Shown: piece after piece, positions 1 to 64,000 of the stretch
Position numbering within the stretch: the first letter of the stretch is position 1
Layout: each line of letters opens with the position of its first letter
Notes under the pieces: model-generated
Databases searched by the model: none
Told to the model about the DNA's origin: nothing
Seen by the model: only the letters and a program-made list of their open reading frames with translations
Source of the DNA: Cladosporium halotolerans
Lineage: Eukaryota
DNA: 64,000 nt
Direction: 5' to 3'
NCBI RefSeq assembly: GCF_011745625.1
Contig: NW_027191457.1
Coordinates: forward strand, 620,001 to 684,000
Made by a program: the position numbers and the translations under genes

Positions 1-1
1 C

Positions 2-601
2 CACAACCACGCAATCACTCTGCAGAACGCCGGCCAACCAGGCCCGCAGCACCAGCACCAGCAGAACAGCGTCGCCCAGCAGGCTCTGGCCCAAGCAAAC
101 GGCATGGCGACGCAGCTGACCGCCGCCCTGCAAACCAGCCAGCAAGACCCGCAAGCGCCCGTCCTGACCCCGGCGCAGCTGATGTCAATGTCCGCCCAGC
201 AACGCCAACTCCAAGCCGACCTCCACGCCCTGCAGAACGCCAACGCGCAGCGCAGCGCCGAAGCGTCGTCGCAGCACGCACCGGAACAGTCCTCAACACC
301 TCCAGTTCAACAACAACAACCTCCCCAACCCACCCCTCCCACCGCCCACCCGCCCCAACTCCAACCTCACAACCCCAACGCCGCCGCCGCTCACGTCCCC
401 GGCCCGCACCATCACCACCACCACCCCGCCGCCGCCGCTCCTGGAGTCCACCGCGAGAGCAGCAACCGCGTGTTCAAGCTGCAGTTCGACGCGCGCAGGA
501 TCGTCTGCTGCAGCCAGAACAGGGTTATCGTCGGCTGGGATTTCGCGAATGGAGATCCGGATTTGAAGAGGGTTGGGGCGTGGAGTGTGGAAACTTGTTG
601 A
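2..601 (+). CDS. 3' end of F-box/WD40 protein (beta-TrCP/FWD-1-like SCF substrate adaptor), 5'-truncated by window
   Basis: Frame open from nt 2. A Q/P/H-rich insert is followed by a terminal WD repeat 'RVFKLQFDARRIVCCSQNRVIVGWDF', typical of fungal FWD1/beta-TrCP C-termini. Confidence 0.75.
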   Translation, partial: HNHAITLQNAGQPGPQHQHQQNSVAQQALAQANGMATQLTAALQTSQQDPQAPVLTPAQLMSMSAQQRQLQADLHALQNANAQRSAEASSQHAPEQSSTPPVQQQQPPQPTPPTAHPPQLQPHNPNAAAAHVPGPHHHHHHPAAAAPGVHRESSNRVFKLQFDARRIVCCSQNRVIVGWDFANGDPDLKRVGAWSVETC

Positions 602-917
602 ATGTTTGATGGGTTCTGGTGAGGGTGGGGGCAAGGCCTTTGGAGGTCCTTTGAATGAAGGACTTGTGGAGACGGGGAGGTAGAGAGAGGAGCGTATTTT
701 CCAGCCTTCTTTGAGATTACTCACTCATGAATGGGAGCAAAGGCAGAGAGGAGGAGCGTATTTTGCATTGTCCGCTTTGCATAGCATGACCACCACTACA
801 CAGCATTGAAGCATCACGAAAGCCACCGAAATTCCCCTCCACGACGCGCCGAAGCAGTAGAAAAATATCTTATAATGTATCATTCACTCTCCAAAATTTC
901 AAAACGGCTCCCGAACC

Positions 918-1723
918 CTACACCTTCTTCCCATCCCTCTCCTCCAAAAACTCCACCAACCCCTCAACAGTAACGCAAACCAACCCCCACCTCCTCGCAA
1001 ACGCCAAACACCCATCCCGCCCCAGCATCCCCACACTACCCGCCAACTCCCCCTTCCCCTCCCCCCCCTCCCCCTCCTCAACCAACTCCGCAATGACCCC
1101 CACAGCCTCCTCCTCCCCCTCCCCCACCAACCGACAAAACTCCACTGCAGCCTCCGTATGTCCCGCCCTCTCCCTAACACCCCCCTCCCTAGCCTGCAGC
1201 GGCACCACGTGCCCCGGCCTCCTAAAATCCGCCCTTCCTCTAGATCCGTCCGCCAACCACCGGCACGTCAGCGCGCGGTCGTGCGCGCTGATCCCCGTGC
1301 TGACCTCCTCGCTCGCCGCGTCGACGGTGATCGTGTACGCCGTGCCCTTGGGGTCTTCGTTGCTCGCGACCATCTGCGGGAGGTCGAGGGCGCGCGCGCG
1401 CGCGGGCAGCAGCGGCGCGCAGAGGTAGCCGGACGTGTGGCGGACCATGAAGGCGGCGCGCGCGGCGGTCAGCGTGCGCGCGCGGATGATGAGGTCGCCT
1501 TCGTTTTCGCGCGAGGGCGAGTCGAGGACGACGAGGGGGTCGCCGCGGGCTGGAGTGGATGAATTGTCAGTTTTTGGGAATGTTGCGGGGGAGGAGAAAG
1601 CTGTGAAGAAACTTGGGTGAGCTGAGGAGGACAAGAGGACGTACCGAAGGCTTCGATTGCTTCGGGGATGGTGTTGAAGGCGGGTTTGGCGGTGCCGTTG
1701 GGCTGCTGGAGGTCGGGCGCCAT
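918..1723 (-). CDS. RIB3: 3,4-dihydroxy-2-butanone 4-phosphate synthase (riboflavin biosynthesis); exons 1723-1645, 1549-918
   Basis: Motifs RENEGDL, TGISAHDRALT, FRRPGHVVPL and GHTEAAV. GTACGT...CTGAC...CAG intron at 1644-1550 joins MAPDL...IEAF to ARGDPLVV in frame. Confidence 0.95.
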
Positions 1724-2861
1724 GGTGGTTGGCTGGCGGGCGTGTGGGCGCGCGCGACAGGTGGGTTGTTCTCTTTCTTGTACGATGTATCCTCTTCTGA
1801 TATGTTTTTCTAAAGGGTATCACGCGCTCAGTCTTTTAGCGGGCCAAAGGATGGCGTCGTTCGGCGGAAGAAGCACTCGGCGTGGGATATCCGCTCGACG
1901 GAAGATGCACCAGCAGGGCGGCGATTGTTCGGTCGGTTGTTGCTAGTAAAAAGCAGTGAACAGCGAATGTAATCCTCCAACAGTATCGCAAGCTCCTTCA
2001 AGCAGAAGTTGTAAGTGAGATCAATTGGTAAGACAGGCAGCGCTCAGACCTCGCTCGCGAGCATTGATGACTGGACTTTTGGGCCGAGATCGTCCACTCC
2101 CGGCAGCTGGCGGGGCATTGCAAACAGTGGGGGGCTTTTTGGCAGCGGAAAGTTTCCCTGCAGATGCGATGCCGCGGCTGTGACGTGATTTTATTTGATT
2201 AAGCACGCGCGAGAGATTCATAGCCGATTAATTAGCAATCAATTTTGATCTTGATGGAAGATCTAGAATAGCCCTATCGTTACTACCTGCATACGTGGAT
2301 TGAAAAGGGTACAGGCACGCAGTACGCAGTGGCCTCGAGGTGAAATAGACAAAAGAACTGCAAACCAAAGAATTTTATTAATCGTGATCATAGTGGGTCG
2401 TGCTGTTCTACCATCTTTCCCAAAGTCATCGCTTTTCCTGTACCCACCCAGCATAATTACCGAGTTTTCGAACGTATCCTGTTCGAATGCTGACCTCGGT
2501 GCCGGCTCAAAAAGAAAGAAAGAAAAAGTGTAAGGGCATGCGCAAACCAAGTGAGCCGAGGCATTGCAAGCCGAAGCCATCGTCGGGTCACCTGGGTCAC
2601 CTCGGCATCGCATCGTCAACAGTGTTGTTTTGCTGAACAGTCGTCGAATCATGGAATCCATGTTCAAGAGTTGGATGTATGAAGGTTTAGTAGAATCTGT
2701 TTCGCCGGGACCGACTTTTCACACTCGTCCAGATGGGTCGCGTGGCCGGAGACGGAAGAATACGTCGTGGGTTGTCCAGAAGGCGTGAGCTACTAATAAG
2801 GCAGTTGGTCGTATCAAGGCAGGTCGAGCATCGGAGAGAATTCGATCAAGCGGTCCCTTCA

Positions 2862-4325
2862 TCACCTGGTGATCGGCAATCGTTGCGCATCGTTACTAAA
2901 AAGCTGTCTCCGAGCATAGGCGAGCTGTTCAGAATCGCAGAATCGTAAGCCTCACAGAAAAAAAATATACCGCACAAACCCACAGCGTAATCACGGCTCG
3001 GCCATGTTCAAGCCTCTCTCCTGAAAGTACTTGAAAGACACGTGGCCGCCGCAGTGGAAGTATGAGAAACTCACCTCGTCAAGGCTCTTGGCCAGGTTGG
3101 AATTCTTCTCCACCACCCTGCGGATCTCTTCGCAGACGTTGCCCTCCAGCACCACCTCGCACTGCCGTGGCAGCCAGCGAAGGATGTCGAAGGCGTTGGC
3201 GTACACGGTCGTGTTGCCGCTGGTGCTGCTGCCCTCAGCGCCGGGGAGGACGAAGGGCGTGTGGATGATGAAGCGTTGCAGGCGCCAGCAGTAACGCAGC
3301 GAGAGGCGAACGACCTCGGCGAAGCGCTCGAGGATTTCATTGTGCGTGGGGATCGTGACGCGGAGGTACTTGATTTGCCCACGGGAGCGCTGATGCAAAG
3401 CAGCTAAGGTTGGTTGGGCGGTGTCGAGGTCGAGCTGGAAGCTGTTCTCGCCGTAAAGGATGGCGCGCGCTTCTTTATAGACCAGTTTGCTGGTGCGGAG
3501 AAGGTTGACGGAGAGCGGATCGACGTCTTGCGGGCGAGGGGCCCGAGGTGTAGCTGGGGCAACGGGAGTAACGCGGCGCCCACGCATGGGACTGTTGACA
3601 CGGGCATTCGTGGGAAGGCGAACACGCCTCATAGGCGCAGGTGCTGCAGTGTCAGTGGTTGAATCGTCAGTGTTAGCCAAGGCGCTCGCGCTCGCCATTC
3701 GCTGAAGATTATTGTTGCGAGTCGTAGATCGGAGGGTGCGTGTACCGCTGGAAGGAGGCAAGGGTGCTGCAACTCCAGTATTCGAAGGACCCTCGTTTGC
3801 TTGCAGTGTGGATATAAGATCAGACTGCAACGTGGATAGCGCATGTGGCGCAGAGGCAGGAAGATGTGCGTCCATGTGAGCATCGACCAGAGCACCCACT
3901 TCATCCTCTCTTTCCGCCGTGAACATCGCATCTTCTCCCTCGCCTCTCCCCAGATCCTTCTCAACCTCGACCGCCTTCACTTCCCTGGAGAGCAAAATGT
4001 CAAATGGCCTAGTCAGGCAAGCCCGGTATATCTCAATGCGAATTTCCGGCGGCATGTCCATGAGCCGGAAAGGCTTCTCGTCCTTGTCCGTGATTGGGCA
4101 CAATCCGTCCACGTTCGACTCCTGCGAGTTTTGATCTTGACCATCCGTTGTCTTCTCATATTCCACCCTCTGCATATCCTCACTCTCCCTCTCCCTCTCA
4201 GCGCCGCCCTCCGCCATCCGAGACCTCTTAGACCCACTTCTCAACGAGCCAGCACAAGTATTCTCCCTTCCTCTCTTTTCGCCTCTCGTAGAAGATGCGC
4301 CGCTCGTATCCATCTGGCGCGCCAT
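2862..4325 (-). CDS. Conserved fungal hypothetical protein with F-box-like motif; exons 4325-3075, 2924-2862
   Basis: 'FRLMDMPPEIRIEIYRACL' and 'LLRTSKLVYKEARAILYGENSF' motifs. GTGAGT intron 3074-2925 leads to terminal exon LAYARRQLFSNDAQRLPITR*. Confidence 0.7.
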
Positions 4326-7059
4326 GTTGCGTAACCCAACAAGAAAAAAAGGTACTCTCCAGAAACCTTTTCGCTCAGGCGCAATGGTCCCTCACTCGAA
4401 GCCCGAGTCGCAGAAACGCGCCGAACCCAGTCGTCGAAATCCGTCGAGTGTGTCGAGTACCGCCGGGTCCAGAGACATACGACGCGCAAACCGCAAACGC
4501 CTTTTCTGCTGACTGTACCACTCTCGAGTTCCCAGCGTAGGACAAGGCAGCAACCAGCAAAACCCCACGCCCCGGTCGCGCCACACGCACAGATCGCGAT
4601 GCGCGCCCGTGGCACGTAGGGCGGGGCAAAGGTACCGAGATCTTTGTCGAGGGATGATAGGGTGCGGTTCCGCGGCGGGAGCAGTTGTGGATCGGAAGGT
4701 GCTGTAGCTATGCCGGACTCGGATGAGGATACTGCAGACTGAAGATACTGCGCCGGCTCGGGCCCAAAAGGCGCGCGCTCGAGATGTGAAGGTCGGGTGG
4801 TGGGATGCGAACAAGCAAACAAGCGAGTCGCGGCGCCCGCTCGGCCGGGGCGTTGTTTGTCTCGGTGGGGGAGCGCGTCATGGCATCGCGGGGCGGGCGC
4901 CCCGGCCCGTCCGCTTTCCCGCTTGAAGTCCCGAGTTCACAGACTCCAAGTCACAAGCGCGTGCTGTGACAGGGAGGAGATCCGTGCAACAGCACGTCCA
5001 AGCGCTCTCGGGGAGCTGCGGGACACCGTTGGAGGTCTGGGTACGGCAGAGGGAAAGTATATTTCTTACTCGTGTGGTGGAGAGCGTTCGTATTGTGAGG
5101 CGGTGAGGGGGATCGGTGATTCCAAGTCTACGACAAGCACCATTAGGATCTCATCATGTGTAATCAGGGAATCAGATAGTTTGACGCAGCACGGTACGCT
5201 CGCTGATAAGCAGCAGCACTGTACGTCCACCAACACCAGCACCCCGGTACATTACCACAAGCCCAGCGCAGGAACGCCGGACCCTGCAGTAGTCACATGT
5301 ATGATGTCGGCCGTCTAGAACACAAGTCCTACCGACCCAACATCGACAGGCGCTCTGACCAAAACACGTTTGACCCCCTCTCACATTTCCCCTTGGACCA
5401 GACCAGACCCGATCGTCACTCCCATCCACGTCATTCCCCCTCCCAGCCAAGGACCAAGCGACCCATCAACATCCACAACCACCACCCGCTCCCAAGCCGA
5501 AACCGTCCTCACGGAACACAGCGGACCGCCGTACCATCTCGACCCCTTTTACCAGCGCTGTGGGTCCACGACTCGTTCAGCGCCTTTACGTAACCGGTCC
5601 TTCAGAGGGACATGACATGCTTGCGTGAATGACAGTGACAGGAGACGCGTTCTGCGGACGATGAAATCAGAGGAGAGGAATTGAAGGAAGAAACGATAGT
5701 ATTCGCAGAACATAAATTCCAGACCCCGAGAAACCAAGCGAGCCCTCCCCATCTATCTAGCTAGCAGCCGTACCTCAGCCACAGCAATGAAAACTCCATC
5801 TCCACGAAAAGTAGTAAAGACCCATACTCCCATCACACACACACGCACAAGAAAAAGACAACATCAGATTCAGCAATTCACAACGAACACATTCTCCTCA
5901 CACCCCCTGGCAAAATCCCGTCCCATCCCATCCCATCCCATCCCCCTTCGTCAGAAGATTACTATGCACACGTGTGATCCATTCTCCCAGTCCGCCAGCC
6001 CGACCACGCGGAGCCGAAATCCCCCATTCCTCATTTCCCTTCCTGTCCGTTCCCACATCCGCGCCCGGACAGTCCGTCCGTTCATTGCATCCCGTCCAAT
6101 CCATACAATTACCTCCCCATCCCCTTCAGGTCGAGTCCGAAGAAAAAAAGAGCCGAGAAGAGGGCAAAAGGAGAGAAGGGAAAGCGATGAGATCAGAAAA
6201 GAAGATATAGTACAATCCCGCCCGTACCTAAGCAGCGACCACGCACCAGGCAGCCCAGCGCCCGTTCCCATCACCAGAGTCAAGGCGCGAGAGAGCCAGA
6301 GAATCAAGCCACTTGGGATGAGAAAGCCGGAGCCAGGGGCCAATTTCTCCTTTCTTGTTTTTTGAACGAGTGGTAGTGTTGGTGCATTAGTCGGAGTATG
6401 TAGTAAGGTAATAGTAGGTAGTAGTAGGTAGTATTAAGAGCCATTTCCCGAGCCGCGAGCCCGACAGGAAGTCCCGAGTCCTTTTTCTTCTTTGTTTTTC
6501 GACGCGCAAAAAAAGGCCCCAAGGCCGCCGCCCAATCCGTGAAGAGTTTCCCGTCCGTCCGTCCGTCCCCGTCCGGCCAGTAGTGGTGGTAGTATTGATG
6601 ACAAAGGAGAAGAGTTGGAGTTTTTTGATTGACCGGCGAGCTTGTCTGCCCGCTTTTGATTAGAGGGGACGCGACAGCCGCCGGTCGGAAAGCGAAAGCA
6701 GAACACAAAAGTACAAGAGGCGTGAAAAGGAAGAAGAGAGAAAACAGGACGACGCGAGAGAATGAGAAAGAGAGAAAAGAGCCAAGCCGATGCAAGTTCG
6801 AACGCCTAGAACGCTCGGCCAGCCAGTCCAGTCCAGTCTGGAGTGGTGACCTTCGGGGGTATATCCGGTGATTTCTTCTGCCTGTAGAACTCCACCGCCG
6901 TTGTGAAGGAAGGAAAAAGATAGCATTGTGTATCCGCAAGCGAGCTGCTTTGTTTGGCCGCGCTTGGAGCTTTTCCGACAAAGCTCAGGTTTCGTCTTCT
7001 GCTTCGGCTACAGCTGCACTGTCACCGGTGTCACAGGGGTTTTCAGCGTCTTCCTCCTC

Positions 7060-8646
<1,587 letters not shown>

Positions 8647-9360
8647 CTCTTCGAGCGGCGAGTCCCTCCTCTTGTCAGACTGCGAGAGCAGGAGGCGGCC
8701 GACAGACGGCAGCGACATGTAACCGCGGACGGGTGCGTTCGCCTGTCTCTGCACGTGTGGAACAGCAAGCAAATGCGCGGCACACGGAGGATTACTGACT
8801 GGGCAGAGGATTCCGCGACGGCGAGTGGGAGCGCTGGCGGGACGGCCAGACGACGCGACGCGGATGCTGCTGGGCCTCGACGAGGCGGGCAGGCGGGTGT
8901 GTTTGTGAGGCGTGGGTGTAGGGCGGGCGTACAGCACGCGTGGGCCCGGTCGCGGGTAGTGGGAGGTGGTCTGTTCCGGCGGGAGGTCGTGCGTCGGCGT
9001 GCGAAGGGTCACAGCGCAGACGGAAGGGCGACGGCGCTGCGGCGAGGGCGGAGTCAGCGGTGATGGCGGGAAGGAGCGTGGTGATGGCTGCGGTGATGGG
9101 AGGCGTGCGGCGTGCGAGGTGCGGTGCGGTGAGGCGGCGGAGAAAAAATGAACGAGGGACGACGCACACCGACGGGGCGGCGCGGCAAGGTGGTGGTGGA
9201 CGGGGAAGCGAGTAGTGGGAGTGGGAGGAGTGTGCGTGCGCGGTGGGAGAGGGAGTCGGGAGAGGGCGTGTGCGCAGGCGGCGTTTGGCGCGAAGTCGGA
9301 CTCGACTTTGATGCAGAGGAAAAGGAGGTGGAGCGGGCGGGCGGGCGCCGGGCAGGCAGG

Positions 9361-9388
9361 CGCAACGCACAACGCACAACGCACAACG
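9361..9388. repeat. Heptamer tandem repeat (CAACGCA)x~4
   Basis: cgcaacgcacaacgcacaacgcacaacg seen directly, upstream of the C2H2 gene. Confidence 0.8.
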
Positions 9389-12300
9389 CGCGTTGCAGCG
9401 CAGCGTGGGGGCGCGGCGCGGCGGCCTCAGTCACGTACCTGGTGGGCGCTCACGGCGGCGCGGAGGGTGCGGGCGGTGTGCGAGGCCTCTGCTGAGGGCG
9501 GCGTGGGCTACGCGTTGGTGCTGCAGGAAACAAAAAAGTCGGTTGGCGTTGGATGCGCGTTGCAGGGTGCCCCGTGCTGGCCTTTTGGGAGACGGGCAGC
9601 GTCTGTCTGCCAAGCAATCGGCGGGTGGCTCTCCCTATCGGAAAGCTCCGGCCCGGCACTAGTCCGCTTGTGCGCTAGCGATGAAACGACTCGCGCGAGG
9701 GTCTCTGTCCAAGAATAGGATGGAGAGCCTGTAATGCAACAAGCCGCGACTGCGATTCGGCGCCAGCGAGCGGCGGCGACAGACGCCAGATACCCGGTGG
9801 CTGCGTTGCGAGTGACGGAGAGGTTCGTCTCCGTGCGCGGCGTGTCGGTGGGCAGGCGTTCTCGCTGCTCTAAGCAATCTAGTCCTGTCCTTTCAGCGCG
9901 GTGATGGCGGAAGGCAGGATCGATGGCGTCGATGCTGCGGTCGATCGTGGTAGTGATTAGATGGTCGGATAAGCGCGGGTATCGAGGTCGGGTCGCTCAG
10001 ATCGAAAAGGAGACGGAAACTGTCTCGTCGAGGGTGAATGCTGGTTGTGAAAAACAATCAATCTCAGCAAGCCTTTCACGCTTGACTAACAGTATCCAGT
10101 CGTCGCCGGTCCTACTTCGCGGATGCAGTTCCGTCCAGCGGTCTCCTGCTGTCGATTTTCGCGCAAAGTGGATGCGCGGTGATCAGAAAAGTCTCGGGGG
10201 TGAAGCCCAAAACCAAACTCTCGGCGAGCAAAGGAAAATCCGCGCGCAGTAGTGTCGGTCGCGTTTCTTCCCCGGTGGCTAGTAGCAAAAAATAAAAAGT
10301 GCGTCGTGCTTGTAGTAGTAGTTGGTAGCTGGTAGTTGCTGTGAAAGGAACGTGCTTGGTTCAAAGGAGCGTGGTATGGTCGATTAAGGATAGTAGTGAG
10401 ATGCCGACCAGATCGGAGAGAGCAAGGAGCGCACAAAAAGCACTGCACACACAGAAAAGGGAATCCAGGGAAACAGAGGGCGCAGATCGCACCGGCCGAG
10501 CGTGCTCGCTGCCACCTATCTATACCTATACTCGGCCGCCACATAACGTCAACGGCGAAATTGCCCACTGCGCCAGCCTCTTTTCATAGGTACCCTCCTC
10601 CCTCCTCCCACGCTCCTCCCCCAAAGGTGCGGCGGCCAGGCAAAGGCTCGCTTCGCGCACACGCCTGCTCGCTCACGAAGGCGAGGCACGGGAGGGCTGG
10701 CGGCGGAGTAGCGACAAGGGTTCGAACATCTGCCCGGGTCGCTTAGGTGGTTAGGGCAGCGCTTCTTTCACCGCCACGGAGCCGGACGTGTGTCCTTGCC
10801 GCAGAATGCCTGCAGCCTTGCGGCGGGCGATTGCTGGCGCTGCGCTGACGTCTGGCGGCGCGAGGCCTGCGAGGCCTGCGAGTCAGGGCTGCAATTTCGC
10901 CGCCCCTAGCCTCTGGCACCCATGTTTCACCAGGGGAAGCTGGCGGCGGCGTCAAACGGCTGGCTTGTGTAGGAAGACAAGACGCTGACGCGTGGCACAC
11001 TGGCAGCCGTGGAGATGCGCCGATAGGCCGACGGGTTCGAAATGCTGCCATCTGGCTGCGTGTCTACCTCATTCTTGCTGTCGTACAGGAGCGCGCGGTG
11101 GCAGTACATGACAGCTCCCCGAGCTCCAGGCGATCACAGCAGATCATCGTAAACGCGAAACCATGCATTGCCGGGCGGCCAATCGGCGGATTGATCAGAC
11201 AGGCAAGCCCCCCATCCCACGCTGCAGCCGCCAGGGCACAGGCGCAAGCCCAGGAATCCTGCCGTGTGCCTGAGGCGGGCGTCTTGACCACATCTTAATC
11301 CTCCCGCCCTCGAGAGCAAGTCCCGCCAGCGCTTCGTGCGCGTCTGTCAGACTGATCTGTCGGGACAGCATCGTCGTCGTCGTCGTCTTCGCTTACCGCA
11401 CCAGCCTCTCTGCTCCCACCCGCCGTTCCCTCACTATGACGTCCCCGCCCGGCATCTGCCACACGTGCGCCGGGAGTCATCAGCACTCAGAGACGCTGGT
11501 GCGGCACGAGCTTCACCTGGGCTCCCTCCCTCCCTCGCACCGTCCGCGGGCCCCATAGGCGCAGAGCCGCAACATACGCCAAGCCCCTCCTCGCGCGCCC
11601 CCTTCCTCATCTCTCCTGTCCGCCGTGGCTGCGAAGCGTGTCGCGTGTGCCTCTCCGTCGTTGCAACAGCCGTTGGATGAAGAAACGAGCTCGCCGCGGC
11701 CGGCGCTCACTGGCGTCCGGTACCTGTAATCAAGTAGTCAGCACACCCTCCGTCCGCCGTCATGACAGAGCGGCCCTGTGCACTCGGCGCCCGAGCCCCT
11801 CCGATCACTCGAGCGCTGTCCAGCCCGCGCGCTGCGGCCTCCTGTCAGCCAGGCTGTCACGGCAGCACGGCGTTCTGGAAGGCTTCCAGAAGACGGGAGA
11901 CAGGACACGGCACACACGTCCTGGGCCGGTCTGTGTCGCCACCGCGCGATCCGGAGATCGAGAGGCCAGAGCGGCGCGGGATCGCGAAGCAGACTTGTTC
12001 CTCGTAGGACCTGAAACACAAGGCTACGGAGGGACGTCGCTTTGGAGTACGGCTATACGAGCGGGCGCGGGCGAGATCTCGACGCCGGCGTGAAGTGTAT
12101 CTCGATAACGGCTTTCTCGGAGCGCGATGCTTCATTTCCATGCTTTTGGCCGAGTAGTTTCCGTGATGGGTGCCCGAGATGATGACCAAGCTAGGGTAGG
12201 TAGTGGCTGACGAAGTGCATGGGTGGATACGCAGCAGATCTTGCCGCCACTTGATGTTTGATGCGTTTTCAGCGCTTCTGTCTGGAACGATGTGTGTGGG

Positions 12301-12543
12301 AGTGTAACGATTCAGCCCAAGTGGCCTACGAAGACAGTGGTGACGAGTGTTTGCATTCAAGCAGGCTAATTAGCGACAGTTGACCGTCGGTGCCACACTT
12401 TTGCTATCAAACATTGAACAGCTTGCCAGGCTTTCCAACCTGATCAGGAGAAGGTGAGAACATTGATCTGTCCTTTCCTGGTCGAGACTCCACCTCTTCC
12501 TTCGCCGCCGCGGTGGTTGCGGCGTTGACTGGTAGGTATCACA

Positions 12544-14580
12544 TCACTCGTACAGGATTTGATCAACACGCTCACGCCTCTGCGGTGTCGCGGGCGTCAG
12601 TACCTCAATCTCATCTTCCTCTTCCTCTTGATTTCCCTCATTAGCGACAGTGTCAGACAGCAGCAACTGGGCGCGCTGCTGGCGCTTCTCGTACATGACA
12701 GCATGAAGCTTGATAGCATCCAGCTCATTGGTTACCAACGTGATCGGATCGTTGAGGCCTCTTTTTGCAGCCCGACTCTTCATCTGCTCGAACGCTGCAG
12801 GGCCTTTCAAATGCACGTTCAGGTCTCCGCATGACCATTGCAAGCCATTCAGGAGACTGAAAGACATCAGTAGAGATCATGACAATTTCGTCGGAGGGAT
12901 CACTTACGCATGCTTAAGCTTGGCATGATCATCCAGCCCGACGGGTCCTTCGCTCTTTTGAATGAAAACGTGAGCAAAAAACTCCGCTTTCTCCTGCGAT
13001 CTCTCTTCCGGCTTGAGAGCCCAGCCCTGCACGATCTCGAACACAGCCCGAGAGAGCATGTCAACACTAGATGTGTGGTTCAATCCGAGGAAATAGACGG
13101 TCTCGCCAATCGCTTTAGCCACGCAGCTCGAGATCCGAATGTCAGCCTGCTTGAGGGTTTTGATAATGTCCGCTCCGGAGCTCTTGGCCGTGGCTAGCTG
13201 CTCGAGACGTAGCAGCTTCTTCAGAGTCTTGCTACTCTGGGCCAGCGAAGTGATGTCGGCAAGACCGAAGGTGCCGACCATGGCGGACGCGGGGACCTGA
13301 TACCAGATCAAGTGTTCGTGGGAACCCCTATACTGGAAGCCACCTTTGGTGAAAGGTCGCTTTTTCTTCAATTCTTCATAGAATGGTGGAACGTGGTATA
13401 TCGATTGCGGATCCAGTTTGGACGTGTCGATGACGCTAATTCGTGCCGAAGGCTCTGCTTTCTTGAGTGCCATGCGCAATACCCAGATGAGGAGGTTCGA
13501 CGTCGAGATTAAGGGGCTCGGTACGCCCGTTCGATCCATGCCAGCGTTATTCAAGTGCTGCGCGATGTCATTCCATTCGATGACATCGCACTTAGGCGGA
13601 ACTCTTGGTCCGACCAAGGCGCTGGCGAATCTGCCGCTGACGAATCCAATTTTGGAGTTGCTAGGAGCCTATTAGCATTAGCCACGAAGGAAGCTGATCA
13701 CTACTTACCGGCCGTGACTGCGGTCGTCCCAATACCTGAAAAGCAAGGCTGGCGGGTTCGGGTGCGCCGCCTCCTCGGACACATTTACAAGGGGCAACTG
13801 AGTCTCCGCGTACTCATCTGGCTTGAGCCAGATTGACTTACTGCCCTCCATGCGAACTAACAGCATGGTCGCACCGGGGCGGCCGCCGGAACGGTATTTT
13901 GTTGCCTTGGATCCTCTCTGCGGATCAGGTGCGTATGCGGTCTTGTGCTTCTTGATGCTGACTGGCGACGGAGGAATGACGACCACGGGGGAAGTGAGCC
14001 TGCGCTTCTTGGATCTGCTTGGAGTATATTCCTCATCATCATCGTCATGAAAGATCGATTGCCTTTTAGACACAACCTGGAAAAGGTCCTCATGGGCTTC
14101 CTCAATAGCTGGCGTGGTCGGCTTCGCAACTCCTCGCTTACGGGTGCTTGGCCCAGGTGTAGCATATCCACTAGATGGGAGCTGGCGGGGCCCGGTAGGC
14201 GTCACAGGCGCCGGACCCAGAGTGGCTCGACTGATGTCGCCCTGGTTCCGGATCTTGGTGATTTGCGCCTGAAGTCTCCTACGCAGATTAAGGTCTTCGT
14301 CCGACGAGCCATGACAGACTCTCTCCCAGGTTTTCTTCCAGGTCGACTTCTGTGTCTGCTTGCTTTCCGCATACTGGGCACTCAATTTACCCAGGTCGAG
14401 GCCGTGAGGGAAACCGCAAGCGGCCAATTCGTGCTCGAAGATCCTATTGAACAGACGAACACGTTCTGCGCATGGCAACGGATGCTCTGTCCACAGAATG
14501 TGAAGGACGACTCTTTGCTTATAGGTCCAGTTGTTTCTAGGCCCTGTAGGACGGCGAGGTGTGAGGGGATTCGGAGCCAT
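12544..14580 (-). CDS. Fungal hypothetical protein with candidate R-S-E type ADP-ribosyltransferase-like domain (DUF7587-like); exons 14580-13709, 13660-12908, 12856-12544
   Basis: Two GTAAGT introns (13708-13661, 12907-12857) join three ORFs in frame. Motifs LFRYW...SHGRNSKIGF...SPLISTS...HEHLIW, plus basic NLS-like SKKRRL. Confidence 0.75.
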
Positions 14581-15071
14581 TGAATTCACCAGAGAGTAAA
14601 GTGTGATCGTGTCCTGCGTGATTAGTGGAAGAAGTGAGAAGGTCCCGTGATATCGAACAAAGTGAGGTCAGAGAAATGAGGTTGAAGTCAAGAAAAGCGC
14701 AATTCAGCGCAGTCAATAAAGCAAGAAAGGAGCGCGGGTGAGGTGAGGTTAGACTGAGATGCAAAGCATGTCGAAGAGAGGCGAGCGGGGCCAAAAGTCA
14801 AATGGAAGGCGCGACCCACGCGCCCATGGCGACCTAGAGGCTCGTGCTCGTCGTTTGTACATGATTTTGCCATGTTGTAGTCGAAATGTCATTTGTCGTG
14901 ATGTTCCCCACGCGCTCTCGAGGTGGTCACATGCGATGGGCATCAACTTGAAGTCAGCATCGTGGGGCTTGGCCAGGATTAATGAGAAGAACCCTATCAT
15001 CGCAGTGAGATATCAATACAAGGAAGAAACCCTTTCGCGGTTCTAACCCACGATACGTGGCCAGCGATATC

Positions 15072-16022
15072 CTACAATTTTGCTTTTTTCCAAGCAGCGA
15101 CCCTCTCATCTCTCGCAAGGTCCTCGCGCTTCTGCTTCTCGGCAATAGCAAGGTCGCGAGCGTCTTCTTCGTCGCCCCTCTCGAGATATTCCACTGTTTC
15201 GCGATACATTTCTCGCTTGAGTACACCATACACCGCCTGGCCGGACATTCCTGGCTGAGCCTTGCCCACCAAATCCAGCTCGCCGATGAATTTGAGAGTC
15301 TCTTCTAGGTCGCCGAGAGAGTCGACCAGGCCTTCTTCGAGTGCATTAAGAGCCTAACAAAAAGTATTAGAAAGGCTGCTAGGGGATTTGGAGTGCCATG
15401 AACACGGGATCTCTTCAACTTACCTTGAACCTCACCACCTCGAGGATAATCCGCCTGAACGTAGTGGCCTTGACCTTCTCACGAAATACACCACACATCG
15501 GCGGCCTCAGTCCAACGCCCAGAGCCAGCTCGTTCAGACACAGGAATCCGCGATGGGGGTTCATGATGCGGTAGTCGTGCATCATTGCCAGCATGAATCC
15601 GCCCGCGAACGCGTGGCCGTTGACCAACGCCACGGTGGGCATGGGGTAGGTCAGAATCCTGTGCCAGAGGCCATAGAGCGTTTTCGAGAAGAATCCTGGA
15701 GTGGATGTCGCATGCTCGAGGTCAAGGCCGTTAGAGTAGAACTTTGAAACTGCGGACGTTGTGACGACGACGCCGGCAGGATAGTTTGTTTGGATAATGT
15801 CGAAGGCGAGGTGGATCGCTTTGCAGAATGTCTATACTATAGCGTCAGATTTTGACTGAACTCCGGGCCATATAGCACGGGAAGAGGACTGACGGTTGTA
15901 AGACGATTGTCTGGTGGACTCGAGAATGTGAGGAGGTACACCTTCTTTGCTGGCTCGGTAACAACAATCTTCCCGGCCTGTCCGATGGAAAGCTCAAAGA
16001 GAACGGATCCTTGCTTGGCCAT
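15072..16022 (-). CDS. Enoyl-CoA hydratase/isomerase family protein (delta3,delta2-enoyl-CoA isomerase-like); exons 16022-15894, 15831-15424, 15353-15072
   Basis: PPDNRL, KFYSNGLD, PTVALVNGHAFAGGFMLAMMHDYR and GFLCLNE crotonase motifs. C-terminal AKL is a PTS1 signal. Two canonical introns. Confidence 0.9.
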
Positions 16023-16501
16023 CTTGACTAGTAATACTGGCTATCGAAAGATGCGTGATGGAGATGAGGTCGCAACAGGCAGACCTGATGAGATGATGTT
16101 GCGCTCCAGGGCTCACGCTGCGAACCTCGGCTCGTTCGTCGTGTCATCACATGCCCGAGCCACTCGCGCTCTTCGCCGAGTATCAGTCCCGAACAGTGCG
16201 TAGAGGTCAATCCATCATTTAGCGAGCTTCAAACAGCGACGCGAACTGATTGACCCTCTCGCGTTTTCACTACTGTATACCAAGTGACAACATTGCATTG
16301 TCGCAAACTGAACGCACGTGGCAGCCGGTGGCGCTCGCCTCAGAATTCCGACCACGCTACAGTGAAAGGACGAGTAGACACAACACCAAGTCAAGCCCGA
16401 GCCAATGACGACCTGATTCATATCTACTAAAGGCTCGACACGCAAGAGCCGAGGCATTCTCTCGGTCACACGATGAGCATTCCTTAAAGAGTATCTGAAA
16501 G

Positions 16502-17035
16502 ATGGACGCAAAAGCCGCCGCCCCGCTACGCAACACGCCCGGCCTGATCAGTAAGCCAGCAGTTTGTCAATGGAATAGCGTTTCAGACCTGACAGTTAAG
16601 CAGGAAAGATCGAGAACTCGAGAGATGACCTCGTAAAGCGATTCGATGCGCTCGTGACGCTCGCCTCGGTACGGCTCGACATTCTACTGAAGCGGTCAAA
16701 CACTTACGCTAATCTTTGAACAGGTCGACAAGACTGATCGTAACACGACTGCCAACTTGCAATTTCAAATGCAAGTAGAGACTTCACATTTGGTCAGCCT
16801 TGATCATTTCGCTGTATACTCTGCTTACTAACAGTTACCACAGATCAAGGCCGCCGAGGATTTGCAAATGCTCATCCGCCACCTGCAGGAGATGTGGCTA
16901 TTCGGACCTTTGAACACTGTCGGCGAGAGTCAGGTACAGCAACAGACCGATGAGAACGCAAAGATTGTTGGGGACCTGCTACGACAACTTTCGAGCAAGC
17001 AGACCACCGAGGCTAATGGGGTTGCCTCTTCTTGA
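16502..17035 (+). CDS. MED22: Mediator complex subunit 22 (Srb6/Surf5); exons 16502-16550, 16604-16668, 16724-16792, 16844-17035 (124 aa)
   Basis: Not in the ORF track. Three GT-AG introns give ...LVKRFDALVTLA...FQMQVETSHLIKAAEDLQMLIRHLQEMWLFGPL, the Med22 signature. Confidence 0.88.
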
Positions 17036-17153
17036 TCAAGTCGCCTAGCTGTTGCTCGCATACATCCTAACAGATCATGAATTCATCTACACATTGCAAA
17101 TCTCTCTAACAACGGCTTCCTAATTTTCCTTCCATAGTGAGGATGTTCCTCTA

Positions 17154-18466
17154 TCAAAGCTTCGCCGCCAACCCCTTTGCACCTACGCCTTCCCCAACCA
17201 ACTCCACAACCAGCCTCGCGCTCCCAACCGAGTTCTGATACCCAGCCCCAGCATGCCCATAAGCATGCACAATCTCCCAATCTCCCACCTTCTCCCTCTC
17301 CACCCTCGGCCCACCCCTCCTCGCTGGCCTCAGCCCACACTGCACACTAACAACCTCAAACCCCCATTCCGGCCCCGTCAGCAGCTCCGGGACCTGCAAC
17401 GCATTAAGCCTCAAAATCTGCTCCGTCACACGCGCATCCGGCGTCTCATCCCAGACGCCCTCCTCCTTCGTGCCACCGAGAATCGTCGTGCCCGAGCCCG
17501 GCCGCGGAATGCAGTACGCCCTGTACCCGTCGCCGACGCGCGTGATAGTCGACCGCGCTTCGCCCTTGACGAGCACGGTCTGCCCGCGGATCGGGTACAT
17601 GGCGTCGTCGCCGCAGAGCTTCTTCGCCCCGAGGCCCGTGGCGTTGACGAAGCACGCGGGCTTCGGGCGGCCGGTCTCGAGTCGTACGAAGTCCGCCGTG
17701 CCGCTGAGAGTCGCGCTCAGCACGCCGTGGGTGGGCAGGTGGGCTTTGAGGACGCGTACGCCGAGGCTGGTGGCGCGCTCTTGGAGGTAGAGGAGGAATC
17801 GGGGGACGTTGATGCACATTGCTTTGTAGTAGGCGCCGTGCTGGATTTCGGGGAGGTCTGCGGACGCCAGGGAGGCTTTCTCGTTGATGGCTGAGATGGG
17901 TTTGTGGGAGGCTGAGAGCGTGCGGAAGGCCTCGACGTGGGGCGCGTACCAGATTTCGTAGTTGGGATTCTTGTCCCATAACTCGTAGGAGTCAATTTGC
18001 TGTAGGCATGTCAGTCCACTGTCTCTGTTGCCTCTTGTGTATATGAGTGCGTGAAGACCCACCTTCAAACCAGACGGCGGCAAGGTCGGGTCCTCCTCCT
18101 CCCGCCGGATGATACCCAGCCAGTGCTCATACGTCTGGACATCCCAATCACATATCACTGGCTCATTTGCTCTTGCGTGTGGCAGCCAATGTGCACCCGC
18201 CCTGCGAGCGTGTCCGTCAGCCAGGCTCCTCTAAGGCAGCCATAAGACGGAGACTCACCATGGCGATGTGTACTCGATACTGCTATCGCCGGGCACATGA
18301 GCTGCTACTACAGTCACTTTATATCCGGCCTCGGCGAGAAATAAAGCACTCGTCAATCCAGTCACGCCGGCCCTGTGCGGTGGTGGTGAGCGATAACGCT
18401 TGGCTGGTGCTTGTGGTTACTAGGGTTGGCGTACCCTAAGACGACGACGTGCTTTTCCGTCGACAT
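17154..18466 (-). CDS. FAD-dependent D-amino-acid oxidase family protein (multi-exon)
   Basis: N-terminal HVVVLG/AGVTGL dinucleotide fold and YTSPW, then VNATGLG, PIRGQT, GLRPAR and HAYGHAGAGYQ. C-terminal AKL PTS1. Introns near 18434, 18258 and 18062. Confidence 0.92.
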
Positions 18467-19044
18467 TGTACTTGAGATTGTGAATTTGGTGGGCCCTTGT
18501 GTGGGTTGTGCACTCAATATATATATGAACTGATTATACTGATAGATTGGTCAAATAGAAGAGGATGGCATAGTACGAGAGTCGGCGCTTTGTTGAACTC
18601 CACGTTCAGCTGCACATGCGTGGGATACTACCATATATATCAGTGACCTCGGGAATCGCTTCTCGCCGGGATCGGACAGTATTGGACCATAGGGCGCAAG
18701 AGACACGAGCTCGGCCTATCATTATCAGGGCGGAACAGTCATCATACGGGACAAGTGTAGACTAACGCGATATATTGCCCTTCTCGAGCCTAATCCCACG
18801 CAATCGATCGTCGGAACAAATCGCACTGAAACCAGAACAGCAGCGTTTCATGCGCATACTTCTCAAATTTTCGACTAGCAGGGCTACCAAATAAGTACAT
18901 AAACGTATCGTGAGTTTGTATCTTGGGGTATCTACATCATAGAGCCTGGATGAGCTCGTCCCGAAAGCGCCTGTGCTGTGAACCAAGGCCGGAGCCGTCT
19001 ATAGTATCCCCATACGGCCCAGAAACGCCAAACCAGAATTACAC

Positions 19045-21055
19045 CTAGCTGGAGGACGAAGTGTCGGCAGCCACCCGAGCGACGGCCATTCGAACTTCTT
19101 CCGCAGCAATGCCCTGCCACCTTTCGCGAGCGCTTTGATCCGCCAAAGCCGATGCGTCGCCTACGAGATCGTACATTTTGCGCGAGACATCTCTGTTGAT
19201 GTCTGTATACTGATCTTTGTCTATCGTCTTCTCCAAGTAGCGCGGGCGTAAGGCAATCTTTACCATGCGTTGAATCTCCTCTTTCGCGGAATACGACATG
19301 GCTCGGCTCGGCGAGAGGGCGTCACCGCCACTATGGTAGTTCTCGTCGTAGCCGCTATCGTGGTGGTCACGTCGTCGACCTCGTTCGCGCCTGCCTGTAG
19401 GCGTCTCTAAATCTTGGGAAGCCACCGCTGGCGAGAAAGGTGAGAATAAGGGTACTGGCGGAGAAGTCGGATGGGCGATGGGGGACATTGGCGGTGTGGC
19501 TGATGGTGCATGAGGTGAACCATAGCCCGAAGAACCAGGCGATCGCGCAGGAGACGAATTTCGCGGCGAGTACTGCCCATTGCCAGCAGCGCTGGAAGGG
19601 CCAGGCGAGCCCGCAGACGATGGGTTATTCTCTACTTCGCGCAACAGAGAAGACAAGAAAGTCGTGCCTTCAGTACCACGTTGGGCTGCAGCATGTGATG
19701 ACTCGGCCGGCGGAGATCCCGCGGCGGCAGCAGGCCGTCGCAACCGTGGCCTTTTCAGCTTCCTCTGCTCTGGCTCTGGCTCTCGCGGTGAGGCTGGAGA
19801 ATCGGTGGCTTTCCTCTTGCGCGTGTTTGGCTCATTGTTCACTTCTCTTGCCTTGTCGAAAGCATTCCAAGCGCGCAGTTCTTCTTGTGATTCAGGCGCA
19901 GGTTGTGGCTGGGGCTCACGGTTCTGTGTAGCGATGTCGCGAAGACGGTTCGCAACACCCTGGCGGTCTGCCACCTCGAAGCGTCGCTGCCACTGCCGGA
20001 ATTCCCTACGCTGTTGAGGTGTTCTGGTGTCTCTTGTAGGCTCATCGTCATCGAAGGGAAAGTCAAGATCAAGATCCAAGCGGCGCGAAACCTCTTGCCA
20101 GACTCGCGCCCAAGAAGTATCGTTTCGTCTTCCGCGTCCAACGCGTCGGCCACCAGACGGAGCAGTGCGCTGTTGTCTAGGGCGTCTGCGCAGAGCGGAG
20201 CGAAGGCCAGGAAGAGCGGTGTCGGTCTCAATGTCCACTAGGCATGTTTCACAGTACCAGACGTCCGGGGCATCATCAAAGCCAGCGCAGAAGACATGCA
20301 CCGCCTTGTCGCAGCCGTCGCAGTACATTTGATTGTGCGCATCGTCGCTCGTGCCGCAAACGACACATGGCTCCCAAGTGTCGACAGCGAACAGTTCGTC
20401 CTCAAGGATCATAGATGGGTCGATCTCAGCCTCTTGCACCTTGTCTTGTACTGCATAGCTGTCGATCACCGAAGACCCTATCGCCTTCCGAAGCTCTACA
20501 GAGTTGAATTTGGCTCGACAGATAGGGCAGCTGTTGGCACGCTCAACCCAAGGCTTGAGGCAGGCATTGTGCAAGTCGTGTCCGCAGGGGAGTAGATGGG
20601 CTACGATTTCGTCATCGTCATCGATACTGTAAGCGCAGTCATGTTAGCACAGATCATGGTATTACACACACTGGAGGCGTCCAGCAGCTCCGCGGCATGC
20701 GCAGGGCAATGAGAAAACCTCACCTTCCAAGCTTATCCGGCGAATGTCTTCAAGCCGTCCAAGGGTGGAAGAAGCGGGAGAGCTGGCGGGGTTGCGACGC
20801 AGGCCACTGCAAGCCTCCAGTGCATAGGTAGATACGAGGGCTCATGCATCACGCATTTGCGCACGCGCACGCTCGATCGGTTCGTGGTGGTTGGAAATGG
20901 TACCTTTTGGTGCTCAGTCTTGTGTTGCGCAACTGGCTCTTAGCGCGGTGCTGGACGGCGTCGTCACCAGGATGCGCTTCGGGAAGGTCCGCAGGAGAAT
21001 CGGTGGCGATGGAGTCTCGCAGATCGCCCAGACAAACAATACATTGTTCTGCCAT
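19045..21055 (-). CDS. RING + PHD finger protein (PHRF1/Asr1-like E3 ligase); exons 21055-20904, 20626-19045
   Basis: MAEQCIVCL...LPCGHDLHNACLKPWVERANSCPICR RING (split by the intron), CVVC...CDGC...HVFC...WYCETC PHD, and C-terminal helical domain KEEIQRMVKIAL...QYTDINRDVSRKMY. Confidence 0.9.
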
Positions 21056-22021
21056 GCCGAGGCGACCGAGGGAGCGCGTATAGACACTCGAATCGCGGTG
21101 ATTGCATGTAAGTAGGCGGTGTTGCGGTCAAGATGTGGAAGGAGGAAGAGAGGCGCGCATCTGGACAAGCCGGCTTTATACCTAGGGCCCTGCAGCCGAT
21201 CCGCAGCCACTCACGTGAAAGCTTAGCGGAGGTCAGAGGGCGGCAACCGGAACAACCAGTACACCCTCGTGAATGAGGTCTGAAATGTAAACGGCATGGC
21301 ATTACGAGGCACTACTTCTTCACGGTTGACACGACTCATAGCATATGCTGTCGTTGAAGGTGGCGCCTGCCGTGGCAGCTGATCACGCGCCACCGCCCTG
21401 GCAGACCATAGTGGATAGCGTGTGCGACTAGGCATGGTCACGATGCGCATGAGATCCAGGCACTGTTTTTTCTATCTCTCATGTGGCCTATTGTGAGATG
21501 CGCCCTTGCAGATGACACTTCGTGTCTGATTCAGGCTGTCGTCCAGGCTGCAGTCCAAAGACGCAATAGTCACCATGTTTCCACCCATATTGTCTCGAGC
21601 ACCCCATGCGTATACCAAGTGCATCCGGACATGATGCATCCTGATCTGGTTGTGCTTGAAAATATGAATGGAGATCATAAGTCGTTGTCGCCTTGCTACA
21701 TTTGGACGATATACGGGTCGAAGGTCTGATCTATTCTCAGTCGCAGCGTAATAAAAGCAGGCGTAGCAAGCGCCTGGACGGGACGTTGTCGTCCTTGAAA
21801 ATATGCGCCTCACTGGAGCCGATGTGCATTCGGAATAACCAGGTCCATCGGCCGCCTTGACAGACTTGGTTCTTGTGATGTTTGCCTCACAGTGGGCGGG
21901 TGGAAGTCATTGGAAGATTTTGAAGGAATTTCTTCGTTATCCGCAACACTATTTCCCAGCGCTGCGAACTTAAAAGCGCTCATTGAACTCCATCGTGATC
22001 CTCCCTGATGCCATAACCCAT

Positions 22022-22472
22022 TTATACCTCGGCGATCTCGCGCAGACGACGGATGGTAGACCTGGTGGCAGCGGCGGCCGGGGTGCTGTACAATTGTTAG
22101 CGATATGCTGGCTGGTCGATAAGGCGCGCCGTATGCGTGTTGCAGGGCGTGGATCGGCGACATACGAGAGGGTGTAGGCGCCACCGGCGACAGTCTTCTT
22201 GCACGACTTGCAGTCCCAGATACCGGTGGAGTGACGCTTGACGGTGACCTTGCCGCAGAAGGTGCAGGTGTAACGGGCGTGCTGAGAGATTTCGATCTTC
22301 TTCACCTGCTTGCGGAGGGAGGCACCATAGCTGAAGAGTGAGCGTTAGTCTCCATTTCGGATTCTTTCGCGGTGAGCTCGACAGAGGGGTCTGTCGAGCG
22401 CTTTCGAGGGCTCTGTTCGTACCGGGTACCGTATTTACCGGTAATTCCGACCTTCTTGGTGCGCTTCGTCAT
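22022..22472 (-). CDS. RPL43: 60S ribosomal protein L43 (eL43/L37a); exons 22472-22423, 22330-22166, 22085-22022
   Basis: [44 protein letters not shown]...[13 protein letters not shown]...[11 protein letters not shown]. Two canonical introns. Confidence 0.98.
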
Positions 22473-22906
22473 GGTTGCAAGGCTGACCTGTTTTTCCTGA
22501 CGGGTTGTCGCTGGTTGTCACAGACGCTCGAGGCCACACCATGTATGCGAAGCCGGGCTTTTCGTGTGTCTTGGCGGGAATTTTGGGGGCAGGCTTGGCG
22601 AGAGTTCTGTGGGCCTGAGGCACCCAATGATAGTGTGTTGACTTTGGCTAGCGACGTTAGCCCTCACTCCAGCCAGAGGAACGTCATGTCTGCTGCCTTG
22701 GAACAGGCCGTAGATCGCTTCGTGCGCTCCTGAGCACGCCGAGGTCCACTGCGAGTGATAAAGAAAGGCAGCGTAGACTATAGAAGGCCGGTGGTTCCAG
22801 TCCGATTTCGTTACATGTGATCGCCTCACTGCTCTTGACATTGTTGCAGACGATCAAGCCCTCCGCAATTTCCATCCTCCAACACCCTGAGCAAATAGTC
22901 GCAAGC

Positions 22907-24204
22907 ATGGCAGATCGCCAGTATGAGGCCGTGGTGTTCGGAGCCACCGGCTACACGGGAAAGCTCACAGCGGAATATATCACCGCCAATCTGCCCACGG
23001 ACTTCAAGTGGGCGATTGCAGGCCGCTCAGAAAGCAAGCTCAATGCTCTCCTCCAGGAATTGAAGTCGCAAAACCCCAATCGTGCCCTTCCTGGCGTGGA
23101 AGTCGCTCAACTTGAGAAGGCCGACCTCGAGCGTCTCGCCAAAACAACGAAAGTGCTCATCACGACTGTTGGGCCATACCACAAATATGGTACCGCTGTA
23201 GTTGAGGCCTGCGTGGAGACAGGCACCCACTATCTCGACGTTACTGGCGAGGTGCCCTGGGTGAAAGATATCATCGACCACCACCATGCGAAGGCGAAGC
23301 TCAATGGTGCTATCATCATCCCTCAGAACGGCATTGAGTCTGCGCCAACCGACCTAATGTGCTGGGCTCTCGTTTCTCACATTCGAAGGACCCTTAACGT
23401 GGGCACTGGCGAGATCATCTACAGTATCCATGACATCAATGCTTCAGCCAGCGGTGGCACTCTGTCAACGGTACTCACGCTCTTCGACAGCTACAGCTTG
23501 TTCGCCTTGTCCAAATCGTTCGCCAGGTGGTCTCAGTCGACTGTGATACCCCCTCAGCAATCTTACAGCAAATCCATCTATGAACGCCTCACTGGCCTAC
23601 GGACTGTGCCAGACCTCGGCGGCTTGCTTACTGACAGTATTCAAGGTCCCACCGATACTCCGCTGGTACACAGATCCTGGAGTCTGTTTGATGGTGGAAA
23701 ATTTTACGGACCCAATTTCTACCTCAACCCCTACATGCGCGCCAAAGGCATGATCCGTGGTTTGGCAGTGCACGTGGGACTGACGTTCGGCTTTCTTGCG
23801 CTCATTATCCCTCCTGTGCGCTGGCTGCTGCAGAAGCTCGTCACTCAGCCAGGCGATGGGCCAAGCAAAGAGTAAGCACAAGGCACACAGCTCTCCCATG
23901 AGATGAAGGCTGACAATCACCCAGGCAAGCATCGAAGGAGTACGTCGAGTGGCGTGCCATCGCACACGCCGACGTAGAGGATCCAAGCGACCCGAAGCGG
24001 GTGATGGGTACCATGCGGTACGATGGCAGCATGTATTACCTCACCGGCTTGCTGCTCGCTGAGGCTGCGATCACCATTGCGCGCGATCAGACTCCGGCAC
24101 ACGAACTCGAGGGCGGTGTGCTCACGCCGGCAACCTTGGGCGAAGCCTACCTTGAGCGTGTGAAGAAGGGTGGATTGAAGACTGAGATCCGAATGATGCC
24201 TTGA
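22907..24204 (+). CDS. Saccharopine dehydrogenase-like oxidoreductase (SCCPDH family); exons 22907-23871, 23925-24204
   Basis: VVFGATGYTG, AIAGRS, TTVGPY, HYLDVTGE, SGGT and GGVLTPATLG motifs. Intron 23872-23924. Confidence 0.9.
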
Positions 24205-24315
24205 GATGGGTAAACTTCCGAAGGGAGACAGAAGGTTGGCCAGGTAATGTGAGGTGTCTGGTCAGCGTGTGTTAATCGTTGCTTCATGTCTACGGATGAT
24301 TCTTGAGTGATTTGA

Positions 24316-25560
24316 TCATGCGCTGTCTGACGGTGCCGTAATTGATAGAATCTTGAAAGGAACAGCCTTTGCGTAAAACAGTGCCTTTTGCTCGCGAATC
24401 GGTTTTGGCTCAAATGGTATCTCCTCAACATTAAAGTGATTACGCACTGCCGACAAGTCAATTTGTGTCAAGGATTTTCAAGGAAGTCAATACTGACAGC
24501 AAGCGTGTCTGAAGGTCTCAAAGGTATCGACATTGCGAATTGTGCCAGCGATGATCACCTTGATGCTGGGTCGAAGCTCGAGAAGCATGCGAATCGTCGC
24601 AGCCAGTGCTGAGCAAGCGGTCTTGTCGTAGGTCTAGATTCATCGGTTAGTTGAGATCGGATTCACTTAGCTATTGAATCCTTACAATATCGGCGCCAAT
24701 GACCGTGTCATAAGGGTGCTCCTCGTAATCGTCCTCAACCCAAGAACCTCTGATACCGTGGCCCCAACGAAGCACGCTGGTCAGTACTTTCTTCTCGTCA
24801 TCAAGTCCGTTCAAGAAGAGATTCTCTTTGAGTGCTTCGACCACCCCCTCGTCACCGTCCGTAGTCGTCACATGGGTAGCTCCTAATTGCTTGCCACATA
24901 GGATAGACAGAAATCCAGTACCCGCCCCGAGTTCTAAGATACTCTTGCCTTTGATCAAGTCCTGGCCGGGCCCCGATAGCAAGTACGCTCCCAGATGTAG
25001 GGCGGCTTCCCATGTTCTAAAGCCTGTAGTGAGAGACCCTGAAATCAACTGACGGCGCTCCAGGAGCGTCAAACTTGGTTCAGGCCCTTCTTCTTCCTCA
25101 CGTGATGCGTTTTCGGGGAGAGTCGTGAAGGTAACATATGATTTCTGTTGGACTGCCATCGCTTCTGAGGGTATTTCTGAACTCATGAGGGAAGAGAGAC
25201 ATGACATGAGATCATCGGAAATCTCCTGAAAGCAGACAAAAGAATCAATATGAAAGGCCTTGGAGAATATTACATGACGAGAGAAAATGAAAGTAAGCTG
25301 TTAAGAGGTAGAGAAAATGAACCTACATCTTGCTCTGGGTCTTCGATGGCTTGCTCGACTTTCTTAAGCAGAGGCTTGAGTACTCGCAATCTGTACCTAT
25401 CGGAAGGCAAATGCAGATTTGCGCTAGTATCGAAGCAGTGCTTGTACAGCCATTGCTGAATACCAGACTCTCGTAAGAGCGATTTGGGAGGCCATGCCAG
25501 AAAATCCGGTTCGAAGAGCTGGAAATATTGGCGGCGGAAGAGCACGAGCTGGGGATCCAT
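24316..25560 (-). CDS. EFM3: Protein-lysine N-methyltransferase, eEF2-KMT/FAM86/Efm3 family (4 exons)
   Basis: FAM86-like N-terminus (FRRQYFQL), TTGFRTWEAALHL, ILELGAGTGF, TDGD and GADI/TYD motifs. Introns with donors at 25326, 24685 and 24497. Confidence 0.85.
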
Positions 25561-25852
25561 ATCGCTTACGAGGAGACTTGGCTGGTACTCTTTCAGGCGA
25601 TGGCTTGACACCGACTCTCTCTCTCCAGACAAACCGAATAATTTCTTGCTCGTGAACGATCGCTATCGCTGCTTGGTCAATTGCTCGTTCGCCGACGCGG
25701 GCTTGATACGCCAAGCCGTACGGAAACTTTCCGCCCCACAACTCGCGAGCGAATTTCTCGCCGCAGACAGTTTGAAGCAGCCGGGCGAGCGCAGCCATCG
25801 ACGACCTCTCCCACCATCCGACGATTTTCGATCACGACAAGCACCCATCACG

Positions 25853-26454
25853 ATGTCGGACTCTCAGGTGACCCTGCGCACGCGCAAGTTCATTCGCAAC
25901 CCTCTCCTGGGCCGCAAGCAGATGGTCGTGTGCGTACAACCCCTCCACGATGCCGCAATCTTCGCCTCCGCCGCCACCGACGAACACACCGAGCGCACGA
26001 AATTGGCAGACAAGAGACGGAACAACATGGGCTAACGATACATTGTACAGTGACGTCCTGCACCCCAACCGCCCGAACGTCTCCAAGGATGAGCTCCGCG
26101 CCAAGCTCTCCGAGCTCTACAAGGCCGAGAAGGACCAGGTCTCCTGCTTCGGTTTCCGCACCCAGTACGGTGGCGGCAAGAGCACCGGCTTCGCCCTGAT
26201 CTACGACAGCAACGAGGCCATGAAGAAGTTCGAGCCCCACTACAGGCTCGTCCGTTACGGCCAGGCCACCAAGATCGAGAAGCCCAGCAGACAGCAGCGT
26301 ACGTCCCACCGTCGGAGAGGAGCACTGGAGAAGACATGCATGGATACGGACGGAGCACTAACACATTGGAACAGGCAAGCAGCGCAAGAACAGGGCGAAG
26401 GAGTTCCGTGGTACCGCGAAGAAGACCGGTGGCGCCGACAAGAAGAAGAAATAG
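25853..26454 (+). CDS. RPS24: 40S ribosomal protein S24 (eS24); exons 25853-25929, 26051-26298, 26375-26454
   Basis: [26 protein letters not shown]...[20 protein letters not shown]...RQQRKQRKNR. Canonical introns. Confidence 0.98.
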
Positions 26455-27586
26455 ACGACTCGATTTCCTCGCGCTACTTCTGGGTGATGAGGTTGTGCGC
26501 TGCATTTCATTATGGTTTCGATACTTGCATGACAGGTTGCAAGTCTAAAGCCAGGACGGCGTTCAGTCATGTGGTGGGTGTAGCTACCTAAAGCGAATTG
26601 AAAGCAGCTTTCAACCAATCCTTTGGGTCAACGTGTCACATCGCTATCATTGGAACTATCGGTATTAGAAGAAGGGGGCGAAGGATTACTCACATGCAGC
26701 AAATGTACGCTACCGCTATTGAAAACGACACCGACACAGAAGCGACTTCTCATTCACTTTGCGATCGGCATAACGAACCTACACGCAACGAAATATCACC
26801 AAATCCAATCGACTTCATTTCTGGCTACAGTCGATTGATCCCAGCTTTGGTCACAGTTGCGCCCGTTTCAAAGCAAAAAGCATCGCGGCCCATCTGCTAA
26901 CGCTACATGCCTTAAGTGCCCGATCGCCACAGCCTGTCGCCTATCAAGGTGTCATCTTGCCACAGCCCACGTTGATGCCAAACATGACATGAACAGTTCG
27001 TGCGAATGCCGGGAATAGGAATCTTCTGTAACATCAACAACACTCGACCGAGTATTCATCGCAAGCGGAATGTACTAACCTGCTGACAGACATATCTAGC
27101 GACTCTGTACCATGCTGGTCTTGTGATAGTGCGGAGAAACCTTGGGCAACTTACCCTTGAGCATGTGTCCGGAGGACTGGTATCCTGCCTTACCTATATC
27201 CAAGCTGGAGTATTAGCAGCCCTGAAAACCACTTATGTGCTTTTCCACGCCTGTAATGGTGACAGTTAGCTTGAATTCAAGGCTCGGAGATCATCATAGT
27301 GTGAGACTCAGCACATCGTGTTGAAGGTGCCAAGGGCCTCGCTTCGCTTCTTTACGAGAGCAATATAAACATTGTCAGCTGCTGCAAGCCACACAATCCT
27401 GCAGCTCTACCGCCAGTCCCAACGAGGCCTTTTATCCGCAGCTAGGTCTAGAGCGGTTCATAAAACAAGTATAAAAATAACACGGACACAACCTTGCTCT
27501 TCAGCCTCCCGCAAACGATTTCCAGCGTTGCCATCTTTCTGAGATCTTTCTCTAGTGCCGCGTACAGCACACCTCACAAGACAGCA

Positions 27587-28438
27587 ATGGCCGGGAACAT
27601 AAGGCACTTATTGCTAATATTGGCGCTCTCGACGAGATACTCCATTGCGGCTGACATCCTTCCACGCCAAACCGCCCTTGCTAACGCGACTGAAACTTTG
27701 ATTTCCTCGGATCAGAATGGTCCAACGATCATCCCGGATGTTCCGAGGAATGAGACATCCATCGCGTGGACTGTACACACCGAACGCTCGAGAACTGTCC
27801 TGGACCTCCCAAGCCCACCAACCGCCATATCGACGCCCGCGAAAGCCCACGTGGAAAATGAGGGCTCCATCCTTCAAGTCCCCGGCTCGCCTACGGCTAG
27901 TCCTGGTGGCCCATTTCTTACAAGAGACGGGAGCACATTTACGACTTTGCCGTCTGGCTCAGGCATTTTGATCATAGCTGAAGGAACGACTTCCACAGCC
28001 AGCGTGGGCCAGCAGATCGACACTAATGGTCGACCTACTGGTGACATAAGCCCGTGGACACCAGCCCTCCTCACCAATGCCCCGCAACAGACCATCACGA
28101 TCGGCGGCGGTGCCTATACAGCCCACGCTGTGGAAAGTTCTATGGTCATCATCGACGGTCATACCGTCAGACCGGATGCCACGACAGTGATCGACGGCGA
28201 GTCTGTCTTTTTGAGTGGCACAAGCCTCGTCGTGGCAACCGGAACCAGCACATCGACGCCAGGTCCAGGAGACGAGAGTAGCAGTGGGGTCGACGTAGGC
28301 CAGGAAGGAGACCCCTCGAGGTCATCGCCAGTGGCAGAGCAGACTGGGTCCGCAGCAGAGCCAGCATATACTTCAACATCTGGCTCTTTGATCACTGGCC
28401 TTTTCCTGTCGATCATCGGCCTAATTGTCATGTCCTAG
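27587..28438 (+). CDS. Ser/Thr-rich secreted, probably GPI-anchored cell-surface protein
   Basis: N-terminal hydrophobic signal (HLLLILALST), S/T/G-rich repeats (VIIDGHTV, TVIDGESV), and a C-terminal hydrophobic tail after a TGSA omega-like site. Confidence 0.7.
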   Translation: MAGNIRHLLLILALSTRYSIAADILPRQTALANATETLISSDQNGPTIIPDVPRNETSIAWTVHTERSRTVLDLPSPPTAISTPAKAHVENEGSILQVPGSPTASPGGPFLTRDGSTFTTLPSGSGILIIAEGTTSTASVGQQIDTNGRPTGDISPWTPALLTNAPQQTITIGGGAYTAHAVESSMVIIDGHTVRPDATTVIDGESVFLSGTSLVVATGTSTSTPGPGDESSSGVDVGQEGDPSRSSPVAEQTGSAAEPAYTSTSGSLITGLFLSIIGLIVMS

Positions 28439-28557
28439 TCTAACATGCTGGCGTTAAAATTTCTCCTAAAGTATCTGGGTCCATCCCGGTTGAAGATACG
28501 GATATCAAATTCCATGCCGTCACGCTCAATGTGACGGCTCTAATTCAAGACTGCCCA

Positions 28558-30095
28558 TCATGAGTATTCCACGCCAATCTCTGCCTTCAACGCTGGATAG
28601 CCCGAACTGTCGATCTTGGGCAGCATGGCTTCTCTCCGCTTCGTCTCCTTTTCGAACTCTTCGATCCAGCGCTTGACTTCGCTCTCTTCCGACCAGTCGC
28701 TGACAAGCTTGTCGCCGTTTCCGACTTGATGCAGCTGTGTGCCAGTTGCTGTTCGCGTTGGACATCAAGGGTTAGCGACACAGCACCATGTCACAGGAAT
28801 CGGCTGGTTTCGACTAACCTTGCGTATTCTGAGGCAGCGGCACCAAATTCTCGATGGCACCTTGCACTCTGCCTTCTAAGATATGCTTGCAGAATAACGG
28901 CTCAGCACCTAGCGGTCTCCCAATGCCGACTCCATCGCAGGCGTTGTCTTCGATTGCTCGAACCATGCCGGATGCTGTTCGGAAGCCGCCCGTCACGTAG
29001 ACTTTCGTCTTCTTGAGCAACGGCCGCAGCATCTCTGCGAACTCTATGAAGTAGCTTTCGCGAGCCTTGGTGCTTTCCTTCTTGTGCTCGAATGCTCTCC
29101 CTTCGAAAGTTCCGCCTAAATGAACGTCAGAGGAAGGCATCGAGAGTGAACCAGGTGCTATCTTGCTTACCGGACATGTCAATAAAATCGATACCCGCCT
29201 GTTCAAGCTTCACACACAGATTCCTACAGTCCTGAGGCGTCTGTCCACCAGGCTGAAACTCGACACTGTTGATCTTCACGCAAATAATGAAACTCGGATC
29301 CGGCACCCTCTCCCTCACTTCCTTGATTACTTCAAACACGATCCGGCTCCGATTCTCAAGACCCCCTCCATACTCGTCCGTCCTCTTGTTGGTCGTCAGC
29401 GACAAGAATTGGGCCAACAAATACCCATGGGCACAGTGAATCTGCACCCCATCAATTCCAGCCCGATAACACAGCGCCGCCGTCTCCCCGAAGTCCCTCA
29501 CCAGCTCTTTGATCTCCGGCACCGTCAACGGCCTCGGCTTATTAAACGAATTCCCCGCCCACGCAATCTTCAACTGCACATCACTCGCGCTCACCGGATT
29601 CGGATTCAACGCCGCGCCCCCCTGCCTGCCCGGATGGCTGAGCTGCGCAACGAACAGACTCCCATTCCGCTTCGCCACTCTCGCCACTTCCCGAAACGCC
29701 TCGACGCGATTGTCGTGGTCATCGCACAGCACGGGGTTCCCGTACGCTTCCAGCGCGTCGTACCGCACCATCACGTTGCCCGCGACGATGACGCCGATCG
29801 CGCCGCCGCCCCAGCGCTCGTACAGCCGCATGTAGGCCGCCGAGGGGAAGCCGCGGGCGCTGATGGGCGAGCCGTCGGCGTTCCAGTGGCAGAGGCGCTC
29901 GGTCATGGGCGCTTTGAGGAAGCGGTTGGGGGCCGTGCGGTTGCTGAAGGGGAAGGTGATGGGTTGGGCTAGAGCGGTGGTGTCTACGGCGGGGCCGGGG
30001 ACGCGGTGGCGGCCGGTGTGGGTGTTGGGTTGGATGGGGTGTGGATGGGGATTGGGTTTGGGGTTGGTGGTGGTGGTTGATGTGTCGTACTCCAT
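28558..30095 (-). CDS. NADH:flavin oxidoreductase / old yellow enzyme family; exons 30095-29171, 29115-28819, 28748-28558
   Basis: PNRFLKAPMTE, QLSHPGRQ, DGVQIHCAHGYLLAQFLS, NKRTDEYGG and VTGGFRT motifs. Two canonical introns. Confidence 0.93.
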
Positions 30096-32122
30096 GACTA
30101 TTAGTGGGTGTTGGCTATTGGGAGAGCGGGTATGCTGCGAATCTTTCGTATGCGAACGTTCGATTTTATGAAACAACGAGGAGAAGGCGTTGTGATTACT
30201 AGAATGCGGCTATGGCTACACTTAGTTTTTACGTTGGTCAGTTATTACCGTCTTGTTCCCCCTCTCGATGGGGATGGTCTACGCGGGGTTTGGTTCAGAC
30301 AGTGCCGACAGAACCGAGTATGCGCATAGAATTGCGTGCGACGATCAGTGCCCACGACCTACAGAAGCTAATTTCATATGCAGCACGATAAAGACGACTG
30401 CTGTCTCGTAATGCCTCGCAAGGCACGATTGTTGCGGTACGCTGTAAGGTTTGGGTTCTAGGCGAAGGACGGCTTGCGGCATCGTTCTTGCCATTGATGG
30501 CTGCCTGGGAATATCATGTACATCCGTGATTAGCGTGACTTGTCATTTCCACCAACACACGTGCTGCAGAAGTGACTGCGAGATCCGAATGTCACAGAGA
30601 ACCATATTCGTGTGGCGATGTCGCCCCTCATACAACGACCCCTACCGGAGCAATGCGTATCCATCGCGCCATCCCTCCCAAGCAATCTGGCCCGGGAGGA
30701 CACAGAGAGAGCACGGTGAACAGCCGTGACCATATCACACGATCAAGAGTCGCAGGATCCCCTCATGGACGGAGCAGCACATAGTACGGCGGTACTGCGC
30801 TCTGTGCGCTGCTGTCGCGCTCGACCACAACGCAGCTCGATGGCGACCCGCGTCCAGTGCTCGCTGTGCAACACGTAAGGCCTGTTCCTGGTGTCCGAAT
30901 CGGGCGGGCAAGAGCATGGGACAAGGATCAATGCGGACGTGTCCACGTGGAGCCTTGACCACGACTACGGGATGTCTGCTGCTCCTCGTCCACGGTAGAC
31001 GGACGCTATGGCACTCCGGCACCGCATGGCCAGCACTACTAGCACTGCTTCTCCAAGGCCCACGGCGACACAGGCACGGCAGAGTGCAGACAAACGCAAA
31101 CCGCCTGCCAGGTGCCGATTGGCTTTGGAGACCCCATGCCCGCCGGGCGCAGGAAGGGTAGCGGGCTGGCATGCGTGATTAGCTGCCCGCAGCCCTAGTC
31201 AGGAACAGGACGATTCCCCTCGGCCAGCCAGCCGCTAAGGCTTAGGGGGCCCTGACAGCGCACCTGGAGACACCACGGCCTTCAGTCTTCACGCGCTGCA
31301 GAAACGCTCGCAAAGGACGCCGGTCACAGCGCTGCCCCGGCCGTTCACAGCGCAAGACATGGCTAATCTTCACGTTTGGCCGCCGTCGAACCATTGGGTC
31401 TGGGCCAAGCCCAAAAGGGAAGGATTCGGGGTGTTCCAAGGGTTCTCGAAAGCCCCCTTTTTTAGTCTCCGTACGGAACCTCATCTCCCACGCCGCCGGG
31501 ACCATGTATCCATAACATTAGCCCAGCCCATCGTTCCCTCGTCGCTCTTTGCTCCTGCTGCCGCCGCTGCTTTCTTCAAGCGTTGCACCCTGTCGCTGGC
31601 TCTGGCGCCGTCGCTCCTTTCACTTGCCCTTCTTCACCACACCCATTGGCCTCGAGAGCTTGCCATTGTTTATCTTCGCCCGTCCCTCTTCTTCGTCTCC
31701 GTCCCGCTTGTGCTCACCAACGGTGGAGCCCTCCTAATTACCGAGCCCTGCTATAGTGGTCGAGCCATCCGCGCAACGCTCCACGCTTGAAGAGTTGGAT
31801 AGGATACACAGGGAGCCCGAACGAGGAGGAACTGTACATATTCCGGCGCTGCTCTAGAAGCCGTCGTCACAAAGCCGACCGCATCGCCCGGCGGCTCTTC
31901 TGCATTGCATACAGACGCAGGCCCGAGCATTGTTGTCTCACGTCGTCGCGATCTGAAGACCGGTCCAGCCTCACGCCTGCATTATCTGCTCAGCCAGACC
32001 TTAATACCTTCGATCTCCCTGCATTAGTTTGTTCGGCTTCGTTGAGCCGGACTCCTTCAAGCGTCACCACGGCCGTCCTTTCAGCAAACCCGCGGGACAG
32101 TCTCCCGCCGCATTCACTTGGC

Positions 32123-34609
32123 ATGCAGCCCAGCGACTCGATGTCGGGGCCCAACCTGGGACACAGGCACACACAATCCTATGCCGTGAAGCAGTCTAGC
32201 GACACCGGCTTCTCGCATGGTTCATTTCACAACAACCAACCTTCAATCGGCGGCTACGCAGATCGTCACCCTCAGCGCGCCAACGTGCCCTCGATCAACA
32301 CCCGTCAGATCCCTCAGGCCTTCAATGGTACTGACATGCAAACCCCCCAGACCGGGTTTGACATGAACTACACTCCCCTGCTCCCCTCAGGATTGCTCGT
32401 TGGCAGCCCCTTTCAGCCCGGCTCTCCTTCCACGTACCAATCCTCGCAGTTTCAGAACTTCCCCAGCTTCCCTCAGCAGAACTCCCGCCAGAACCAGCAA
32501 GCTCAAATGAGCAACGCCTTCCCGCAGCAGCAGGCGGGCTTCTCGTCGAACGCCTACCCGAGCCTCGCATCGCCTACCGGGCTGAACGCCGGTGGTTTCT
32601 TCGGCGGCATCCAGTCGCCAACTACTGGGTTCAACGCCCTCGCGAACACCTCCTTGGGAAACTACCAGTCGATGGGTGTCTCCCCTGGCCTTGTTTCCGG
32701 TACCAGTAGGACTGTATACCTTGGCAACATTCCCCCGGACACCTCCGCCGAGGAGATCCTTGGACATGTGAGAAGTGGACAAATCGAGTCTGTCAGACTT
32801 CTGCCGGACAAGAACTGTGCTTTTATTTCCTTCTTGGACGGCAGCTCTGCCACCCACTTCCACTCCGATGCTATCCTGAAAAAGTTGGCTATTAAGGGTC
32901 AGGACATCAAGATTGGCTGGGGCAAGCCGTCGTCAGTGCCGACTTCGGTCGCTCTTGCTGTTCAGCAGAATGGCGCGTCGCGCAACGTCTACTTGGGTAA
33001 CCTTCCCGAGGAAACGAGTGAGGAGGAGTTGCGTGAGGACCTTGGCAAGTTCGGCCCCATCGACACTGTTAAGATCGTGCGCGAGAAGGCCATCGGCTTC
33101 GTCCATTTCTTGTCCATCGGCAATGCCATCAAGGCCGTCACTCAACTTCCTCAGGACCCGAACTGGCAAGCTCCTCGCAGGGTGTACTATGGCAAGGACC
33201 GCTGCGCTTACGTCTCCAAGACGCAACAGCAGAACGCCGCGCAGTACCTTGGCATTGCTCCCGGATACGCTCACGTTCTGAACGGCGCTGACCGCGACCT
33301 CATCACCAGCGCTCTAGCTCAGCAATCGGTGGCTGCTGCTGCCGTGGCTCAGACTGCTGGTGGCGCGAACAACGTCGGAAACCGCACCGTTTACTTGGGC
33401 AACATCCACCCTGAGACCTCTATCGAGGAGATCTGCAACGTCGTCAGGGGTGGTCTGCTGCACCACATCCGCTACATTCCCGACAAGCACATCTGCTTCG
33501 TCACCTTCATCGACCCGACTTCAGCCGCGTCATTCTATGCTCTCAGCAACCTCCAGGGCCTGATGATCCACAACCGCCGCCTGAAGATCGGCTGGGGCAA
33601 GCACTCGGGTGCTCTCCCTCCCGCGATCGCCCTCGCAGTGTCTGGAGGTGCCTCGCGGAACGTGTATGTCGGCAACCTTGACGAGACCTGGACAGAGGAA
33701 CGCCTGAGGCAGGACTTCCAGGAGTACGGCGAGATCGAGCTGATCAACACTCTGCGCGAGAAGAGCTGTGCGTTCGTCAACTTCACCAACATCGCCAACG
33801 CCATCAAGGCCATCGAGGCCGTCCGCGGCAAGGACGAGTATAAGCGCTTCAAGGTCAACTTCGGCAAGGACAGGTGCGGCAACCCGCCTCGCCAGATGAA
33901 CAACCAGCAGCAGCAACAGCAGCAGCAGCAGGGTCAGGAGAATGGCGTTCAGTCGCCCTCGCCCATGAGCGCTCTCCAAGGCAACCGCGCCCAGAACTCC
34001 ATCTCCCCTGTGGGCTCCGGCAACAGCCAGAGCGGCCAGTACGGCTCCATGGGCCCGACTCCCTCATCCATCCTCAACTCCGGCAACGCCAACCCCTTGA
34101 CACTCTACCTCGCGGCCGCGCAAGCCCAGGCCCAGATGCCCCAGCAGCAGCCCGACATGAGCCCGTCCGCCTTCGAAGATCAGCCCTACTTCCAATCGCA
34201 GCAGCAACAGTCGCAGCCCCAGCCCCAACAGCAGCAGAGCGTGCCCACCACCTCCGCCGCCCAGCAAGCCTTCTACAGCTCGCCGAACGAAGTCGCCTCG
34301 ACGCGCACCTCCGGCCTCGACCTCCCCAGCCAGCCGCAGTTTGGCCACGGCAGCCACCAGAGCATCAACATCGCCAACGGCCTGCCGCTCAACGCCGCCT
34401 ACGCCAACCCCAACAGTCCGGCCTCGCGCGCCTCGCACAACCGCGCCGTCAGCCTGCCCGCCTTCAACCTCCAGCAGGCCCAGCAGCAGCAACAGCAGCA
34501 GCAGGGCTTCGCGGGCCTGGGCGCCGGGCTCGGGGGCTTCGGCGCCAGCTCGTATGCGCTTTCGGGCGAGGGCGCGCTGCCTGGGTGGGCGGAGGAGGAG
34601 GTTGCGTGA
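32123..34609 (+). CDS. nrd1: Four-RRM RNA-binding protein, S. pombe Nrd1 / S. cerevisiae Mrn1 orthologue
   Basis: Four RRMs (SRTVYLGNI, SRNVYLGNL, NRTVYLGNI, SRNVYVGNL) with IGWGK and GKDRC ends, and Q-rich termini. First in-frame ATG at 32123. Confidence 0.9.
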   Translation: MQPSDSMSGPNLGHRHTQSYAVKQSSDTGFSHGSFHNNQPSIGGYADRHPQRANVPSINTRQIPQAFNGTDMQTPQTGFDMNYTPLLPSGLLVGSPFQPGSPSTYQSSQFQNFPSFPQQNSRQNQQAQMSNAFPQQQAGFSSNAYPSLASPTGLNAGGFFGGIQSPTTGFNALANTSLGNYQSMGVSPGLVSGTSRTVYLGNIPPDTSAEEILGHVRSGQIESVRLLPDKNCAFISFLDGSSATHFHSDAILKKLAIKGQDIKIGWGKPSSVPTSVALAVQQNGASRNVYLGNLPEETSEEELREDLGKFGPIDTVKIVREKAIGFVHFLSIGNAIKAVTQLPQDPNWQAPRRVYYGKDRCAYVSKTQQQNAAQYLGIAPGYAHVLNGADRDLITSALAQQSVAAAAVAQTAGGANNVGNRTVYLGNIHPETSIEEICNVVRGGLLHHIRYIPDKHICFVTFIDPTSAASFYALSNLQGLMIHNRRLKIGWGKHSGALPPAIALAVSGGASRNVYVGNLDETWTEERLRQDFQEYGEIELINTLREKSCAFVNFTNIANAIKAIEAVRGKDEYKRFKVNFGKDRCGNPPRQMNNQQQQQQQQQGQENGVQSPSPMSALQGNRAQNSISPVGSGNSQSGQYGSMGPTPSSILNSGNANPLTLYLAAAQAQAQMPQQQPDMSPSAFEDQPYFQSQQQQSQPQPQQQQSVPTTSAAQQAFYSSPNEVASTRTSGLDLPSQPQFGHGSHQSINIANGLPLNAAYANPNSPASRASHNRAVSLPAFNLQQAQQQQQQQQGFAGLGAGLGGFGASSYALSGEGALPGWAEEEVA

Positions 34610-35392
34610 AGGGTTCTCTGATTAGAGGAGGGTCTGGCTGCGTGTTCTTTTCCTTTTCTTTTACCCCTTCTTGCCATGCATTGCTACAACCAAAATAACA
34701 CCACCTTTTCATGTATGTTTGGAGCGGAACGGAGAGGAGGCAGGAGGAAGCCAAGGGAGGAGGCTATGCGGTGTCTCACGATGAACGCAACCCGCACAAG
34801 AGGGACGCTGCTCCTTCCTTGGATCTAATACCCGCGGAGGAACTTCTCACGCGTGAGATATTGACCGGTGGCAGTCGACGGCAACCTGGCCCCCCGGTGG
34901 CCGATTTACTACAACACTTTAGTTTTACCCTTTTCCTTTTCTTATCCCCTTTCACACCCCTTTGTCGCTACTGTATTTATTCGGTTATTCTATTTATTGC
35001 TTTCACGTTCTTTTGACTCGCGCTGAAGTGTAGTTCTATGTGCTAGTCTAGTTTTGCTTGTTTTCATCGGCGCACACGACTTCCACTTGCATCATCGCGC
35101 GGCGTACAAGGGCATTCTGACCTCGGAACACTTTGGCTCTGAAGTGCCTGCCAGCACATTCGTTCGCTTTGAGTTCTCTTTTGGGCACAACAGTTAGCAC
35201 AAGAGCGATCCACCAATTGAACACGAGATTTATTCCCTTTCGAACAGAAATGTATTGAAAGCCCCTCTTCAGAGCCAAATAGTCGGGAAACAACCGCTGA
35301 TATATCCAACTCAACTCGCCAACAACGCCAACGCTAGATCGCCAACATCTATCCCCTACAGAAACAATCAAGATAGCAAAAAAACCACAGGT

Positions 35393-37168
35393 TCAACCAT
35401 CCCTCCCACCCCCTCCCCCAACATCAACCCCACTACTCTCCCCCGTCGCCCCCTTCTCAACATCCCTCTCCCCCTCCCCCTCCTCCCTCTCCTGCCCCTG
35501 CGCCCTCGCGCTCGCCAAAGAAGCCCTCCTAACCCCCTCCTCGTCCTCCGGCGCCCCCTCCCTACAAGCCCACCGATCCACCAACCTCAGCACCTCCCCG
35601 CTCCAAATCCGATTCATAGCCAGCAGGCGAAACGGCACGAGCGCGATGATGATGATCGGAAACGCCGGCCCCGCGATCGTCAGCGTCACGATGAACACGA
35701 CCACCGTCATCGCGATCTCGAACAGCGTGTACGCGTGGATCGGCCAGTAGCTCTTGATGCCCGGCGGCAGCTCCGGGAGCTCGGAGGGCGGGGTCAGCAT
35801 GTGGAAGGTGCGGGTGAGGATCGGGTTGGCGGCGAGGGACTGCTGGCCCATGAAGATGAAGAGGCCCGCGAGGACGCTGGTGGGGGTGAGGCCGAGGACG
35901 AGCTGGAGGGGCGGCGCGATGAAGATCAGGATGGCGGCGGCGTGGAGGAAGTGCGACCAGCGCTGCTCGTGGACGCGCTGGACGGGGAGGTGGATGGTGC
36001 GCTCGAGGCCGTGCTTGTCGAGGACGGTTGCCGGGGTGGTTTCGCCGGGGACGGCGTGGAGGAGGGACTCGGAGTGCAGGGGCGCTTGCGGGAGGAGGCC
36101 GTTGGCGGGCGGGATGCCGAGGATGCCGCAGAGGGCGGTGGTGGCGCCGAGGAGGACGATGTCGAGCGAGTAGCCGGTGGGTTTGCGGATGCCGTAGCGC
36201 TTGATGGTGCAGATGATGCTGCTGATTTCGTGGTCGAAGAAGAAGAGCACGGTGATGATGGCGCCCGGGATGATGGCGGCGAAGACCCAGCTGACGGGCA
36301 GGTGCCAGAACTCGACGTAGAATTTGTCGCGGCCGGGCAGAGAGGGGATGAAGCCGCTGCTGCTCGTGTGGAGTCTGCCTTTGGGGACGTCTTTCATTTC
36401 GCCCACGTATGGCATGCCGATGAAGAAGATGATGCTGATCGCCGCCGCATACTCTCGCAGCCCCATGCGAATGTAACGATGAAACAAGGGTTCCCATGAC
36501 TCGGCGTAGGACAAGAATAGAGCCAGGATGAAAGTGCCGATGGCGCCTATTATGGCATATAGAAAGCCCTCGAACGGGAGATTGGCATGCGCTCGCTCCA
36601 GTTCCTGCACTGCCTTGTGGAAGTAGATGATAGAATTAAGCAGGCTGAAGACCTCACAGCTGAACTCCGTCACATAGAGCATCGTCCAGTCGTGCGCGTT
36701 GAAGAAGGCCAGCAACCAGTGCATCCAACCGGCGTGGATGAGCGACCAGGCCATGAACGGCAAGAAAGGGATGTCGAAGCTGTTGGTGCATAGCTTATAG
36801 ATATTCTCAGCCAGCACTGAGAACGGGCCCGTCACGCCCAGGATGTTCAAGGGCTGCAAGGAAAAGACCGAGTGGATGACGCCGCATAGTCCCGTGCTCA
36901 GCACCACTTCGATGGTGCCCCAATTCTCGCCGGTGTTGGAGTAGAGATCGCTGGCGAAAGTGAGGCCAGGGAGCAGGTTGGTAAAGAAGACGAAGACGGC
37001 GCTGGCGACGACGAGCTGATTGAAGACCTTCCAGTCCGAAGGGTAGCGCTTGACGAGGTTCCTGCAGTCCTGGCGCAGCAGCTTGAACGGCTCGAGGGCT
37101 CCATCTTTGCGGAAAGGCGCCAGAGTCCCAGACAGCCAGCCTTTCTTCTTCTTCTGCGGCGATTCCAT
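35393..37168 (-). CDS. SLC4/HCO3- family borate transporter (Bor1-like), intronless
   Basis: Y-x-SDW, FFTNLLPGLTF, QPLNILGVTGP, LFFFDHEISS, PPANGLLPQAPLHS, VHEQRWS and LAGLFIFMG motifs. Confidence 0.92.
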   Translation of the reverse strand: MESPQKKKKGWLSGTLAPFRKDGALEPFKLLRQDCRNLVKRYPSDWKVFNQLVVASAVFVFFTNLLPGLTFASDLYSNTGENWGTIEVVLSTGLCGVIHSVFSLQPLNILGVTGPFSVLAENIYKLCTNSFDIPFLPFMAWSLIHAGWMHWLLAFFNAHDWTMLYVTEFSCEVFSLLNSIIYFHKAVQELERAHANLPFEGFLYAIIGAIGTFILALFLSYAESWEPLFHRYIRMGLREYAAAISIIFFIGMPYVGEMKDVPKGRLHTSSSGFIPSLPGRDKFYVEFWHLPVSWVFAAIIPGAIITVLFFFDHEISSIICTIKRYGIRKPTGYSLDIVLLGATTALCGILGIPPANGLLPQAPLHSESLLHAVPGETTPATVLDKHGLERTIHLPVQRVHEQRWSHFLHAAAILIFIAPPLQLVLGLTPTSVLAGLFIFMGQQSLAANPILTRTFHMLTPPSELPELPPGIKSYWPIHAYTLFEIAMTVVVFIVTLTIAGPAFPIIIIALVPFRLLAMNRIWSGEVLRLVDRWACREGAPEDEEGVRRASLASARAQGQEREEGEGERDVEKGATGESSGVDVGGGGGRDG

Positions 37169-38329
37169 TCTGTAACGGTTCTCCAGATGCGCGGGGGCAG
37201 TCTCTGCGTCCGCGTTCGCCTCTCAAGGCGCCCTCACGGTTCAGAATCGCATGGTACTCAAAAACGGAGGGTCCGTATATCGATCGCAGAAGTCTTGAGA
37301 AACGCTGGTATACAGGAGCGAACAGTCTGGGCGTCCTTGGCCAAGATTTATCTACACCCGTTGAGATCGACACGAGGTGGGCGGGAGGCCTGTCAAGGCG
37401 GCGGCGGGCCACTTTGGGCTGGCGGCCCCAGAGTGGCGCCAACGTCACCGCCAGCCAGGGCCGCGACGACTTTCGCAAAGAGAGTTTCCATGGCTTGCGA
37501 CTCGGACCCTTGTCGATGCTTCTGAACCTCGGGACCGTTGCTTGTTGGATGAAGAAAGTGTAATCGACTGGCTAGCACGTGTTTGTGGAACATGTGTTTC
37601 GCGACGATCCTGCTGTCTCACCAGATGTGCTTATGTACGGCTAAAAGCACGTGTCTGAGAGATCAATTCGCACGGCATGATCGCATCCTTATGGGCGAGC
37701 ATGTACGCGGGTAGGTCACTTCCAAGGAACAACAAACTGGCGCAAGTAGCTTTTTCACGGCCCAACACATCGCCTGCGCCAACGAAGGCCAACGCATTGA
37801 GTGATATCGCCACGAATGGAAAGATGAAAGTCATTTATAACAAAATGAACACCTCACAGCACCAGACCTCGCTCACTAATAGACATGACCCAAAAGAGAG
37901 CAATACGATCATCGATCCTTCAGTGGTAGAAACTATAATAGCTACCTTATAACCTTCCCAGGCGCACTTTCGCCCTCGCCCTCACCTCATCTCAGCTCAT
38001 CACATCAAAAGTTCGTTCCTCTAGCAAAACAACCCTTTGACAAGCCCCGTTTTCCCTTTCCCATTCGTTCAAGGATTTAGCAAAAGAAGTGAAAAACCGG
38101 AGGATAGAGAAACACAGAAGAAGAAGCAGAAGCAAAAAAAGACGCCGCGCTCCACCCCGCACGGCTTTCAGCAAGCGCCATTCGATTCGATTCGAGCCAA
38201 CGGCAGCGGAAAAAAATGCAGTAGAAAGCGACAAAGAACGGTTGGAGGGAGCCAGAAAAACGCCGGGCCAGGTGGACAAAGTTGCATTTCGTGAGGGTTT
38301 TAGAGCGGAGCAAGACTCGGTCCTCCCTT

Positions 38330-41159
38330 TCACCCCTTCTCGCCCCCGCCAGCCTCTCCCTCGTCTTTGCTCTCCGGCTCCGCCTTTCTCGTCGTTGTCG
38401 AAGGCTTGATCGTGAACCGGCCGATGCTGCCCTGGTTTTTCGTCTTCAGACTGCCCTTCCGCCTCAGCATGTGCCCGCCACCGTTTCCGTTCCCGTTCGT
38501 AGGCGAAGCGGCCGCCGCGTCGCCGTTCGGCTGCTCGCTGAGCGAAGCGTCGCCCAGCCGGCTGCTGACGCTCGCGGCGGAGCTGTTGCGGCGCTTGACG
38601 CCGGAGCCGCCGCTCATGAGCTTGCCGAGCTCGTCGTCCTCGTCGTCCTCCTCGCGGCGGCGCTTGACAGCGATAGACTCCGGCGGGGACTGGCGGCCGG
38701 GCGAGCCGTCGATAGGAACAGGCTTGCGGTCGCGGCCGCGGGCGGGTTCTTGCGGAGAGTCGATCTCCGCGGATTCCGGCGCGCCGTCGGTGGAGGTCGG
38801 GTCGCTGCTGCTGCTGTTGCTCTTCTTGTCTTTGAGGGGGTCGGGGGAGGACGCGAGGATATCCATGTTGTCTTCTTCGTCGTCCGGGTAGCTGACGAGG
38901 GGGCGCATGGGGCTTGCGCCGTTGGTGAGATTGACTTTGGCGGTGGTGGGGAGGCCGTTATCGTCGTCTTCTTCGCCTTCCATGTCATCGTCACCGTTGA
39001 AGTATGCTTCTTCTTCTGCGTCGGGTTCTTTGAGGCCGTCGCCAAAGCGCTGGCTGTTGTTGATGCGTTGAGGCGTTCCCTCTTGTGTTGTGAAAGATTC
39101 CTCGGCAGGTGGAGGAGGTGCCTGCAGCTGCTCGTATTTATGGATGAGCTGCTGGAATGTGTTCACGTAAGTGATCCCAACGAGGCGCTCCCGGTAGTGC
39201 TCGACCAGGTGGACGACCAGTTGCTTGATGTTCTCACGCTTGATGTACTCGAAGAGCTCCAAACAGACCGAGTTGAGCAAATTGTCCCGCGGCATGGTCT
39301 CATAGACTATGTTGAGAATAGGCTCGAACAATTGGTGCTGGATCAACTGACGGTTGTGGAATTCGTCCTGGAGTCCGATGCAAACCCGGAACCATTTCAG
39401 TGCCATCAGTTTGATGTACTTCTGTGGGCATGAGAGTAGCTGCGCCACGCGAGAGTGCAGATTCTCTGCGAGGATGAAAAGCTTGCTCTTGTAGGTGTGC
39501 TGCCTCACGAAGAAGCAGAGTATCTCAATCAGGTGAGTGTAAAGACTCGTCTCTTGAACTGGGAGTCCGAACATAGACGTCTTGAACTCGAGATCCTTCA
39601 GTGGCTGAAAGAGTCTCTTCGCGCTGTCTTCATAGAAACTCGAGATGAAAGCGTCCGTCTGGGGCGCAAGAGTGTTGTGCGGTCCCGACCCGCGCTGCTT
39701 CTGCACAAATTCTCCATTCTGAGCCCTATTCATCATGTCCATTTGTGCTTGTGTCGTGCTCGGGTCCAGTAAAATCTTGATCGCGTCTGCCATTTGGCTT
39801 TTGACTCCAAGGTCGACCTCCACCAGTAAGAGCTCGATCAAAGTGTCCGTGAGTGGCGTGGTCTTCTCCTTGATGGCATTGAAGATCTGCATCCTCACCA
39901 TTTGAGGGTCGTGATCGATCAATGACACCAGGATATCCGTTCCAGCCACTCGTACTGCTGCATCGTGGTGGCGCAGCGCGAACATGATCACAGAAAACAG
40001 ACCGAATTGAATGAAGTTGTTGTACAAATGCGCCCTCGACTGCGCCTGGATATTTTTGGAAACTGCGCAGCAGTTTTGAATGAATAGCACGCCTTCCCGT
40101 TTCCGTACAGCGTTTTGTTCGTCGGGGCCGAAGATGGCAAAGAGCTCTCGCAGGAACTTCTCGTTCGACTGAAGGAAGTTGACAATGTCGACTTGGTGAA
40201 AGAATATGAGTGAATTGAGCACAGAGAATGTCGGATCGTCCAGTATCCGAGCGAGGACAACGTCCTTAAGGTATAGCAGACGGTATGTATAGTGAATCTT
40301 CCTTCGTATCTCGTCGTTGTCGATTTTGACGACCTGCTTGAATTTTGAGGAATCCGAGAGGTATTGTCGGTGGTTTGCGCGGTGTGACGGGAAGTCGGGG
40401 TCATCTGTTGCTCTGTCAGTAATCAAGTCGTATCACCTAGGTCTACAAACCCTCACATTCGAGTGCACCAACGACACCCATGACCGCTTGATCTGTCACC
40501 ACAAACTCAATGATCGAAGTGTCGTTCAGCAAAATGAGGTGTTTCATGATCGTGCACAATCGGTGCAAGTCGGGCAAAGACTCCAGGTCCTCTGCCATTT
40601 CCACCAGAGGCGCGAGTTTGAGAATGTATTGCTGCTCAGGGTTCATGATGAACTTGATGACGGCATCGCGCCCAGGCTGCGACAGCGACACTGCGCGAAT
40701 TGTATTCTCGATCTCATCCAGCTTTCCGAGCTGAGGTTCAGGCAGGCTGAAAGGATTCATAGAGTCCAGTAAATCGTCTGATAGCCCATCGTCCGGGCCT
40801 GAAAGCGCAGCCAGGCGCGACTGCACGTCCGAGACGAACTCCCAGATGGACGAGCAGCCCTCGGCCTCTTGAAAACTCAGCGCCATATCTACTCCATTCG
40901 CCTCGGTCCACACGATCAGCGTCTCTTGCTGCTTTTGATATCCATCGTCCTTGGTGATGCGCGTCTCCAGGAGCGCGCGCTCAGGCTCGTCTTCGCTCAC
41001 GACGACGATGTGCGCGTCCAGGTGGTCAGGCGAAACGTTGGGCCCGGTCAAGACACGGCCAGAGCAGAAGCCGGTGCCGCGGTCGTACCAGTCATTGTTC
41101 TTCAGTTCGTAGACCTTTACTCGCTTGCGCTCGCTGGCCGGCGGAGCGGCGAGAGCCAT
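38330..41159 (-). CDS. PSY2: Protein phosphatase 4 regulatory subunit 3 (Psy2/SMEK); exons 41159-40457, 40404-38330
   Basis: EVH1 domain RVKVYEL...WYDRGTG...QQETLIVW...ALSFQEAEGC, and SMK-1 domain GALEYDPDFP, YLKDVVLARILDD, RDNLLNS. Intron 40456-40405. Confidence 0.95.
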
Positions 41160-42502
41160 CACCGGCGCGGTGGAGGATGCGCAGCTGCTGGCCGCCGGTC
41201 AGCGCGGCTGCAGCGATGCGCGCGATAAGGTGCGACGCGTCTGGGATGCGCCTTCGCGGGTGCTGAGGTGTGAATGCGTGTTGGCGCCTGGCGAGCGAGT
41301 GCGCCGGGCAGAGTCGGAAATGGAGAGGGCGCGTAAGTGTCGGCGGGTGACGGCGCAAGCGGTGCGACAGCGGAGGCGCACGCAGGTGGTTGAGGCGACG
41401 GGCGCGCGGCAGGTGAGCCAACGTCGCGTGACTGGAGAGTGTACACGGCGGAGCGGAATGCGCGAAGGGGTGGTGTCGGCGGTGGTGTTGCAAATCAGAG
41501 TGACGCCATGCGATGCACCCACCGTTAGGTCGCGTGTGGTCGGCGGCGGCAGCGGCGGCGGCGGCGAAGAAGCTCGCGGCGGCAGCCCTGAGCCTCTGAG
41601 CCTGATGATCTGACGCTTCGGCTTGGGGGACGTGCGGCGATCCTGTGCGCTCGGACGGCACTTTGCGCGCTAGACAATTAGACTTTCTAACCTTCCATCC
41701 AACACCCTGCGGCGGGCGGCGTGTGAAGAGGAGGAGGTGGGTTGCGGAGAGTATAGGATGCGGCAGTATTGCCGTAACGTAACGTGGGTGAGACTGCGTG
41801 CGCGGCTGAGCCTTCCATTCACCTCTTCTCCGCCGTGCGCCATGCGAGCCGACGTCATACGCGCTGCACACCTTCTATTCTCGGCCCAGCGCTTCTTCGC
41901 GTGCACGTGATTGTTTGTGAATGGACTCCATCTGCTTGAGAGGCCTGAGAAGCCTGAGAATATGACGATTCCGTCAATCCTCGGCTCCTCCACGCGCAAG
42001 CAATGTTTCCACGGGTATCTTTGAGCTTTGTCACCAAATTCGCCTCACCGTTTCATCAATGCACAAATACGTCGAGTCGTCCTGATCAGCACACATCGAT
42101 CAATTACACTGTATTGAAACGAAGGATTTTGTAACCACAATACTGCTATGTAGGCTACTGTAGTACAGCTAGGTACAGGACCAAAGCCATTTCCCATGTT
42201 AAAAAAAAAAAAACAAACGCCCTGTAGAGATCGATGAGCTCCGACGCCCCGTCGATCGATGCTTTCATGCCAGTGATCTTTGCCCAAAAGTATTGCCCGT
42301 TGACCGCTTATGCAAATGCCAATGCTCGTGATTCCAGTTCATTCAATGTGTGAGGGAAGCAGGCAGAATATGCTCCTCGCTTCCCAGTCGATGTGTGCTA
42401 TGCAGGTGATACAAAGGGAGGCCAGAAAGGAAGCCTCGAGAGTAATGCCAGGGCCCGGTATTGCGGGCGTAGTTGATCTTTGAGGTTGAAGCCGCGAGGT
42501 GC

Positions 42503-43672
42503 TTACCAGAAAACACAGTTCCCTTCGACCTGCTCCTTCTCCCCCTTCTTCCCATTCTTGCGGTTCTTGCGGCTCTTCGGCTTCTTCTTCTGCTGCTCGC
42601 CGCCAAAGACATCACCTCCATCCTGGCCAGGGTACAAGTAGTGCCCCTTCTTATCGGTCGTCGCCTCGATGACGTTCCAGCCCTTCTGGATCGCAAGCTT
42701 CTTCCAAGCCAGGCGACGCACCAGCTGCATGGGATCGTACTGATCGGCCACCAAGTCCATGTCGAGCAGGACGAGAGAGATCTTCAGGCCACGGGGGCAC
42801 TTGGCGAGATGCTCGAAGAGAGTGCGCGGCTTCGGGTCGATGCTAGACGACTCGAGCTCGACCATGCAGGAGATGACCATCTTGTACTCTTCCAGAGAAC
42901 CGTGCTTGCCCGTAATAGTGCGCTCGATGGGGTACATGTTCGCCAGGTGGCCCTGTTCGTTCAGGCCCACCTGCTTGAGCCAGTAGCCAAAGTTTTCAGC
43001 GTAAGTCTTGGAGTCACTGGCTCTACGATCATCAATCTCGTGACGGGACTGCACAGGCGCGTGCTGGGTGATCTTCTCCAGGCGGCAGGTATTAGCCTTG
43101 CCGATGGTCTTGCAGAACGCGCGAAGGATGTCGTGGCCGGAAAAGGAAGAGAAACGAAACTCGTTCTGCCCGTAGAAGACGCTCGCCGCCTCGGCGTTGA
43201 TAGCCTTGTTGACGCGAAGGAGGCGTAGAGCAGGCTTGACATGCAGCTTGTACAGGTGATAGTCGGCCTTGCGAATACCGTTGCTGTACGTGCGCAGGGA
43301 CGATTTGGTGGCAAGCTCGATGCTGCCAAAGTTCAGGGCGTACCCGTAGATCTTGTTCCTGATCTCGCCGGGGAGATCCTGGAAAGAGATGGTCTGACGC
43401 TCGCGCGGGTCGGCCTTCTGGAACTTGCGCTCGCCGTACAATTTGGCGAAGCGCCGGTATGGGCCCAAGGATGCAGCATCCCAGTCGTAATGCTTCACAG
43501 TGCGCGCGTTGAGGTCGACTTGAACGGCAGACCACGCGTGCTTGCCGACGCGCAGAGGGCTGGTCGGGGCCGCATTGTTCCCTGCGGCCTTTCCGGTTCC
43601 CTTAGCGGTGCTGTGGTCTTTGCTGTTGTGGACATCAGGCTTGATAAAGTTGAGGGGAGTATTGAACCCCAT
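42503..43672 (-). CDS. Fungal hypothetical protein with F-box-like motif and Lys-rich C-terminus
   Basis: 389-aa ORF with strong codon bias. Motifs 'SFQDLPGEIRNKIYGYAL' and 'LLRVNKAINAEAASVFYGQNEFRF'. Confidence 0.75.
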   Translation of the reverse strand: MGFNTPLNFIKPDVHNSKDHSTAKGTGKAAGNNAAPTSPLRVGKHAWSAVQVDLNARTVKHYDWDAASLGPYRRFAKLYGERKFQKADPRERQTISFQDLPGEIRNKIYGYALNFGSIELATKSSLRTYSNGIRKADYHLYKLHVKPALRLLRVNKAINAEAASVFYGQNEFRFSSFSGHDILRAFCKTIGKANTCRLEKITQHAPVQSRHEIDDRRASDSKTYAENFGYWLKQVGLNEQGHLANMYPIERTITGKHGSLEEYKMVISCMVELESSSIDPKPRTLFEHLAKCPRGLKISLVLLDMDLVADQYDPMQLVRRLAWKKLAIQKGWNVIEATTDKKGHYLYPGQDGGDVFGGEQQKKKPKSRKNRKNGKKGEKEQVEGNCVFW

Positions 43673-45297
43673 GTTGATGATTAATCAGGATGCCGGTGGT
43701 GATGATGTGAGGTGCTCGATGGAGAATTGGTGTTGTTGATGACTGCAGCCTGTCGGAGGCGCAGATGGTGATGGCCTTGGTCGTGAAAGGAGATGGAGAT
43801 GGATGTCGTTGTTCAGAGGGGAGAGGTGGTTGGTGGGAGAAGAATGGTGGGCAGAGTGCGGTGTATTTATTGACGGAGGCTGCGGCTAGCGCGCGCGGCA
43901 AGTCGTAGTCAATCAAAGGTGAAGTGAATGTACAACAAACGCTCGCAGCATTAAGCTCGGTCATGGCTTTTCCACGCGTCGCCAGTGACTTCAGCTCTAC
44001 CAGTCGGTCAGTACAGCTGGGTAAGCATTTGGACAGATGAAATCGTCGTGGATCTGATTAGAGAATACCAATACAAAACCAGATGTCCGTGTCCCTCTGA
44101 CAAAGGCGTTGAAATCGGGTCTGCTTTGTTATCGTTCCGCAAGCACCACTTTCGCACCAACGTCGATGGATCATGCAGTGTCCGGCCGGGGGCACCGTGC
44201 AAGGATACGTCCCCAATCAAAGGTCTTGACAGCAAGGCTAAAGGTAAGAAACCATATGGCAAAAGACGTTATCTGAGCGTCTGGCGACCTGATGAGGCTT
44301 TTGAGGACGTGGACACCCTGTTTTTCGAAGGAACGCGAACCTGGACACCGAATCACTCTCGAAACTTCGCGGTATTGCTGTTAAATTTTGAACTTTATGA
44401 AGCAAAGAAGAGCACGGGGATGACCATATACCATATTGATGCTTGTCGTTGGAATCGATGGGGCCTGTTCCACCCGCAAGCGCCGGGGCAGACGCGGTTT
44501 CCTGGAGTTGACGGCAGCCCCTTTCCCTAAGACAATGTTATTGTTGCCTCATCGGATGGATATCGTTCATAGTATGAAGACATTCAAGCGACTGAAAGCA
44601 GGGCCCACAAGCTGTCACCTGCAAGCGTACCTCCACGTTGAAGTGTCAGCCACAAGGCGGCGGCCCCCTTCGCTCGTGAGCCGCGGTTTGATCGCTTTTG
44701 CATGAAGAAAAGACTATTAAACGCCTTTGAAATTCCTGGAAGTACAGCACAAAGGCGCTCAGCAGAAGCGAGTGCTTTCTTGCTTTGCAAGGGGCCTCGC
44801 CAGTCGCTTCCCATTCCATTTCGATGCTGGCTGGAGGTGATGCGCGACAAGATTACAACCGGTAGCCTTTGAAGACGATCAGTTCTTCCCGCATTACTTT
44901 GATTATCACCAACGATCCAAGTCATTGAGCCGAAAGAGCATATTCTGTGTTACAGCCAAAAGTGAAGTCTGCATAAACCCTTGACCCTCGACCGGCCCGC
45001 CAAGCTGCTGTGACCCTTCTTCAGGCGCGCGTCCGCGTCCGCGACGCGCGCAACGTCAAGCAAAGCCCGCGCCCTCGGCTCGCAAAGAAAACAAACCTAC
45101 CTAAGGTACAACCACCACAAGGCACCGTTCACCACCCCGCGCGCTACGCCCCCGCTGAACCAAATCAGCATCCGGCCGCGCACAAAAGCGCTCCCACAAC
45201 CTCCGCGCATCCACCACCTCCACCACCACCAGCGCCCACCTACTCTCAAACCAACGCCTCGAGACCTCCAACAACACCCACAACACCCACGCCCAGC

Positions 45298-46011
45298 ATG
45301 GCCACAAACCCAACCCCCTTCCCCAGCCGCCCCTACCCCTCCACGCGCGCCCCCCAACCCTGGCCCAGCACGACGCCCTTCGCGCAACCGCCCACCAGCA
45401 ACCCCCAACCCCCCAAAACCGCCCAACAACACGAAGCCGCGCGCCTCGAAGCCGCCCGGCAAGAGACCGCCGAGCGCGCGCGGCGCGAGGCGGCCTCCGC
45501 ACAAGCCCTCGAAGCCCTCTCCGAAGAGCAGCGCGAGGAGATCAACGAGGCGTTCAGCCTGTTCGACCTGGACAAGGACGGGCGGGTGGACTACCACGAG
45601 CTGAAAGTGGCGCTGAAAGCGCTGGGGTTCGACCTGGCGAAGAGCGAGGTGCTGGCGATGCTGCAGGCGCACGGGACGCCGGCGTCCGGAAGGGGGGAGC
45701 GAGGAGGGCAGGGAGGGGGAGTGTCGTTTCTGGGGCCGGACAGGCTGCTGCTGCCGCACGGGGCGTTTGTGAATTTGGCGGCGGGGATGATTGCGGCGCG
45801 GGATCCGAGGGATGAGATTCTGAGGGCGTTTGATTTGTTTGATGCGGGGGGCAATGGGATGATTAGGCTGGAGGATTTGAGGAGGGTTGCGAAGGAGTTG
45901 GGGGAGGGGTTGTCGGATGAGGAGCTGCAGGCTATGATTGAGGAGTTCGATGTTAGAGGGGAGGGAGGAATTGATAGGGATGCGTTTTTGGGTATTTGTC
46001 TGGGGACGTGA
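45298..46011 (+). CDS. CDC31: Centrin (Cdc31), EF-hand spindle pole body protein
   Basis: [38 protein letters not shown] and [11 protein letters not shown]...[10 protein letters not shown]...[10 protein letters not shown]. First in-frame ATG at 45298. Confidence 0.93.
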
Positions 46012-46349
46012 GAGGCATACGATTTGAATGAGGGAGGGCAAGGTTTCTTTCATGGCAGGGGTTACAGTGCGGAGGACTATTATTCAGCGAGGGCGCACTC
46101 GGTGCATCATGGTTGTGATGGGCTTTTGTTTATTCAATTGGATTTCAAAGTGCAATTGGGAGAGGACACCGAAGACGTGAACGAATGCAGAAAGGTTGAG
46201 GATTGATGATAGCTAATTACTTGAAATGCATGGCCTGTTCGGCTCTTATAGCAGACTTGAATAGTAGATCATGATCTGGATGTACTCGTCAGCAACAATA
46301 CTAGGAATGGTGTTCACTGAACAGGATCCAAAGATGCGCTGTGAGAGTT

Positions 46350-46440
46350 GATGTCAGAGTAAGGGCCCGGTCAGGGGCCATTCTCATCAAAGCAGAGCTA
46401 TGTCGACCGTCGTGAGATTGTTTAAAAATCATCCTTGTAT
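46350..46440 (-). ncRNA. snR73: Box C/D snoRNA snR73 (U35-like)
   Basis: AGGATGA C-like box (46435-46429), C' TTGATGA, D CTGA (46357-46354). 13-nt guide TCTCACGACGGTC is antisense to 25S GACCGUCGUGAGA (Cm2959). Confidence 0.88.
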
Positions 46441-46624
46441 GCTCGCAGCGCATGTTTGTATCAGAAAAGGAACTGTGGAACGTACCCTTTACGATTCATT
46501 TGAGTGTTCAAGCCGATGCGGACAGCCAAGCTTATTGCAGAATGCCTTCAGAAGCAACCCTGTCTTTTCACAATGTCAGCCATGACTCGAGCAGGCAAAC
46601 AATTTGAACAGTTGAGCGAGGAAG

Positions 46625-46716
46625 TGTATCAGTTAGAACACTTTTCGTCTTAGCCAACGGTCAAGAAGGCTTGGACATATGCTTGTCTTTGGTGTATGGT
46701 TGGATCATCATATGAT
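46625..46716 (-). ncRNA. snR74: Box C/D snoRNA snR74 (U27-like)
   Basis: ATGATGA C box (46711-46705), D CTGA (46632-46629). 13-nt guide AGACAAGCATATG is antisense to 18S CAUAUGCUUGUCU, and the +5 rule gives Am28. Confidence 0.92.
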
Positions 46717-46870
46717 AGCAAGGCTAGATGTTTGACTTACCAATGCGTGATAGCGAGCTGAGGGTGGGAGACGGAATAATAGAGCAGAACTCCCTGTGGC
46801 CTTGATGTCTGTTAGCCTTGGTTTCAACACGCGACGACAATGTAGTGTGAAAAGAAGTATTGGTATAGAC

Positions 46871-46961
46871 CAATTTCAGTAAGGCATGAATGGTATAAAA
46901 AATGTTTTTGTCTGCATCGGCAAGACCGAATGAGACTCGTCATCAAGTATTCATCAGGTAG
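46871..46961 (-). ncRNA. snR75: Box C/D snoRNA snR75 (U15-like)
   Basis: C box CTGATGA (46957-46951), D CTGA (46879-46876). Guide GATGACGAG is antisense to 25S CUCGUCAUC (Gm2288), with a second element CCATTCATGC antisense to 25S GCAUGAAUGG. Confidence 0.9.
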
Positions 46962-47116
46962 AGGTGGGAAGAGTAAGAAAAGTTTGCGAGCACTTACCAA
47001 GCCGTCGGTAGGATGGCCGTATATGTGCAGTCCGAAAACCTACTTGAGAAGTCTATCAGGCGAGTCAGCAAGATGCCCAACAGCCTTCAAATGTGTACAC
47101 AAAGATGGAGACAAAG

Positions 47117-47210
47117 TAGGATCAGTGGACGAGGTTTTCTAGGCCTGTCACAAAGTGGCGTCTCTGCTCATGAATTTGATTCGGAGCCCAGTGCCGTTTC
47201 ATCAAAGAAT
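47117..47210 (-). ncRNA. snR76: Box C/D snoRNA snR76
   Basis: TTGATGA C box (47205-47199), D CTGA (47125-47122). Guide GCACTGGGC before D' CCGA is antisense to 25S GCCCAGUGC (Cm2197 region). Confidence 0.85.
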
Positions 47211-47661
47211 TGAGGGTAGACAAAAAGTGGGAGACTAACCCAAGGGTGGTGTTGACCAGACTGGACAAGATCATGCTGCAGCAAAATCTGCAAACAATCG
47301 ACTGAAGCCATTGGAACTACGCATGACAGCGTAGCATCCAGTATCCTTCCGCTCCAAGCGGGTATTTGTTCCCGATGTGTTGTGCAGACTCATGGCTGCT
47401 TTTTACGGCGAACCATTGTCTAGCAGCGCTGTGACCGCCATGCAAATGCGTCTGAATGATGAGAGCTTTCACCAAAAACCGACAGAGGTAATGGGGATCA
47501 CGCGTAAAGGTCAGTCTCGTAGAGCACCTTGTCGCGGCACAGCATGCTTTGTCCATAGCTCGATCGGTGCCGAGGCGGGAGTGCAATGCGGAAGTCCTAA
47601 TGTCTTTTCATCCTGTCAGCGAATATTCATGCAAGCCTTGAAGTAGATGCATGGTAGGATT

Positions 47662-47769
47662 GCAAGTGAAATCAGTATAGCCTAATATCGCCAGCGACCT
47701 GAGTAAAGGTCTCGGCCGGTAATTCCATTGTATAGCGTATTTATAGTCCAAATATTCATCATCACTTGG
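47662..47769 (-). ncRNA. snR77: Box C/D snoRNA snR77
   Basis: GTGATGATGA C box (47765-47756), D CTGA (47675-47672), CAAGTG/CACTTG stem. Guide TGGAATTACCG before D' CCGA is antisense to 18S CGGUAAUUCCA, and the +5 rule gives Um578. Confidence 0.9.
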
Positions 47770-47946
47770 TGGGGAGGGTAGAAGAGGATTGTCGCGAACT
47801 GACCTGGACGAGGTTGCATGCAGATGACTCTGCTCGGGTGTGGTGCGATCATATGTCGGCTGGGTGTTGGGAAAAACTGCTGCACTGCGTTGCTTGTTAG
47901 CCAATGGCTCAGGTGTAGACATGGCAACGAGCAAGGAGAGAGCGAC

Positions 47947-48044
47947 TTTGATATCAGACTGACGTGCAAGTTGCGTTTCAGTCCTCCGAAGAGGTCAAAG
48001 ACTCTAGTTTGATTGCGGTTGATTGTTTTTTTCATCTCCAAAGA
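47947..48044 (-). ncRNA. snR78: Box C/D snoRNA snR78 with additional snR72-type guide
   Basis: C-like GAGATGA (48038-48032), D CTGA (47957-47954), terminal CTTTG/CAAAG stem. D' guide CAAACTAGAGTC is antisense to 25S GACUCUAGUUUG (Um2421). D guide TTGCACGTCAG is antisense to 25S CUGACGUGCAA (Am876). Confidence 0.87.
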
Positions 48045-48910
48045 GATCGAGGAAGGATTGGTGTGGAGGGGATGCCATCGTACCTTAGCAGCTGCTACAG
48101 CTTTTCAAACCATGCTGTCCGGTTGGAGCAATCTCTGTGAGACTGCAATATCACGCGGAGGTGATTGTTTGCGAATGCAAATAGTTGGTATGAGAGTGGG
48201 AGGAGGTTGTCCATCGTGAAGCAAAATACGAAGCTGCTCGCTGTGCCAAGTCCAGCTAAGCCGGATTCAGATGCCGCCCGCGGCGCTCACGGCCATGAGC
48301 CTTGACGATAACTGCGGTTGATGGCTGAGGTTGTCATCTGTTCGTCTTGATCCATTCCGAGGCGAAAACGTTTGTCCGTTTCGGCGTACCAAGAAGATCT
48401 CGACAGAGTGCTCAGTTTATCGCTATTTTCGCGCGCATGGTGCGACAGACATTGGCAATTGGGGAAGCAATCTACGTGCATTCGACCGCGACATTCTCAG
48501 GCTCGCCGGGCCGACTCGAAAGAGAACTAGAAAGCAGCTGTTGCTTGAGCTAAAAAGCAGGATCGATCTTGCAAATCGAGTGGTGCTTTTTTCGGAACTG
48601 GTAGCGCAGTCTGGAGACGTTCATCGCAAAGTCCACCGGTTGAAGGCATATCCTTCCTGTTCTTGAAACGACGCATGTACCTACCATAATAGCTACATTC
48701 GAAGCACGTTCGTGAGAGTTCTGCGCATGGTAGTAAAGTATATGCAGACCACTTCGAAGCGACCCTCAGGTAGGTAGCCCAGTAGGGCGATAAGCATTCC
48801 TGCAGGCCCTGTGGAGTGGGCGCTTAGACCGGTTGCCTTTGTTCACCGCATGACAGGGAGACGATGCGACACGTTCTGGCATCGCTCATCTCCCACGAGA
48901 TACCTCAATA

Positions 48911-49011
48911 CCGACGATGATGATGCAGCGAAGTAGATAGTCTGACACATCGAACCATAGCATTTACCGTGCTATTAAGGCGATGATATACACGAAAGCG
49001 TCCTGAGTCGG
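48911..49011 (+). ncRNA. Candidate orphan box C/D snoRNA
   Basis: CCGAC-g-ATGATGA...CTGA(D')...ATAGCA/TGCTAT hairpin...CGATGA(C')...CTGA-GTCGG. All four boxes are present plus a 5-bp terminal stem in k-turn geometry. Confidence 0.5.
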
Positions 49012-49596
49012 ATGCGACAGCAAGCAAACGGGGCTAGCGGGCTACCCCGCGCCCGTCTGAGCCTATCAAGAGGCAGAAGCGGCCCAAGACAGCAGGCCAT
49101 TCAGCGACGGCAGCTGCAGGTATCATGCAGCAAGGTGCATCATCCCCAGCCATCTCCTCCTCTCGTCCTCTGCCCCGTCCGTCTCAGGCCCGGCACGACA
49201 GATCGGGGTGGCTGGTCGCGGCCACGCCCGCCGTACCTGCGTGTGTAGAACGAACAATCCTCTTCGCTGCCCGTCGACATCCTCATTTTCCCGAGCAGAC
49301 GACAAGGAAGCATCAGGCTGCAGTGTCACTTTCGCGACACTCAGACACGCATCGCCCTCGCGTGCCAGGCTAAACGAGACATCTGCCCGCCCGGTGCAGC
49401 GCATATGCCACCCAGCCCCATTCACTCCCCCTCCCGAGCGCACTTCACCATTGCGACACACCTTTCCTGCACGTCTCAGCCCTACTGCAATCGCTGCTGC
49501 CGTACTATCTACCATCTTCCTCTCTTGTACCGCTACATCTGAACTGTCGAGCCTCACGCACCATCGCAAACGTATCGCAAGGAACCCCGCAACCGC

Positions 49597-51430
49597 ATGA
49601 TTCGCCCTTCGAACATGGCTTCGCGCGCCTCCACCCACGCCGCCTCTTCAGCGTACGAATCGCATCCCAGCCTCGCCGTGAGCATGGAAGACTTCGAAGC
49701 GCACGAGTTCTCGCCCACTGTCCCAGACCTCCCCTCGCAACACTCCATCTACCGCAGCGGCGTGTCGTCATACCAGTCGGAAACCAGCTCGACCAGGCGC
49801 TCAGCGTCGCCGCCCGCGTGGCGCAAAGCAGGAAGCGGATGGTTCAAACATCAGGGATCGCTGTCGCCTAGCCGGCAAGGATATCACAGCAGGGAGGGAA
49901 GCTTGGGGTACCGTAGCGCGGACGACGAAGGAGACGGCGACGAAGGCGAGGTCACAGTGTATCCGCTCCCGGCCCGCATACCTCTACCTGAGAGCCCTAC
50001 TAAAGGAAGAAGTCCTAGTCCTAGTCCCACGCCTTTCTTCGGCGGCGGTGAAGCAGTGCGAGCGTCAACAGCAGTGAATGAAAGACCGTCAACCCCGCCG
50101 CGGCAGGGCGTTGAATCCGAAGCGCCAGATCAGAAGACACCGACTCAAATGAACTGTAAGTCGCCACGCGCAACATCCTCCTTCACTCTCAATGTTCCTT
50201 TCCCTTAGTGTTTGCATCGCAGTCCTCCTAACGATGGCGCGTTGGCTAGACATCCGCTTTTCGACCTCGTTGGATGTGATACAACGGACAGAACCGATCG
50301 AGGCCGCCGTGACATGGGCGCGCAAGGTCACCCACCACGCCACCAAATCACGGCACAACCTTCTCCTCTACACCCTCGGCTCCCTTTTCTTCTACTGGTT
50401 GGCGAGCAACTTACTCTCAACGCCAATCAACACTCCGGCGCCCGACCTCGTCAAAGTAGCCGGTCTCGCAAAGTCCTTCGAGCCCGTAATCTTCTACTCC
50501 GAGCACGGTCACGCGCAAATCGAAGAACTCCACGACACCGGCGTCGCCGTCTGGGACCTCGGCGAGTCCGTCCGCTCGACCAACATGACCAGCGGCCCGA
50601 TCATCGTGCACCAGCTCGACGACCTCAGCGACTCGATGAAGACGCTCGCGATCGAAATGACCCGCTTCTTCGCCAGCGTCGACGCCGACGTCGACTCCAT
50701 CCTGCTCGTCATGGAGTGGGCGCAGCGCGAGCTCACCGCCATCTCCACCGCGCCCCCCAGCGCCATCTCTTCCATCTGGTCAAACGCGCACGGCCTGCTA
50801 ACCCGCATCGGCCTCATGAAAGACACCCCCCTGCTCCGCGACCTGCTCGGCCACACGCACGCGCAGCGCACCAAAGCGACGCTCGACCGCACCTTCCACG
50901 AGTTCCTCGGCGTGCTGGAGGAGAGCATCAACAACGAGCTCAGCCACTCGATCGCGCTGTTCGGGCTGTTCGAGGCGATCGACAAGCAGTTCCTGAACCT
51001 GCAGCGCACCGTCATCCGCGAGCAGGACCAGCAGGAGCGCCTCGAGAACGACTTCCTGTCCTCGCTGTGGACCAAGGTCATCGGCGTCAACGCCAGCCTG
51101 CTGCGCAAGTACCAGAAGAACAAGGACCTGCTGGCCTCCGTGCGCGACCGCACGGTGCGCAACAAGCACGTGCTCGTCGACCACAACCAGCGCCTGCTGC
51201 AGCTGAAGTCGAACTTGGAGATCTTGCGGCGCAAGCTGGTCAGTCCGCTTGTGAGGAGCGAGAATGGGAGCACGTTGAGCGTGGAGGAGCAGGTGAGGGG
51301 GCTGGAGGGGACGTATTCGCTGTTGAAGGGTACGAGGGAGGTGCAGAAGAGGAAGATGATGGAAATTGTGTATGGGAGTGGGTCGAGGAGGGGTGGGATT
51401 GAGGGGGAGGGGAGGGCGATTGAGGGGTGA
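49597..51430 (+). CDS. Conserved fungal hypothetical protein (disordered Ser/Pro N-terminus, one TM helix, coiled-coil C-terminus); exons 49597-50155, 50250-51430
   Basis: GTAAGT...CTAAC...TAG intron 50156-50249 joins two ORFs in frame (QMN-Y-IRFS). TM segment LLLYTLGSLFFYWLA. Strong codon bias. Confidence 0.75.
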
Positions 51431-52994
51431 TTTTTTTGTGGTTTGGTGTTTTATTGTGGCTTGGAGATTTTTGCTTGGGTTTCGCATGGCGTGAAGCTTT
51501 GCATGAGTTGGAACTTGAGCGTTCGGGTTGGGAAATGGAGCTCGTTGGAGTTGGATCGGTGGTTTCCTGCTTGGTGAAGGAGTTTGAGGAGGGGCTGGAT
51601 TGAATACCTTAGATTATGGAGGGTACACGCGGTCATGCGAAATGTGAAATGTATAGTCCTTACCCACTCCTTTATCGTGATCTCTATTCCATGGTCGTGT
51701 TTCCCTGCTCCCTTGGTGGCTTAAGTGAAAGAGTTCAACATGACTTCCTCAAGTGATGATAGACCTGCAAGGGGGAACGACGAACTGCTGGAAGCACGTC
51801 CAGCTCCTAGATCGTTCGACCGTGGCCAGTCTAGCTGCTTGGCCTACCAAGAAAAAGGCAACCAGCATATAGGACAGCAATAAAGCTGACATGCAACATC
51901 AAGAATAATTACGTCCACTTTGAGCTGCAGGACGAAAAAGCACAGCTCCAAGAAAGCTAGATATGTCGCACCTCAGGCACCCAACCCCCTCTCCTACCGC
52001 ACAGCCGCTTTGCCAAACATTGCCAATGCCAATAGTAAATAATGCCACGGCTGCAAAGCACCTCAAGCAGCGGTAGCAGCAGCACGTTTCCGCGCGCTCG
52101 AAACCCTAGGCCAGCACTGCCCCAACGTCGCTTGCATCGCCAGACACGAAGTCGCGGTGACATGCCGGGCGGCCGTTGCTTGTTTCACGGCCTCCGACGA
52201 CTCCGCTCCACATGGCAGGTCCAGGTTTTTGCTTGCGGCAGATCGCGCTGCGATGGCAAGCTTCGGCGCCGTTTGTGGAGCGGGCGAGGGCCAGGGAGAT
52301 TGTTCTGTGCTGCATTGGTGATGGGGTGCTGATGGGCTGGGAGGAAGTGTGATGGTTGACAACAAGGCCGCCTGTGTCACTGCCCAAGAGCATTGGCAGG
52401 CGGCCAGCAGCAGACGAGCACACCCACCTCTCTGTAGCTCGCAGCGACTCGCCCGATGCGCGCGCCTTGATTCGGCGCTGTTCTAGTCGCGATGCTTACT
52501 GGGGAAGTTTATCACTAGCGGCTGGGCTTGGGGCTGTGCAAGAGAGCGCGGCGTCATTCGTCCAGCCATCCTTTTTGCCAGCATCGCAAGAGCGCGGAGG
52601 GAGGTCAGGCCTGGCCAGCACATCCATCCATTGCCCGACCCAATCGTCCACCCACTGCTTGCCCTCTTCACCATCCACACTACTTGCCCGCGGCCATTGG
52701 CTTCTGCACGCACTGCGCCTCACTGACCCCGCTGTCCCACCCGCGCGCAACCTGCCACCAGCACCAGCACCGCCAGCAGCAAGCTTGCAGCTTACAGCAC
52801 CTACCAGCAGCAACCTCGCCGGCGCGCTCACCACGACAACGTCCGCGTAGATTGCCCATCTAACCCGCATCCGCAATACTCACGCGCCTTCTCAGCTGCA
52901 GGCCACGACCGACGCGCCGCACCACCACCGCGCCCTCGCAGTCAGCACTCCTGCGAGCCCCTACATCTACGCCGACAGCTCCCGCCCTCCGACC

Positions 52995-54771
52995 ATGAGT
53001 AAGTGCAGCTCCCTCTCCCCTTCAGTCCACCCCCCCCCCCCCCCCCCCCCCGGACCGGGCCTCGCACACTCTCCTGCACCGAAGCCGACCGGGCGCAGTC
53101 GAGTCTCGTCAAACAGTAGGCTTTGGGGCCCTGCCACTCGAGCCACCGCCCACGAGATTGCAAAGTCTTGGCCGGCCTCGGTGCTCGCAGTAGATCCTCG
53201 CCCTTGGTCGGGAGGCGTTTTATGCCATCATTGACCGGGCCCTGCTTAAACTCCACCCCATCGCCGCCGGCCCACACCGCGAAGCACACCTCACGCGCAT
53301 GTACTGACAAGACTACCATGAAGGTTCTGGCTTGAGCGGCATCAAGCGCAAGTTCAGCAAACACGGGCGCAACTTCAGCAACGAGGTCAACAACGCCAGC
53401 ATGCCAGGCCCAGCCGATCGCGAGAACGGGTCCGCCGACGAGCGCACGCCGCTCGTCCCCGGCGGCGGCCACTTGGGCAACCGGGCCCACCTGCATGGCC
53501 TCGAGGGCTCCGGCAACAAGCCGCTTTACCAGGACGACCGCGCCTGGGTGCGCTGGCCCATGAACTTCCTGCACCTCACCTGGGCGACGCTGGCGAGCAA
53601 CTATGTCAACGTCCTGCTGGTCTTCGTGCCGGCCGGTATCGCGCTGGGCGCGACTGGCGCGAACCCGACGACTGTCTTCATCATCAACTTCTTTGCCATT
53701 GTTCCCTTGGCGTCCCTGCTGAGTTTCGCGACGGAAGAGCTTAGTGTTAAGCTTGGACAAACCATTGGTGGTTTGATGAACGCGACGTTTGGAAATGCCG
53801 TTGAACTGATTGTAAGTGGTTGCTGAAGGAATACTGCTTTGTCGATTCACTAACACATCGTCCAGGTCAGCATCATCGCTCTGAGGCAGGGAGAAATCCG
53901 TATCGTCCAATCGAGCATGCTCGGCTCCATCCTCTCCAACATCCTCCTCGTCCTTGGCTGCTGCTTCATCGCCTCGGGCGTCAGGCGCACCGAAAGCACC
54001 TTCAACGAGACCGTCGCCTCGACCATGGCTTCCCTCATGGCCGTCGCCGCCACCTCCCTCATCATCCCCGCGACTCTCTACGCCTCCCTGCGCGGCAGCA
54101 ACGCCGACTCGGAAGACAACATCCTCATCCTGTCCCACGGCACCGCGATCATCATGCTGATCATCTACTGCCTCTACCTCTTCTTCCAGCTCAAGTCGCA
54201 CGCACACCTCTTCGACGCCGAAGCGCAGCAAGAAGGCGGCGACAGCGAATCCGAAGAGCCGCAGATCCTCGGCCCCATCGCCGCCACTATCTGCCTGATC
54301 ATCGTCACCATCGCCGTCGCCATCTGCGCCGAGTACCTCGTTGACAGCATCGACGCGATCGTCGAGACGGCGCACATCTCCAAGACCTTCATCGGCCTGG
54401 TCCTGCTGCCCATCGTCGGCAACGCCGCCGAGCACGTCACGGCTTGCGTCGTCGCCTACAAGGACAAGATGGACTTGGCCATCGGCGTCGCAATCGGCAG
54501 CAGCATGCAGATCGCGCTCTTCGTCACTCCCTTCCTCGTCGTCCTCGGCTGGGCCATGGGCCAGCCCATGACGCTGCACTTCCAGGGCTTCGAGACCGTC
54601 GTCTTTTTCCTGTCCGTCTTGGTTGTCAACTACCTCATCCAGGACGGCAAGAGCAACTACCTCGAGGGCTGCATGTGCCTCGGCACCTACATCATCATCG
54701 CCCTGGCCTTCTACGTCTACCCGGACGACGCGGGCGACATTGGCTCAATCGTCAAGGGCTTCTTCTCTTAG
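52995..54771 (+). CDS. VCX1: Vacuolar Ca2+/H+ exchanger (CAX family); exons 52995-52998, 53324-53811, 53866-54771
   Basis: GGLMNATFGNAVELIV, MLGSILSNILLVLG, LLPIVGNAAEH, AIGSSMQIALF and DGKSNYLEG alpha-repeat motifs. ATGA micro first exon followed by GTAAGT. Confidence 0.92.
53030..53051. repeat. Poly-C homopolymer (C22) in VCX1 intron 1
   Basis: Direct observation. Confidence 0.9.
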
Positions 54772-56022
54772 AGGGGGTCCGTTTCCTGGAGCGTCGGGTG
54801 GCTTTGAGTCGTGGCTTCGCTTGTCCTGGATTGATTGATTTGTTCGATTTCGTGGTTATCGCGGAGTCGAAGTTGTCAAGATGAACGGGCAAGGGGAGCG
54901 AAGCCGTTGGACGTTCATGGGGGCTGGGCGCGCAGACGCGTTCTCCACCGCGCGGACCGGGCGGCTTTGGGATGCGAGACCAGAACCAGAACCACCCGAC
55001 TTTTGATCTGGAAGGCCCAGATGGAAGAAAGACAGAAAAATTTCAAAACCAAAACACAAATCATTTCGCGGAATAGCGAATTTGAAACAAACTGAAAAAA
55101 ATCGCAATCCGCTCTGGTCTTTTATCGAGATCCAGATAACCAGTTATTACACTGGAGAGCAATTGGAGAAGGAAGGAAGCTGAGAGGAGCTCCCCCTCCC
55201 TCTCTCGAGAGAAAGACACCCACCCACAACCACACCGACCATCCACATCTACTCACTGTACCATGCCCAGCAGCTCAGCTGAAGACCAAAAATCTCCTTG
55301 TCGTCGTGTCACACCTTACCTACTTACCTCACTATTTATTAGTCGAAATTGCTTCCCCTTGTCTGTTCAGAATCTCCAACCAACCAACCAACCAAACTTC
55401 TCTTCTCGGTCCGCGCGCCTCTTATGTATTCCTGTATTTTACTCGAGCTACACTACTACTACTACTACCGAAAATGAAATCAAAGAAATCTCAAAAACTC
55501 CCCCTTCCCTACCGTGACGCCCAATTCCCGGCCATGCAGCACGACATCCGACAACCAAATCAATAACACTACCTCCTCGCTCTCACTTCCCCTTTCGATA
55601 CCGTCAAATCCCACGCGCATCAAACCAAGCAAACCCCCCAATTCCCATCTCGGAACCCTCCCTCCCTCCCTACCCGCCGCGCCCCTTCGCCTACCCACCC
55701 TCTCGCTTCGGCCAGCCAGCCGGCCGGCCGGCCGGTCCTGTCGCTTCCCTCGCTTCTCGCCGCGCGAAGGATTGCCGCTACGCGAGCGAATCGGGTCGCT
55801 GGCGGGCAAGGGTTTGTGCGTTTGCGGGTTTGGGAAGGAGGAGCGTGGAGGAGGAGCGTGAGGTGGTGGTGGGGATTTGGGGATTGGGGTTCTTGGCTGG
55901 GGCTTGCGGGCTTGGGGTTGGAGGTCGTGTTTTTTGGGGAGGAGAGGGCACAGCGGCGTTGGGGTTGGAGAGAGGGATGCGGTTGTGCGTTGTGTTGTGT
56001 GAGCAGAGAGCGGCGTGCGGAG

Positions 56023-56386
56023 GATTAGATTAGATTAGATTGGGTTCGATGAAGAGCTAGAGGGTAGACTCTGGAGGTCCTGGGTGGTTGTGGTGTGATA
56101 CAGTACAGTACACATGGCGTGACCCTGCCCGCCCGCCTATCCAGTAGTCGCGTCGCGCATCCTCCAATCCTTCCCAACCAGAGGAAGGCATGGCATGGCT
56201 GCTGACAGACGGAACGGACGTGCTCGCGAGATGCATCCTGCGAACCTGGTTTCTCAGAGTCAGAGTCAGGCAACGCAGGGCAAGGCAAGGCAACGCAGCT
56301 GTGGCGTGACGCGAACGACACGACACGAGAGAAGGCCGTATCGGCCTCGTACCTGATGTACAGCACAGCACAGTACAGTACAGTAC
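56023..56386. repeat. Cluster of short pentanucleotide microsatellites (GATTA, CAGTA/CAGCA, GGCAA, GACAC)
   Basis: Runs of 3-5 units seen at ~56023-56041, 56098-56113, 56278-56293, 56316-56327 and 56360-56386. Confidence 0.65.
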
Positions 56387-59300
56387 TTATTAGCCTCAAT
56401 TAGCGCAGCGCATGCAATCCTTCCCGAACCGGAAAGCACGAACGAAGGATTCGCGGGCGCGCGGCAAACCTGCTTTTCCCTAGTACAATTAAACATACCA
56501 GGTACGCCGAGCTGATGCAAATGATCCTGCTCCTGCGCGAAGGCAAACAACAGATAGGTACCATGCATGTAGGTAGGTATGCTCAGACGAGTCTGTCCGA
56601 TCACGCACGCATTTCCCCAACCCAGTCTCTGGAAACCTACCTCCCCTACACACAACAACAAAAGCCCTAACAGATCCCGCGCCCATCACATCCACGACCC
56701 ATCCTCGCCAAAAAGCGCGATCGCAATATACCTAACCCAACCCGCCGGCGATTAATGATCACCCAAGCTCAAGCGCGCGCGGGACGGCGCTTGGCCGAGG
56801 AGCGGCGACTCGACTCGACTCGCGAAGTCAAGCGAGGCTGCGGGTGGGGTTTGTTAGGGTTGGGTTGATTGTGCTCTGCGAAGGATTCGGGGCGGGCATG
56901 TCATGTCACTCGGCGGCCGGGCCTGGGGAGGAGTGAGGTGAGGTGAGTGTGAGGTCGCGGTAGGGGTGTGATGGGATCGGCTGTGCTGTGCAGCTGCGAT
57001 TATTCCTTCGTCGCGTCTCGGATGGAGGGTTTTCCGGGGAGTGGTTTTTGGCTGAAGGGGAATTGTGGGCATGATTGGGATGGAGAGAGGGTTCATTTTT
57101 TTCGTATGCGTGTTCATTGGGCTGCTGTGCTTTGCTGTGCTTGCTATACGAAGGTGAGGTGGTGCGGCGGATGGGCTGGATGCCGATGAAGCCGTACGAA
57201 CTGGGCTAATGAACGTTGCTGGGGCCGCGGAATTCCTCCTCGTGCTATCGCTGCTGCTAGAGAAGTCTGTACATGCTGTGCGGCGGCAGTGGCGGCAGTC
57301 TGGCCAGCAGAGCGAAAGAAACTGGGTCTCTGGGAGCGATTGGGAGGGAGGGAAACCTGGCTTCCTTCCTTCCTTCCTTCAGCTTTCGGGTGGGAAGGAT
57401 TCACACGACAGGAGACATGGCGCTCTCGCTCGCGTGGCCTGGAGATCTCCGGCGCGCGCGCGGCGCTGCACGCCTATTGCAGCAGGGCGGCCGAACAACC
57501 ACGGCAGAGACGAAGAAACTATCTTGAGTTGGCGGAAGCCACAAGAGCTCGGCGTCGCCGCCGCTGCCAGCGCGAAGTGTCGTCGGAGGCGTCTTGGCCT
57601 TACTTTCGTTTCAATATTATCATGGGCGAGCCTCTGACGCACTCGCGCACGGCTGCGGACTCCGGCGCTAGGCGCGGAGCGGTCAATGGAAGATTCCTTC
57701 GCGGGAGGCGTGCCCTGGAGCCTGTAGCCTGTAGGTTTGTTAGATTGATTGTTATTACTACGTACTACTGCTGCGGTGCTGCGCCAGGAGGGCTAGCAAA
57801 GCGAGGCTAGAGGGAAGTCCCGGGCGATCCTTGGGCTGCGACGTGGAAGTTTCACGACGCGTGCGCTGTCTCGTTTCGGCACATGCTCGTCATGGCGCAG
57901 GCGAGGAGGATCTGTGCTGGCAGTGTGAAGGATGATGATGGGCAGGGCGTGCGTTAATTAGGGAGGATTATTAAGGCGAGAGGCCCGCTGCCGGAAGTCG
58001 GGAGGAGCGACTGGCAAGCGATGTGAAAGAGTCTATGAACAGCACAGCACAGCACAACCTGACACACGATGATTTGAATTGCCGCGACGGAATTGGCTCC
58101 TGCGCGGTTGACTCGTGGGGCTGATTATCTCCGACGGGTGTTGAGTCGTGGAGAGTGGTGAGGGTCGTCGTATCAGGAGGACTCGAGGCGAGGCGCACAC
58201 GCGGTCGAGCGAGGGCGAGTGTTTTGAGGGCCCTGAAGTGGATGAGATGTACGTCCGGTAGTTGATCTGGCGCTGCTACCGGCACGGAGGCTCAACGGCT
58301 GCGTGTTCGGGATGCTCTCGCAATGCCACCAGGAGGCCGCTAATTGCCTCAGGCGGGCGACGGTGGACGGGCGGAGGGCGGGGCAGGTGTGGCGGTCTGC
58401 GGTCGTGTGCCTCGGCCGAAGCTCGCCGGCAGGGGCGGCAAGTCGTCTGAAGGATTTTGATGGGCGACGGCTGCAGCAGGGGACGGCGTGGGCGCGGTAG
58501 GGTTTGCGCTGGTGGGCGGATGCCGCGTGCGCGTTAAGCGAAAGGATCGCATCCTTCACGGAGAGCGCCGTGGGCGGCCGGCTAGCGCTGCACTCTAGAA
58601 GGCGGCGCTGGGAGAGGGCGTGGAAGGATCGCGCGCTAGGGTCATCTGTTCGAGGGCCCGCGATCTGTCTGAAACCACACGCCTGGGTCCCGCGACCCGC
58701 CTAGCCTGCTCTTGGGGGGTCTGCCGACTGCGAGCCCGCCGGCGCCGCGCGATGGATCGTGAGATTCACGGCGGGAGGGCACCCGTGTGTATCAGCGTGT
58801 CACCGCATCACACACCGCCCGTCGCTGTCCGCCCGAAGCGCGCACGCGAGGCCCACCGAGCAGACCGTCGATGAGATGGGGTGGGCAGTCGTGGATGTAC
58901 ATGCTAGCAAATGCCACTGCACGCAACTCAGACACACAGCACCTACGCATGCGCCGTCCCGCTCCCACGGCGCCGCGTCCGGGCCTCGCGAGTCTATGGG
59001 CCTTGGAGCCATCCATCGCGCGCGCCAACCTTGCGGTGCAGCCAGTGCTCCTGGTGCTGGTGCTGGCGCTGGTGTTGTCTTCGGCGTGCCGACCACTCTC
59101 GGAGCGCTCGGCATCCCTCCATCCATGCATCCATCCTCCTCGCGCTGGCGGCACACGGCAGGCCTGCGCTGGTGGCCGTTGGCGCCGCGGCCTCGTCGAC
59201 TCTGCTCAACCTGCGCGACCCGCCCGGCGCAGCGCAGTAGCCAGTGTTAAGCTCAGGGATCCCTCACGCCGCCGCGCGCGCCGATTTGGGAGTCTCGGAC

Positions 59301-60570
59301 TGCATACGAGCGCTACGAGGCGCGGCCGGCCTGCGAAGCCCGCCAGCGCCAGCGCCTGCGCCAGCGCCCCCACCCTACGTCAACCGCCGGCGGGCTGCCA
59401 TGTGTGCGCGCTAAGCAACGGCTCGAGCCATGTGGCAACGAATCTCCGTCCGGTACGCGGTGACGGTACCTCAGGGACAGGCCTGCGCGCCTGTCCGCCG
59501 AAGCTACGAGCTTCTGCCACCGCCCACGGCCTCGCGAGCCCAGCGCCTGGCGGGCGAGAACCAGCCAGCCTCGCCCTGTGTCTCGCAGCCTGCCGCGCAC
59601 CTATACCACATCTGCGCGCTGATACCGGCTCGTCCGGAGCCCACCTCCCAAAGCGGCAGCGGGTCCGCCGACGCGCGCTCGCGGGACTGCTCCTCGGAGG
59701 CGCGAGCAGGAAGGGAGGGCTCCAGGTGGAGGTACACACCTGTTCGCCTCGCAATGGTAGGGCTTGCTTGGCCCGGCGGTAGGTGGGTGGGTGCGCGGCC
59801 GCGGCGGGCTCAGGTATCGTGACCCGCAGCAGCAGCGGCAATAATGGAACGTCCCCCCAAGCGCGGCCCAGATGCTTGGTGATCCTGCTGGCGAGAGCAG
59901 GTCGGTGACGAGACTCACGCGCACCAGCACACTCAGCTGCGACTGGGCCTGCTGGCTCGGGCATTGGGATGTATACGGCCACGGCTTGGCGCGCGCCTTT
60001 CCTTGTCATGTAAGCCGACTTGTAACGGATTCGGTCTCATCGGCAGACGAGGGGCCCACCCGGTGCGCATGGCGAGTATGGGGGTTGGAAGCGATGCCCT
60101 ATTCCATTCGGGCCCGTCGTCTATTTTCACCTGCACCGATGACATGCGCGGTGCACGGCTCCCACTCTGCAGCATCCTTCAACCTCCGCCCTGCCGTCTC
60201 ACATCCCAAACGCTGTCGCCTCTCTTCCAAAACCTGACGTCGCCGCAACCTCCTTCCCCAAGGGCCCGGAGCGTCGATCTCTCTGCATCCGCAGCCCACA
60301 CACCCACACTACTTGCAACGGGCAATCTCTCCCTCGCTGGCCAACCCTCTGTCGATCGCTCCTCACAATTCGTCACTAACACCACTGATCGACCTCATCG
60401 GAGAAAACGTTAATCCTCTCTCCTCTTCTTCCACAAACCTTGGGTGAAACCGACCGTCCACATCCTCCCATCGACCACAATAACCCTCTGGCTTCGAAAG
60501 AACCAACCCACATCCGGTCTCAACCCTCCCGGGCCCAACAATCCACCACAACTCACATCCACAAACCGAC

Positions 60571-61329
60571 ATGTTATGGTACCAGACCTCACCAGACGCC
60601 ATGTCCGACCTCCGCGCCAAACTCGCCCTCGACACCACCAAACCAATCGAATACCTCTCCAGCAGCCCCTCCGCCTCGCGCCCCTCAAGCCGCAACTCCA
60701 CCCCCTCCCCCTGGCCCGCGCACACCCCCTCCCCCCTCGCAACCCCCACCGCCAACCCCCGCGCCTCGCGCGAGCTCCCCATGCCCGCCGTGCCCCGCAC
60801 CACCACCCTCACGCAATCCCAAGCAACGCTGCACCTCTGCAGCGCAAAGCTCAAGACCCTCTTCCGCGCCCTCCTCGACGCCCCGCCCGCCTCGCCCGCG
60901 GCGGCCGCCACGCTGGCCGAAATGCACCGCTTCCGCCCCTGGCTCGAGCAGTGGGAAGCCGCCTTCAGCGCCTTCCTCGCAACCGCCATGCCCGCCCTCT
61001 CGACGCCCGACGTCCGCCGCGCGCGCGTGCTCAAGGCCAACCACCTCAGCACGCTGGTGCTGGCGTCCGTGCGCGGCGTGCGGGACGTCGATTTCGAGCC
61101 CTTCGGCGCCGATTTCAGGGCGATCGTGGGGCTCGCGGCGGCGATTCTGGACGGCGACAGGGAGGCGTCCGGCACGCCGGAGGGGAGCCCCAGGGTCGAG
61201 ATGAGGGAGGTCGGCGTGCTGGGTGGGGAGGCGATGACGCTGGCGGATCCGCTGAGGGTTGTTGCGAGCTGCGCGACGGACGCCGGGGTTAGGGGTCGCG
61301 GGGCGAGGTTGCTGCAGAGGATTTCGTGA
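60571..61329 (+). CDS. Protein resembling the C-terminal regulatory region of fungal Zn2Cys6 transcription factors, with no DNA-binding domain seen
   Basis: Codon-biased 252-aa ORF. 'WLEQWEAAFSAFL...LKANHL...FRAIVGLAAAIL...PLRVVA' resembles fungal C6-TF C-termini (recalled, not searched). Start at 60571 or 60601. Confidence 0.55.
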   Translation: MLWYQTSPDAMSDLRAKLALDTTKPIEYLSSSPSASRPSSRNSTPSPWPAHTPSPLATPTANPRASRELPMPAVPRTTTLTQSQATLHLCSAKLKTLFRALLDAPPASPAAAATLAEMHRFRPWLEQWEAAFSAFLATAMPALSTPDVRRARVLKANHLSTLVLASVRGVRDVDFEPFGADFRAIVGLAAAILDGDREASGTPEGSPRVEMREVGVLGGEAMTLADPLRVVASCATDAGVRGRGARLLQRIS

Positions 61330-62601
61330 AGATGGGGTTGTTTTGCGGGTTCGATGACGGATCTGGATTTGAGGGAATGCGAGCTGGTGCGGGGCTCTTG
61401 CTCGGAGGGGTGAATGGGTATGCGCGACAGCTCATCCGATCTGGTTTGGTCTGAGCGCACTGGATTGGATTGGATTGGAGCGAATGGATCGAAGGGGTCC
61501 AGGCGCGTGCAACCTCCCCGCCGTGCAAAAAAACGGCGAACGCACGTCACCCAGTCGTCGGCGATGGTCTCGCGACCAGGGGTATCGCTCACCCTCGTAT
61601 AACGATGGCCCTAGCTGTTCCCTGGCAACTCTCGGTCGACGGCCCTCTTCGATTGAATACAAGATGGCCTTGTCGCAACTCGATGCTGCGTTGAACAGAA
61701 CGGCGCGACGGCTTCGTAATCCACACTGCCGTCGCCAATGGTCTCTTGTCAGCCGACGCATTCTGAGCGGAAGGGCATCGGCTGATGCTTGCGGGCAGTC
61801 CCTGCCCACTAAGGAAGAGACGCCAACTTCACGCTTTGATTGGCATCATGTACACTGGAAGAACGAGCGTCGTCCTATAGAGCGAACGAGGGATTGAAGG
61901 GAAGGGAAGGAAAGGACGGATGGAATCAGGAATTCAGCCGTATCATCGATACACCAAGAATGGGTTCGATCTTACGTGTCCGCAGACGGATGATTGGCTT
62001 GAAGGAAACAAGATAGCGCAATACAGATCCAGTGAGCGACTGGCGAGGAGCTCTGGCAGAGAAGCAGACGGAGAACCGACGATGCTATCATTGTACAAGC
62101 AGTTTGGTTGCATTCAGTGTTTGAGCAGTGAATCTACTATTGAAGGGGACTTTCAAGCCCCGCCGGAACTTCTTCGTCTCCATGTAATTTCTTGCTCTTG
62201 CATTTTGTCCGGACTGAATCATTCTCATGGCCTCACATCACTATGGGGTACGACTATACGACGACGACAATGACGACGACGAAGTCGTCGCGTATACATC
62301 ATTTAGAACAGCTTGATCCTCCCAACGACACGGATGACCGGAAACGACAATCCGACACATCCGCGCTTCTGCATCCTACCTGCATGAACCGACCCGCAAC
62401 CAGCGCTTGCATGAAACACATCCTGCAGACATAATTCACCAGTCCCTAATACAAACCGTTGAGGCCGTGCTTCCTTAATGCAAGAGGCGTCTCGAGTCAG
62501 GCTCGCCAGCCGCGCAGGGCGGGGTTCTTCATGCAGCTTGCAAGCGCTGCAGACTTCGGGGCGCCGACGGACGGCGCCTCCAGGAGCGACCGTCGTGCGA
62601 G

Positions 62602-62639
62602 ATGTGCATGCATGCATGCATGCATGCATGTGCGCGCAT
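62602..62639. repeat. (TGCA)6 microsatellite within a 38-nt alternating purine/pyrimidine tract
   Basis: atgtgcatgcatgcatgcatgcatgcatgtgcgcgcat seen directly. Confidence 0.85.
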
Positions 62640-62885
62640 CAGCAGAGCGCGAGACGCCTGGGGCTGAGAAAGGCAAAGTGAGCATGCCCTTCTTTTGGCT
62701 TCGGGACGATTTCTTCAGTGAAGGTGTTCGTGGCGGGACATGTTCCTACTCTAGTTCTATACTCACACATACATCCTCTGGATCCTCCCGCTGCAGAGCG
62801 ACGGGGCCGTACAGAGTCTTGTCCTTGGCCTAGCGTTCGAGCGTCGGTTCCGTTATTCTTACCATTCGAGGCGACTTTCAAAGCA

Positions 62886-64000
62886 ATGTCCGCATTCTGC
62901 GAAGACGACCGCCAGCTAGAACGCTACCCCAACGGCCTGATCGGCAAGCCACGCCCCAAAGGCGAACCCTTCATCCGCTGCCTGCAATGGGGCGACAAAG
63001 CCGACCTCCCCTGGGACGACCGCGACCGCACCTTCGACAGCGTCCAAGACCTCACAGCCTCGCTCTCCACCTCTCGCAGCCGGCTGCGCGTCGTCCTGCT
63101 GCCCCTCGCGCCACAGCAGCACGACGCCGACGAAGCGCAGCAGTTCCGCGCGCTGTTCAGGCACTACTCCGTCCCGTCGGCGGTGCCCGCGGAGCGCATG
63201 CGGAACGTCAGCCATGCGTTCGGGGCCTCGAGGGTGCTTGGGGAGAGCGAGGTCGAGATCGCGTGGTTTCACTTCCTGTGCCGGAATGTGTTCGTCGACG
63301 AGAGCGGGGCGATTCGCGATTTGGGGTACTTGCAGGATGACCACAAGGCGGGAGTCTGCAAGGATCCGAGCATGCTGTGGATCATGTGCGATTTCTTCCT
63401 GCACGTCGAGCCGGCGGGTTGGGGGTTGGATGGGGAGAAGGTCGTGACGCTGTTGTGTTTTGGGGCGCCGAGTGAGGTTGTAGAGCATTTTCAGAGATTG
63501 CTTGGGAATCGGGCTTGGAGCGATATCACGGAGGAGCCTTATTTGCTCTTCGAGGTGCTGTTCAACGATCTTCACGAAGTCTACGATCAAGCGGTCTGGA
63601 AACTCTCCAGGGCGGTCAACCCGGCGGAGAGGGAGGCGGTGCAACGTGCTGGGGACTTGGGCAAGTATGGCAGGGATTTCAGCGATTTCAGTTTCCGGCA
63701 TCTTAACAACATCCAGAAGTACTGTCATCCCTTTACCTGCATCTCACATCGTTCACTTACATTGATCGCGCAGGAACTGCGTCTTCATGGTCGAAGCCGG
63801 CGCCGCCAGCATCGCCACCCTCGACGCCATCTCCGCCAAACTGAAGCTCAAACAAGACCTCTCGCCGTCTCCCCTGACAGCCGCCGCAGCCGACGCCATC
63901 GAATACCGCAGACGCAACTTCCACTCGACATCCCTGCGCCTGCACAGCGTGGAGCAACGCATCCTGAACGTCGTCCAGATGACCCGTACGATGGTGACGC
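62886..64000 (+). CDS. Fungal CorA-like (Mg2+ transporter family-related) protein, 3'-truncated; intron 63719-63773
   Basis: Absent from the ORF track because no stop occurs in the window. MSAFCEDD...WFHFLCRN...TLLCFGAP...EPYLLFEVLF...LRLHSVEQRILNVVQM resembles the fungal CorA-like stalk. The TM region lies beyond the window. Confidence 0.6.
   Translation, partial: MSAFCEDDRQLERYPNGLIGKPRPKGEPFIRCLQWGDKADLPWDDRDRTFDSVQDLTASLSTSRSRLRVVLLPLAPQQHDADEAQQFRALFRHYSVPSAVPAERMRNVSHAFGASRVLGESEVEIAWFHFLCRNVFVDESGAIRDLGYLQDDHKAGVCKDPSMLWIMCDFFLHVEPAGWGLDGEKVVTLLCFGAPSEVVEHFQRLLGNRAWSDITEEPYLLFEVLFNDLHEVYDQAVWKLSRAVNPAEREAVQRAGDLGKYGRDFSDFSFRHLNNIQKYCHPFTCISHRSLTLIAQELRLHGRSRRRQHRHPRRHLRQTEAQTRPLAVSPDSRRSRRHRIPQTQLPLDIPAPAQRGATHPERRPDDPYDGD

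Follow-up and report, generated by a model that had tools for sequence, protein, structure and literature searches.

A spliced non-coding gene beside a centrin gene in Cladosporium halotolerans carries one rRNA-methylation guide snoRNA per intron

The minus strand of the window, by which we mean the whole 64,000-nucleotide stretch analysed, carries at positions 46276–48156 a spliced non-coding gene that lies beside a centrin gene and holds one rRNA-methylation guide snoRNA in each of its introns. We consider it very probable that the locus is the ortholog of the fungal snoRNA gene cluster I, consisting of a non-coding host and six intronic box C/D snoRNAs that, read 5' to 3' on the minus strand, follow the order snR78(+72), 77, 76, 75, 74, 73. 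Gene calling restricted to proteins finds nothing in this 2-kb stretch despite its six snoRNAs, which are predicted to be responsible for seven conserved methylations of rRNA. The neighbouring centrin/Cdc31-like EF-hand gene (45010–46011, plus strand; EF-hand_7, 5.8e-21; top solved structure Cdc31, 7.5e-39) is convergent with the host gene, and its long open reading frame probably has a 5' portion that is non-coding or intronic.

Structure and splicing of the host transcript

Six introns of 177–210 nt lie on the minus strand within 46276–48156. Their donors at 48083, 47803, 47239, 46997, 46740 and 46485 read GTACGA, GTCAGT, GTTAGT, GTAAGT, GTAAGT and GTACGT, and every intron has a branch site, CTAAC or CTGAC, whose A precedes the AG by 11–13 nt, as had been claimed in an earlier note that described six GT...CTRAC...AG introns at this locus. 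The placement of the snoRNAs is regular in all six, with the C box beginning 29–50 nt past the 5' splice site and the end of the D box lying 65–78 nt from the 3' splice site.

Evidence for splicing was sought in assembled contigs (Logan) of four sequencing runs, a test that reports presence rather than absence and that does not extend to the ends or levels of mature snoRNAs. Two runs from two studies were informative for RNA: X2, whose kind was guessed as RNA, and X7, a metatranscriptome according to its record; a further run, X1, is possibly DNA. Mismatches to the window at several places show that the contigs come from relatives or other strains. Contig cover is absent at 45800–46360 and, in X2 and X7, at the snoRNA units, and such gaps were counted as no evidence. 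Contigs of X2 and X7 bridge introns 1–5 at the exact predicted donors, the joints showing CT..AC on the plus strand, which corresponds to GT..AG on the minus strand.

Intron 1 (47885–48083, 199 nt, GTACGA...CTAAC...CAG) is joined at 47884/48084 in X2 and at 47884/48085 in X7, while intron 2 (47604–47803, 200 nt, GTCAGT...CTGAC...AAG) and intron 3 (47053–47239, 187 nt, GTTAGT...CTGAC...TAG) show the joints 47603/47804 and 47052/47240, respectively, in both runs. For intron 4 (46801–46997, 197 nt, GTAAGT...CTAAC...AAG) the X2 joint is 46799/46997 (cut +1), and one run, X7, shows a second acceptor 7 nt beyond the first (intron 46794–46997), with the joint 46792/46997 (cut +1). Intron 5 (46564–46740, 177 nt, GTAAGT...CTGAC...AAG) yields the joint 46564/46743 with one letter between in both X2 and X7, which we read as a 46563/46741 junction combined with an A>G difference at 46742 that is itself listed separately. 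Intron 6 (46276–46485, 210 nt, GTACGT...CTGAC...CAG) is predicted from its sequence signals. Thus, of the junctions anticipated in the earlier note, those at donors 48083, 47803, 47239, 46997 and 46740 were recovered, but none of the four runs yielded a reported joint at donor 46485. An X1 joint at 46755/46835, which skips 79 positions and has AG..GA ends, was also seen and may represent a deletion in a relative.

The contigs define a host transcript that extends at least over 46363–48156 on the minus strand (X7 record 22 reaching 48156 and X2 record 9 reaching 46363); this span is a lower bound. Exon 1 (48084–48156), with an unmapped 5' end, is covered by X7 record 22 over 48085–48156, joined to 47884. 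It is followed by exon 2 (47804–47884, 81 nt; X2 record 13 and X7 record 22) and by exon 3 (47240–47603, 364 nt), which is non-coding and unbroken in X2 records 12 and 13 and X7 records 19–22. Exon 4 (46998–47052, 55 nt) and exon 5 (46741–46800, 60 nt) are both seen in X2 record 9, and exon 6 (46486–46563, 78 nt) in X7 record 17 (46486–46564) and X2 record 9. The earlier note had let the gene begin at 46200; intron 6 ends at 46276 and position 46200 falls within the unmapped last exon.

Exon 3 was also considered as a hidden structured RNA or H/ACA snoRNA, a candidate that was rejected: the same strand gave no Rfam match at E up to 10, and the fold z-score of -1.19, with 10 of 100 shuffles folding equally well, indicates no special structure.

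The snoRNA units, their guides and targets

Box C/D snoRNAs are stable RNAs of about 70–110 nt that are bound by fibrillarin, Nop56, Nop58 and Snu13 and direct methylation at a predicted site. They have a RUGAUGA-like C box towards the 5' end, separated by 70–110 nt from a CUGA D box towards the 3' end, and an rRNA antisense element of roughly 10 nt or longer that stops just short of box D or D'. Each of the six introns contains one C-box-like heptamer (GAGATGA, ATGATGA, TTGATGA, CTGATGA, ATGATGA and AGGATGA for units 1–6, those of units 1 and 6 being variant forms) with a CTGA D box 82–91 nt further on, in agreement with the earlier claim of one C...D unit per intron. The D' boxes are degenerate in several units (TTGA, CCGA, CCGA, CTCA and CCAA) and indistinct in unit 6, so that the sequence does not pin the target of unit 6 to a single nucleotide.

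The 64-kb window contains three gathering-level Rfam matches, all of them in this region and on the minus strand. Unit 4 (46874–46959) is matched by snR75 (RF01185) over model positions 1–88 of 88 at 46874–46959, with 72.9 bits against a gathering threshold of 40. Unit 3 (47120–47209) is matched by Afu_513 (RF01514) with 74.5 bits against 48 and, below threshold, by snR76 (RF01209) with 31.1 bits against 55; these two models share their guide, which points to the same target for unit 3. Unit 2 (47663–47768) is matched by Afu_300 (RF01509) over model positions 1–91 of 91 at 47670–47766, with 45.2 bits against 40, and has a weak second match to SNORD65 (15.6 bits). At E up to 10, a listing that leaves out two overlapping matches of the same clan, there was no match to snR77 and none of units 1, 5 and 6 was matched by the yeast snR78, snR74 and snR73 models. 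Unit 1 (47946–48043) gave a sub-threshold match to snoZ122 (27.7 bits, E 0.37), as did unit 6 (46350–46440) to snoZ161_228 (20.5 bits, E 1.7), while unit 5 (46624–46716) gave no Rfam match at all at this cut-off. Hence the Rfam scan, which the earlier note had named as a check, bears out units 2, 3 and 4 but leaves unit 5 unmatched and units 1 and 6 below threshold, and these last three units, lacking a family-model match, were assigned by guide and target. The sub-threshold matches to snR76, SNORD65, snoZ122 and snoZ161_228 share guide elements with the units.

Guides were tested against rDNA from two metagenome contigs, L047 and L053, which were confirmed by Rfam as carrying SSU, 5.8S and LSU rRNA and which derive from uncultured eukaryotes and not from this organism. 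The perfect antisense matches measure 9–13 nt, the range given in the earlier note, and they lie directly upstream of D or D' in all six units. Unit 1 (C box 48038–48032, D box 47957–47954, terminal stem CTTTG/CAAAG) is a double guide with snR78 and snR72 functions, its D' guide (48012–48000, 13 nt) and D guide (47969–47958, 12 nt) being perfect Watson–Crick complements of two LSU sites. The snR77-type unit 2 (C box 47762–47756, D box 47675–47672, terminal stem CAAGTG/CACTTG) has a perfect 11-nt D' guide to SSU rRNA at 47727–47717. For the snR76-type unit 3 (C box 47205–47199, D box 47125–47122) the D' guide at 47195–47186 comprises 9 nt plus one G-U pair, and for unit 4 (C box 46957–46951, D box 46879–46876) a 9-nt D' guide at 46944–46936 is accompanied by a second rRNA complement of 10 nt at 46893–46884. 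Perfect 13-nt D' guides are present both in the snR74-type unit 5 (C box 46711–46705, D box 46632–46629), where the element at 46688–46676 pairs with SSU positions 25–37, and in the snR73-type unit 6 (C box 46435–46429, D box 46357–46354), where that at 46417–46405 pairs with LSU rRNA.

Judged by match length alone, units 1, 5 and 6 exceed chance expectation and units 2, 3 and 4 do not: dinucleotide shuffles reached the observed length in 2, 4 and 0 of 300 cases for the former and in 28, 252 and 111 of 300 for the latter. Across the rest of the window a 13-nt match occurred in just 2 of 464 tiles of the same size.

Targets were assigned by the rule that the modified nucleotide pairs with the fifth nucleotide upstream of box D'. 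For units 3, 4 and 1 this gives LSU targets at successive distances of 91 nt and 133 nt; the former recurs in 57 of 65 rDNA loci with both motifs and the latter in 5 of 7. This spacing is identical to that of the Neurospora crassa sites Cm2159, Gm2250 and Um2383, and the rule-predicted target of unit 5, SSU A28, has the same number as the 18S-Am28 of N. crassa, as reported in PMC2780460. The guides also pair with the rRNA segments listed in the N. crassa catalogue (Table 1 of PMC2780460) for homologues of the corresponding yeast snoRNAs. The Rfam matches and guides together reproduce the unit order of the yeast polycistron that the earlier note had recognised. Its identification of the six snoRNAs as snR78, 77, 76, 75, 74 and 73, with the yeast targets Um2421, Um578, Cm2197, Gm2288, Am28 and Cm2959, agrees in order and targets, but unit 1 is not snR78 alone and carries the snR72 function as well. 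It is this double guide that reduces the units to six, from the seven of yeast.

A 10-nt LSU match in unit 2 (47758–47749, present in 22 loci) was set aside as a guide, being of chance length, overlapping the C box and having no D' box after it. At box D, units 2, 3, 5 and 6 show only G-U-rich runs of 9–12 nt towards rRNA, and they are therefore treated as single guides. Next to box D, unit 3 has an element that is conserved in the Aspergillus and yeast models and lacks any rRNA complement of at least 10 nt; it might have a target other than rRNA.

Biogenesis and alternative explanations

From the observed units, guides and five splice junctions we infer the subsequent steps of snoRNP assembly, trimming and methylation. 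The host would be transcribed by RNA polymerase II as a minus-strand non-coding gene of seven exons or more, whose successive introns would provide the snR78/72 double guide and the snR77-type, snR76-type, snR75, snR74-type and snR73-type snoRNAs. The core box C/D proteins may assemble at the C/D motif before the intron is excised from the pre-RNA, after which the lariat freed by splicing would be opened by debranching and trimmed by exonucleases to the protein-protected snoRNA, and the spliced exons would be a non-coding by-product. The resulting snoRNPs would then direct 2'-O-methylation of two positions in 18S rRNA, predicted to be the equivalents of A28 and U578 in yeast numbering, and of five in 25S rRNA, predicted to be those of A876, C2197, G2288, U2421 and C2959, the snR72-type guide being presumed to count its fifth nucleotide from box D rather than box D'.

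The contig data bear on how the last snoRNA is released. X2 record 9 has introns 3, 4 and 5 spliced out and yet reads unspliced from 46564 down to 46363, across donor 46485 and unit 6, and this, like the missing 46485 joint, would be expected if units 1–5 were spliced out and the snR73-type unit were cut by endonuclease and exonucleases from an unspliced 3' segment, as in yeast. One host would then release its snoRNAs in both ways, from introns and by yeast-like endonucleolytic cutting, and be intermediate between the two known fungal arrangements. We regard such a mixed release as unlikely, given that the signals and geometry of intron 6 match those of introns 1–5 (GTACGT, the CTGAC A 13 nt before CAG, and 78 nt from the D box end), that X7 record 17, which has 5 unplaced letters, begins precisely at 46486, the pattern expected of a spliced contig, and that contigs show presence only and a partly spliced precursor is to be expected; moreover, all cluster I snoRNAs of euascomycetes are reported as intronic in PMC3596301. 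A wholly yeast-style process, with RNase III (Rnt1) cutting between the units of one unspliced polycistronic precursor and the GT...AG pairs being coincidental, is the mode used in Saccharomyces cerevisiae and would fit the X1 contigs that cross some splice sites unspliced, although X1 may be DNA. It is scarcely conceivable in view of five exact GT..AG joints in two runs from two studies and of the constant distance between branch site and AG in all six introns.

The nature of the host and of its passengers was also questioned. The spliced model contains a 111-aa ATG open reading frame spanning exons 2–3, its longest, and one could picture a protein-coding host with this product, the snoRNAs being merely intronic passengers. 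This is very improbable: the exon-3 portion matches nothing in Pfam at E up to 1, the 13 listed contig differences inside the frame show no clear third-position excess, with 3, 4 and 6 at first, second and third codon positions (a hand count, 19 further differences being outside the listing), and the published cluster hosts, according to PMC2780460, have open reading frames of 159–267 bp and were judged non-coding. As in those hosts, a long or conserved reading frame is lacking here, conservation having been gauged by the hand count only. Some units might, alternatively, be decayed or chance look-alikes and no functional guides, given that shuffles attain antisense matches as long as those of units 2, 3 and 4 and that units 1 and 6 have divergent C boxes. 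Against this, which we hold to be extremely doubtful, units 2, 3 and 4 are the gathering-level Rfam matches across full model length, the six units contain, by hand count, only 3 of the 40 substitutions listed (19 more being outside the listing), and X1 contigs from more distant organisms match unit 3 (47120–47207) and part of unit 1 while their flanks are unrelated.

Comparison with known snoRNA gene clusters

Under the preferred reading of a non-coding host with six intronic snoRNAs, the arrangement is one already known in filamentous fungi and the locus is an ordinary ortholog of cluster I, a known fungal element, as the earlier note had held, that is described in PMC2780460 and PMC3596301. 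In Neurospora and other euascomycetes these sources describe cluster I as intronic, with one snoRNA per intron and gas5/UHG-like non-coding hosts, so that the GAS5-like organisation proposed for this locus, which is borne out by splicing of introns 1–5 in the RNA-run contigs, was already published for this group. The N. crassa cluster I of Liu et al. 2009 (PMC2780460) comprises CD5, CD24, CD12, CD7, CD21 and CD31 on one chromosome, has the same six functions and is likewise all intronic; CD5 is a double guide like unit 1, its box D directed to the snR72 target and its box D' to the snR78 target. The same text assigns an additional 15-nt box D guide of CD24 to U5 snRNA, gives longer matches than those found here for the snR77-type (13 versus 11 nt) and snR75-type (12 versus 9 nt) guides, and reports alternative splicing of the host, to which the two intron 4 acceptors 7 nt apart may be compared.

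The survey of 14 euascomycetes by Luo et al. 2013 (PMC3596301) gives the cluster I order as snR78-77-76-75-74-73, all intronic, with the snR72 and snR78 introns recombined into a single snR78/72 unit. The present locus shows the same order on one strand, one snoRNA per intron (introns 1–5 spliced, intron 6 predicted) and the fused double guide in unit 1 (13-nt D' and 12-nt D guides), and we see no difference of substance from that survey. Homol-D co-regulation is described as specific to fission yeasts in PMC4138321. There is, then, no new biology in the locus, since publications on filamentous ascomycetes already cover its arrangement and non-coding host, the snR78/72 fusion and alternative splicing of the host. 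Its main value is for annotation. It also offers a well-resolved example, with five junctions in RNA contigs and a very regular spacing between snoRNA and 3' splice site, and provides a useful template for finding further snoRNA host genes in this genome.

The S. cerevisiae snR72–snR78 polycistron has the same snoRNA functions and order as the locus but consists of seven separate units that share an unspliced precursor, whereas here there are six, one per intron, with snR72 fused into the first. Qu et al. are said to have found in 1999 that the yeast precursor is processed by RNase III and Rat1. Mammalian snoRNA host genes are characterised by a 5'-TOP feature and by sensitivity to nonsense-mediated decay (NMD). 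GAS5 and UHG differ from the locus in their snoRNA content and have no sequence relationship to it, but they share with it a multi-exon non-coding host, one box C/D snoRNA per intron and a fixed distance to the 3' splice site, which is 65–78 nt here.

Host-gene layout and splicing

The minus strand between a centrin-like gene and the next gene carries six GT...CTRAC...AG units, numbered here 5' to 3' along the host gene, with introns 1 to 6 of 199, 200, 187, 197, 177 and 210 nt, respectively. All six were found exactly at the donors listed in an earlier note based on the sequence alone (48083, 47803, 47239, 46997, 46740 and 46485). In six of six introns the branch-site A lies 11-13 nt upstream of the acceptor AG, and each intron carries one C-box-like heptamer, 29-50 nt downstream of the 5' splice site, together with a CTGA D box which lies 82-91 nt beyond the C box and ends 65-78 nt upstream of the 3' splice site. 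Terminal stems of 5-6 bp, read from the flanking sequence, occur outside the boxes of units 1 and 2. The centrin-like neighbour is an ORF at 45010-46011 (plus strand) with EF-hand domains and its top solved-structure match is Cdc31 (7.5e-39). The EF-hand matches cover residues 172-329 and are preceded by about 160 Pro/Ala-rich residues (45010-45500, plus strand); the gene model probably has a later start or introns.

Assembled contigs from four public sequencing runs were aligned to 45800-48600. Two runs, X2 (at a guess, RNA) and X7 (recorded as a metatranscriptome), are from separate studies, and introns 1 to 3 (47885-48083, 47604-47803 and 47053-47239) are absent from contigs of both. Intron 5 (46564-46740) is skipped in both, allowing a one-letter difference at the junction, and intron 4 (46801-46997) is skipped in X2 contigs. 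In X7 the intron 4 acceptor lies 7 nt further on than in X2, an alternative 3' splice site at 46794-46800, and this agrees with the alternative splicing of snoRNA hosts described for Neurospora crassa in the available text of Liu et al. 2009 (PMC2780460). The five skips have plus-strand ends CT..AC, equivalent to minus-strand GT..AG, and exon 3 (47240-47603, 364 nt) is unbroken in X2 and X7 contigs. Scattered differences between contigs and window imply that the contigs derive from relatives or other strains, and they are uninformative on mature snoRNA ends. Contigs from the remaining runs, X1 and X5, are unspliced pieces and these runs may be DNA. One X1 contig skips 79 nt across the border of intron 4 and exon 5 (46755-46835, ends AG..GA), a segment that a relative may have lost by deletion, much like the "exon loss" described by Luo et al. 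2013 (PMC3596301).

The junctions proposed earlier are thereby corroborated for introns 1 to 5 by the X2 and X7 contigs, whereas for intron 6 (donor 46485) no bridging contig was found among the four runs over 45800-48600, and it stands as an intron predicted from its sequence signals. One X2 contig (record 9) has introns 3-5 spliced out and yet reads through 46363-46564, while one X7 contig (record 17) starts precisely at 46486 and leaves five letters unplaced. That the last unit is freed from an unspliced tail, and not by splicing, we consider improbable, and we retain intron 6 as a predicted intron; which of the two routes unit 6 takes is the sole point of some interest.

The longest ATG ORF, in a spliced model with generous ends, encodes 111 aa. 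A Pfam search with its exon-3 part, up to E 1, gave no match, and the contig differences within the ORF, among those listed (13, counted by hand; the listing omits 19 others), are distributed 3/4/6 over codon positions 1/2/3. The fold of exon 3 was no better than that of shuffles (z -1.19).

Assignment of the snoRNA units

An Rfam scan at gathering threshold, over both strands of the whole 64-kb window, gave only three matches, all on the minus strand at the snoRNA locus, where the earlier note had expected Rfam hits: unit 4 to snR75 (46874-46959; 72.9 bits, gathering 40), unit 3 to Afu_513 (47120-47209; 74.5 bits, gathering 48) and unit 2 to Afu_300 (47670-47766; 45.2 bits, gathering 40). A permissive scan restricted to 45800-48600 added weaker matches for unit 3 (snR76, 31.1 bits, under the gathering 55), unit 2 (SNORD65), unit 1 (snoZ122, E 0.37) and unit 6 (snoZ161_228, E 1.7), with guide elements underlying the alignments, while unit 5 had no match even there. 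The outcome by which the earlier note would be refuted, a lack of Rfam hits, did not occur, but Rfam by itself backs just three of the six units.

Reference rDNA consisted of metagenome contigs (99 loci), fetched with a pattern of unit 4's two guide complements. By Rfam, one contig, L047, covers SSU, 5.8S and the 5' part of LSU (2512 model positions), and another, L053, the LSU 3' part. The latter occupies 1839 nt (1-1839) for 1134 model positions, suggesting that the LSU gene of this uncultured organism has an insert of about 700 nt, possibly a group I intron. Perfect antisense matches to this reference from uncultured eukaryotes are formed by the D' guides of unit 1 (13 nt, 48012-48000, LSU), unit 2 (11 nt, 47727-47717, SSU 565-575 of L047), unit 4 (9 nt, 46944-46936, LSU), unit 5 (13 nt, 46688-46676, SSU 25-37) and unit 6 (13 nt, 46417-46405, LSU), by the D guide of unit 1 (12 nt abutting CTGA, 47969-47958, LSU) and by a D-adjacent element of unit 4 (10 nt, 46893-46884, minus strand, LSU); the D' guide of unit 3 (47195-47186, LSU) pairs over 9 nt plus one G-U.

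Dinucleotide shuffles, 300 for each unit, reached the length of the longest match seen 2, 28, 252, 111, 4 and 0 times for units 1 to 6, respectively. Same-size tiles from the rest of the window reached 13 nt in 2/464 and at least 12 nt in 9/464. Consequently, units 1, 5 and 6 are carried by match length alone and units 2, 3 and 4 by Rfam, the two kinds of evidence being complementary across the six units.

Predicted rRNA targets

The fifth-nucleotide rule was applied to the D' guides, after each of which come a single nucleotide and TTGA, CCGA or CTCA. Units 3, 4 and 1 are thereby predicted to target LSU positions 2283, 2374 and 2507 of L047, with gaps of 91 nt, kept in 57 of 65 loci with both motifs, and 133 nt, kept in 5 of 7. 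The same spacing separates Cm2159 (snR76 homologue), Gm2250 (snR75) and Um2383 (snR78) in Table 1 for N. crassa, in the available part of PMC2780460. There too, CD21/snR74 is assigned number A28, the predicted SSU target of unit 5, and the CD31/snR73 duplex (13/0) equals in length that of unit 6, whose D' box is so degenerate that it does not pin down the exact target nucleotide.

Of the two rRNA-complementary elements in unit 4, the one at D' is the Gm guide. The D-adjacent element has its LSU complement 19 nt downstream of the site under the D' guide in 88 of 99 loci, and the duplex ends at position 5, counted from box D; this element may provide an accessory pairing, more likely than guide a second methylation. 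In unit 3, the 22 nt before box D (47147-47126, minus strand) match the Afu_513 consensus at nearly every letter and align partially with that of yeast snR76. Against the reference SSU and LSU they gave no complement as long as 10 nt, just 9-nt runs with two G-U pairs, and are conserved without an obvious rRNA target. For the segment upstream of box D in unit 2 (47697-47676, minus strand) the reference rRNA held no convincing complement; the N. crassa snR77 homologue, CD24, is assigned, for U5 snRNA Am62, a box D guide of 15 nt (PMC2780460).

Unit 1 had been identified as snR78. That function holds, but not snR78 alone, since another LSU site is matched by the guide at box D. This pair is exactly the kind of double guide reported, in the text available, for N. 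crassa CD5, with box D directed to Am856 (snR72 function) and box D' to Um2383 (snR78 function) (PMC2780460). In euascomycetes the snR72 and snR78 introns recombined to a snR78/72 unit (PMC3596301, available part), and this joining explains why the locus has six units and yeast seven.

Comparison with fungal cluster I

In N. crassa, according to the available text of Liu et al. (PMC2780460), box C/D snoRNAs are intronic in 45 of 55 cases, five snoRNA clusters are shared with yeast, cluster hosts have ORFs of just 159-267 bp and are "most like" UHG/gas5, and cluster I is alternatively spliced. Cluster I, snR78-77-76-75-74-73-72, was surveyed across fungi by Luo et al. (PMC3596301), and the available part describes every euascomycete cluster I snoRNA as intronic, in hosts without long ORFs.

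The observation of the earlier note is confirmed, with contig joints for five of the six introns, and its reading as a GAS5-like host is supported; the double guide in unit 1 and the predicted status of intron 6 are refinements. Mammalian GAS5/UHG work in the same way, although their sequence is unrelated to this host. The C. halotolerans locus shows each tested feature of fungal cluster I in the available parts of both papers (PMC2780460, PMC3596301); useful for annotation only, and biologically nothing new, it is an ordinary ortholog of this published, conserved fungal snoRNA host gene.
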